DNA of 63,727 bases, filler included, from Octopus bimaculoides (taxonomy: Eukaryota), in the NCBI RefSeq assembly GCF_001194135.2. It is 7 parts of 7 records of this genome, joined end to end, with 100 filler letters (N's around TTAATTAATTAA, not from the genome) between each part and the next. Parts side by side here need not be neighbours in the genome. Positions count along the whole stretch, not along the records: positions 1 to 31,312 come from NC_068981.1; 6 more parts are not named here. One strand, written 5' to 3'. This document shows, one piece after another, positions 1 to 63,727 of this stretch. The first letter of the stretch is position 1. Each line of letters starts with the position of its first letter. A program made the translations under genes and the position numbers. Under the pieces are notes generated by a model. The model worked only from the letters and a program-made list of their open reading frames with translations, ran no database searches and was not told the origin of the DNA.

Positions 1-195
1 AGTGTATATTTATGTGTCTGTGTTTGTCCCCCACCATCGCTTGACAACCGGCCCCCGTAACCTAGCGGTTCGGTAAAAAAGACGGATAGAATAAGTACTA
101 AGCTTTCAAAGAATAAGTGCTAGGATCGAGTTGTTCCACTAAAGGCGGTGCTCCAGCATGGCAGCAGTCAAATGACTGAAACAAGTAAAAGAATA
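1..195 (+). mobile_element. 3' part of tRNA-derived SINE, family A (most abundant SINE in the window)
   Basis: Closely matches the 3' halves of copies at 61856-62166 and 40203-40400 (e.g. AAGGCGGTGCTCCAGCATGG...AGTCAAATGACTGAAACAAGTAAAAGA). Confidence 0.85.
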
Positions 196-732
196 TATAG
201 GGCTGCGTGTGTGTTTCTCTGTCAACGAATCCGCATCTCATCAAATGAGAGTAAAACAGCGAAAGATGCAGAGGAGGCTGGAGTTTTGGTTTGAAATATT
301 ACCGAAGGGCAGCATTGGAGCTACAGGAACACCTATGCCTCCACACACACACACACACACACACGTTTGCTTATGTAGGGATCAACTATTTATTTCACGA
401 GCACGCATGTATCCATCTCTATGCTTCATGAATGCGCATGGCTACTGCATGTGTGTGAGACGGGATACGTGTGTATGCACATACATACATACATACATAC
501 ATACGTAGGTGGGTAGGTAGGTAGTCTTACGCGTGTACGGTTGATGTTTGTGTTACATTCGGTTTACAACAGCCTTAGACTTACATTAAACATTCCACCC
601 TAATCTGTTGTTAAACCCTTGCACAGACTAAACTAAACATTTACCGCCATTAATTCCACTTTACTCCGACGTCACGTTCTTCCACTCGGGCATTTTCTTT
701 CATTTACCCTCTCCCCATCCACTCACACCATG

Positions 733-770
<38 letters not shown>

Positions 771-840
771 TGTACGTTCTTCTGTGTGTACATTATACTG
801 TTTATACACACACGCTTCAAAGATTTATTAGTCTGTTTTG

Positions 841-960
<120 letters not shown>

Positions 961-1524
961 TACATATATATATAATATACACACACGTGTATGTGTATGC
1001 GCGCGCACGTACTATCACATTTAAATTCATAGCTTTGTATGCAAGTATTCTTCCAACGATGTTATGTAATCATCGCCATTGCAGTCAGCATCATCATCAT
1101 CATTTCGTCGAAAGGTATATTCATGCACACACACACACACACAACTATTCGCAGACACACCAGGAAAAAGACTTAATTATGGAGAAACTGTCGGCGTGGA
1201 TCATAATACGTGCACGTGTGCATGTGCGTGTACACACACAGACATCACGTATATCTAAATATATATATGTATGGAAGTGAGAGAGAGAGAGAGAGAGAGA
1301 AAGAGAGGCATTTTAAAGCTGACACGCACACACACACATATACAAACTTAGAATGCAATGGACACCTAAGAGATTTCTATTTCATCAACGAGGCACAATT
1401 AAGTTAAAGCTCTCCAGTTGTATGCTAATTACAAATTGATTACAGCCGAGAGGACGTGCATATTGCAGTGTGTATATGCTAGAGTAAGCACGTAACTAGT
1501 CGCTATGTCAGACAGACAGTATGG

Positions 1525-1563
<39 letters not shown>

Positions 1564-2531
1564 TCTCACTGGGAAGGCCAATGAAATATTCTTATAAATG
1601 ATTTGAGTTACGTAATAACAAACCTAATGGACTGTAACTACCAGTCTCACACAGTCCATTTATTTGGCTACGTGTATTTACTCAGGGGTATAGGGCATAC
1701 AGATGCTTGAAACAATGATGGCAATTGTATATTTATTGTTCGTTATGGTGGCAAACTGGTGTTATATTTTCAAAAGTTTATCAAACACTGTCCTGTTTAG
1801 TGTCCCAATTCCCTCTTCGTTTGGTTTGACCGTTCAAACATTCATCTATGTGACAATCCTTATGAAAGATCGATAACTGAACCATATCTACCTGGCTTAA
1901 ACATTACCAAGTGACCAATTTGCAAAGATTCTGTCGACGTAATTTCCTCGAATTTCCTCAGTTCATTCTATCAGTATTCTTCGCCAAATGTGAACTCCAG
2001 CAACTCATTAACAACTGATCCATAGAACTAATTAACACTAATTGACTTTCCAAGTTGATGCCATCCACTAAATGAACATAGCGCACACACACAGAGGCAC
2101 ACGCACGCACAGATGATATTCTTCCACTGTTACCCATTCTAGCTGCCCATGTTGTTGTCTGTTAAAACGCAGGAATTCTCTACTGGTGTCAATATTCTGA
2201 AGCAATATAAAAATAACACATCCGGACCTGTAAACTTAGAGACACGAACATATGTACACCGCATGGCTAAAGGGTCACATGTACTTCTCGCATCCAATCG
2301 TAGTGGTTACTGTCTCGCGTTTTTTCATTCCTGCTAACATCCACAAGGAAATACTTAATGAAATAAACCATAAAAATAAAAAATAAGAACATAGAAAAAA
2401 TACACATGTGGACATGTAATCTATAGATTCCTAGGTTTCGTTGGGGATTTTGCATGTAGAAGTTAGTTGGTACTTTTGGTAAGCACCGCCCACTTGTAGA
2501 ATAGATGGAATAGATGGCGTTAGGAGAGAGA

Positions 2532-2577
<46 letters not shown>

Positions 2578-2623
2578 GACAGACAGAGAGGGAGAAAGAG
2601 AGAGAGAAAGAGAGGGAGAAAGA

Positions 2624-2664
<41 letters not shown>

Positions 2665-2705
2665 GGAGAGTTAGACAGACAGAGACACACAGACAGAGAG
2701 AGAGT

Positions 2706-2747
<42 letters not shown>

Positions 2748-3159
2748 CACATCGATAGAGTGAGAGACACGGATGGACAGGCTTTAGAAAGGTGTCCATG
2801 TTAGCCATTGTAGTTCAAATCTGAAATAGTATAATCAAACAGTGCAAAAACAGCGCGGAACAATTAGACGGTTACTCGACCTGCTAGAAATAATAGGTCA
2901 TTACTTTAAATAGGGAAGGATATATTAATCAATGGAGTCGTGGATATACAAACATATGGGAGGGTCACGGATGAAGAACATCGATTTTTGTGTGTGACGC
3001 CCCCCCCTATTTTTACTAATTTATATATACTATGAATCATTTGATATTTAATATAATATTATATAATTTCTATACAATACTATAATAATATTATAATAAA
3101 TTTATAGCGTCCCCTAATCCACTGCCTTCCTCTCAACGCCTCCGTTTTCTCTACCACCC

Positions 3160-3240
3160 CAGCCCCCTTAGGCAGTAGCGCCCTACTGGACCGTCTCAAC
3201 ACCATCGAGGGGCGGTAGCGCCCACTTTGAGAACCTATGG
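3160..3240. mobile_element. Possible hAT (Charlie-like) MITE terminus
   Basis: CCCACTTTGAGAACC resembles the reverse complement of the hAT-type CAGTGGTTCTCAAAGTGG terminal motif; partner TIR not found. Confidence 0.35.
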
Positions 3241-4496
3241 TGTAGTATAATGGTACTTCTGTAATGTGTGTGTGTGTGCTTGTACATTTCTTTTAAATGG
3301 TCATTACGATTCTTGTACGATAAGATGTAATATATTTATTATAGGTAAACCACGATATGGCATCGTTTAAGAATTTATTCAAGCAGAGAAATTAGTGGAT
3401 AGTTTGGTCACATGACCGATTCCAGTAGGAATAGTTTGTAATGTGTAGAATATCACTTATTTTTAGGTCGCTGACTTTACAGTATTTTACCATCTTTAAA
3501 TGGCTACAACTTAACGTTTGGAAGTTCAAACGTTTGAAACAAAAAAGAAAAAAACGCACAAAGGTGTTCTATAATGTCTTTTTTAACAAGTTTGCAGAGA
3601 AAATGAGATTCACACACACACACTGGTCATGAACTTCGCCAAGAAAATACAGGATAAAGACAACGTAGATCTGTATGTACAATTTTGAAATCTACATCAA
3701 GGTTTAATATTCTGTATGCCTGCCCATGTTGCCATGGACACACGGACATACACACACACACCCCTCAATATATTAGATATAGGCGTATGTGTGATAACAA
3801 TCCAATTTCATCGTCAACAAGCAGCAGTTTCATTGGGAATATAAGAATCATATTCTATTGAAATAACAGTAATGAAACATGTTGATATATGAGAACGTTC
3901 ACTTTATCTTCCAAACTCATCTGGTCCCCAGAAGGGGATTCGTTTTCACTCAATTCAAGTGTAATATCTACGCATTCAGAAAAGAAGCGTATATGTGGCT
4001 GTATATGTACACTCTTTACATACTCTGTCGATATGTATGCACGTGAATCTGTTGTAACATATTATGTGCATTCATAAACTCATTCTATACGGAGTACAAA
4101 ATAACCATCTATATATATCTATATATACATACATTATATATATATATATATATATAATGCATGTATGTATACATACCCTGACGTGCACAAATATATACAC
4201 TTCTCTGAGTGTTACTCGAATACGTATATAAACCATCAATACTTATAATGAACTATTCCACACACACACGAATATTTTTACATAACCAATTACACACCGG
4301 TTGTTAAAAATTACGCACACACGCGTGCGCGCGCGCAGTCAGCAATCCTGCAAGAAATAGCAGTTGAAGTTCAATCAAATGCCATTATCCCAGTTTAAAA
4401 ACGGCGGTCCCATCGGGGAAGGTAGTCCTATATTCAGCAAACACAAAAATAAGGAAAGATGATATCGGTTAAAGCAAATTGGTTACAGTTCTGCTA

Positions 4497-4555
4497 GGCC
4501 AAAGTAGACCTGTGGCCAAAGTAGACCTGTGGCCAAAGTAAACCTGTGGCCAAAC
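4497..4555. repeat. 17-bp tandem repeat GGCCAAAGTAGACCTGT x3.5
   Basis: Units start at 4497, 4514, 4531 and 4548 (partial). Confidence 0.9.
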
Positions 4556-4866
4556 AAAAACGGCAATGAATGCACGAAGCAGTTCGTTAGTGTAAAATGT
4601 GGAATGGCAGCTAAAGAGAAAGTTGGGCGGAGGCAGAATAAGAAACTAACAAGTTGAAAAGATGGCCGCACGACTGAGGAGAGTCTGAGCGGAAGTGTTA
4701 TGTAATATTAATAATAAATATGATTTACGATAAGTTATTATATATTTTACGGCCATTTTTGGCGTTTCAGAGCAAAAGAGGACTGAAATAGAGAATATAA
4801 AGAGAAATCAAAAGCTATACACACACACACACAGACACACGTATATATAAACACAAAGTGAGATTT

Positions 4867-4909
<43 letters not shown>

Positions 4910-5047
4910 AACACAAAGTGACATTTATGCACACACACACACACACACACAAAAGATATATATATATATATATATATATATAAGCATATTACTCACATAC
5001 AAGCTAGTACAGTTGTAAACACAACTTCGAGCATATCCAAGCCAACA

Positions 5048-5092
<45 letters not shown>

Positions 5093-5175
5093 ACTTGCAC
5101 TTTCTTAGACAAGATATACACACATAACAAACTCGAAAACATGTCTTCTTGGTGGAAAAATATATATATTATTTT

Positions 5176-5216
<41 letters not shown>

Positions 5217-5528
5217 AATATTTTCTCATTCACCACACTGAACGCCCATCTTACGATCCTCTCTCTCTCTCTCTCTCTCTCATTTCTTTAACATCAGATG
5301 AAGTGATGATGAGAAATATAAGTGAGACATTTCACGGCTGCTCTAGGGAAATAAGTCTGCTGAAAGGCAAAGGAAGTTACCAAATATGGCATTTCTTCAC
5401 TTATTCAGTAAACTGTTGCTTGCATAAAAAAAGAAATGGCTGAGATCATATCCAGATATGAGCGAAAACAACTTTTATTTTAATGTAAATTCGAGAAATG
5501 TATACACACACACACACACATCACAAAT

Positions 5529-5577
<49 letters not shown>

Positions 5578-5812
5578 CACGCGCGGAAATATTGGCTTTT
5601 CTGTCAAGTTATATAAAAAATCAATTTAATATTTAACTCATGGATAACTAAGTACACTTTTAGCAAAATACATATTTGTTAAACTTTGACAAGCATAGTT
5701 TGACAGTAACTTCGAAATGCTCGCTTTCGTCAGGCAGCATATTTCTCTGTCATATATTTTTCGATTGTCCTACTTGTTTCATTTATTTGACTGAGACTTT
5801 ACTGGAGCACCG

Positions 5813-5858
<46 letters not shown>

Positions 5859-6377
5859 GACATAAATCGATAGCGAGATGTTTGCATAGTCGTACAATAA
5901 ACATACACGCACATAAATGTATATACAAATACACGTGTTTTTCTGTATAAATATGGATACAGCGAGTGATAAAGATCCACACGTATATATATATATATAT
6001 ATATAACAATACAAATGATATATGAGCATATGCATCTATACATACATATATGTACATACCTACATCTACATGTATATATAGATGCATATCCCGGTACAGA
6101 ACGTCAGAAAAGGAACGGGAACATAAAACACAAAAACGGACTTTTTTACGGACAACAGAATGAACACAGAGGAACAAAGACGAGCCACTTATGGAACTTT
6201 TTCCTTCATCAGCTGCCTCTATTCCAAACTAGGCGTTTCGAAGATGAGGCNNNNNNNNNNNNNNNNNNNNNNNNNNNNNNNNNNNNNNNNNNNNNNNNNN
6301 NNNNNNNNNNNNNNNNNNNATTCTTTTAAAATACTTTTCATTTAATTTTTCCAAAATTTAATTGTTTCCCACACTTA

Positions 6378-6413
6378 CAGTTGAAAAAGTCTCAATGACC
6401 GAAACCGGTACTG
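6378..6413 (+). ncRNA. Degenerate minimal type I hammerhead ribozyme motif
   Basis: CAG-TTGAAAA-AGTC-TCAAT-GACC-GAAAC-CG-GTA-CTG: stem I CAG/CTG, stem II, GAAAC, palindromic ACCGGT helix III, GUA site. The core deviates from CUGANGA at 2 positions. Confidence 0.5.
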
Positions 6414-8691
6414 AAATGGTTATAAAATCATTTTTGCATTTTCTGCCTTGACTTTTTTTTCAATAGATATGTTTGCATACACACACACAAAAACACATAC
6501 TTGAGTGTGTTTGCGTATACATGTACATATAATGAAATCAATACAAGTTAGGTTATGTAAGGTGTTCCTAACACCCCGAATAAGATATACACTTTATAAA
6601 CAGTCGTACCCTCTGGAAACAATTTTCGCTTTCAGAAACGGTTTCTAAGTGCCGAATAGAAATTGGTTTTGGCTTTTCTCTGTTTCTATAGAGCATGACG
6701 ATTCGCGCTGCATCGAAACAACCAATATACGGCTTAGAAACCGTTTACAGTCCACCGATGAAGACATCTTCAGCTTCATATTTAATGCCAGAGAAAAGAA
6801 ACACCAGTTTTCTTCGAAGGTCTCAGAATGAACAGTAAATATTAATTTTAACTTGTATATAATTAAATTTCTGTTTTGAGTGCCTCTTCGTTTTAACTAA
6901 TTAATATCTCTACGTTTAATGATTAATTGTCATCTAGTCTTCCCTTGCTTTGCACAATAAAATAATTCCCAGTTATAACTGAGAATTATATACGTGTGTT
7001 CATGAGTACGTACGTGTGTGAGGTTTTCCGTTCCTGTTAATGGAGCGTTAATAAGTTGCTTCCTTAATTAATCCACGACATTTCAATTATAATTAAAACA
7101 ATTACAGACATATCGCAAAACCTCTTTACATTGTCTCCAATTTCATTCTGACATAGAACTGGTTTGTTTTGAATTGCTTTTCGTTGTGTGTTCACAAACT
7201 AACATTGAATCAATTACACACGCGTTTCCCTGTTATCTTTGATTAACGAGGGAATATCTATTGTTATCCAGAGGCAGGAGGGATATAACTTGCTTTCTTC
7301 ATTTTGTCTAACGATGACCTAATATATCCATCGTCAGGTATTCATTGTCATCACCTTAATCACTGCGCATGCTCCCGTATTTTTAGCAACTGTCAACACA
7401 AAATTACACTTGGTTTACGCAAAAATAGTGTTCTTGTTATCGTGTAATCCGTGACTCAGGAGTCCTTTGATCAGAAGCCTTCCAGCCATGACCTATCTGT
7501 CTTTTGTTTTCATTTCAGAGTGTACACAGGATCCCATTATATAAAATGGCACAGACAACGCCTGATCGAGAAGGATTGGAATGATTGGGTGTAGCATTTA
7601 CGACGCGGATATTCTGACTCGACTGACTTCATATTCAGCTTAATTTGGCGACATTGTTTTTCGGCACTTGAAGTACGCGCGTACAGAAATGTAGGAATAC
7701 AGAGAGAGGGAGAGAGGGAGAGTGAAAGAGAGAAAGATTACAACATATTAATCGTATATGATTGACATAACGACTTTCCAACTCCGCATACATACAAAAA
7801 GAAATATGCTCACATACATGGATGAGGGGAGGCGAGGAGATAAGGAGAGAAACATTAAAACGTCTCACGTCAAATAAGTCAGCGTCGAATCAGCGACGCC
7901 AAATGAGCGGCGCCGAAATGACTATGCCGAAATGTCTCCTACCAGCATGCAGATGCAACAAGAGGGCTACGTGGAAATCTGTTTAATTGATGGTTAGCAG
8001 ATGACCGAACTAAAAGTGACACATAACAGATAAGAGCTCGTCCAGTTCGATTGTGATATGGAACAACAAACCGGGGAATATCAGATCTGGAGAGATGCAC
8101 CCTCTGGTGTACGAACCCATTAATTCTTCCGACCTTCGAAAGAAATGTGTTCAGACTTTATAAGAATAGAATTAGAAGTGGTGGGGACATGCACATCACG
8201 AAGATATATAATAACTATTGCCGTCCTCCATATCACGAAGATCTAACAGGCGATGTAACCCGCGGACCTCAGCAAGAAAGCACAACAATGGGGCCGTAAC
8301 ATACACACGCCAAGACCAAAGATATTTAGTGCCGTGACTTGCAGGAAAGGAACAGCTCTTGGAGATATTTTCTTCCTTTTTTCTTTATTTTTTTGTTAAT
8401 AATTAACAGGAGGACAGACATACTGAGGGAGAAATTAGTAGAGCAGATTGGGATCGAAACTGGATGGCAAATTAGCAGCACGACCATGAGATTAGTCTGA
8501 CTTCACAGTGTGTGTGTGTGTGTAAGGGGAGGGTGTGTGTGCGTGTGTGTAAGGGGAGGGTGTTCTTGTAACAGGGGGGAAATATATATGTGTCAACACA
8601 AATGAAAATTCAGAACAGACGACAAATCAGGAAATATATATACACACACACATATATATACATACACACATATACACATGCATGCATGAAT

Positions 8692-8724
<33 letters not shown>

Positions 8725-9552
8725 TACATACATAAGTGCAGAAGTGTGTATATCACTTAAAGAATGTTGATTAAAATTGACAGTTTTTTTTCTTTTTTGT
8801 TGCAGTGTCTCACTTGACAGCAAAATTAACCGTGCTTCTTCTGGTGCCAACATTTAATAACAAAACGATGCCTAAACACAGAGTGTGTGTGGGCGGGGGG
8901 GGGGCTAAGAATTTGGGCGGAGTCTAATAAATCTGTTAACAAGATGTACACTATATATACAGTTTACTGGGCCGTTAGTTTTGTTTTAAACTATATATAT
9001 GCCTGTAGACACACACACACATTTGTAAATGCGTTTGTGTGTTACATAAGTTCATGCTACACATGTATGGCAAAAAACATGTTTCCATTGTTTGTTGTAA
9101 TCGAGTTAGGTAACGTCTGTGTGTGTGTGTGTCTGTGTGTGTGTGTCTGTGTGTGTGTGTCTGTGTGTGTGTGTGTGTGTGTGTGCAAGGATAGTTTATC
9201 AACGTTTTTGGTACAACAACGGCGACGACTATGACAATGATGATGCTCGTGGTGGTGGAGATAATATGAGGAGGGCAAAAGATTAAATCAAATTAGAATT
9301 AAGGAGAGAAGAGATGTGGAGAAGGACATCTCTCATCCTCAAATATCTGCTTGACGATCACTGATGACGAGCATTTACATCATCAACAAAGTCATCATGC
9401 ATGCAACAGTATTCCCCTTGACGACGACGACGACGACTATGATGATAATGATGATGATGATGACTTTTACACTGTTTTTCGTGAAAAAGTTTTATTTTTT
9501 TTAAAATTTACTAAACAATGATTGTCTCTTAGTTGAATGGTAAGAACATCCT

Positions 9553-9637
9553 TATTTACATTATTTACATATACCCTCCAGCCTTCATCAGGTGTCTTGG
9601 GGAAGTTTCGAACCTGGGTTCTTAAGGTATTTTTCGA

Positions 9638-9680
<43 letters not shown>

Positions 9681-9705
9681 ATTATTATTCAGGTCACGGC
9701 CTGGA
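9553..9705 (-). mobile_element. Inverted, internally deleted partial copy of the tRNA-head/hammerhead element, fused head-to-head with the forward copy
   Basis: Reverse complement of about 9742-9861 joined directly to the reverse complement of the GTAAATAATGTAAATAA tail (about 9917-9933). Confidence 0.85.
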
Positions 9706-9956
9706 GCGCGGGCTACTAACCCCAAGATTCTGAGTTAGATTCCAGGCAGTGACCTGAATAATAATATTAATAATAATAATAATAACATCGAAAAATACCT
9801 TAAGAATGAGAACCCAGGTTCGAAATTTCCCCGAGACACCTGATGAAGGCTGGAAGGTATATCAGCCGAAACGTTGTGTCAACAACAAACAAGATGAGGA
9901 CAAATATCCGTCAAATGTAAATAATGTAAATAATTCCTCATCTCTTAAATATAGAA
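9706..9956 (+). mobile_element. tRNA-headed SINE-like element containing a hammerhead ribozyme (family H), 5'-truncated
   Basis: Shares head GGGCTACTAACCCCAAGATTCTGA and tail GTAAATAATGTA[AC]ATAATTCCTCATCTCTTAAATATAGAA with 62438-62739; B-box-like GTTAGATTCC at about 9733-9742. Confidence 0.8.
9835..9880 (+). ncRNA. Minimal type I hammerhead ribozyme (no helix III loop; dimer-type)
   Basis: GACAC-CTGATGA-A-GGCTGG-AAGGTATA-TCAGCC-GAAAC-GTT-GTGTC: 5-bp stem I, intact CUGAUGA and GAAA cores, 6-bp stem II, palindromic AACGTT, GUU cleavage triplet. Confidence 0.8.
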
Positions 9957-11725
9957 CTGTAAGAACGTCCGACAAACTGTGTTAGTCAGTGATCTTTATG
10001 TTCTGGGTTCAAATTCTGCTGAACTAAACTTTACTTTTCGTCCATCCGGGATCGATTAAAATAAAGTATCAATCAAGGACTGATATTAATGTCTTCGATT
10101 ACACATTCTCCAGAACTTCGTAAACTTGTATCGAGCTTTAGAAATCAGGAGTTACTTCTCCCATAAGACCTAAACTAGAAACTTTGGAAGGTCACTTGCG
10201 GACACAGTTGATTATATGAACCTCAGTATTTCACTGGTATTTTATTATATTAACACGGATATAATAATAGAAATATTTGATACGGGCGTGTTTGGAACAA
10301 ACAAAACAAATAGACGAAGTGAAATAATGCCAGACTCTTGTCCTTTGTCTTAGAGAACCTATAAAAGTCTTTTATATTGACGATTACAAAAGCAACGTAA
10401 CTAGTTCCACGTGGTTTTCGCAAAAATTATACACAAAACACGAATAAAACCAAACAACAAGCAATGTTTATAATGATATAAAATGCTGCAGTTTCGCTCT
10501 AAGTCATTCCGTCATTCATTGTTCCGATACAGTGTACCTCGGAGTACATAGCGCACTGTGTTATCCTATTATTCAATGCAAACAAGATATGATAAAGTCT
10601 CGGCTGCCGTTTCGAACAGGTCGAGAGATCAGAAAAAGACTTCCTCATTAAGTAAAACTCTAAATAAAGCTACGACCTTGGCCCTAACATAATATTCGTA
10701 TTATTCATTAGAACAATAGAAATATCTAAACATCTCCAACTAAACCACACTGAACTAAGTCTATTTCGTTTTCACTACATTACACAACAATAATTGAAAC
10801 CTCTGCTGCTGCTGCTAGCTTGTTCTGTATTGTCTTAGAGTCTTTAAGTTAAAACACAAACAAACGTGTGTTCTTTCTCAAGGCTATCCAAATACAATGT
10901 TCCAGGAGAACTGTTTACCACAAGAATAACACTGATAATGCAATTAATGTCTCCTATAAATGTATGTAATGCACACACGCAAACACACACACACACACAC
11001 ACACACTCGCTCTCTCTCTCTCTCTCTCTCTCTTGTATGAACTAATTAGTTGCTTATAAGAGGATATCTATTGTGCAAAATGATTCCTTTAACTCTCAAC
11101 CTCTAATCCCAAACGCATTTTCACACGTAAGGTGTGTATGTGTTTGTCTAAATGAATATCTGTATNNNNNNNNNNNNNNNNNNNNNNNNNNNNNNNNNNN
11201 NNNNNNNNNNNNNNNNNNNNNNNNNNNNNNNNNNNNNNNNNNNNNNNNNNNNNNNNNNNNNNNNNNNNNNNNNNNNNNNNNNNNNNNNNNNNNNNNNNNN
11301 NNNNNNNNNNNNNNNNNNNNNNNATATATGTATATATATATATATATAGAATGTGTATGTGTGACTGTGTGCATCTGTAGACACTTATAGATATGTCAGT
11401 GTGAAAAGAACTAAAAACGAAAACCATTGTCCGTTTCTGAATGTCCTCCACCCCATCTGTTGCCACAAAAATGGCTGTTGTTATTTCCAATTCTGTAATA
11501 TTGGTATATAATTCTTTGATAATTCCCCTTCAACCAAAATATAGTTCCAGTACACTTGATTCTTTACACAAACATTGCTGCCATATTTTCTACTCCGTCC
11601 ACTCAAATTAACTCTAATGATTTTTAATTACATCATTAAAAATATTATTGGTATTACTAACGAAACCAAGCTGTTACCAATACTGTAACAATAATTGTAA
11701 CTTTTAACATAATGCCTTCGTCGAA

Positions 11726-11935
11726 GTGGCGGCGAGGTGACAGAATCGTTAGCATGCCGGTCAAAATGCTGAGTGGCATTTCCTCCGCCTTAACATTTCA
11801 AGTTCTACCGAGGTCGACTTTGACTTTTTTTGTGGGTCGATAAAATAAGTACCGGGTGAGAACTGGAGTGGGTGCCATCGACTTACGCCCTCCTTCCAAA
11901 ATTTCTGGCCTTGTGCTAAAATGTGAAACCATTAT
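11726..11935 (+). mobile_element. tRNA-derived SINE, family M (central ...GGGTCGATAAAATAAGTACC domain, Meta-SINE-like from memory)
   Basis: Homologous to copies at 13275, 22015, 61400 and 62785. Confidence 0.8.
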
Positions 11936-13274
11936 TACGGTTGCCGTTCTCTGATTTGAAAACAAGTGGAAACTCTTGGAGTATGAAACGGTTATTCTTT
12001 AGCCACTTCACTTCAGTCGTTTACACGTTGTTAGGAAAGGCATGAAGACCATTACATCGCATTTTCTTGTGTAAATGAAGAGCTTTTTTACCTAATCGAA
12101 ATCAATCCATGTTATTCTTGTCGTTCTCAACGTTCCACCAGTCAAATTACCATTTCTCACCCCACCACCACCACCACTGCCACCCTTAAAACTACCATTT
12201 CAATGGCAGTCATTTATTTATTTATCTTTTTTTCTTTTGTCTTGTTTTACGTTAGTCCCCTATTTAAAAATAATAACCGATGCTATTTTCTTTCTTTTAG
12301 TCTGAAATTCTATTATTTTTTTAAAATAACACTCTTCCCCTTTCTTTTCATTAGAAATTCTCTATAATGGTAAAATCATGTCATTTGAGGATAAAGGCTA
12401 AATTTGGCAAACCTCAAGGGCTGGAAATGAGGGGGTGGGTGGGGTCTAAATAAATATCAATGAAATAAATTTTCTAAACAAGCATAAAACAATTAATCTC
12501 AATATTCAGAGATGGTGATTCCTTGTTAGTCGGCTTAAGGAAGCACAACATCTAACCAACACTTTTCCGAAGTAGGTTTTCGTTTTTTTTTTTAATATAG
12601 GAATCACATTTTTTTAAAGCTAAAACCACCGGAGTTTTTTTGTCTTTTTCGAATCATGCCCCACGTCAGCATCCATACATCACCCCAGCCCCTGTCACGA
12701 AATTAATTTCTATTATTTTTCTTTACTGCCTCTTCATTAATGATCCCCTCATCTCTTTATCTTCATTATCCAGCCTTTCGTTATTGCATCAACAAAACTT
12801 CAGCATCTACACTACCCATCCCCCGCCACCTCCTCCTCCTTCTACTCGGTCCTTCCATGTCAAAGATTTAAACCCGCTTGCTCTGTGGTTGGAGTTACAT
12901 TTTAAACAAATAAGGGCGAAACCATCCGAACGTGTCGAAACTGGAGTCGAATAAAAACTAAATTTCAAGACAAACATATGCAGCAGCGATAACATTCTTG
13001 GAAATGACTCCAAGAGATCTTCTATTCCCCACACAATTGCCATCACGTGATTCCATTGACTTCCTCCATTACTCAAAAATAAACATTATGCATTATTAAT
13101 AAGAGCTTTCTCTTTTTTTTTAAGACTATGGTTTCCGTTTCGTTTTGCAATTTCTCCGCTATTTCCATTCCTTGTTTGTGGTTTAATTGCTTAAAGCTAC
13201 ATTTTTATTTGGATTCCTGACGAAGAATAATTGAAATGGTACAACGATTGAAGAAGGGGTTGTTATCATTAGTC

Positions 13275-13500
13275 CCGCTGGCAGAATCGTTTGCACGCCG
13301 AGATAAATGCTTAGCGGTATTTCGTCTGTCGTTACGTTCCGAGTTCAAATTGCACCGACGTCGAATTTGCCTTTCATCCTTTCGGGGTCGATTAAATAAG
13401 TACCAGTCACGCATTAAGGTCGATGTAATCGTCTTGACCGCCCCCGCCCCCACAAATTTGAGGCTTTTTGCTTCCAGTAGAAAGGTTTATTATTATTGGG
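13275..13500 (+). mobile_element. SINE family M
   Basis: GCTGGCAGAATCGTT...GAGTTCAAAT...CTTTCATCCTTTCGGGGTCGATTAAATAAGTACCAGT, ending in a short ATT tail. Confidence 0.85.
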
Positions 13501-14011
13501 TGAGAGAGCAGCATACGCCATCAAAATGACGTTGGGGTACAAATATACGAAGCTCAATGTACCCATCATGACTACCCCTCTGATAAGGGTACACCAGCCA
13601 CGTGGTGATCTCGTATCAAAATACACAGCGCATGACCAAGCAGGTTGGTGGTCCCAGTTACAGTTTGTTCCGGTCGCGAAACTCATCCTGCTCAAAAAGC
13701 CCCTGAATACGGATTGTTTAATGATGACCGAAATACCCATGTTACCAGGAGTGAATTATTCAAACCTTAAAGAATCCCTCTCAAACTATGGCTATGATGC
13801 TACTCCCTACTCCTGCTCGTGAACGGAGATTCACATATCATCAGCCACCAAGGGACATGCTTAACTGGTTAAGGTGACAAGAAAATTTGTGGTATTGGGC
13901 AGAATATTTGCTGTAGCACATCTTTTACATCAAGACAACACATGTACCCGATAACACTTCCAATCAGTTTAAGATTAAAAGCCACAAGAGTCATTGCCCG
14001 GTATTGGATTA

Positions 14012-14195
14012 GGTTGGAACCCCTGGAATCTTGCATGAGTAGCAGGTTTGCTACCTGCAGCTTATGCTACCATGCTATTTGTTCTCTTCAACTATCTAAT
14101 ATTATTTTCCTGACGATTCTGGCAGTGCCAAGGAGGGAAACGTTTTGCAACAGCTCTACAGAGCACTCCATTGATACTGTCCCCGAAACCCTAAC

Positions 14196-14197
<2 letters not shown>
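14012..14197 (-). mobile_element. 3' end fragment of an R4/Dong-like (restriction-like endonuclease) non-LTR retrotransposon
   Basis: Minus strand reads SMECSVELLQNVSLLGTARIVRKIILDS*, matching the LQK..LLGTA.I.RKVL C-terminus; abuts (TTA)n at 14198-14229; homologous to 22427-22632. Confidence 0.7.
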
Positions 14198-14229
<32 letters not shown>

Positions 14230-14925
14230 AACACTGCTTTATTTGGATTCATTTTCACTTACTGCTCGGACGTTCTAAGGGAAAAGCATGAATGTCTTTG
14301 ATTCCTATGACCCTACAAGCAAACATCCCCAGTTTCATGCCTCTTAACAGAAACACTATTGCCTAAGACACAGTCTGCAAATTCTTCACGTTTTTTAATT
14401 TGCATTCGAATCACTAAGTTCGACAATTACATTTCTTTCATCCAGGGTCCAGCAAAGCAAATAGCAACAACATCGTTAGAGTTGGTTCAATTTAAGTCAA
14501 AAACAAAATAAAAGGACCCCAAAGTTGAGAAATGAACTACCCCCACACCCCGCTCTTCTCTAATTGCTTATGGCAATGTACATGTTGGTTCGTGTATCTT
14601 GGAAGGACACTTGGCTCTAGTCACGTGAAAATGTCGTGCCTCTTCAAAAAGAGAGGCCATTGCTGTTTGCTCTCCTCAAACTAAGTGGATTTTATTGACA
14701 ACCGACACAAAAATATATGAATTAACTGTTTTGCACGAAAAGCGCGGCATTCAGTTGTGACCTGCCAGGAAATCAAGAGATTTTGAGAGCAAAATGAAAT
14801 ATTTACACTTCGTATATCGTCTTGGGAACCTTGTAATACGAGAGAAATCACTTATTGACCATTAACTCAACTACATTCTCTATATGGGTCTGGCATTTAT
14901 TTAGCTCTCGCACAATCTTTTGCTC

Positions 14926-14956
<31 letters not shown>

Positions 14957-15433
14957 CTCTCGTTATTTCCTTCTTCCTCACCTTCCCCCTATTATATCAC
15001 CTTCCTAAAAACTATTCACACTTTCGATTCTCCCCCCCCTAAACACCTCTTCAGTTTTCTCTTTTTTCTTCTCTATAATTGTCCTAAATTTAACTTCCTC
15101 TCTATTCTTTCTTTTCTTTCTCGTCATAATATATTTAAACCGCCATTTTTACTTTCATTCTGTCATATCTAATTTTATTTATTCATTTACAAGTACTAAT
15201 TTATCGCCTTCTAACATTTTCTCAATCAATCGCCGCCATCATCATTCTCTCAGTCTATCACTCAATAGCATCCATTATCACTCACCCGTTCTATCACTCG
15301 CTATCACTCTTTACAATTCACTCGACGATTACTTGTTCAGCCTATCACTACCCATCACTTTTTACATCTCACCCGACTATTAAATCTCTCTCCCTCTCCC
15401 TGTCATATTAGAGAGAGTAAGAGAGAGAGAGAG

Positions 15434-15491
<58 letters not shown>

Positions 15492-15623
15492 NNNNNNNNN
15501 NNNNNNNNNNNNNNNNNNNNNNNNNNNNNNNGTGTTGTCTCCAGCTCAGCCTTTTCCTAACCATGTCGGGATTTGCTACTTTAAATAGTATATCTTTTGC
15601 ATCAAGGGTTTTATAAATGTTTC

Positions 15624-15682
<59 letters not shown>

Positions 15683-16162
15683 TAAGTAGTTATTCAACCT
15701 ACGCAAAACAACAGCTAAGTTTCACTCAAATCACACCCTACCGTCTGCAAAAACGATGGAGTAATCTAAGACATACAATAAGTGAAAAAAGTTAAACCCG
15801 AACTTGTCACTAATGAAATAGCTTTGATCATAGGAGTGACTTCACGCCAACGCTTGACCAACGAACAAAGGCAAATCACACACCACTTTGTCGACCGATA
15901 TTCCTCACTTTATATTCTCTGATTTCTTCATTTCTGGCTGGGTACGCCCCAATCCCCACCCACCTTACTACACTCACTTAATACGAAATATACGTTGTTT
16001 CACTATTTTCACAAAACTGCCACGTTTTTCATTGCATCTCACTATAAAAATCATTCGCACTCTAACACGAGTTGCACACTACCGCCAAAACAACAACAAC
16101 ATCTACAACTACTACTACTACTACTACTACTACTACAACAATTTTAATTTTAAAAAATAATG

Positions 16163-16270
16163 TTTATTACCTCCGCTTTAGCGAAGGCGGAGGTATTCTT
16201 TTCAGTCGCGTTTGTTTGTTTGTTTGTTTGTCCGTGGACAAGATATGAGCTTACACAGGCATATTATATT
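16163..16270 (+). mobile_element. 5' end of a Helentron-associated HINE/DINE-1-like element
   Basis: TTATTACCTCCGC...GGCGGAGGT hairpin followed by (TTTG)n; homologous to the 5' end of the minus-strand copy at 54794-55171. Confidence 0.6.
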
Positions 16271-16294
16271 GGTTTTACATTTTGGTACAAGGCC

Positions 16295-16440
16295 AGCAAT
16301 TTTGGGGGAGGTAATCGACTAATGCTTATTTTATCGACCCCGAAAGGGATGGAAAGCAAACTCGACCTCAGCGGAATTTGAACTCGGAATGTAGAGTCGG
16401 AACAAGTGCTGCTAAGCATTTTCCTGATGCGAGCCTTACA
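16295..16440 (-). mobile_element. SINE family M, partial
   Basis: Reverse-complement match TTTTATCGACCCCGAAAGG...GGAATTTGAACTC. Confidence 0.75.
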
Positions 16441-17582
16441 TAGCCATATTCTATTCATCATCTTGCGTGTATCACATTACTCCACAGACACATGCAGGAT
16501 TGATAGGGAAAAGAATCCTCAGGTACGGTTAGGATGACACTGCATGAGACTTGGTCGAACCTTTCGCTTACAGCTACAGTCTATCCTATAGGCTTCCACT
16601 CAGTTTCCATTTAATAAACTCTTGGAGATTATTCGACTTGAGTATATGAAAAAAGACACGAGTCAAAGCTGCAGTAGAGTGTGAACTCGGGAGTAGATCA
16701 CACACGGACACACACACATAACCGTACAAACACACACACATGGCTGAGGCCAGGCAAAAAAAACGTCCATCCTTCTAAAGTCTGGTTGTCTCAATAACAT
16801 CAAACAAAGAAAAGCATAAATGTGTCGTCTGCTTTTTTTCTATTTTGTTTTTTAAAGAATGATTTTTTTTGTTCCAGCTATTTCTAACAGAAATTGCCAC
16901 TATTATGACACCAAGGCAGCTGACTAGAATTGGCAGCGCACTTTCAGGTGCCGAAGAGTTCTCTGGAACATTATGTAGACCTTGGTTTGTGAACAGTATA
17001 TCTCTGCGAGGTTGTATGTGTGTGGGCATATAGATGTATATTGTATATATGTATGTCTATGGATATATATACGCGTGTGGTTGTGTGTGTGTGTATGTCT
17101 ATCCACCATTCACGGATACTCCCAAGAAATCTTAATGAATCTCGACCCAATCCAATAAACCCAAAGTGATTGATAAACAGGTTGGGGAGAGGAGGAGGAG
17201 ATATTTAAGTGGAAGGAGTCAGGGATGATAAGAAAGTGCAATGACCACAGAGAATAAGGTGCTGGTGGTGAGAGATGATAGACTGAAGAAGGTGCCATAT
17301 GGTGGTGGCAGGGAGAGATGATAGAGTAGGGTGGGGGAGTTATGCTGGTTGGGAAAGGGATATGACAATATGGTAATAGGGGCAGGTGATACTGTTTGAG
17401 GGCTAGTGAGGTAGGTTGAAGTGATAGGATAGGGTGGGGTAAGTTATGATGATAGGAGGGGTGAAGATGACGGGTGGGAGGTGGTAAAATACCATTGTTT
17501 AAACTGTTTCTGCATTGGAAGTTTCTCGGCTATGCATTCCAATATCAATGTGTATGTGTGTATGTGTGCATGTGTATATATG

Positions 17583-17623
<41 letters not shown>

Positions 17624-17651
17624 ACATACATGGATAAATGTATCTACGTAT

Positions 17652-17795
17652 GTTGCTGTGTTGTAAGAAGTTTGCACCCCAACCACATGTTTCCAGGTTC
17701 ATTCCTTCGGCGTAGCCCCTTGGTTAATTGTCTTCTACTCTCGCCACGCAAAGCATTGTGAGTAGATTTGGCAAACTGAAACTGAAAGAAACTCA

Positions 17796-17853
<58 letters not shown>

Positions 17854-18127
17854 ATGTGTGTGTATGCATGTATGTATGTGTGTGTGTGTGTATGTGTGTG
17901 TATGTATATGTATGTATGCATGTATGTATGTGTATGTTTGCCCCACCCTCACCAACCGCTTGATAACCAGTGTTGGTGTATTTCCGTTCCCATAACCTAG
18001 CAGTTCAACAAAACGGACTGATTAAATAAGTACCAGACTTTAAAAATAAGTACCAGGGTCGATTTGCTCGACTACAAGGCGGTGCTGAAACATGGCCGCA
18101 GTTTAATAACTGACACAAGTAAAAGGT
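17652..18127 (+). mobile_element. SINE family A, diverged near-full-length copy with expanded internal (TG)n
   Basis: Head, central and tail blocks colinear with 61856-62166 and 27625-27990. Confidence 0.85.
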
Positions 18128-20461
18128 AAAAAACGTAAGTATGTCTGTATGCATGTATGTATGTATGTGTGTGTACGTGTATGTATGTATGTATGTATGT
18201 ATGTATGTATGCATGCATGCATGTATGTATGTCTGTGTATGTGTATGTATGTATGCGTTGTGGCCACAACTTTTCCCTAGAGTTTTCGGTTCTCCGTAGC
18301 AACATCCGGCGTTTCTTGGCCGTGTTTTAGTCCTGGCGGCAGACTCCATCCCTTTAAACACGTGGCCAGCGGTGCTATTGTTCACCAACAACAACAATGC
18401 AAACTAGCAAAGCAGAACTGTGATTCAAGAGAATTCATCATCACAGTTCAACAGAATGACTATTGCCTGATTTGTTTCATCAAGACAGGGTCGTAAATGA
18501 GCCACGACTGGAAACGAACCAGTTTCCATTTGATCTGCCACCCATGAATAACAAGCTTACTTATTTTATGCACAACAGCATTCCACCATTACTTTACTGT
18601 TACAGAATTATGGTACAAAATCGATAACTTTCTTTCCATTATGGCATACTTCTTCCTTCAACGAGACACAGAATAAGTACTTTTCTTTTTCAGCACTGTC
18701 AGCAAGAATTTGGCAAAACCACTGAAAGAAGTAAGATTTTTCGTCCATTCATTATTCCATCTTGGCCATATCGAATTTAGTTTTACACTCAAGAATCCAA
18801 CTGTCAGTCGTTATGGAAATTGTAGCTTTCACCTATCACTGACGAGATTATATGAAAACCATAATTATTAGAACCACCTCCACCACTACCAGCAGCAGCA
18901 AACTTACCATTTCTGGAATCCACACCAACACCATTATCAACGTTGCTGTTATTATTATCAGCTCGAAGACTGTTTTAGCGAAGATTATTATAAATCAGAT
19001 TTGGAGAAATAAAAGATACAGGAATAAAGCCATTTGTCTTGGCAAATGGCCTTCTTGTGGAACAAAGGTATCTTAACACAAAACACAATGACGACGTGTT
19101 GACAGGATAACAACAAATAGATTCTTTAAGAGTTCTTATTACCAAGCCTTTCTCCTGCAGACAGACACATACACACACATTTGTAATATCGGATATACAT
19201 TCACAGAATAGTGTGAATGTCACAGTAAGCACCTCTACCGGACTCGGCTAACAGACCACATAGTAATCCAATTCAACCGATGAAATTATTTTATAAAAAG
19301 TCAAGACGTGTGAGAGGTGACTATGTTTATTTAACCTCTTGACATCCTTAGGGTTGCGGTCGTTTCGCAGCCACCTTCATGTAGGGTTGCAGCAGAAACG
19401 GTCTTGTTGTGTAGGAGTGGGGCGCTACATGGCTACTCTAAATTTAGTAAAAAACAGAGGTGGGAGTGATCGGGGTGGAGCGGGAAGAAGAGATAAAATG
19501 GTGGAGATGTACAATATATATATATTGCATTTCATTTTGATAAGCATCGGGTGAATGGATATAGTTTGGGATTAATGCTAGGGTTAATATTGAGAGACCT
19601 TGACATTACTTAATCCCAAGTAAACATACAGCAAAGAAACAAACAGGAAATACTAAAAAAAATTAGTGAGTGTTGGGGGAGTTGGGGGGGGGGTTAAAGA
19701 AAGGTATAATGGGAAAAGGAAGTGTAGAATGAAAGAAAAGTAAAAAAAGACAATATAAAGATATAATGAAATTATTCAATTAAAAGGGATTCAAGTAATA
19801 ACGATTGAATAGGGGTGGAGAAAAAATAAAACGGAAATACGGAAAATAGGGGGAGAGAGAAAATAAGGAGAGAGAAAATGGGATTGAAATTTTTTTTTTT
19901 TAAAAAGGGAGGAAAATAACAAAGCGATGGCAATTGTTCAGTTAAGAAGATTACGATAAAAATATAGGACGCATTAGAAAGATGCAGCAGAGAAAAAGTA
20001 AAAGGAAAAGATGAAGTTAAAGAGTTGAAGGAGAGACTGTTTATTGTATTGTTATTGTATAGACTTTGTGTGAGGAACAGAGTGTTCAGTGTACGTAGAT
20101 GAATCGTCTTTGAATAAGCTTCCTCTAAAAAGAAGACAAAAAAGCAGTTTCAATGTGACAGAGTGTCCTTTCTCTTTCTTTTATCGTTTATTCGTTTCAG
20201 TTTGCGGCCATACTGGGGCACCACCTTGACGTTTGTGGAACACCATCTAAGGCAGCACTTGTGCGTTCCTAAGGTGTGCCTAATATCGTCTTCAGGAAAT
20301 GTAGAAGTGGGTTTATATATACAACATCAATTTTGTTTTTTGTGAAACTTGTTTTGTTATTTTTTATGTTATGTTAGTGTTTTGTCCTCTGATGCGTTGT
20401 ATTATTGGATAGAATTTGTCTTCAGGACATGTTGCGTGGGTGTGGTTGAGTGCTTTGTTAT

Positions 20462-20750
20462 CACTGGTCCTCAAAGTGGTGGCCACTCAAAGTGGTGGCC
20501 ACTCCGGACCGACGTCGGTCCGCGGCGAGTTTCCAGAAAAGAAAAAAAACATTATAAAATGCTTATGTAATATTGTATTATTTGTTTACAAAATATAAGA
20601 CAAAAAATATTGTCCACTTTTATTATATTTATTATATATACATTGTTTCCAGTATAAATTAATATTACTAAGAAATATTACCGGTCTCTGGCACATTGAA
20701 AAAAGACAAAAACTGCCAGTACGCCACCTCAGATAGCTTGCGAAGCACTG
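20462..20750. mobile_element. Decayed hAT-type MITE
   Basis: Left end CACTGGTCCTCAAAG and right end CTTGCGAAGCACTG resemble CAGTG(G/C)TTCTCAAA TIRs; internal 16-bp tandem duplication (20470-20501) and 18-bp palindrome (20505-20522); no intact 8-bp TSD. Confidence 0.5.
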
Positions 20751-22014
20751 ATGTCGAGTCTGGACGGCGCAGTGTAATATTAATGGGCGACACAAGAGTA
20801 GAATGTCAAGTGACTTAATGGCGTTAGAAATCGGACGAACCTTGTGTAGATTCAACGACAATCTTGCAATAACACGAGCCCTTAGCAATTCCAGACTGGT
20901 GTCCGCCGTGCTGGATGACCACTAGAGTGAGACATCCGTTAGCTTTTGTTAAAGTATGTCCTGAGAACCCGCTTTAAACCCAAGCTACGTCTGCTCCGGT
21001 AATCGGCGGCAACGTCGTCAGCGAATGCTCTGCGATGATCGATAATCGACGGTAGAATGATTTGCTACGGATTACAGTGCGTGTGCATGTGACTGGGGAT
21101 CACATGTGGACTTGTATTCCCGCTGAAATTCCGAACATGAACGCCACACCTCAACAACGAATAACAACTTACGCCTACGGCATCGGTGTTATCTGACTGC
21201 GACCAATCATCGCAGTCAGATAACATGTCCCGCATTTATGAGGGACATGGTGAATTCGTTGGTCGGAGCCGGCTCCACCCATTCCGAGTGAATGTCACCA
21301 CAAGTGCAAATAAGTACAGTATAGATCCGGGTATCGTGTATATGAGAGATGTACATAATATGTGTTTGTACGATGCTGTTTCGTGGTACAAGGTTAACAC
21401 TTTTGAGGGGAGGGAGAAATTCAATTACACCCACCCCAGCGCTTCACTGGTATTTTATTTCATTGAAAGAGAGAGAGGCAAAGTTAACCATAATGGGATT
21501 TGAACGCAGAGCTAAAAGAACAGGATTCTGTCAGTTTAGTTGTATAGGGACGAAGCGCTGCGTATACAGTTCCTCCCTACTGTTTTAGATGCACTATTGA
21601 AATGAGAAAGTGTCTTAGGTTAGATATGCGCTACACCGAGCAGGACTACTTCGTGGACTGTTTGTAAAGTTGTGAACTTTGGTTTTTAGGTTTTGGCTCC
21701 CATATTTATTACCATACCCAGGGTTTCACTCATTAGTGTTTCGGTTTTCATTTTCATATTACACATCCTGGTTATCTCAATTTCAATTTCTTTGGAATCT
21801 GTCAGATGCTCTACCTTCTTTTAGAGGTGGTATTCTAGGCAGAATGAACGAACAGAACGATACAGGCGTTTTGCCCAGCAGACAGAGCAAACAGTTCAAT
21901 CATCTTTCTGAAAATGGTCGGATTTAGGAACTTGAAACGACGTGGTCATTTGTCTCATTGTAACAGCGACGGTCTGAGCTGGATGTTAGCATATTGTATT
22001 ATTAGTTTTAAGGC

Positions 22015-22420
22015 GTTAAGGCGGCAAGATGGCAGAATCATTAGCGCACCGGACGAAATGCTAAGCAGTTCTGAGTTCAAATTCCGCCGAGGTCGACTTT
22101 GTCTTTCATTATTTTGGGGTCGACTTTGCCTTTCATTATTTTGGGGTCGACGAAATAAGGACCAGTAAGCAATGGAGTCGATGTAACCGACTGACCCCTT
22201 AACGCAGTAATTTCAGACCTATAATTAAGAGGATTATCATTATCAATTTTAATTATTTATATATAGCTTTCATCGCCATTGGCAGAATCATTAAAGCGTC
22301 TTGCTGTATATATTCCAGTTCTTTAAGTTCTGAGTTCAAATCACGCCGAAGTCAAATTTGCTATTCACGTATTGGGATCGATTAAAATTGCTGGCCTTGT
22401 TTCTAAACCAGATTATTATT
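22015..22420 (+). mobile_element. Two tandem SINE family M copies; the first has an internal 27-bp duplication
   Basis: GGCAGAATCATTA heads at about 22031 and 22281; GGTCGACTTTG[TC]CTTTCATTATTTTGG repeated twice in the first copy. Confidence 0.8.
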
Positions 22421-22426
22421 ATTATC

Positions 22427-22632
22427 TCTTTATGTTACAGGTTTTGTTGGAGCTCCTGGAGTCTTGCATCCATAGCGGGCTCACTAACTGCAGCCTACGG
22501 TACCATGCTTTTCGTTCTTTTCAGCTATCTAATACTTTCCTGATTATTCTGGCCGTGTCAAGGAGGCAAACCTTTTGTCACAGTTCTACTGGGCACCCTA
22601 TTCCAATTACCTTTATATTCCCCTTGATGCTT
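22427..22632 (-). mobile_element. 3' end fragment of an R4/Dong-like non-LTR retrotransposon
   Basis: Minus strand reads IGIGCPVEL*QKVCLLDTARIIRKVLDS*; flanked by ATT/TTA repeats on both sides. Confidence 0.7.
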
Positions 22633-22656
22633 TATTATTATTATTATTATTATTAT

Positions 22657-22695
<39 letters not shown>

Positions 22696-24288
22696 GGAAT
22701 GGGGGTGGCACTTGCGTTCAGTGCATTTGCTCATCTGCTGTATACTTGTATAATATAGGTTCGCGGAGAATCTCCTGCAATATACCCTTAGATACAGTAT
22801 ACATACATTTTTGTATATACCAAATATAGTTTATGTGTATGTGTGTGTGCTTTGGAGGTAGAGACATGGAGGTTGCACTTTAGTGCATGCATTTGCGTAT
22901 GTGTGTGGTGTTGATATATACGTGTATATAACTCCTTGGTGTATGTGTGTGTGGCGTTGTTGTAGAAATTGTTCCAGAAATAACATCAGTTCACAGAAGC
23001 ATGACTCATAGAAGATGCATGAGTCAGGAACCAGAGTCCCAGACAACCTCACCCACATGATGGAGGGGCGGGGTGAGGAGGATGCGAACTAACAGTAACG
23101 TTAGAATGGAGCAGGGGACGAACTAGTGTTTATTACCGAAGTAGTCACACAATGATAGCGATTAACTACGTTGTCCCCAACCCCGACACCCTCTCTCTCT
23201 CGGCAAAAGATAGGAGAGGGTCGGGATATAGCAGAACATTAGGTTTTGGAAACAAGGAGAATTCAAGAGACAACGATCACAATTCTTGTTCCTATTTCAA
23301 GAGACCAACAACGCTGCCACAATCAGAAACATAAATCATTAAAAGGAGAGAGATTGCTACTGCAAAACCGCAGTGATGTCTCTCCCCACTTTTCTGCGAC
23401 ATGATTGCCTATTCCCCTGCATTCGAGTTTTTTTTATTTATTTATTTAATCCAATCTAGGTTATTAATTTACAGTTTAGCTTGTGCTGATTAAATGTTTC
23501 CATTTGATTTCATTTTAAATGGATTTGATTATCTTAATTCACTCCCATGACAACAACATCCAGCTAGAAGCTGCGTTCCTCTTATTTTTTGAGAGATTGA
23601 AGTGCATCTTGCTAGTCATAGAAACACAAACGTAGTTCACCAATAAATGAAATATGATAGTTTGCGACTTTCACAAGACACTTGTAGTGATATTTTCCGG
23701 GCATTTGGTAATCTGGATTGATATTGGTAAATGGATTTTGTAGAAGAGGAGAGCACCAACAAACGTTTCTCCACGCATCTAGACAAAGATAATCTCGCTA
23801 ACTTTTACCTGGTGAAATAAGAGCTGTCGGTTCTGGCCCAAACATTTCATTAATGCTGTAAAAGCTGATTACAAATATGCTCCACAGTCCATCGTTATTT
23901 ACAGTAACATTGGCAGACATCCAAACCGAACGTAACTCAACCATTTTATACAAAGTTGTTCTGTCCACGAGGTATTTTCACACTTCAATTCATCGGTCTC
24001 CGTGTCAAATCCACTCAGGTTTATGTATCCAGAAATTCGAGAAGCAAACTCACTCAGCCTCCTCTCCATCCTTTATTTCTTCTTAGAAGTCTACCGTTTC
24101 ATTACTCCACACACATCCAACACATATGTTTGAACATTATTCAAACTCCATTCTTCTCAAGAACCCAAGCATTCTCAATTCTCTTCACGCTTAATCAAAT
24201 GAAACTCAACCATTCTTCACACAGATGCTCCCAATTCGAGAAATTCGAACATTAGAATGATTTTTCTTCCTCTCGGCAATATCTTCCA

Positions 24289-24489
24289 TCTTTTACTTGT
24301 TACAGTCATTAGACTGCGGCCTTCAAAAACTTTAGTCACACGAATCGACCCCAGTACTCATTATTTTAAGCCTGGTACTTATTTTATCGGTCTCTATTGC
24401 CCAACCGCTAAGATACGGGGACGTAAACACAACGATGGTTATCAAGCGGTGGTGAAAGACAAATATAGATAAACACCAATAGATATACA

Positions 24490-24522
<33 letters not shown>

Positions 24523-25060
24523 GTGCACGCACGAAGAGTTCTTGCAGTTTCCATCTACGAAATCCGGTCACAAGGTTTTGGTCAGTCTATGGCTACAGAA
24601 GACGTGGAGGCGCAATGGCCCAGTGGTTAGTGCAGCGGACTCGCGGTCGTAGGATCGCAGCTTCAATTCCCAGACCGGGAGCTGTGAGTGTTTATTGAGC
24701 GAAAACACCTAAAGCTCCACGAGGCTCCGGCAGGGGATGGTGGCGAACCCTGCTGTATTCTTCCACCACAACTTTCTCTCACTCTTTCTTCCTGTTTCTG
24801 TTGTGCCTGTATTTCAAAGGGTCAGCCTTGTCACAGTCCGAGTTACGCTGAATCTCCCCTAGAAATACATTAAGGGTATACATGTGACTGTGGAGTACTC
24901 AACCACTTGCACGTTAATTTCACGAGCAGGTTGTTCCGTTGATCGGATCAACTAGAACCCTCGTCGTCGTAACCGACGGAGTGCCACGGCATAGTAGAAG
25001 ACACTTGCTCAAGATTCCACAGAGTAGGACTGAACCCGGAATCATATGGTTTGGAAATCG
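24289..25060 (-). mobile_element. SINE family A (minus strand) interrupted by a family B SINE
   Basis: Family A sequence at 24289-24603 resumes at about 24988 (GGCATAGTAGAAGACACTTGCTCAAG). Confidence 0.8.
24604..24986 (+). mobile_element. tRNA-derived SINE, family B, full length
   Basis: A-box TGGCCCAGTGG and B-box-like CTTCAATTCCC; closely colinear with 55492-55880; tail ...ACCGACGGAGTGCCA. Confidence 0.9.
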
Positions 25061-25202
25061 AAATTTGGTCTTTTTATTGATACGTTGATTATATTTTTTG
25101 TAAGAATTTGAAATTGTGAAAGTAAATAAAACACGTGCAACAATTGTATCCTACACCAGTCTTGTATTTCAGACTGACTAATGTTATATATATTTAAAGA
25201 GG

Positions 25203-25243
<41 letters not shown>

Positions 25244-26007
25244 GTGGGGAGGGGCAGACAGAGGAACAGAGGGTGGGTGGGGTGTAGTTGTTACAAAGGT
25301 TTTTTGGAACTGAGCCATGAAAGCTAGGATTCTCATTGGCGTTGTAATATTCCTACCAATAGTTTTTATGTTTTTTTTTTATGAATGGTTAACAAATTTT
25401 GCGTTTGCAACCTCAACAAAGCAGAAAAATAGAGAACAATGGGGGTACAAAATATGAAACAGATTGTAAAGAAGGGGGGTGGTGTTTTTTTCATATNNNN
25501 NNNNNNNNNNNNNNNNNNNNNNNNNNNNNNNNNNNNNNNNNNNNNNNNNNNNNNNNNNNNNNNNNNNNNNNNNNNNNNNNNNNNNNNNNNNNNNNNNNNN
25601 NNNNNNNNNNNNNNNNNNNNNNNNNNNNNNNNNNNNNNNNNNNNNNNNNNNNNNNNNNNNNNNNNNNNNNNNNNNNNNNNNNNNNNNNNNNNNNNNNNNN
25701 NNNNNNNNNNNNNNNNNNNNNNNNNNNNNNNNNNNNNNNNNNNNNNNNNNNNNNNNNNNNNNNNNNNNNNNNNNNNNNNNNNNNNNNNNNNNNNNNNNNN
25801 NNNNNNNNNNNNNNNNNNNNNNNNNNNNNNNNNNNNNNNNNNNNNNNNNNNNNNNNNNNNNNNNNNNNNNNNNNNNNNNNNNNNNNNNNNNNGTATATAT
25901 ATATATATGTGTGTGTGTGTATATATATATGTGTGTGTGTGTATATATATATGTGTGTGTGTGTGTATATATATATATGTGTGTATATATATATATATAT
26001 GTGTGTG

Positions 26008-26038
<31 letters not shown>

Positions 26039-26215
26039 ATATGTGTGTGTGGGTGTGTGAGAGTGTGAGTGTCTGTGCGCACGCACGCGCGTATATATAT
26101 ACATACACACGCATACATAATTCCATGTCTTTATAAGAAGTCGATGTTTAACACATGTCAAATAAATAAAAAGTAGTAGTAGTAGTAGTAGTAGTAGAAG
26201 GAAGTGAGAGAGAGG

Positions 26216-26321
<106 letters not shown>

Positions 26322-27028
26322 AAGAGAGAGGCGGCACCCTACGGAATCCAATACTTCACTACGACTTTGTCGCCCCGGGAAGAATGAAAGGTTAAGTTGA
26401 CCCGGGTGAGATTTGAAACCAGAATGTTAATAACAAAAAGAAAAAAGAAACAAAAAAAGAAACAAAAAAAGAAACAGACAGGACAAATATCGCGATGCCT
26501 TAATGACCCGATGTTCTAACGGTTCTGCTAATTCTGCAGAAATAAGAATTCTTTCTTGAAACGTATTTGCATTGACATATATACACACATACATGCATAG
26601 CGGTTCGGCAAATACATCGATAGAATAAGTAGAAAGCTGAATAAATAAATAAATAAATAAATACGGAGGTTCATTCATTCGATTATAACATTCTTCAAGT
26701 CGTTGCCCTAGAATGGCCGCAGTCTAATGACTGACACAAGATTATATANNNNNNNNNNNNNNNNNNNNNNNNNNNNNNNNNNNNNNNNNNNNNNNNNNNN
26801 NNNNNNNNNNNNNNNNNNNNNNNNNNNNNNNNNNNNNNNNNNNNNNNNNNNNNNNNNNNNNNNNNNNNNNNNNNNNNNNNNNNNNNNNNNNNNNNNNNNN
26901 NNNNNNNNNNNNNNNNNNNNNNNNNNNNNNNNNNNNNNNNNNNNNNNNNNNNNNNNNNNNNNNNNNNNNNNNNNNNNNNNNNNNNNNNNNNNNNNNNNNN
27001 NNNNNNNNNNNNNNNNATATATATATAC

Positions 27029-27113
<85 letters not shown>

Positions 27114-27624
27114 GTCAATCCAAACAAGAACAAGCAAGGAAAAAACAACAACGCGAGGACATGGAATAAGTATTGTGTTTTGGAAGCTCAGGAAAGGAAA
27201 GAAAAAGAAAAGAGGATATATGTATATTTACACACATACATATATACATACACACGTATATACACACACGTACATACACAGAAGCGAAAATGCTGGCCTC
27301 ATTGTTAGTGACATGGAGGTATTTGTAGAGAATTGCATCCATCATGTGCAAGCGATCATTTCTCGCACACGTCCTCTGCAGCTGCTGATGGAGAAGTCAA
27401 AAATGTGCAACTGCAGTGGAATCATTGATTCTTTCACAACATGACGTAGACAGATGGAAACAGTCAACACGTATTTAACACCATTTGCATCTCGTCAAAT
27501 AGCGATGTCTGACTGTTTTATTCACTTCGCAAACATATAACATATTTTCAAACAATTTTACACGAGCGCTGCAAGGAATTTCTATAGGATCACTTAACCT
27601 GGTAGAAAGAGCAGCTAAACAACC

Positions 27625-27990
27625 GCGCGTGGCTGTGTGGTAAGAAGTTTGCTTCGCAACCACATGGTTCCTGGTTCAGTCCCACTGCGTGGCACCTTCT
27701 GGAAGTGTCTTCTACTATAGCCTCGGGCTGACCAAAGCGTTGTGAGTGGATTTGGTAGACGGAAACTGAAAGAACCCCGTCGTATGTGTGTGAGTTTATT
27801 CCTCACCACTGCTTGACAATCTGCGTTGGTATATTTACGTCCCGTAAGTTAACAATTCGGCAAAAATGACCGATAGAATAACTACCAGGCTTAAAAACAT
27901 AGAAGTGGTGTCGTTTCATTCGACAAAAAATTCTTCAAGGTGATGCCCCAGCATGGCCGTATTCTAATGGTTGAAATAAGTAAAAAAGAA
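27625..27990 (+). mobile_element. SINE family A, near full length
   Basis: GTGGCTGTGTGGTAAG...GGTTCAGTCCCACTGCGTGGCACC...GGATTTGGTAGACGGAAACTG; colinear with 61856-62166. Confidence 0.9.
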
Positions 27991-28443
27991 AAGAAAAAAG
28001 AAAAGCTACGACATATTTTCACACAATTTTATACGAGCGATATAAGGAACTTCTACAACGTCACGTAACCTGGTAGAAAGAGCAGCTAAATTACCCTCCT
28101 ATTGCGGCTTACCAGATTTAGAACAGGACACATTTGATAAATGTGGTTTTGGGCGTATTGAATTTAGGAAGAAAAGGGGACAGTATTGCCTGTTTTCCAT
28201 GTAGAGAATATCCAGGTTTACTTCGTCGTCCGCTCCCATCCCCTTAAGATATTTGCCACTCTACCTTTTGCATTTCCAGTCTTCGTACGATAAATCGGAA
28301 ACAGAAAACGACGAAGTCCGTTAATATTTTATCGTCACAACACTTAGTTTCGCTATAAAATGGTTCTTCGTGTAATGTTTCCGACACTATTTTCTTATCT
28401 CGCAATAACAGAGGCAGAATCATTGCTGCTGCTGCTGCTGCTG

Positions 28444-28485
<42 letters not shown>

Positions 28486-28829
28486 GTGCGTGCACACTCA
28501 TTTTCCTGCAATTCCACCAACCATTCCCAGCCACCAAAATGCACTCAACAAAGTTGAATGAGTAGATAACGTTTAAGGTTTTTGTCTAAACCGGAAGTAA
28601 GTATTTTGGTGGAGCGATGTAATCAGAGAGAAATAGAGCAAATAGTCAAAGAAATATTGGCACTGGAAGCAATAAGAAGCCATACTTTTCGATATCGAAG
28701 AACCAAACGTTTACATGAGGTCATCAATATCTCCAGACGTACGCAAGACTTTCGCATGCGTCCATAATTAACAATTGAAATATGTGTGTGCGTATATGTT
28801 ACTTTCTGTGCGTGCATATTATCATATAT

Positions 28830-28867
<38 letters not shown>

Positions 28868-29300
28868 GGTAACAAACGCATACGCGAATGCATGCCAAAT
28901 TTTTATGGATAAACCCCGCCGCATTCTAATGGGCGATTACTATTCTCTATGCCTGCAAAAAGTAAAAGAAAAGATTTCCGCTCTCTAATTCTTTATTAAT
29001 TATCGTCACATTAATCATCTCCTCGTCTCTTTCGCAATTATAAGCTCATTCGATCTTTAATGGCCAATTTTCTCTCATTTATATATTTATATTTGCCAAT
29101 ATATTTATATATATATATCCATTTATTTGTATATTTATTAAGGTATTGACTAATTTCTGCTGTTCAGTGAAAGAATGTCTGCTTCGCTCCTCCGTTCTTC
29201 TTGCAAGTAATTTCCGAAGTCCATTTCGGGGTTAAGCAAGTTCAATTAAGCCAATTCAGGATACATATTTCAGCCAATACTCGATGAATCACAACTTGTT

Positions 29301-29371
<71 letters not shown>

Positions 29372-29571
29372 GTGTATATATATATATACATACAGAGAGA
29401 GAGGGGGAGANNNNNNNNNNNNNNNNNNNNNNNNNNNNNNNNNNNNNNNNNNNNNNNNNNNNNNNNNNNNNNNNNNNNNNNNNNNNNNNNNNNNNNNNNN
29501 NNNNNNNNNGTTTATCCATTTACAATCTTTAGTTTGATAGACAGATAAAAGTGGCTGGAAAAAAAAAGATG

Positions 29572-29639
<68 letters not shown>

Positions 29640-29765
29640 AAGAAGAAGAAGAAGAAGAAGAAGAAGAAGGTGATGATGGTGTTGATGGTGATGATGGTGG
29701 TGGTGATGATGATGGTGGTGGTGATGATTGTGATGATGATTGTGATGATGATGGTGATGACGGTG
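29572..29765. repeat. Compound trinucleotide array (AAT)n(GAA)n(GAT/GGT)n
   Basis: Directly visible; source of the poly-S/Y/F/L/I ORFs. Confidence 0.95.
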
Positions 29766-30603
29766 ACGCCGATGATGCCAACGTCAGCACTATCAATCCC
29801 CATCATCTTATTTATGATGCTAAATATACGATGATTTTTTTTTAAATAACTGCGTTGTCGATGATGGTTCTGATGATGATGATGATGATGATGCCGGCAA
29901 CAAGAAGACCTCACAGAAAAGAGCACAAACCAAACAGATTGTTGAATATTTCTGTCGGGGATCAACCTTTTAGTCTTTACTTATGTTTAGTGCACGCCCC
30001 CCCTCTCTCTCTGCCATTTATCTCTTGGGAAAGGGATCTTTACTCCGAAATTTCGAAATATATCCAGCAAAGTGCTGTTGTGTCATCTTTAGTTCCGCCG
30101 TCTCTCCTTTCTTTCAAATTTGCATTGTTTTGGCTTTTAAACAATTTTAACATCAAACATCACATTCGAGACTACACTTACGCTAAACACACCTGCATGC
30201 GTTACATCTACCTGTATGTGTCTGTGCGCGCACATATACACGTACATAAAATGTGTGCATTATGTATGAGTGTATATATATATATATATATATAGGTGTG
30301 TGTGTGTGTGTATGTGTGTATGTATATATGTATGTGTGTCTGCATGTACGTTTGTGCACACATAAATATTAAGTACACACAGACATATACACATTCCAAC
30401 AGGTTTGAAAACCTTTCAAAGTATGAATGCATTTACATCCGACATAAAGCTAAAAGTTATATTTTATGTTTGTGGAAGACGTGAGAAAGGAACAACATTC
30501 GCCATGATGTTAGCAACAGGTAGACGCCCACCATCATCTACATACGCGCATATATATATATATGCGGGAGTATATATGTATGTGTGTACATCATGTATGT
30601 GTC

Positions 30604-30649
<46 letters not shown>

Positions 30650-31312
30650 CATATAGACACACACGCACACACAGAGGGAGACAGAGAGGTAGAGAGAGAG
30701 AGAGGTTGCACGTGTAAAACAGGTAACTTCATTAACGTCCTTTCAAACAAACTATTGTAAAGAGATTCCTCTGAGACTTTCGTTGTAGGTCAATAATGAA
30801 TATTTGTTGAAGACAAGAGACGATGCCTTAATATAAATTTTTTTTAAAAAAAAGAAAAAGAAAGAGAAACATGTTAACAAACAAACGAGAGAAAAAAGGA
30901 AAAGAAAAAGAGTATATTCGGAGAGTAAGATAAAATAGGAGGAGAGTAAGGGGAGGTGGAGGAGGAAGACGTGCAACAGCAGCGCTGCATAGAAAAGAAA
31001 AGGGGTATATACAAGTGATTAAAAAGAAATTTCAAACTTGACAAGATGCATTCAACGCGTATAGAAATATTTGAATAGAAGCTGGAATTGATGGTGGATG
31101 GAGGAAGAGAGGTTACCGACAGAAAGATGGCGGAAAATGGAGAAAGAAATGGAAACATGAATAAACGAGAAAATGGAATAAAATTATATGAAATGGTGGG
31201 TGCAGGGTGGGGTTGAGGGTGCATAGGCATATACATACATACATACATACATACGTACATACATACGTACATACATATACATCTATACAGATACATATAT
31301 ACATACATCTAT

Positions 31313-31412
31313 NNNNNNNNNNNNNNNNNNNNNNNNNNNNNNNNNNNNNNNNNNNNTTAATTAATTAANNNNNNNNNNNNNNNNNNNNNNNNNNNNNNNN
31401 NNNNNNNNNNNN
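31313..31412. other. Artificial 100-nt scaffold spacer (44 N + TTAATTAATTAA + 44 N); same at 38471-38570, 47141-47240, 53392-53491, 59395-59494 and 62167-62266
   Basis: Identical geometry six times; not biological sequence. Confidence 0.95.
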
Positions 31413-32346
31413 AAGAAATTAAAACTTTATTTATGGTCTAACTCTATACAAGTTGTAGAATGATTCAAATTGATTAAGGATAAGGAAAATGTGAAATTTA
31501 TTCAATTTGATATTGCAAATTTTTACTCAACGACTAATCCTATCATACTTAACAAAGCATTGTGGTTTGCACATAATAAGGCAGGACTTAGAAGGGATGA
31601 ATGAGATCAATGTGATATTAGCAGCTAGAAAATCATTTATTAAGTTCAATAATAAAATTTGGATTCGCAAAGATACTCCGGACACAGACTAGCCAGGTTT
31701 TTTCGCAGAATGGGAATGCATATAATTTTTGAGGATGATATATCATTAGCTAATTTTTTAGATATAACATTGGACCTACATAATAAAACATATAGACCAT
31801 ACCATAAGCCTTCTAGTAATCTGAAGTACATCAGTAAGTTTAGTAATCACCCTAGATCAATAACGGATAATTTGGTAAAGAATATATCGCTAAGATTATC
31901 AAACCTATCGGCAAACGCCAATTTTTTCGAAAATGAGGCAAAGTTCTATAACTCTGCCTTATCTAGAGCGGGCTATAAAGATAAGGTATACTATATTAAA
32001 CCAGACTCTGATTCCCCTAAGGCAGGTAAAAATATTAACAATATTAATAATAATAATATTAACATCGTAAGAAAGAATAGAGGTAAACCACAATACCCTA
32101 GACATGAACCCAATTGTGACAGGAGTAGATTAAAATTCTTTAGGAATAGTAGTAATATTTATAATACTAAAAATGAGGATAATATATGGTTCGTTATTCC
32201 ATTTGGTAAACAAATTAAGTCTAACTTAGTTACCTTGTTCAGGAATGTAGTTAGTAGAAATTTTCCAAAATTTCGCATTACTACAAAATCATAAACACAC
32301 ATAAGGTCAGATTTGGGTTTTCAAATACCAAGAATTTAACACAAAT
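31413..32346 (+). mobile_element. Penelope-like element reverse transcriptase fragment (pseudogenised; Neptune-like, tentative)
   Basis: Frames give LWSNSIQVVE*FKLIKDKENVKFIQFDIANFY...KALWFA, then EINVILAARKSF...WIRK, then NFLDITLDL...YRPYHKP...YISKFSNHP...RLSNLS...ALSRAGY...IWFVIPF. Contains stops and frameshifts, and the YRDD region is missing. Confidence 0.85.
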
Positions 32347-33401
32347 NNNNNNNNNNNNNNNNNNNNNNNNNNNNNNNNNNNNNNNNNNNNNNNNNNNNNN
32401 NNNNNNNNNNNNNNNNNNNNNNNNNNNNNNNNNNNNNNNNNNNNNNNNNNNNNNNNNNNNNNNNNNNNNNNNNNNNNNNNNNNNNNNNNNNNNNNNNNNN
32501 NNNNNNNNNNNNNNNNNNNNNNNNNNNNNNNNNNNNNNNNNNNNNNNNNNNNNNNNNNNNNNNNNNNNNNNNNNNNNNNNNNNNNNNNNNNNNNNNNNNN
32601 NNNNNNNNNNNNNNNNNNNNNNNNNNNNNNNNNNNNNNNNNNNNNNNNNNNNNNNNNNNNNNNNNNNNNNNNNNNNNNNNNNNNNNNNNNNNNNNNNNNN
32701 NNNNNNNNNNNNNNNNNNNNNNNNNNNNNNNNNNNNNNNNNNNNNNNNNNNNNNNNNNNNNNNNNNNNNNNNNNNNNNNNNNNNNNNNNNNNNNNNNNNN
32801 NNNNNNNNNNNNNNNNNNNNNNNNNNNNNNNNNNNNNNNNNNNNNNNNNNNNNNNNNNNNNNNNNNNNNNNNNNNNNNNNNNNNNNNNNNNNNNNNNNNN
32901 NNNNNNNNNNNNNNNNNNNNNNNNNNNNNNNNNNNNNNNNNNNNNNNNNNNNNNNNNNNNNNNNNNNNNNNNNNNNNNNNNNNNNNNNNNNNNNNNNNNN
33001 NNNNNNNNNNNNNNNNNNNNNNNNNNNNNNNNNNNNNNNNNNNNNNNNNNNNNNNNNNNNNNNNNNNNNNNNNNNNNNNNNNNNNNNNNNNNNNNNNNNN
33101 NNNNNNNNNNNNNNNNNNNNNNNNNNNNNNNNNNNNNNNNNNNNNNNNNNNNNNNNNNNNNNNNNNNNNNNNNNNNNNNNNNNNNNNNNNNNNNNNNNNN
33201 NNNNNNNNNNNNNNNNNNNNNNNNNNNNNNNNNNNNNNNNNNNNNNNNNNNNNNNNNNNNNNNTAAATCCCTTCATTTATTAATATTGTAATTTAATTTC
33301 ACTACTAAGTTAATGTAATGTTTATTTAAATTTTTGATTGGTGCAATTTGAATGTAACCTAATTTATTCTATTTTATAATTTATGATTTATAATTTCTTA
33401 A

Positions 33402-34350
33402 TTATCTTGATTACATATCCTTAAATTGTCTCAAAAATATTTAAACTTAAAAATAAATATAATGATTTGAGTGAATTAAAAATAAATATAATGATTTGGA
33501 GTGAATTATTTAGTTTGTAAATATATATTATTTTGCTAGATTTACCTCTCTTTGATCATGAATTTTTATTTTCATTTTATTTCTGTTATGATTTATTATA
33601 GATAAGTTTTTTTCATTCGTTTTAGGTTATTTGCCTTCTTCTCAAACATCTAATATTTTATTTGATGTAATAGCGTCGTATGCCTGTAGCTACTTAACAT
33701 CCTAGCTTAATATCTTAGGTTATTTTACTTAGTAACCTGCCTTGGAGGGATTAGTTAAATCCATACAATGATATTAATTTAACATGGATTACGTTTATTT
33801 TCATAGAAACTTTTTCTATACTTACACTTATGAGTTTTGATCTTAGTTACTTGATTTATCATTTATAATTCTATGTGAGTTATTACCGAAGGCATCATAA
33901 TAATTGTTTACTTTTTACCTTATCGATTAAATCCATTCCTTCATTAACATTGTATTTGAATTCCACTAATTTATCTTATTTTATAATTTATTTTATAATT
34001 TATTTTATAATTTTATAATTTATAATTTATATTTTATAATTTATCTTGTTTACATATCCTTAAAACAAGTCTCATAACTATTCTAAACTTAAAAATAAAT
34101 ATAATTATTTGATATGATTATTCACAATTCAGTGAATTATGTAAATCAAAAAATATTATTTACTAGATTTACCTCTCTTTGACCATCAATTTATTCATTC
34201 ATTTATTTATTTTTTAATTAAGATATATAACAGATAATTTTTCTTTCTTCGTTTTATTTACTTTCAAAAGTCCAACGATTTTTATTGAATTTTGCTTGTC
34301 GCTACTTAACATCCTAGGTTAATATCCTAAGTTAACAACTCTACTTAGTT
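33402..34350. repeat. Imperfect AT-rich direct repeat, about 330-bp homologous blocks about 640 bp apart
   Basis: TTATCTTG.TTACATATCCTTAAA at 33402 and 34041; CTAGATTTACCTCTCTTTGA and GCTACTTAACATCCTAG each occur twice in register. Confidence 0.8.
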
Positions 34351-34724
34351 ACTTTACTATATAACGGTTTTCTTAACCGATATTGTAAGCAGTTTCAATA
34401 TGTTCATGTCGTTACAACCTGATTATAACTTTTTTATATACACGTAATTTAAGTACAACTAATTATGTTGTCTGTTGTAAATTAATGTAACTTGATTGCT
34501 TCACTGAAAGGTTGGTTGTTTTGCTTTGCTTGCTGTTGTTATTGTTGTAAATTGTGTTTGCTTGTTCCCGAAAGGGTGACTTTGTTTTCATTTTATTTGT
34601 ACTGTGAACTGTGATCCTCCCCCTTCGGGGGAAGGAATATTGTACTTAACGGAACTGTGTTGGTGTTAAGCCAAACTATTATCTTTCCGTTAGACGGAAT
34701 TGTGTTGTGTTCCAAAAAAAGGAA

Positions 34725-36795
34725 ATGGCTTCTATGGAGGTCCAAAATAGTATGAATTTTGCAGCGGCCGTCAGCGGTCGTGAAATGATTCAATTTGAAA
34801 TTGAGGAAATACAGACTTTTTACGGGATGAGGATCTATTTTAAAACGGGGGCCACAGTATTTTCTTAACGAAACACTTTGAAACTTGGAACACTGGTAGA
34901 ATGTGTCATATAAAACATCTTTTTCTCTTAGTCTTCTTAAAAAAAAAAGAAATCCCTAAGTTATTCCATGTTAAAGTTGTCGTATTTCTGTAATTTCAAC
35001 CAATCAGTGACGTCCATTCAGCCGATATACATTAAGTGCCGACTACATAAACAAACGATTCTGAAACAATTCTATCGGTGATAAAATTATTATTTCCTTG
35101 TCAAAAAATTGCTGAAGCATATTGGCAGTAGCTAATAAACCTTTCTATTATAGGCTAACCCTAACCTTAGGGTTAGGGTTAGGATAAAACAGCAAATTTA
35201 AAAAGAAAAAAGCAAATAAANNNNNNNNNNNNNNNNNNNNNNNNNNNNNNNNNNNNNNNNNNNNNNNNNNNNNNNNNNNNNNNNNNNNNNNNNNNNNNNN
35301 NNNNNNNNNNNNNNNNNNNNNNNNNNNNNNNNNNNNNNNNNNNNNNNNNNNNNNNNNNNNNNNNNNNNNNNNNNNNNNNNNNNNNNNNNNNNNNNNNNNN
35401 NNNNNNNNNNNNNNNNNNNNNNNNNNNNNNNNNNNNNNNNNNNNNNNNNNNNNNNNNNNNNNNNNNNNNNNNNNNNNNNNNNNNNNNNNNNNNNNNNNNN
35501 NNNNNNNNNNNNNNNNNNNNNNNNNNNNNNNNNNNNNNNNNNNNNNNNNNNNNNNNNNNNNNNNNNNNNNNNNNNNNNNNNNNNNNNNNNNNNNNNNNNN
35601 NNNNNNNNNNNNNNNNNNNNNNNNNNNNNNNNNNNNNNNNNNNNNNNNNNNNNNNNNNNNNNNNNNNNNNNNNNNNNNNNNNNNNNNNNNNNNNNNNNNN
35701 NNNNNNNNNNNNNNNNNNNNNNNNNNNNNNNNNNNNNNNNNNNNNNNNNATACCTGGGACGGAGAACGTCCAGGATTAAAATTAAGAACATCCTCCCTGA
35801 ATCAGAGGTAGGGTGGATTTTGGCCACCCTCCATTGCAAAAGAGAGGAGAAAATCAAGATAATACAGATAACACGAGACGGTCCACAACATTGGCGAGGC
35901 CAGACCCTGGAGATTCTGGCCCAAGCCACAAGCATCGACCTTGAGGATTTACCTGAAATTATTGTAATGGATGACATGAACATCTCTATTCACGTCGAAG
36001 GGAGAAAACCAAGGTGCTACAAGTGCGGCAAGAAAGGCCACATAAAAGAGAAGTTCCCCGAAAACAACAAAGCAGATCAACCCACCTCTGTTCCCTCCAC
36101 CTCCAAGGAAGATACCCCCAAAGGACAAAAAACAGAATCCCCAAAACCTGAAGCAAAAAAGGATGTACCCGAAAACAATAGAAAAACCAAAGAAAGTGCT
36201 GCCTCAGATACAGAGGTTGCAGGAAAAAACGCACCTACCAAAGAGGGTGAACTCCCAGCCAAGGAGGCTGTTACCAGGAGTTCACCCCACCAAGCGGTAA
36301 CACACGTAAGAGAGGAGTACATTACGGATAGTGAAGAAGAAAAAATTGTGACTACAGACGATTATAAAGTGTGCTCTAGGAAGAGACCAAAAAAACTGAT
36401 TCTCCGAAAAAAGTTCGAGCTAAAATACCCAAGCCCTCTAACACAGAAAAGAAAAAAAGAAAATGTCCTTCACAAGCATACCCATAAACATCCTCAAATC
36501 CGGTGATTTAGTAAGAGCGGCTTACAAAGCCAAGAACATTTATTTAGATGGGGTCATTAGACCCCATCGAGACTCCCTAGTTTATAGAAATGACTACGAT
36601 CAAAGCCCTTTCATAATAGCAAAAATTGCTAGAACATTATTTTTCAACATGTTGAAACTACATCCTAAAGACATATATTTATTAAAAAATCTAAAAAAGG
36701 TGTTCGACCTGCCGGTGGAACCATTCTTAGACAAAAAGGAGGAGTGTAGGGGAATGGTCTCAAATGTTTTGAGAACCATTCCCCTAACAAGATAA
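34725..36795 (+). mobile_element. ORF1 of a Tx1/L1-clade LINE, interrupted and frameshifted
   Basis: MASMEVQNSMNFAAAVSGRE start at 34725; resumes after an insertion and gap at 35751 (YLGRRTSRIKIKNILP); zinc knuckle CYKCGKKGHIKEKF with the last Cys lost; C-terminal part shifts to frame 36463-36795. Confidence 0.7.
34838..35220. mobile_element. Non-coding insertion within LINE ORF1 carrying inverted telomere-like repeats (possibly HINE-like)
   Basis: ORF1 reading is lost at about 34838; CTAACCCTAACC-TT-AGGGTTAGGGTTAGG at about 35155-35183; right end hidden in the gap. Confidence 0.45.
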
Positions 36796-36828
36796 ATGAG
36801 GGTATCTTTTTTTTTTCTGTGACTCGTA

Positions 36829-38470
36829 ATGATTGCGTTGGATATTGCTTGTTTGAATGTACGTGGCCTGAACTCGAAGAGGAAGCAGGCGTGTCTTCTT
36901 GACGACCTCAGGTCACATGTTATAGATGTAATGGTTGTAACAGAGACCAAGCTGGACAAGCTGCAGACCTTCTCTGCACTCCTGAATGGCTACGAGAAAA
37001 AAAATTCTCCTAACCGGGAGAGAGGGAGCAGAGGGGTGGCTGTCTTGATTCATAAAAGCTTGGTCATGCAGGTAAGTACAATCTTCGGGGACCCAGAAGG
37101 CGAGTTGGTCGTTCTGGATCTAATATACAGTGGTAAGGCCTTCAGGCTGGTGGGTATCTACGCGCCTAGTAATGCAGGCAAACGGGTTGGCTTCTTTCAT
37201 TGCCTGGAGAATTTCCTGGTAACATCAAAGACAGTAGTGGCACTAGATGACTTCAATGCTATACTGGATGCACGCCTGGATAGCGTGGGCTCAACCGATA
37301 GAAAAGGAAACTCTTGCCTCATCGATCTGCTGAAGCGTTTCAGACTGGCAGATCGATACAGGCTTGACCACACGAACACTCCAGTGTGGACCTGGACAAG
37401 AAGTGACAGAATGGTCAGGTCTTACATAGGCAAGATAGTGGTAAGCACTAGAGATAGACACGGTTTCAGTTGTCCACAATTTACATACGTACCCTACACA
37501 GATCACAAGTTAGTGACGTGTAGGGTGATTATAGATAAGATTCATAGACAGGGATCTGGCTACTGGAAGCTGAACAAGACTTTATTGGATTGTGAGGCTT
37601 ACCGTAGCCAAGTTAAGGAGTTAGTGAAGTGGGCACTTACCGGCGCTGTTATCAACAACCGGTGGTGGAGTGCCCTCAAAAGAGCCCTTCAATTTGAGTC
37701 AATTAGATTTAGCAAACAGCTAAGTCTAGAACAGACTAGAATAGAAAGGGATTTAGTTAAGGCATTAGACGAGGCACTGAGAATGGGCTCTGCATCACAA
37801 GTGTTGGCGGCGAGATCGGCACTGGATCGACACCTCAATGCCAAACACGAAGGATGCAGAGTCCGAGCTAGGACACGTGCAATGGGCCGTGAAGGTATCA
37901 ATGTTGCTAGATGGGCTCGCTCGGAAGAAACTCGTCGTGGCATCGATGCTACAATCGGGTCTTTGATAGATGAGTCCGGACAGGAGATCCAAGGACAGGA
38001 GGAGATGTGCAAGGCCTTTCACAAGCACTTTGCCATGTTGTTCGGGAGGGGCGGGACGTTGGACCAAAGGGATGCCTTATGGCATTTTCTGGATGGTGGC
38101 CCGCATCTTTCGACTCGTGACACTGAGCGCTGCGGAGGACCAATCTCAGATAAAGAGATCAGACAGGTGCTGTCAAGAGCCCCGGGGAATTTTACAGTAG
38201 CATGCCAGACTTGGTCGGGGACACACTGGCCAGTGTGTACACGAATTGGCAGCAGAATGGGAGGATTCCCAAAGCTGTGAGCCAAGGAGTGGTGACACTG
38301 GTCAGGAAGGACCTGAGCAAGGGGGAGTACGTAAATAACTTTAGGCCCAAAACTCTGTTAAACACAGAGTTAAATATTTTGACCAAGGTGCTCGCAAAGA
38401 GAGTTAGGGTTGTCGTGGGCAACCTAATGGGGGAATCACAGACATGTGCCATCCCAGGAAAGACGATACA
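36829..38470 (+). mobile_element. ORF2 of a Tx1/L1-clade LINE: APE endonuclease and start of RT, pseudogenised and cut by a spacer
   Basis: CLNVRGLN, VTETK, IYAP, (G>D)DFNA, TDHK, GSGYWKLN motifs; after a frameshift near 38190: FRPKTLLNTELNILTKVLAKR...QTCAIPGKTI. Confidence 0.9.
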
Positions 38471-38624
38471 NNNNNNNNNNNNNNNNNNNNNNNNNNNNNN
38501 NNNNNNNNNNNNNNTTAATTAATTAANNNNNNNNNNNNNNNNNNNNNNNNNNNNNNNNNNNNNNNNNNNNATATATAATACATCTGTTTGTTGTCTACAC
38601 CACCTGCTGTCTTCATCATATATA

Positions 38625-38776
38625 TCATCATCATCATCATCATCATCGTTTAACGTCCGCTTTCCATGCTAGCATGGGTTGGACGATTTGACTGAGGACT
38701 GGTGAAACCGGATGGCAACACCAGGCTCCAGTCTGATTTGGCAGAGTTTCTACAGCTGGATGCCCTTCCTAACGCC
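38625..38776 (-). mobile_element. 3' part of a SINE with V-domain-like motif and (GAT)n tail, family V
   Basis: Minus strand GGCGTTAGGAAGGGCATCCAGCTGTAGAAA...GGACGTTAAACGATGATGATG; near-identical to 47006-47140. Confidence 0.75.
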
Positions 38777-38791
38777 ATATATATATATATA

Positions 38792-53366: not shown

Positions 53367-54793
53367 TATATATATATACATATGTATGTATNNNNNNNNN
53401 NNNNNNNNNNNNNNNNNNNNNNNNNNNNNNNNNNNTTAATTAATTAANNNNNNNNNNNNNNNNNNNNNNNNNNNNNNNNNNNNNNNNNNNNTAAGGAGTT
53501 AAGTGAGAACCAGAAAATGAAAAACAAAAACAGAAACAAAACAAACAAAAAAACTAAACAAAAAGGGAGGAAAACAAGATTATTCTACTTCACTCCTTTC
53601 TATCTCTCCAGCCATCTATCCATCCAACTAGCCATCCAAGAAGCTGGCTGGCCAGCCAGTCAGATAGACAGACAGACACCCTCCTTGCACTACTTCACTC
53701 ACCCCTTTGTATTCCACCCACACATCATGTCCACCAATCCTGTCGCCACTATATCTGTTGGCAGTTCTCCATTCTCCAGTCATAGTCATAACCCACCACC
53801 ACCACCACCCTCCACTACTGCTTCCATGACATGGATACAAGTTGTGGTGGTGGTGGTAGTATTGGTTGTGGGGGTTGTGGTGTTGAGGGTGGGTTTGTTA
53901 CTTGGAACTTGCCCCAGACACTGCCCATTGCTTCTGCCTTCTCCTACAGCAGCACATTGCTGCCACAGCTTGCCACTCGCCTGCCTGCCTGCCTCAGGGA
54001 AATAACTTTGTGTAATAAGTTTTGAAGTGAGAAAGAGAGAAAGAAAGAAAAAGGAGAGAAAACGAGAGAGAGAGATAAAGAGAGGGAGGGAGGAAGAGAA
54101 AGAGAGAGAGAGGAAAGTTGAAAGTCTTGTGTGCTAAACAGTTAGCTTTAGCACCACAGTTAATTCCATCAAGGCATCTGGCGAAGCTCATTTATTAGAG
54201 CCTACATTTATACCATCAACTTGGTTCTTTGCCACCTTTTTCGTTTTTTTTTTTATATACACTTCACCCCTTCCCCCTTCTCTCTCTCTTTCTCATAGCT
54301 TTAATAAGAGAATTTAGTTCTGGGTAAGTATATGTATTCTTGCTTGTGTGTGTGTTTGTAAAGGCGGAGCAGGGTAGGGAACCAACCTCATTTACATCAC
54401 CTATTTCTTTTTCTTCTCCTACTTCTCCCCCCACTCTTCCTCTAGCCTTCATCATTTTCATCTTTGTCGTCTTCATCTTCCAATAGTGGAATGCCTTCTT
54501 TGCCAGCATTTAGAAACGAGGTTATATTATTTTGAGTAACATTAGATGTTCATCAGAGAGAAAATTGATAAATAAGGCAATAATAATAAGTAAACCGTTA
54601 GACTAGGCATAAGGCCAATTGGTGTAGAGGAGAGCAGTAAGGTATAAGTTGATTGAATTAACCTCAATATTTTACTGCTACAATGCACTTAATCATCCTG
54701 GAAAGGATGTTAGCCATATAGTTGACCACATAATTAATTACATTGTGATCTGTTGAAAAAAAATGGTAAAATGGTAATAATAGTTTTAATTAT

Positions 54794-55171
54794 AACAAGA
54801 GCACTCAGAGAGCACAAAACTCCACCAAGGCAACACCAACGTCCGCTAAATGATTAGCCAGAGATGATTTTTAAAATGGGAATATCTGAAATAAACTCGA
54901 CTGCTCTCAGAAATGAGAATACTAAAAATGAACCCAACTGCTCTCAAAAATTAATTAAAAAACACAGGAAAAATAATCCAGAATCCATGTCTGGTACTGG
55001 ATCGATCCCAAAATCTAATTGGTTTGGCCAGTCATGAGGCCAAACATCCCTGAAAGTTTTACCTAAATCCATCCAGCAGTTCTTGAGATATCCTGTCCAA
55101 GGACAAATAAACCAAAGAAACAAACCCGATTGAAAACAATACCTCCACCTTAGCAAAGGTGGAGATAATAA
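54794..55171 (-). mobile_element. Helentron-associated HINE/DINE-1-like element, near complete
   Basis: Minus strand starts with TTATTATCTCCACC...GGTGGAGGT hairpin and ends with ...GCTCTCTGAGTGCTCTTGTT. Confidence 0.65.
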
Positions 55172-55491
55172 TGGTTTCTTACCCAGGTGTAAAGGCTATA
55201 TAGTTTAGCAGGGAGAGAGCAATTGGTTATACAGACTTTAGTATCTGATTGGTAGTTTAGTGATAGTTTGCCTTCCAGAGAGATTTCAACACAAAATTTA
55301 AAGGCATGCATCATGCATCATGACTGTGTGGTTAAGAAGCTTGTTTTGCAAGCAAGTTGTTACAAGTTCAATCAGACTGCATAGCACCTTGGGCAAGTGT
55401 CTTCTTTGTTCGAACAATGCTTTGTGAGTGAAGTTAGTTGAAAGAAACTGTGTGGAAGCTTGTTGTATGTATATATATATATAATAATATA

Positions 55492-55880
55492 GTGGAGGTG
55501 CAATGGCCCAGTGGTTAGGTCAGCGGACTCACGGTCATAGGATTGCGGTTTCGATTCCCAGACCGGGCGTTGTGAGTGTTTATTGAGCGAAAACACCTAA
55601 AGCTCCATGAGGCTCTTGCAGGGGATGGTGGTGAACCCTGCTGTACTCTTTCACCACAACTTTCTCTCACTCTTACTTCCTGTTTCTGTTGTGCCTATAA
55701 TTCAAAGGGTCAGCCTTGTCACACTGTGTCACGCTGAATATCCCCGAGAACTACATTAAGCGTACACGTGTCTGTGGAGTGCTCAGCCACTTGCATGTTA
55801 ATTTCACGAGTAGGCTGTTCCGTTGATCGGATCAACTGGAACCCTTGATGTCGTAAGCGACGGAGTGCCAACAACAACAA
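55492..55880 (+). mobile_element. SINE family B, full length with (AAC)n tail
   Basis: Colinear with 24604-24986. Confidence 0.9.
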
Positions 55881-56546
55881 ATAATAATATNNNNNNNNNN
55901 NNNNNNNNNNNNNNNNNNNNNNNNNNNNNNNNNNNNNNNNNNNNNNNNNNNNNNNNNNNNNNNNNNNNNNNNNNNNNNNNNNNNNNNNNNNNNNNNNNNN
56001 NNNNNNNNNNNNNNNNNNNNNNNNNNNNNNNNNNNNNNNNNNNNNNNNNNNNNNNNNNNNNNNNNNNNNNNNNNNNNNNNNNNNNNNNNNNNNNNNNNNN
56101 NNNNNNNNNNNNNNNNNNNNNNNNNNNNNNNNNNNNNNNNNNNNNNNNNNNNNNNNNNNNNNNNNNNNNNNNNNNNNNNNNNNNNNNNNNNNNNNNNNNN
56201 NNNNNNNNNNNNNNNNNNNNNNNNNNNNNNNNNNNNNNNNNNNNNNNNNNNNNNNNNNNNNNNNNNNNNNNNNNNNNNNNNNNNNNNNNNNNNNNNNNNN
56301 NNNNNNNNNNNNNNNNNNNNNNNNNNNNNNNNNNNNNNNNNNNNNNNNNNNNNNNNNNNNNNNNNNNNNNNNNNNNNNNNNNNNNNNNNNNNNNNNNNNN
56401 NNNNNNNNNNNNNNNNNNNNNNNNNNNNNNNNNNNNNNNNNNNNNNNNNNNNNNNNNNNNNNNNNNNNNNNNNNNNNNNNNNNNNNNNAAAGAGTATATA
56501 TATAAAATATATATAAATACATGCACATATTTGAATACATATATAT

Positions 56547-56597
<51 letters not shown>

Positions 56598-57380
56598 TGT
56601 GTGTGTGTTCTGAACTCTGCAAAGAATATGAGAACAAAACAGTTTTTTAATTCCAATCATTTCTCATTTCTTAATCTTTGACTTTGGATTTTTAATATTT
56701 GGTAAGATGGCATACACATCAAAACCAGTAATATTTCATAAAAATCACTTAATGTGACAAATATAAAAATATTTATCTTGTCTGAGTAAAGGTGGAAAAA
56801 AAAGGAAATAAATTTTTAAATCAATGCTGTTTCCATGTCTACTGTTTACCAACACACATACACATATGCATATGTGTGTGTGTGTGTGTGTGTATGTGTA
56901 CATATATGAGTGTGTGTATGTATGAGTGTGCGTGTGTGTATGTATGCATATATGTATGTATGAATGTATGTGTGCGTGCATGTGTGTATATGTGTATGTA
57001 TGTTTGTGTGTGTGCCTATGTATTTGTTAGCCAATGTATTTGATAGCCAAATCCCTATAGTTTATCAATTTGGAAAAAGATACCAATAGAAAACTGCACC
57101 AGACTTTCAAAAAAAGGACTGAGGTTGATTTATTTGACTAAACCCTTCAAGGCAGTGTCCCTAAATGGTTGCAGTCCAGTGACGAAACAAGTAAAAGATG
57201 GCTGTAAACAAAATACAATGTAGCATTTTTGTTTGATGCTTTATTCTTTTGACTGGTGCCTCACCATCTTGTCTGGTGTTCTATAACAATATTGTTATAT
57301 CTACCATAGACACAAGGTCTCACATTCATGGGTGATGTGGAACAAGGAGAATAAATTGACCCCAGTATTTGAATGATACT

Positions 57381-57604
57381 TATAGTTTAACACTTGAAGG
57401 ACAAAAGGCAAAGTTGCCCCTGACAGGAAACATAAAAGGATATGGCTACATAAAAGGATATAGTTTAACCCTTGAAGGACAAAAGGCAAAGTTGCCCCTT
57501 GGAGGGAACATAAAAAGATATGGCTACATAAAAGGATATAGTTTAACCCTTGAAGGACAAAAGGCAAAGTTGCCCCTGACAGGGAACATAAAAGGATATG
57601 GCTA
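57381..57604. repeat. 78-bp tandem repeat x2.9 derived from a family M SINE fragment
   Basis: Units start at 57381, 57459 and 57537; the core GAAGGACAAAAGGCAAAGTTGCCC resembles GAAAGGATGAAAGGCAAAGTCGACC of the minus-strand SINE at about 61498. Confidence 0.85.
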
Positions 57605-58118
57605 ACTCTGTGGAAGTTTAGTTATGCTTCATTTGTTACCGTTTCAACAATACATAACCATCTACTATAATAATACTCTTGCGTATTTCTCTGTCACAAC
57701 ATATGAATGAGAAAGGAAGGGGTGATAGATGAATAAGGAAGGAAGGGGTGATGACAAACTTGGTAGTAGGAGCATTTCAACTCTATGTGAGTATATGTGA
57801 GTGTATGTGTGTGTACAAGAGAAGTAAGTATGTGAATGTTTGTATGTGTGATTATTTTGTACCTTATTCATATATAAAATACTACAATTAGCTGTCATTT
57901 TTGACAGCATAGTGCCAGCTAGTGAGCAGTAATAATAATGATGATGATGATGATGATGACAACAACAGTGATGCTAATGACAAAGCAGTGATGACAATGA
58001 CAAACAATGACGACTGAAATGGTGATGACACTGCAATGACAGTGACTGCAATGACAACGACGATAATGATAATGATGGGAATGATGCTTCTTTTATTAGC
58101 TACAAAGGCCAAATATAT

Positions 58119-58345
58119 GGAGAGATGTGGCTTAGTGGTTAGGGTGTTGTGCTTATGATCATAAGATTGTGGTTTCAATCCCCAGACTGGCTGTGCATTG
58201 TGTTCTTGAGCAAAACACTTTATTTTGCATTATTCCAGTCCATACAGCAGGCAAAAATGGATAATATTGTGATGAACTGGTGTCCCATCCAGGTGGAGAA
58301 TTTGTATGTCACAGAAACCAGGAAACCAGAAAACCAGCCATATGA
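58119..58345 (+). mobile_element. Old tRNA-derived SINE with a Nin/Deu-like domain
   Basis: TGGCTTAGTGG A-box, GTTTCAATCCC B-box-like, GATGAACTGGTGTCCCATCCAGG...CACAGAAACCAGG; domain identity recalled, not verified. Confidence 0.5.
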
Positions 58346-58460
58346 GCTTATGGCTCAGGAAGAACCATTGATGCTTTTGTTGAAGACAAAGTGCAAAGAA
58401 GAAATATGAATTAGATGGAATTTATATTAAGTAAAATGGTAAAATCAACATTGGGACATT

Positions 58461-58610
58461 GAAATTCTCTTAGGTGTCCAGCAAGGCTGAGTTCTATTAC
58501 CAATGCTCTTCAACTATATCATCAGCTGGATCATAGAGCATACTTTGGAGGATCTCCTGGATGTCTCAGTGTCTGGAGGTTTGATTTGGACTAACCCTCT
58601 TGCACATTAA
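58461..58610 (+). mobile_element. RTE-like reverse transcriptase fragment
   Basis: EILLGVQQG*VLLPMLFNYIISWI matches the GVRQGCVLSPxLFN motif. Confidence 0.65.
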
Positions 58611-59494
58611 CGGATCCTTAGTTCGGTGAGAGAAGTCAACATTCCACAGAGAATTGCTCTCCAGTTATCAAAGACTGTGTCAACCAAGGTACCATAGTCA
58701 ATGGACGTCCTCATTACCTTCTACCATTGCTCTAGAATGGCCCAACACCATCCTCAGAAGCAAAAAACAGTACTTTTATATCCCAGTTCAAACAGGATGT
58801 AACTTCAATGTCTCCGAACACCGTAGCAATGACTACATACAAAAGGGGACATCTTATACTACTACTACTACTACTATTGCTGACGATGATGATGATAATA
58901 GTAATAATAGTAATAATAATAATAATGAAGAAAGAAAACAAGACTAACTGAACAGAAATGACAAACAACAAAGAAAAAAAGATAAATGAAAAGTTTAAAT
59001 TTAAGAGAAAAGACAAAAAAAAAAAATCCGGTTTGTCTCTTTAGTTTAGTTTTGAAAAATCTCATGAAGGTTATCACAATAAATTAAAGTTTGGGAAACA
59101 TCTACCATTGTAGAGTCAAAAAAAAAACCATTTTCTTGACAGCTTGTTTATTTTAAGATTTTTCTTATGACTTAGCTAAACAATATATAAATTTTACGTT
59201 TTTGTATCATGTGAAGTATTATGAATGCATGGTATTATTATAAACATAAATGGACATAAACACTCATATATGCATTCATATATGTATACATGTATGTGTG
59301 TGCATGCATATGTGTGTGTGTGCATATTTGTATATATATGTATACATATATATGTGTGTGTGTGTGTGTATATATATATACACACACACACACANNNNNN
59401 NNNNNNNNNNNNNNNNNNNNNNNNNNNNNNNNNNNNNNTTAATTAATTAANNNNNNNNNNNNNNNNNNNNNNNNNNNNNNNNNNNNNNNNNNNN

Positions 59495-59529
<35 letters not shown>

Positions 59530-59597
59530 GACAGACAGACACACATTCTCATTTTTATATATATATAGATATTCTGTTATTCTCTCTCACACACACA

Positions 59598-60086
59598 GGC
59601 GATCTTACGGTATGAGTCCTAAATATCGGCCTTTTCCGTAAAAAGTGTCTTCGGCGATCTTTACCAAAGATCGGCCTTTTCCGTAACACCCACACGATCT
59701 TCACTATGGTGTTAGGGTTAGGGTTTTAGTGTCAGGATTAGGATTTTAGGGTTACGGTTACGGTTAGGGACTGAATTCCCTAACCCTAACCCTACCCGTA
59801 CGATCTTCACTACGGTGCTAGGGTTCGGGTTTTAGTGTCAGGGTTAGGGTTTTAGGGTTAGGGTTAGTGTTTAAGGTTACGGTTAGAGACGGAATTCCCT
59901 AACCCAAACCCAAGCCCTAAGCCCTTCAAAATAAATCGCGCTCTGTGTATGTCTTTCGCTTTTATGATGTCGTTTCCCTGTTTCTCTCCAACACTTCTTA
60001 CGGAAAAGGCCGATCTTTGGTAAAGATCGCCGCAGACACTTTTCACGGAAAAGGCCGATATTTAGGACTCATACCGTAAGATCGCC
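59598..60086. mobile_element. 489-bp MITE with 89-bp TIRs and internal telomere-like (TTAGGG/CCCTAA) modules
   Basis: 59598-59686 versus 59998-60086 are reverse complements with 2 mismatches; inserted in a CA microsatellite. Confidence 0.9.
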
Positions 60087-60447
60087 CATACACACACACA
60101 CACACACACGTATTATGTACGTACGTACGAGAGGGAGTTTAAAAGTTACTGACTTTCAGGGTGTCGCGAAAGGCTTGGTTGGAGGTCCAATCTCCTGAGT
60201 TCTTTCTTTAATAGGACTTTAAAAGACTGAAGGACCCCTGCAATAAGTGTGTGAATCTGAGAAAGGAATATGTTGAATAAATTCATAATCAACTGATCCC
60301 CCTTTAATTTCTTTCACCCAAAGCGAAGAACTTTTCAACACCTTCGTGTGTGTGTGTACTTGTATTGTGTGAATGTACGTATTAAAAATGAAACTTTTTA
60401 CTTTCCATTTCAAGAGAAATCTGTGATAACTGGCTGGAGGAGTAGAA

Positions 60448-60494
<47 letters not shown>

Positions 60495-60849
60495 CACAGA
60501 TATACGACTTCACTCTCTGTTCCATAAAATCTTCCCCCTCCCCCCACCATGCATCCGCCCATCCAACCGCCGCCACCATTACCACTGTTATACTATCGCT
60601 ATCGCCTATCCTGGTGTCAAAGTTAACTGTCCTTTGTTTTTGTGTATACATGTATCTATACAATCTTCTTTGTGTGGGTGTGTGTGTCTGTACACGATTG
60701 TGTTTGCGCGTGGATTTCCAAAAGTGTAATTGAGATCATGTCACGAAGTGCATCATGAAATCACAGTTATTAACACATTCTAAACCAGCTTACTCACTAG
60801 GAATGCCTATTTGTGTATGTTCTTGTCTGCGTGTGTAGTCTGTCATACC

Positions 60850-60889
60850 GGCCATGACGAAGGGACATAGCCCTGAAACTCGAGTCGCC
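60850..60889 (+). ncRNA. Minimal type I hammerhead ribozyme motif with a one-base insertion in the core
   Basis: GGC-C(A)TGACGA-AGGG-ACATAG-CCCT-GAAAC-TCGA-GTC-GCC: stem I GGC/GCC, 4-bp stem II, palindromic TCGA loop on helix III, GUC site. Confidence 0.65.
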
Positions 60890-61399
60890 TTTATATATTT
60901 ATATTTATATATTTGATCCTTTATATTGAACACTCAATATTTCATCTACATTCAATACTTTCTTTCATGGTGCCATCCATTTTTATTTTATTTTATTTTA
61001 TATTATATTATATATTGTATATTCCATATTCTATACCCCACATTAGTTCTGCAGGAATATAAATAAAACATAAAAAACAGACAGNNNNNNNNNNNNNNNN
61101 NNNNNNNNNNNNNNNNNNNNNNNNNNNNNNNNNNNNNNNNNNNNNNNNNNNNNNNNNNNNNNNNNNNNNNNNNNNNNNNNNNNNNNNNNNNNNNNNNNNN
61201 NNNNNNNNNNNNNNNNNNNNNNNNNNNNNNNNNNNNNNNNNNNNNNNNNNNNNNNNNNNNNNNNNNNNNNNNNNNNNNNNNNNNNNNNNNNNNNNNNNNN
61301 NNNNNNNNNNNNNNNNNNNNNNNNNNNNNNNNNNNNNNNNNNNNNNNNNNATATATATATATGTAAATGTAATTACACACACGCCCATATATATTCTTT

Positions 61400-61552
61400 T
61401 CTTTTCTACTCTAGGCGCAAGGCCCGAAATCTTTGGGGAGAGGGCCAGTCGATTAGATCGACTCCAGTACGCAACTGGTACTTAATTTATCGACTACGAA
61501 AGGATGAAAGGCAAAGTCGACCTCGGCGGAATTTGAACTCAGAACGTAAAGA
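61400..61552 (-). mobile_element. SINE family M, 5'-truncated
   Basis: ACTGGTACTTAATTTATCGAC...GAAAGGCAAAGTCGACCTCGGCGGAATTTGAACTCAGAACGT. Confidence 0.85.
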
Positions 61553-61855
61553 CACACGCACATACATAGCCACACATTGATATATGTGCGTCTCTGTGTG
61601 TGTATCATCTGCGCTGTGTGCCTCCATGCGTTTTTTCGAGTACGTGCGCATGCGTACGGTATCCATGTATATTTTTCGTCGGACTTCGGAAACACCAGCA
61701 AGTTGGAATTTCTCCGTTTTGGCAGGGATTTTTCGGATCTTTTTAACGGAAATGCTTTGGACTATCTTTTTAGGGGGAAAAATTACGATAAATGTTTCTT
61801 TTCTTTACGATCTTCCCGTCTTCGGATCGATTTTGGTCTCAATTTTGTGGGCACT

Positions 61856-62166
61856 AGGCGCAGGAGTGGCTGTGTGGTAAGTAGCTTGCTTACCAACCAC
61901 ATGGTTCCGGGTTCAGTCCCACTGCTTGGGCAAGTGTTTTCTACTATAGCCTCAGGCCGACCAAAGCCTTGTGAGTGGATTTGGTAGACGGAAACTGAAA
62001 GAAGCCCGTCGTATATATATATATGCATGTTTGTGTGTCTGTGTTTGTCCCCCCACCATCACTTGACAACTGATCTTGGTGTGTTTACGTCCCCATAACT
62101 TAGCGGTTCGGCAAAAAGAGACCACTAGAATAAGTACTAGGCTTACAAAGAATAAGTCCTGGGGTC
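61856..62166 (+). mobile_element. SINE family A, young copy cut by a spacer
   Basis: GGCGCAGGAGTGGCTGTGTGGTAAG head, GGTTCAGTCCC B-box-like, central and tail blocks. Confidence 0.9.
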
Positions 62167-62437
62167 NNNNNNNNNNNNNNNNNNNNNNNNNNNNNNNNNN
62201 NNNNNNNNNNTTAATTAATTAANNNNNNNNNNNNNNNNNNNNNNNNNNNNNNNNNNNNNNNNNNNNATGTGTAACAGAAAGATGTCAATTACTGGGGAAA
62301 AGTTTGTAAAATGGCATGCGACCATGCTGTTAGATGTATCAGATTGTTCAGGCAGCTGTGTTGTGTCCATGTGGGGTATTCGAAATTAGTGAGTATGTGT
62401 AGGTTGAGAAATGACGTCACTACACCAGATGCCCACA

Positions 62438-62739
62438 GGCATCTGGCGTAGTGGTTAAGAGCGTGGGCTACTAACCCCAAGATTCTGAATTCGNNNNNNN
62501 NNNNNNNNNNNNNNNNNNNNNNNNNNNNNNNNNNNNNNNNNNNNNNNNNNNNNNNNNNNNNNNNNNNNNNNNNNNNNNNNNNNNNNNNNNNNNNNNNNNN
62601 NNNNNNNNNNNNNNNNNNNNNNNNNNNNNNNNNNNNNNNNNNNNNNNNNNNNNNNNNNNNNNNNNNNNNNNNNNNNNNNNNNNNNNNNNNNNNNATAATG
62701 TAAATAATGTACATAATTCCTCATCTCTTAAATATAGAA
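62438..62739 (+). mobile_element. Second copy of the tRNA-head element (family H); middle is in an N gap
   Basis: A-box TGGCGTAGTGG (62444-62454), GGGCTACTAACCCCAAGATTCTGA, then after 201 N the same tail as 9917-9956. Confidence 0.8.
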
Positions 62740-62784
62740 ATGGCGTCAAAGTTTGTTTATTATTATCATCACTGTTATTGTTGT

Positions 62785-63075
62785 TCATAAGGTGGTGAGC
62801 TGGCAGAATCGTTACCATGCCAGGCAAAATGCTTGGTAGCATTTTGTCCATCTTTACATTCTGAGTTCAAATTCTGCCTTGGCTGACTCTNNNNNNNNNN
62901 TTTTGTCCATCTTTACATTCTGAGTTCAAATTCTGCCTTGGCTGACTCTGCCTTTCATCCTTATGGGGTTGATAAAATAAGAACCAGTTGAACAACTGGA
63001 GTCAATGTAATTGGCTTAGTCCCCACCACTCATATTTGCTGACCTTGTAACAAAATTTGAAACCATTATTATTAT
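62785..63075 (+). mobile_element. SINE family M, with sequence duplicated across a 10-N gap
   Basis: AAGGTGGTGAGCTGGCAGAATCGTT head; TTTTGTCCATC...GGCTGACTCT occurs on both sides of the gap. Confidence 0.8.
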
Positions 63076-63185
63076 CAATGGTTGTTGATAATAATTATTA
63101 TTATCAACATTATTATTATCATCATTATTAATGTTGTTGTTATTGCTGTTGCTATTAATATTATTATTACTTTCCTCTTTTACAG

Positions 63186-63640
63186 GTTATCACTGCAAGT
63201 TTTACAATGATGGATGCTCATCGGATGCAGAATGCTGCAGTGGAAGATGCATGCAGAAGCATGAAGGCACAAACTTTCGGTGCACTCCAAGTGCACTGCA
63301 TCAGCCATGCGTTTATGACTACCATTGCAGTGATGGCTTGGAGTGCTGTGAAAAGACTTATAACTGTTGCTCCCCCATCTGGAAAGACTGCATGTATTCC
63401 GTTGACTGCTGTGACCCAGAACACAAGTGTATCCATGTGAAGGGCTTCACATATAAGCGATGCCTGGTGTCAGCAACTGCTGATGTCATCCATAGCACGT
63501 CACTGCCAATCTTCTCATCACTGGTTGCTTCTTGTTTCGTCTTTCTCATTACCTTCCTTCGCATGCCTCTTCATTCTTCTGCTAATGTGAACGAAAGACG
63601 GAAGCCTTCTGCTGGTCATTACAATCGATGGAGCTGCTAA
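63186..63640 (+). CDS. Probable terminal coding exon of an uncharacterised Cys-rich protein: two knottin (ICK)-like domains, a middle 5-Cys module and a hydrophobic membrane-anchor segment
   Basis: Polypyrimidine acceptor TTTCCTCTTTTACAG ends at 63185 (phase 1); 17 Cys before the anchor; C-x6-C-x5-CC-x3-C-x10-C and C-x6-C-x5-CC-x5-C-x10-C; LPIFSSLVASCFVFLITFL hydrophobic stretch. The upstream MLLLLL part of the listed ORF is microsatellite/intron. Confidence 0.8.
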
Positions 63641-63727
63641 AAATAGCCCCAGTAACCAAATTTCTCTCATAGCATCTCCTACCAATCTTAAAGGAAGCTG
63701 GACACATTGAATAATGTAGTCCTACAC

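What the first reader, a model, noticed from the sequence alone, without database searches (positions are those of the whole stretch)
9706..9956. tRNA-headed SINE-like element carrying an intact dimer-type hammerhead ribozyme
Seen: a tRNA-like head (anticodon-arm-like GGG-CTACTAA-CCC, B-box-like GTTAGATTCC; the A-box is visible in the 62438 copy), an (AAT)n linker, then GACAC CUGAUGA A GGCUGG..UCAGCC GAAAC GUU/GUGUC. A tail hairpin follows (AGATGAGGA/TCCTCATCT), with no poly-A and no obvious TSD. Helix III is only the palindrome AACGUU, so cleavage should need two copies. Known: Schistosoma Sm-alpha (tRNA-related, hammerhead-bearing) and retrozymes are precedents. I do not recall such a family described for cephalopods, but cannot verify novelty.
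Basis: partly seen in the sequence, partly recalled or inferred. Interest (0 to 1): 0.85.

Follow-up and report, generated by a model that had tools for sequence, protein, structure and literature searches.

The report
Octopus SINE-like repeat with minimal hammerhead
This is a copy of an octopus short mobile repeat that carries a minimal hammerhead ribozyme motif of the kind known from Penelope-like retrotransposons, inserted as two truncated copies joined head to head; it is a new family member of a known kind rather than a new kind of element.

Summary
The hammerhead motif is real. It lies at 9835-9880 (+), with predicted cleavage after 9875. In 2000 simulated windows, none gave a motif this good. 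It has every hallmark of the minimal, dimer-dependent hammerhead of Penelope-like elements (PLEs).

9552-9705 is a reverse-complement copy of 9741-9933. That copy has lost about 53 nt, including the 3' half of its ribozyme. The so-called tRNA head of this copy is the apex of a roughly 400-bp palindrome and lacks its A box. A 9-12-nt direct repeat flanks the palindrome. The insertion sits inside another SINE.

Related copies were recovered through spurious ORF calls from Octopus bimaculoides, O. sinensis and unnamed sequencing runs. They show a family with this order:
- a tRNA-like head
- (AAT)n
- a spacer
- the minimal hammerhead
- a 3' region with two alternative ends about 28 nt apart

Head-to-head twin insertions recur in the family. 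Together with the optional tail, this matches the published PLE integration signature.

The family looks like a non-autonomous, SINE-like parasite of PLE machinery. This copy lacks the A box and has no sense-strand partner ribozyme, so it is probably inert. The PLE partner and ribozyme activity remain untested.

The parts
9520..9551 (+). 5' part of the host SINE-like repeat that received the insertion (A-box-like TAGTTGAATGG at 9530-9540)
   Evidence: Homologous to the 5' region of three other copies of the same repeat in the window, at 13.3, 16.3(-) and 22.3 kb
9540..9551 (.). Left copy of the flanking direct repeat GTAAGAACATCC (candidate target-site duplication, 9-12 nt)
   Evidence: 11 of 12 identical to 9959-9970; the one difference is CpG to CpA. 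It directly abuts the left arm.
9552..9705 (-). Left arm: inverted copy of the element. It is 5'-truncated inside the head (starts at TCCAGG), ends at 3' end 'site A', and carries (AAT)n as (ATT)n at 9640-9689.
   Evidence: the repeat finder I1-I3, I14; alignment A1
9570..9596 (-). Dead half-hammerhead of the left arm: helix I 5' strand, CUGAUGA, helix II 5' strand and loop. The 3' half is removed by a 53-54-nt deletion equivalent to 9863-9916.
   Evidence: Alignment A1; coordinates
9706..9756 (+). Truncated tRNA-like head of the right copy. 9706-9740 is the unique apex of the palindrome. It holds the anticodon-loop-like CTACTAA (9713-9719), the B-box-like GTTAGATTCC (9734-9743) and the acceptor-like CAGTGACC. 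The A box is missing.
   Evidence: Head alignment A5 with L011, L012, L015 and L007; relaxed ARAGORN; no Rfam tRNA hit
9757..9785 (+). (AAT)n microsatellite internal to the element
   Evidence: Present at the same place in window left arm, L007, L009, L011, L012 and L015
9786..9834 (+). Spacer. It includes ATG 9806, which opens a 59-codon frame running through the ribozyme.
   Evidence: ORF list. The same frame is open in more than 150 protein clusters.
9835..9880 (+). Minimal type I hammerhead: helix I GACAC/GUGUC, core CUGAUGA, unpaired A9847, helix II GGCUGG/UCAGCC with an 8-nt loop, GAAA, and A15.1-C15.2-G16.2-U16.1 with no loop. U17 is 9875 and the predicted cut follows it.
   Evidence: The family majority consensus restores the same intact motif.
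9881..9933 (+). AC-rich 3' region up to 3' end 'site A' (...GTAAATAA). It contains the hairpin strand AGATGAGGA at 9892-9900.
   Evidence: Window left arm, L009, L010, L012 right and approximately L007 right end at or near the equivalent of 9933
9934..9961 (+). Optional 28-nt 'tail' ending at 3' end 'site B' (...TATAGAACTGTA). It contains the hairpin strand TCCTCATCT at 9935-9943.
   Evidence: The tail is present in L004 (both arms), L007 left arm, L011 and P0001, and absent from the copies that end at site A
9959..9970 (.). Right copy of the flanking direct repeat GTAAGAACGTCC. Its first 3 nt overlap the end of the tail (microhomology).
9971..10100 (+). 3' part of the host SINE-like repeat (B-box-like GGTTCAAATTC at 10006-10016)
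   Evidence: BLAST and alignment to the other copies in the window

Best explanation
The locus is one insertion of a short non-coding retroelement family of octopods.

Full-length unit. It is about 270-330 nt, in this order:
- a degenerate tRNA-like head, the presumed internal Pol III promoter
- (AAT)n
- a spacer of about 50 nt
- a minimal type I hammerhead
- a 3' region with a hairpin and two alternative ends about 28 nt apart

The 3' half is of the type found at the pseudo-LTR/ORF junction of Penelope-like elements (PLEs).

Proposed mechanism.
- Shown here: two 5'-truncated copies lie head to head, and the 3' end of each abuts the flanking DNA.
- Shown in vitro for a lizard PLE: the GIY-YIG endonuclease cuts both strands of the target, and each free 3' end primes reverse transcription inside the 3' module of an element RNA.
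- Inferred: the same process made this twin. The two cDNAs stopped inside the head and were joined. One end started at site B (with tail) and the other at site A (without tail). The 9-12-nt repeat is the staggered-cut duplication.

The ribozyme. Its sequence is intact in the right arm, but it cannot form helix III alone. It would cut only when paired with a second copy through ACGU. The left arm's ribozyme is destroyed, the two arms are on opposite strands, and the A box is gone. This copy is therefore most likely an inert relic. The motif is intact probably because the insertion is young: the arms differ by about 3%.
For: Motif and statistics.

Match to PLE minimal hammerheads. The motif has all four features that Cervera and de la Pena 2014 list as emerging beyond their search descriptor (PMC4209133):
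- it belongs to a consensus family
- an extra nucleotide lies between A9 and G10.1
- G10.1-C11.1 is present
- positions 15.2/16.2 are palindromic
It also has the short helix I and long helix II typical of these motifs. The lizard PLE PAc has the same ...GAAACGU(C/U) arrangement at its unit junction.

Family evidence:
- The 59-aa ORF across the ribozyme hits O. bimaculoides A0A0L8FV75 and the N-terminus of an O. sinensis gene model.
- It also hits 154 protein clusters.
- DNA of eight independent copies aligns only within 9757-9961, at 77-84% identity.
- Their majority consensus is an intact hammerhead.
- A distant lineage (L006) is 79% identical over 67 ungapped nt. Helix II there has U-A replaced by C-G.

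PLE-type integration signature:
- Head-to-head twins occur in the window, L004, L007 and L012, with different junction points.
- An inverted copy leads the tandem array in L006.
- The 3' ends are discrete, at site A or site B, and the tail is on one side only in the window and in L007.
- This matches Craig et al. 2021, who describe an inverted 5'-truncated copy and a 30-40-bp tail at one end.
- It also matches Frangieh et al. 2024, who found two internal RT start sites, the tail lying between them, and both strands cut and extended.

Discrete unit:
- L011 and the left arm of L012 start within about 2 nt of each other at the start of the tRNA-like head.
- ARAGORN at 80% threshold calls L011 and the consensus tRNA-Ser(ACT), against 2 of 300 shuffles.
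- The sense strand 9706-9961 has no TTTT.

Flanks are a host SINE.
Against: - No autonomous PLE sharing this 3' module was found. The window and the loci hold no PLE ORF. The search for cephalopod PLE proteins returned only lizard, insect and fish elements.
- None of the 154 ORF hits is a long RT protein.
- Rfam finds no hammerhead and no tRNA, even with the laxest settings. Default ARAGORN finds nothing.
- Covariation in the 11 DNA copies is not significant: 79.3% of cells pair against 76.6% in shuffles, and 48 of 500 shuffles do as well. The protein-level proxy is confounded by lineage and by CpG decay.
- The direct repeat is ambiguous. Its first 3 nt overlap the tail. AGAACGTCC also resembles what follows the tail in L004 and L011. 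The whole left flank resembles the tail over 44 nt.
- Published PLE minimal hammerheads cleave poorly even as dimers, and cleavage was not needed for PAc insertion in vitro.
Confidence: 0.72

Rival explanations
1. The copies are only 5'-truncated fragments of the pseudo-LTR/3' end of an autonomous Penelope-like element. On this reading there is no dedicated SINE, and the 'head' is just PLE 3'-UTR sequence.
For: All the PLE-type features apply equally: the minimal hammerhead, the inverted twins and the tail. 5' ends vary among copies: L004 starts near GAGAAC and the L007 left arm starts after the ribozyme. The tRNA likeness is weak.
Against: The longest copies (L011, both arms of L012) all stop within about 10 nt of the same point, at the start of the tRNA-like head. 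None runs on into coding sequence. There is no RT or GIY-YIG similarity in any locus. No long ORF carries the module's peptide.
Confidence: 0.17
2. The element is a non-LTR retrozyme. Tandem hammerhead-bearing units would be transcribed, self-cleaved as dimers and circularised into small circRNAs, which then act as transposition intermediates.
For: In other taxa, relatives of the same module form head-to-tail arrays of 129-131-nt units, each with the motif (L006 10154-10512). Many hits contain two or three stretches. Retrozymes are proposed to be PLE derivatives.
Against: No octopod-type copy seen here is tandem. They are single or inverted. The unit has a promoter-like head and discrete linear 3' ends. 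The window has only one sense ribozyme.
Confidence: 0.06
3. The element is a foldback or MITE-type DNA transposon with long terminal inverted repeats. The hammerhead-like motif would be incidental.
For: The region is a 380-410-bp near-palindrome with TA at both ends of the arms.
Against: Other family members are single, non-palindromic copies (L009, L010, L011, L015), or are twins with different junction points. The arms end at two discrete element 3' ends rather than at symmetric termini. The right arm has a tail that the left lacks.
Confidence: 0.02
4. The hammerhead is a chance match, or the palindrome encodes a hairpin RNA or microRNA precursor.
For: Rfam gives sub-threshold miRNA-family hits across the palindrome (MIR2606, 54.8 bits against a gathering score of 139.7; mir-1271; mir-344). 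No Rfam hammerhead hit was found.
Against: The miRNA hits are generic long-hairpin matches far below threshold. The hammerhead core and both helices are restored by the family consensus. They are conserved at 79% with a distant lineage, whereas the flanks are not. None of 2000 simulations gave an equal motif.
Confidence: 0.03

Closest known systems
Minimal type I hammerheads (min-HHR) of Penelope-like elements (Cervera and de la Pena 2014; Lunse, Weinberg and Breaker 2017)
   Same: The catalytic boxes match. Helix I is short (5 bp) and helix II long (6 bp). There is an unpaired nucleotide after A9, a G10.1-C11.1 pair, no helix III and a palindromic 15.2/16.2. Such motifs occur mostly as dispersed single copies, sometimes as pairs 100-700 bp apart on opposite strands.
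   Different: Here the motif sits in a short unit with a tRNA-like head and no ORF. No flanking PLE was found. Cleavage was not tested.
PLE insertion architecture (Craig et al. 2021; Frangieh et al. 2024, Poseidon of Anolis)
   Same: An inverted 5'-truncated copy adjoins a direct copy. An optional tail lies at one end, between two discrete 3' ends. The AC-rich stem-loop region lies downstream of the hammerhead. The ribozyme core overlaps an ATG-initiated frame.
   Different: The tail here is 28 nt (37 nt if AGAACGTCC is included), against the published 30-40 nt. The distances from the cut site to the ends are 58 and 86 nt. No RT or EN gene is attached.
Sm-alpha / Sj-alpha SINE-like elements of Schistosoma
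   Same: Both are short non-coding repeats combining a promoter region with a hammerhead that has an unstable helix III (review text).
   Different: Sequence similarity to Sm-alpha was not tested because no Sm-alpha sequence was at hand. The phylum also differs.
Metazoan non-LTR retrozymes (Cervera and de la Pena 2020; Li et al. 2026 preprint)
   Same: Both are non-autonomous, hammerhead-bearing, and proposed to derive from and depend on PLEs. Relatives of this module in other taxa are tandem arrays.
   Different: Retrozymes are tandem units of 170-400 nt with canonical type I hammerheads, expressed as circRNAs. The octopod copies are single or inverted, have a head and linear ends, and carry the minimal variant.

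Membership tests
Hammerhead ribozyme, minimal type I (PLE type) | Catalytic core C3 U4 G5 A6 N7 G8 A9 ... G12 A13 A14, A15.1/U16.1, H17 | tested here: met
   CUGAUGA at 9840-9846, GAAA at 9868-9871, U16.1 at 9874 and U17 at 9875
Hammerhead ribozyme, minimal type I (PLE type) | Helices I and II flank the core, with G10.1-C11.1 | tested here: met
   GACAC/GUGUC (5 bp) and GGCUGG/UCAGCC (6 bp, first pair G-C); none of 2000 simulations was as good
Hammerhead ribozyme, minimal type I (PLE type) | Unpaired nucleotide between A9 and G10.1; helix III absent with palindromic 15.2/16.2 | tested here: met
   A9847; GAAA-C-G-U with no loop; criteria taken from PMC4209133
Hammerhead ribozyme, minimal type I (PLE type) | Helices supported by compensatory changes across the family | tested here: inconclusive
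   In 11 DNA copies, 79.3% of cells pair against 76.6% in shuffles (48 of 500 shuffles do as well). There is one lineage-level U-A to C-G swap in helix II.
Hammerhead ribozyme, minimal type I (PLE type) | Match to a curated covariance model (Rfam Hammerhead_1, _3, HH9, HH10, II) | tested here: not met
   No hit at E up to 10, even on a 65-nt window. I infer that this is because the Rfam hammerhead models include a helix III.
Hammerhead ribozyme, minimal type I (PLE type) | Site-specific self-cleavage (as a dimer) | not testable with these tools
   Needs in vitro transcription of monomer and tandem dimer. The predicted monomer fold pairs GAUG with CGUU and is inactive.
Penelope-like element (autonomous) | ORF with PLE-type RT and a GIY-YIG endonuclease | tested here: not met
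   tblastn with the Poseidon_Ac protein against the window and all loci found nothing. The window has no credible ORFs.
PLE-mediated insertion (autonomous or trans-mobilised) | Inverted 5'-truncated copy adjoining a direct copy; optional tail at one end; two discrete 3' ends | tested here: met
   Seen in the window, L004, L007 and L012; criteria
PLE-mediated insertion (autonomous or trans-mobilised) | 3' module shared with a resident autonomous PLE | not tested
   No cephalopod PLE sequence could be retrieved. The top 120 hits to Poseidon_Ac were lizard, insect and fish.
tRNA-derived SINE (SINE2) | tRNA-related head with A and B boxes at tRNA spacing | tested here: inconclusive
   The window copy lacks the A box. 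L011 has TGGCATAATGG, CTACTAA 24 nt downstream of it and a B-box-like motif 43 nt downstream. ARAGORN at 80% threshold calls tRNA-Ser(ACT), against 2 of 300 shuffles. Default ARAGORN and the Rfam tRNA model give no hit.
tRNA-derived SINE (SINE2) | Discrete unit with a defined 5' end, flanked by target-site duplications | tested here: met
   The 5' ends of L011 and the L012 arms fall within about 10 nt of each other. Direct repeats flank the element in the window (9-12 nt), L007 (ATAAATAG) and L011 (about 10 of 12).
tRNA-derived SINE (SINE2) | 3' tail shared with a LINE, or a poly-A/simple-repeat end | tested here: not met
   No poly-A. The ends are the two PLE-like sites. No LINE partner was examined.
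Non-LTR retrozyme | Head-to-tail tandem repeats, each with a type I hammerhead | tested here: not met
   The window has a single sense motif. Octopod-type copies are single or inverted. Only the distant relatives in L006 are tandem.

The most novel reading that the evidence does not exclude
Octopods harbour a tRNA-promoter SINE that has captured the recognition and initiation module of a Penelope-like element, minimal hammerhead included. It would be mobilised in trans by PLE RT/EN through priming from both target strands. That would be a clear SINE-PLE partnership, analogous to SINE-LINE tail sharing. Because the SINE has no ORF, it could help to ask what the PLE hammerhead is for. Copies also donate an ATG-plus-splice-donor first exon to predicted host gene models.
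Probability: 0.4. Interest if true: 0.6.

Novelty: new member of a known kind. Interest (0 to 1): 0.4.

Why it matters
The role of the minimal hammerheads of Penelope-like elements is still unknown. They cleave poorly in vitro and were dispensable for insertion of a lizard PLE. A short, ORF-less, promoter-headed family that keeps only the hammerhead and the about 90 nt after it would define the smallest RNA that PLE machinery accepts. It would give a simple substrate for testing whether cleavage, dimerisation or only protein binding matters.

For cephalopod genomics it names a repeat family that current tools do not recognise as ribozyme or tRNA. The family forms long palindromes, which are a hazard for assembly and a possible source of double-stranded RNA. 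In predicted gene models it also supplies alternative first exons.

The element is still an ordinary kind of thing. Dispersed minimal hammerheads number in the thousands in many animal genomes, and SINE-like hammerhead repeats have been known from Schistosoma since 1998.

Tried and rejected
- Exact 21-mer scans of the metagenome, prokaryote-genome and viral collections gave three chance hits in bacterial genes and nothing else.
- Rfam at gathering threshold, and at E up to 10 on 1 kb, 79 nt and 65 nt, found no hammerhead or tRNA. The only hits were sub-threshold miRNA hairpin matches caused by the palindrome. I rejected these.
- ARAGORN at default settings found nothing in the window or the loci.
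- DNA look-ups for the two named Octopus proteins failed because neither is on record.
- A search for a cephalopod PLE partner with the published Poseidon_Ac protein returned only lizard, insect and fish elements among the top 120.
- tblastn of that protein against all held DNA found nothing.
- The RT ORF near the L006 array is not PLE-like. It carries Pfam RVT_1 on record, has no similarity to Poseidon_Ac, and its sequence motifs look like an AP-endonuclease LINE to me.
- A nested-structure evaluation of the double hammerhead is impossible, because the dimer crosses like a pseudoknot.
- L009 might have been the orthologous locus or shared the host SINE. I rejected this because flank similarity is not above shuffles (94 of 500).
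- An assembly artefact as the source of the palindrome is rejected. The arms differ by a 53-nt deletion, a 6-nt indel, microsatellite length and about 5 substitutions.
- The supplements of the two key PLE papers are not held as text.

Full report
**1. What is in the sequence**

The hammerhead spans 9835-9880 on the + strand:
- helix I: GACAC / GUGUC
- core: CUGAUGA (9840-9846)
- an unpaired A at 9847
- helix II: GGCUGG / UCAGCC, closed by an 8-nt loop
- GAAA (9868-9871), followed directly by C-G-U-U

A15.1, C15.2, G16.2 and U16.1 are therefore contiguous, so no helix III can close. The scissile bond would follow U9875.

A descriptor of my own finds only this site in the 31-kb piece. Of 2000 Markov simulations, 0.55% contain any hit, and none has helices this long. 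The simple pattern CTGATGA...GAAA is not significant on its own.

The predicted monomer fold pairs GAUG of the core with CGUU, which is an inactive conformer. Rfam finds no hammerhead even on a 65-nt window at E up to 10. It finds no tRNA on the head. ARAGORN finds nothing.

**2.

9552-9705 is the reverse complement of 9741-9933, at 94-98% identity in three blocks plus a 19-nt terminal block. The 35 nt at 9706-9740 are the only unique sequence between the arms.

The left arm carries the 5' half of the ribozyme on the minus strand (9570-9596). It lacks 53-54 nt equivalent to 9863-9916, so its ribozyme is dead. The arms also differ by a 6-nt indel, by microsatellite length and by about five substitutions. 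The palindrome is therefore not an assembly artefact.

The left arm is directly preceded by GTAAGAACATCC (9540-9551). The right side, after a further 25-28 nt that the left arm lacks, is followed by GTAAGAACGTCC (9959-9970). The single difference is a CpG transition.

Joined together, the flanks form a SINE-like repeat with A-box-like and B-box-like motifs. Three more copies of it lie at 13.3, 16.3 and 22.3 kb. The whole of 9552-9961 is thus one insertion into another repeat.

**3. Relatives**

The DNA collections gave only chance hits. The window has no real genes.

A 59-codon ORF (9806-9985) runs through the ribozyme, so I searched for it as a protein. It hit three kinds of target:
- a 51-aa 'uncharacterized protein' of Octopus bimaculoides, at 83% identity
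- the first 37 residues of an Octopus sinensis gene model, found with a six-frame query
- 154 clusters in the exhaustive library

The clusters fall into two groups. The first is an octopod-like group of single copies (MRTQVRNFP.TPDEGW.VYQPKRCVNNKQDEDKYPSNVNNVNN). The second comes from other organisms. In it, a 43-aa unit (QTPEEGRRTYRPKRCGNNNKDEDNSPK...) repeats two or three times and is often preceded by the antisense translation of the same unit.

I fetched DNA for eight independent octopod-type copies, all from Logan runs SRR118693xx of an organism that is not named, and for one array of the second group. The octopod-type copies match the window only between 9757 and 9961, at 77-84% identity. 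They are paralogous family members, not the same locus.

**4. Family anatomy**

The alignments give this order:
- a tRNA-like head
- (AAT)n
- a spacer with the ATG
- the hammerhead
- an AC-rich stretch
- a hairpin
- one of two ends

Window left arm, L009, L010, L012 right and approximately L007 right stop at ...GTAAATAA, equivalent to window 9933. Window right arm, both arms of L004, the L007 left arm, L011 and the O. bimaculoides ORF continue through TTCCTCATCTCTTAAATATAGAAC.... Comparison with L007 and the O. bimaculoides ORF places the end of this tail at window 9961.

The majority consensus of the 11 hammerhead regions is an intact motif. The individual copies from the other species are decayed, largely at CpG sites. 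The window copy is the only one that passes the descriptor. This fits its youth, since its arms differ by only about 3%.

Pair counting on these 11 sequences shows no significant covariation. The array in L006 is 79% identical to the window over 67 ungapped nt spanning the ribozyme and the next 25 nt. In its helix II, the octopod U10.4-A11.4 pair is replaced by C-G. A codon-level proxy over 140 units shows more pair-compatible combinations than shuffles do (72% against 66%, with 2 of 1000 shuffles as high). This is confounded by lineage and by CpG decay.

**5. The head**

The window head is truncated. In L011 the head reads TGGCATAATGG. CTACTAA begins exactly 24 nt downstream, which corresponds to tRNA positions 32-38. 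A B-box-like AGTTCAATTC begins 43 nt downstream. Both arms of L012 carry GTGGTTAAGAGCAC...GGCTACTAACCCC...GAGTTTGATTC...CAGTGACC.

ARAGORN at 80% of its threshold calls L011 and the family consensus tRNA-Ser(ACT). Only 2 of 300 shuffles give any call at that setting. Rfam's tRNA model and default ARAGORN remain silent.

The longest copies (L011 and the two arms of L012) begin within about 10 nt of each other at the start of this head. The sense strand of the window copy has no TTTT, and the first one downstream is at 10035. I read this as a degenerate tRNA-derived promoter head and a discrete unit. I hold that reading at about 60%.

**6. How it got there**

Head-to-head twins recur in the window, L004, L007 and L012, with different junction points. 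In each, the element's 3' end faces outward on both sides. In the window the tail is on the right only, and in L007 on the left only. L007 has the direct repeat ATAAATAG at its two ends.

This is the architecture described for Penelope-like elements: strong 5' truncation, an adjacent inverted 5'-truncated copy, and a 30-40-bp tail at one end (Craig et al. 2021). Frangieh et al. 2024 explain it for Poseidon of Anolis. There the protein cuts and extends both target strands. Reverse transcription starts at two internal sites in an AC-rich stem-loop about 90 nt past the hammerhead cut site, and the tail is the sequence between those sites. The published Poseidon_Ac consensus has the same ...GAAACGUC arrangement at its unit junction, with the ORF starting in the ribozyme.

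The ribozyme also fits the minimal hammerhead of PLEs point by point. That paper notes that most such motifs are dispersed singles, and that some are pairs on opposite strands 100-700 bp apart.

In L1 twin priming, as I know it, the inverted segment comes from a more 5' part of the RNA. Here both arms contain the same 3' terminal region, so that mechanism would not explain this structure.

**7. What is not shown**

- I could not obtain any cephalopod PLE to test whether it shares this 3' module.
- None of the 154 ORF hits is a long RT protein.
- Whether the family is a dedicated SINE-like parasite or merely truncated PLE ends rests on the coincident 5' ends of three copies.
- The direct repeat is not a clean target-site duplication. 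Its first 3 nt overlap the tail. The left flank resembles the tail over 44 nt (5 of 2000 shuffles do as well). That may reflect selection of a tail-like target, or chance.
- Cleavage, transcription and circularisation are untested.
- This copy has no A box, only one sense ribozyme, and an antisense half-ribozyme. I expect it to be inert.

**8. Comparison and novelty**

The ribozyme is a member of the PLE-type minimal hammerheads, with all sequence-level criteria met and activity untested. The locus is not an autonomous PLE, because it has no ORF. It is not a retrozyme in the strict sense, because it is not tandem, although distant relatives are. It works like the Schistosoma Sm-alpha elements, which combine a promoter with a hammerhead.

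In the searchable literature I found no description of a hammerhead-bearing repeat family in cephalopods. The giant squid genome paper only counts 235 Rfam Hammerhead_1 hits. Short non-autonomous Penelope derivatives are known elsewhere.

I class it as a new member of a known kind, of moderate interest.

Noticed in passing
window 9440-9551 + 9971-10100; also 13230-13440, 16290-16400 (-), 22300-22400: An abundant SINE-like repeat with A-box-like and B-box-like motifs and a conserved ...TTCGGGATCGATTAAA... segment. The copy at 9.5-10.1 kb is the one split by the hammerhead element. ARAGORN does not call it a tRNA.
   Followed up: partly
proteins P0002 (Octopus sinensis LOC115224785 isoform X2) and P0027 (Octopus bimaculoides 'dystrobrevin beta isoform X1', XP_052825882.1): In both predicted gene models, the first 30-37 residues are the element's ORF (MRTQVRNFP...YPS). 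The rest of P0027 matches the dystrobrevin-type EF-hand_2 domain. The element therefore appears to donate an ATG plus a GTAAAT splice donor as an alternative first exon. The hammerhead would then lie inside the mRNA.
   Followed up: partly
L006 10076-10512 (ENA ERZ21867824 ctg122172l; organism not named): One antisense partial unit is followed by about three head-to-tail units of 129-131 nt, each with a slightly decayed minimal hammerhead homologous to the octopus one. Many other proteins show the same two or three tandem units. This looks like a very small retrozyme-like array.
   Followed up: partly
window 9800-9810 with 9938-9950: In the fold of 9800-9961, TTAAGAATGAG pairs with CTCAT(C)TCTTAA of the tail and closes the whole ribozyme module. 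This competes with the local hairpin AGATGAGGA/TCCTCATCT. ATGAGA/TCTCAT can also pair in L011.
   Followed up: no
window 9511-9551 versus 9926-9970: The host sequence left of the insertion resembles the element's own 3' end and tail over 44 nt (score 30 against 17.6 +/- 3.3 in shuffles). This may reflect choice of a tail-like target by the endonuclease, or coincidence.
   Followed up: partly
window 9806-9985 (+) and the 154 clusters: The reading frame that starts at ATG 9806 and runs through the ribozyme is open in very many copies and lineages, including across whole tandem units. It may be a remnant of the N-terminus of a PLE ORF, as in Poseidon_Ac, whose ORF starts inside the hammerhead. 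It may also be only ascertainment bias, since ORF callers report only open frames.
   Followed up: partly
window 6251-6319, 11166-11323, 15492-15531, 25497-25892, 26749-27016, 29411-29509: Runs of N (assembly gaps) lie next to (TA)n/(CA)n-type microsatellites. Long (GAC)n/(GAT)n tracts lie at 9213-9254 and 9421-9462, just upstream of the locus. The piece contains no credible protein-coding ORF.
   Followed up: no
L006 3162-5246: A 694-codon ORF carries Pfam RVT_1 on record. Its sequence motifs look to me like an AP-endonuclease LINE. It has no similarity to the Poseidon_Ac PLE protein. It lies 4.8 kb upstream of the hammerhead array and is not its partner by position.
   Followed up: partly

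Follow-up and report, generated by a model that had tools for sequence, protein, structure and literature searches.

The knottin scaffold is the one used by gating-modifier toxins to engage membrane-embedded channel domains. Knottins are best known as toxins, inhibitors or antagonists that are secreted, and their roles include protease inhibition, antimicrobial action and receptor antagonism. Scorpion calcins (maurocalcin, imperatoxin A) and spider gating-modifier toxins are secreted venom components of 30-40 residues, made of a single domain with hypervariable loops, and the calcins are basic. The double-knot toxins DkTx and pi-hexatoxin-Hi1a carry two knottin modules in one chain; they are secreted, belong to venom and have no anchor. 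Among the Ly6/uPAR prototoxins (lynx1, Drosophila sleepless/quiver), whose fold is the three-finger fold, small disulfide-rich, toxin-like domains are attached to the membrane through a short stalk with an anchor and act in cis on channels or receptors. Real ICK toxins are carried by engineered GPI-tethered toxins, which act in cis on channels and receptors (PMC2577701, PMC7056315). The literature searched contained no account of a knottin naturally tethered by a GPI or transmembrane anchor.

We analysed a window of 63,727 nucleotides, filler included, of Octopus bimaculoides DNA (GCF_001194135.2; seven parts joined end to end with filler). A preliminary description of this window had placed at 63186-63640 one exon carrying two ICK-pattern domains around a middle cysteine module, and both the coordinates and the cysteine spacings agreed with our own. 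The surrounding piece (62267-63727), eukaryotic and AT-rich, contains N-gaps, sequence resembling interspersed repeats and an (ATT)n microsatellite. The exon, its parts and the acceptor lie on the plus strand. A 3' splice acceptor with its polypyrimidine tract is present at 63167-63185, with the AG at 63184-63185 (ttactttcctcttttacag/G, the slash marking the phase-1 junction). The reading frame opens at 63186 on the second base of a Gly codon, hence the preceding intron is a phase 1 intron. The terminal coding exon (63186-63640) encodes 151 residues, which make up the whole mature protein, and is closed by a TAA at 63638-63640. This stop codon had been said to overlap a downstream repeat; within the piece 62267-63727, no repeat copy was found over 63638-63727.

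The ectodomain (GYHC...KRCL) is 94 residues long, is slightly acidic rather than cationic by residue count, and contains 17 cysteines, at positions 4, 11, 17, 18, 22, 33, 42, 48, 54, 55, 61, 62, 69, 75, 76, 82 and 93. Module 1 (63194-63283, Cys4-Cys33) has the ICK-pattern spacing C-6-C-5-CC-3-C-10-C, and module 3 (63368-63463, Cys62-Cys93), which includes a conserved Trp66, the spacing C-6-C-5-CC-5-C-10-C. Between them lies a reduced, knottin-like module 2 (63308-63367; Cys42, 48, 54, 55 and 61; C-5-C-5-CC-5-C), in which the codon of Cys55 (TGT, 63347-63349) renders the cysteine count odd. The ectodomain is followed by a Ser/Ala/Thr-rich stalk of 12 residues (VSATADVIHSTS, 63467-63502), which occupies the GPI omega region of the relatives according to the family alignment and the C-terminal survey. 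Next comes a hydrophobic membrane segment (LPIFSSLVASCFVFLITFL, 63503-63559), which is the best 19-residue Kyte-Doolittle window (mean 2.28). The chain ends with a polar, probably cytoplasmic tail (RMPLHSSANVNERRKPSAGHYNRWSC, 63560-63637), which begins with Arg, contains RRK and is net positive by residue count. The translation gives 26 residues for this tail, instead of the 27 previously counted.

A word-indexed search yielded a single relative, P0002, encoded by the Logan contig L001 (1.8 kb of cuttlefish genomic DNA). The DNA similarity between the octopus locus and this contig starts precisely at the acceptor AG and collapses past the last Cys-Leu. Over the 94 codons of the ectodomain, the two proteins are 80% identical and all 17 cysteines are kept (17/17), while codon position 3 is only 50% identical. 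As pN is 0.117 and pS 0.88, a saturated value (pN/pS about 0.13), the comparison indicates that the ectodomain is under strong purifying selection across a deep divergence. When sequences of two Sepia taxa were compared, six synonymous and no nonsynonymous changes were counted in the ectodomain, and three and two, respectively, in the anchor and tail.

The P0002 cluster includes transcript-derived proteins, one of which (P0081) starts with MEKVFCCVLIGGIALLPVAVLG/FHCKF. P0081 and P0077 are present in at least 65 Logan runs (P0077: 65 collection blocks); the runs that were traceable are Sepia esculenta RNA-seq, and the gene is expressed in these transcriptomes of whole animals under stress or immune challenge. 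The transcript contigs (L004-L016) match the genomic contig solely from the acceptor onward. Their upstream part is another sequence, which encodes a signal peptide and ends in phase 1 (...GTTTTAG/GTTTCC). The cuttlefish genomic contig and the spliced Sepia transcripts both use the junction codon seen in octopus. The cuttlefish ortholog is therefore expressed and spliced at exactly the predicted point. Oyster LOC111115097 (L002) has the same structure, with a signal-peptide exon of 26 codons, a phase-1 intron and an exon opening at the same Gly codon, three residues ahead of Cys1. The phase-1 intron after a signal-peptide exon, which had been proposed from the octopus DNA, is thus borne out by the spliced Sepia transcripts and by the oyster gene, and its place three codons ahead of Cys1 is common to the octopus acceptor, the oyster gene and the Sepia transcripts. 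The Sepia esculenta contigs L004-L016 extend for about 1.18 kb upstream of the start codon and end in a (GA)n repeat; this extension may represent either a 5' UTR of unusual length or a join made during assembly. Intron-retaining Sepia contigs are also present (P0079, P0083).

An exhaustive HMMER profile search of 1.84 billion cluster representatives (cut-off E <= 0.001) gave 44 matches, 33 of them at E <= 1e-10, and about 30 covered the whole 94-residue profile. The full-length proteins measure 134-216 residues, mostly 140-180, and match the profile from 1 to 94 with E values of 1e-15 to 1e-26. All named members are molluscan. They come from gastropods (Biomphalaria glabrata LOC106054865, Bulinus, Physella, Bradybaena, Candidula, Batillaria, Nucella, Babylonia) and from bivalves (Mactra, Crassostrea virginica LOC111115097, Mytilus). 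Their common plan starts with a signal peptide, continues with a 16-Cys domain and closes with a C-terminus that is hydrophobic. Sixteen cysteines are the norm, each invariant or at least 90% conserved in the 29-member alignments (A3, A4), and the loop motifs SNEGC, HxGTNxRC, YHCE, CCSPYW, DCCDPxHVC and GFxYKRCL are kept across molluscan classes. The preservation of 17/17 cysteines in cuttlefish at saturated synonymous sites, together with 16 near-invariant ones in 29 members, is far beyond chance.

The closest comparison is provided by LOC106054865, LOC111115097, Physella acuta LOC131937179 and Babylonia areolata LOC143290103, which are 43-55% identical to the octopus ectodomain and share with it the 16 cysteines, the motifs and the overall layout, the intron position being shown for oyster. 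In contrast to these homologs, most of which end soon after the hydrophobic segment, the octopus and Sepia proteins have Cys55 and a polar tail of 23-26 residues. Judged by sequence, the octopus protein is the cephalopod ortholog of an unnamed family found so far only in molluscs. Clear orthology to a characterised family would have spoken against the preliminary description; none was found, since all the named relatives are labelled uncharacterized or hypothetical. In Pfam, no family reached threshold for the octopus protein and no model of the molluscan family was found, and the literature searched contained no paper on the family or its named LOC genes. Some members depart from the common plan: the Physella gene (locus L003) has an additional intron after DYHCQ, P0024 has a Ser/Thr/Pro-rich repeat ahead of the domain, Babylonia P0050 has a basic tail past the hydrophobic stretch, and P0009, without a hydrophobic C-terminus, may be secreted.

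At position 55, cysteine is found in octopus and Sepia only, and the 27 other aligned members have mostly Gly, with a few Ser or Arg. The odd cysteine is thus a Gly55-to-Cys substitution common to both cephalopod sequences and kept since the octopod/cuttlefish split. The odd count, 17, had been taken as a hint of dimerisation. The count itself is correct, yet Cys55 is limited to two cephalopod sequences in a family that normally has 16 cysteines, so that this residue is no dimerisation feature of the family as a whole.

The fold was examined with AlphaFold. A model built from two sequences was unusable (pLDDT 42) and was replaced by a run on 29 family members, which reached a pLDDT of 95 and a pTM of 0.81. 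In this model, the same DSSP pattern (bridge, bridge, 3-10 turn, bridge, hairpin) occurs three times, at residues ~4-33, 35-63 and 62-93, so that the middle module appears as a third, reduced copy of the secondary-structure pattern of modules 1 and 3. Modules 1 and 3 have the six-Cys C-C-CC-C-C pattern with toxin-like spacings, for which the cysteine spacing and the superposition of the model suggest a putative knot, where the pairing would be I-IV, II-V and III-VI and the third disulfide would thread the ring. The middle module lacks the six-Cys knottin pattern, with four cysteines in most family members and five in both cephalopod sequences. Internal triplication was also considered at the sequence level: hhalign gave a weak match between modules 1 and 3 (P = 6.6e-4 over 13 columns) and module 2 was undetectable, so that a shared origin of the modules is not established.

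A Foldseek search of the PDB gave no whole-length match (best TMq 0.32), and many of its rows were single knottins superposed at 0.9-2.4 Å over 27-35 residues. These neighbours include SGTx1 (rmsd 0.9 Å), hanatoxin (0.9 Å) and maurocalcin 1c6w (2.2 Å, TMt 0.61), as well as lambda-MeuKTx-1, psalmotoxin, EETI-II, SOTI-III, nemertide, a conotoxin and the two-domain Hi1a. A predicted fold other than the ICK fold would have contradicted the preliminary description, and the superposition of a model of this confidence on solved knottins points the other way. In addition, the family profile matched maurocalcin 1c6w (E 0.0087, residues 4-34), imperatoxin A (E 0.029) and omega-grammotoxin 1koz (residues 61-82). 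Sub-threshold matches to toxin families were obtained in Pfam for the scorpion calcin family Toxin_27 (PF08099; 10 of 29 members, all below the 25-bit gathering threshold, best E 0.0014, P0066 at 13.3 bits) and for the spider ion-channel inhibitory toxins of Toxin_12 (PF07740; 14 of 29, best E 1.3e-4, none at threshold) and Toxin_29 (PF08116; 11 of 29, the octopus protein scoring 19-20 bits against a cut-off of 25). Conotoxin gene superfamilies, including the O-superfamily, are defined by their conserved signal peptide and propeptide; no conotoxin family of Pfam was matched by the octopus protein or the 29 members. The knottin-like character of the two flanking domains was thus upheld by the spacings, the toxin matches and the model, and the picture of two domains has to be completed by the reduced third one.

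Other folds were considered and rejected. The C-terminal two thirds have a granulin-like spacing, but Granulin (PF00396), the Pfam model of a 12-Cys motif, gave no match at E <= 1 in the 29 members, and no granulin structure was among the best 50 Foldseek rows. The colipase, Dickkopf and prokineticin fold had the top Foldseek E-values (0.1-0.3), yet TM was 0.30-0.35 and rmsd 9-12 Å. For Ly6/uPAR, whose LU domain has a pattern of 8-10 cysteines, there was no LU-domain match in Pfam and no three-finger structure among the Foldseek matches. By the tests applied, the octopus protein falls outside the calcin, huwentoxin, granulin, colipase/Dkk and Ly6 families, and its toxin resemblance is one of fold only. 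The Biomphalaria ortholog (UniRef A0A2C9KBR6 and A0A2C9KBR7) bears in UniProt the automatic name 'Granulins domain-containing protein'. When the model (md8e6d0ff93fc) was searched against BFVD with Foldseek, the best viral matches were uncharacterized pithovirus 'transmembrane proteins' and iridovirus proteins (TMq up to 0.52), which suggests that tandem knottin-like repeats occur in membrane proteins of giant viruses; single modules were matched by baculovirus conotoxin-like Ctl proteins.

The C-terminal membrane tether announced in the preliminary description is supported by the hydrophobicity of the 19-residue segment and by its position: in nearly every member of the family, a hydrophobic stretch lies 8-30 residues past the last cysteine. 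About 29 distinct clusters end at most nine residues past this stretch and have an S/A/G-rich site directly after RCL. The ancestral tether of the family thus looks like a GPI-attachment signal, as far as can be read from these termini. A minority have longer tails, and one member (P0009) has no hydrophobic end. A GPI signal places the hydrophobic stretch at the extreme C-terminus, as is the case in most relatives; in octopus, 26 polar residues follow it. According to the positive-inside rule, positive residues are expected on the cytoplasmic side, and hydrophilic C-terminal extensions block GPI processing. The net-positive tail of 26 residues, taken with these two rules, favours a type I single-pass transmembrane anchor over a GPI anchor in cephalopods, a probable reading drawn from a hydropathy heuristic. 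No splice donor able to remove the polar tail looked good by eye. In Sepia, the mRNA reading frame retains the hydrophobic segment plus a polar tail of 23-26 residues, depending on the chosen end of the segment, whose sequence is unrelated to that of the octopus tail. Under either type of anchor, the ectodomain sits about a dozen residues from the membrane.

The first exon of the octopus gene was sought in the 0.9 kb upstream of the acceptor, where no significant match to the Sepia signal peptide or exon-1 DNA was obtained. One candidate lies at 62334-62388, about 0.8 kb upstream of the acceptor, with an ATG, MYQIVQAAVLCPCGVFEI and a GTGAGT donor in phase 1. Having no similarity to the Sepia signal exon, this candidate is speculative and could have arisen by chance. 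The neighbouring DNA shows further features. A perfect 49-nt direct duplication (62842-62890 and 62901-62949) flanks a 10-N gap and is more readily seen as an artefact of assembly than as biology. A longer N-run occupies 62494-62694 and cuts a tRNA-like stretch; this stretch and the 16-nt inverted repeat adjoining it (94% complementary) lie in 62418-62497. Sequence at about 62790-63040 resembles what we take to be an abundant octopus SINE. ARAGORN and Rfam scans of the piece 62267-63727 gave nothing credible.

The octopus gene already exists in public collections under another form, a protein of 169 residues (P0001) that starts at ATG 63131 and begins with MLLLLLLLLILLLLSSFTG; as it is found in UniRef and eukprot, it represents a public single-exon gene model. 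If this model were right, the octopus copy would be a single-exon gene with a poly-Leu signal peptide, and the MLLLLLLLLILLLLSSFTG stretch behind the in-frame ATG would indeed be workable as such. However, this N-terminus is the in-frame translation of the intronic (ATT)n/(GTT)n microsatellite at 63094-63169 (TRF, ORF list), which lies in the pyrimidine tract of a strong polypyrimidine-AG acceptor context. Moreover, the Sepia mRNA is spliced at the same point although an in-frame upstream ORF exists, the oyster carries the same intron, and the conservation between octopus and cuttlefish starts right at the acceptor. Because of the splicing in Sepia and the intron shared with oyster, we judge the N-terminus of P0001 to be very probably an annotation artefact, and a single-exon octopus gene to be unlikely; the public gene model is to be corrected to this extent. 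Lack of a transcript had been named as grounds for abandoning the whole description. Sepia transcripts settle this point for the family, but homology searches of the protein collection gave no transcript-derived protein for the octopus gene, and a further search for cephalopod orthologs returned only Sepia, the octopus protein itself and P0113 (45% identity). Together with the single member of the P0001 cluster, this could mean that the octopus locus carries a copy that is not expressed or has recently decayed. As the collection is patchy for cephalopods, the missing transcript is weak evidence; the ORF is intact with every cysteine retained and has been under strong purifying selection relative to Sepia at saturated synonymous divergence, so that we regard such a copy as quite improbable.

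Two other explanations concern the product rather than the gene. Since most family members have ends like classical GPI signals, P0009 has no hydrophobic end at all and an S/A-rich omega-like region is kept in octopus (VSATAD), the cephalopod protein might be GPI-anchored or shed, and act after release as a soluble ligand or antagonist, comparable to agouti or Dickkopf, instead of a resident cis modulator; colipase and Dkk are also among the top Foldseek rows. Those matches are poor, though (TM ~0.3, rmsd 9-12 Å), and the polar extensions of 23-26 residues in octopus and Sepia, that of Sepia being present in the mRNA, would block GPI processing, the positive charge of the octopus one being as expected for a cytoplasmic tail. 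A shed or GPI-anchored product is consequently considered unlikely. Less probable still is a Cys-rich effector of innate immunity or antimicrobial defence, or a protease inhibitor, exposed at the surface of epithelia or haemocytes. Antimicrobial peptides and protease inhibitors both include knottins, EETI-II and SOTI-III being among the Foldseek neighbours, and expression was seen in stress and immune-challenge transcriptomes of Sepia. Against such a role, immune effectors usually diversify, whereas the present loops are conserved across classes at a pN/pS about 0.13; the octopus ectodomain is slightly acidic, and membrane anchoring is unusual for antimicrobial peptides.

We consider it likely that the octopus protein is a membrane-held knottin array rather than a venom toxin, and that it would serve most likely as a cis modulator of a channel or receptor. 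An upstream signal-peptide exon would be joined via the phase-1 intron to the exon described here, giving a two-exon gene. Its product would be a small type I membrane protein whose 94-residue ectodomain forms a rigid array of two ICK-pattern modules around the reduced one. The array would stand on the 12-residue stalk just above the membrane, followed by the 19-residue membrane segment and the basic tail of 26 residues. As the relatives are mostly GPI-like and the cephalopod proteins transmembrane-like, the conserved property is the display of a knottin array at the cell surface. From the rigid, conserved, disulfide-rich array, its tether and the constraint on its loops, we infer a surface binding module, which may bind a conserved partner on its own or a touching membrane; loop conservation across classes fits such a partner, unlike the loops of hypervariable venom knottins. 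Because the stalk is very short and the scaffold is a knottin, the most attractive role is that of a modulator acting in cis on an ion channel or receptor, or of an auxiliary subunit to one, comparable to lynx1/Ly6 proteins or engineered tethered toxins; the alternative would be a short-range ligand. The preliminary description had proposed a lynx1-like modulator or a ligand, which by analogy is plausible. Loop conservation, the slightly acidic ectodomain and the anchoring argue against a venom or antimicrobial role.

Comparison with the known systems places the octopus protein as follows. Module 1 has the same spacing as the scorpion calcins (C-6-C-5-CC-3-C-10-C) and shares CCSxxC...GTNxxRC with them, and module 3 is similar to CxxxWxxCxxxxDCC, the opening part of grammotoxin and huwentoxin-type toxins. 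In contrast to these single-domain venom peptides, the octopus protein is a fused array of three modules with a membrane anchor, phylum-wide loop conservation and a slightly acidic charge. With DkTx and Hi1a it shares tandem knottin modules in one chain, and Hi1a (2n8f) appears among the Foldseek rows; however, the whole-length superposition is poor, with an rmsd of 10.7 Å, and there is no detectable homology with these anchorless pairs. A membrane-bound triple-knottin array conserved across molluscs would be a new architecture for the knottin fold, and the molluscan family gives a non-venom comparator for the origin of ICK toxins. The octopus protein itself is a candidate for an endogenous regulator at the cell surface, in animals whose nervous systems are elaborate. 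It is conceivable, if rather doubtful, that the family is a natural and ancient counterpart of tethered toxins, namely an auxiliary cis modulator of a voltage- or ligand-gated channel on molluscan excitable cells, which would be an analogue of lynx1 on another fold and perhaps the source of the scaffold of molluscan ICK venom peptides. The likeness to the Ly6/uPAR prototoxins would be one of analogy only: small disulfide-rich domains, a short stalk and an anchor belong to both, the cis action is known for the prototoxins, and the knottin fold of the octopus protein differs from their three-finger fold. The tethered ICK toxins, for their part, are man-made.
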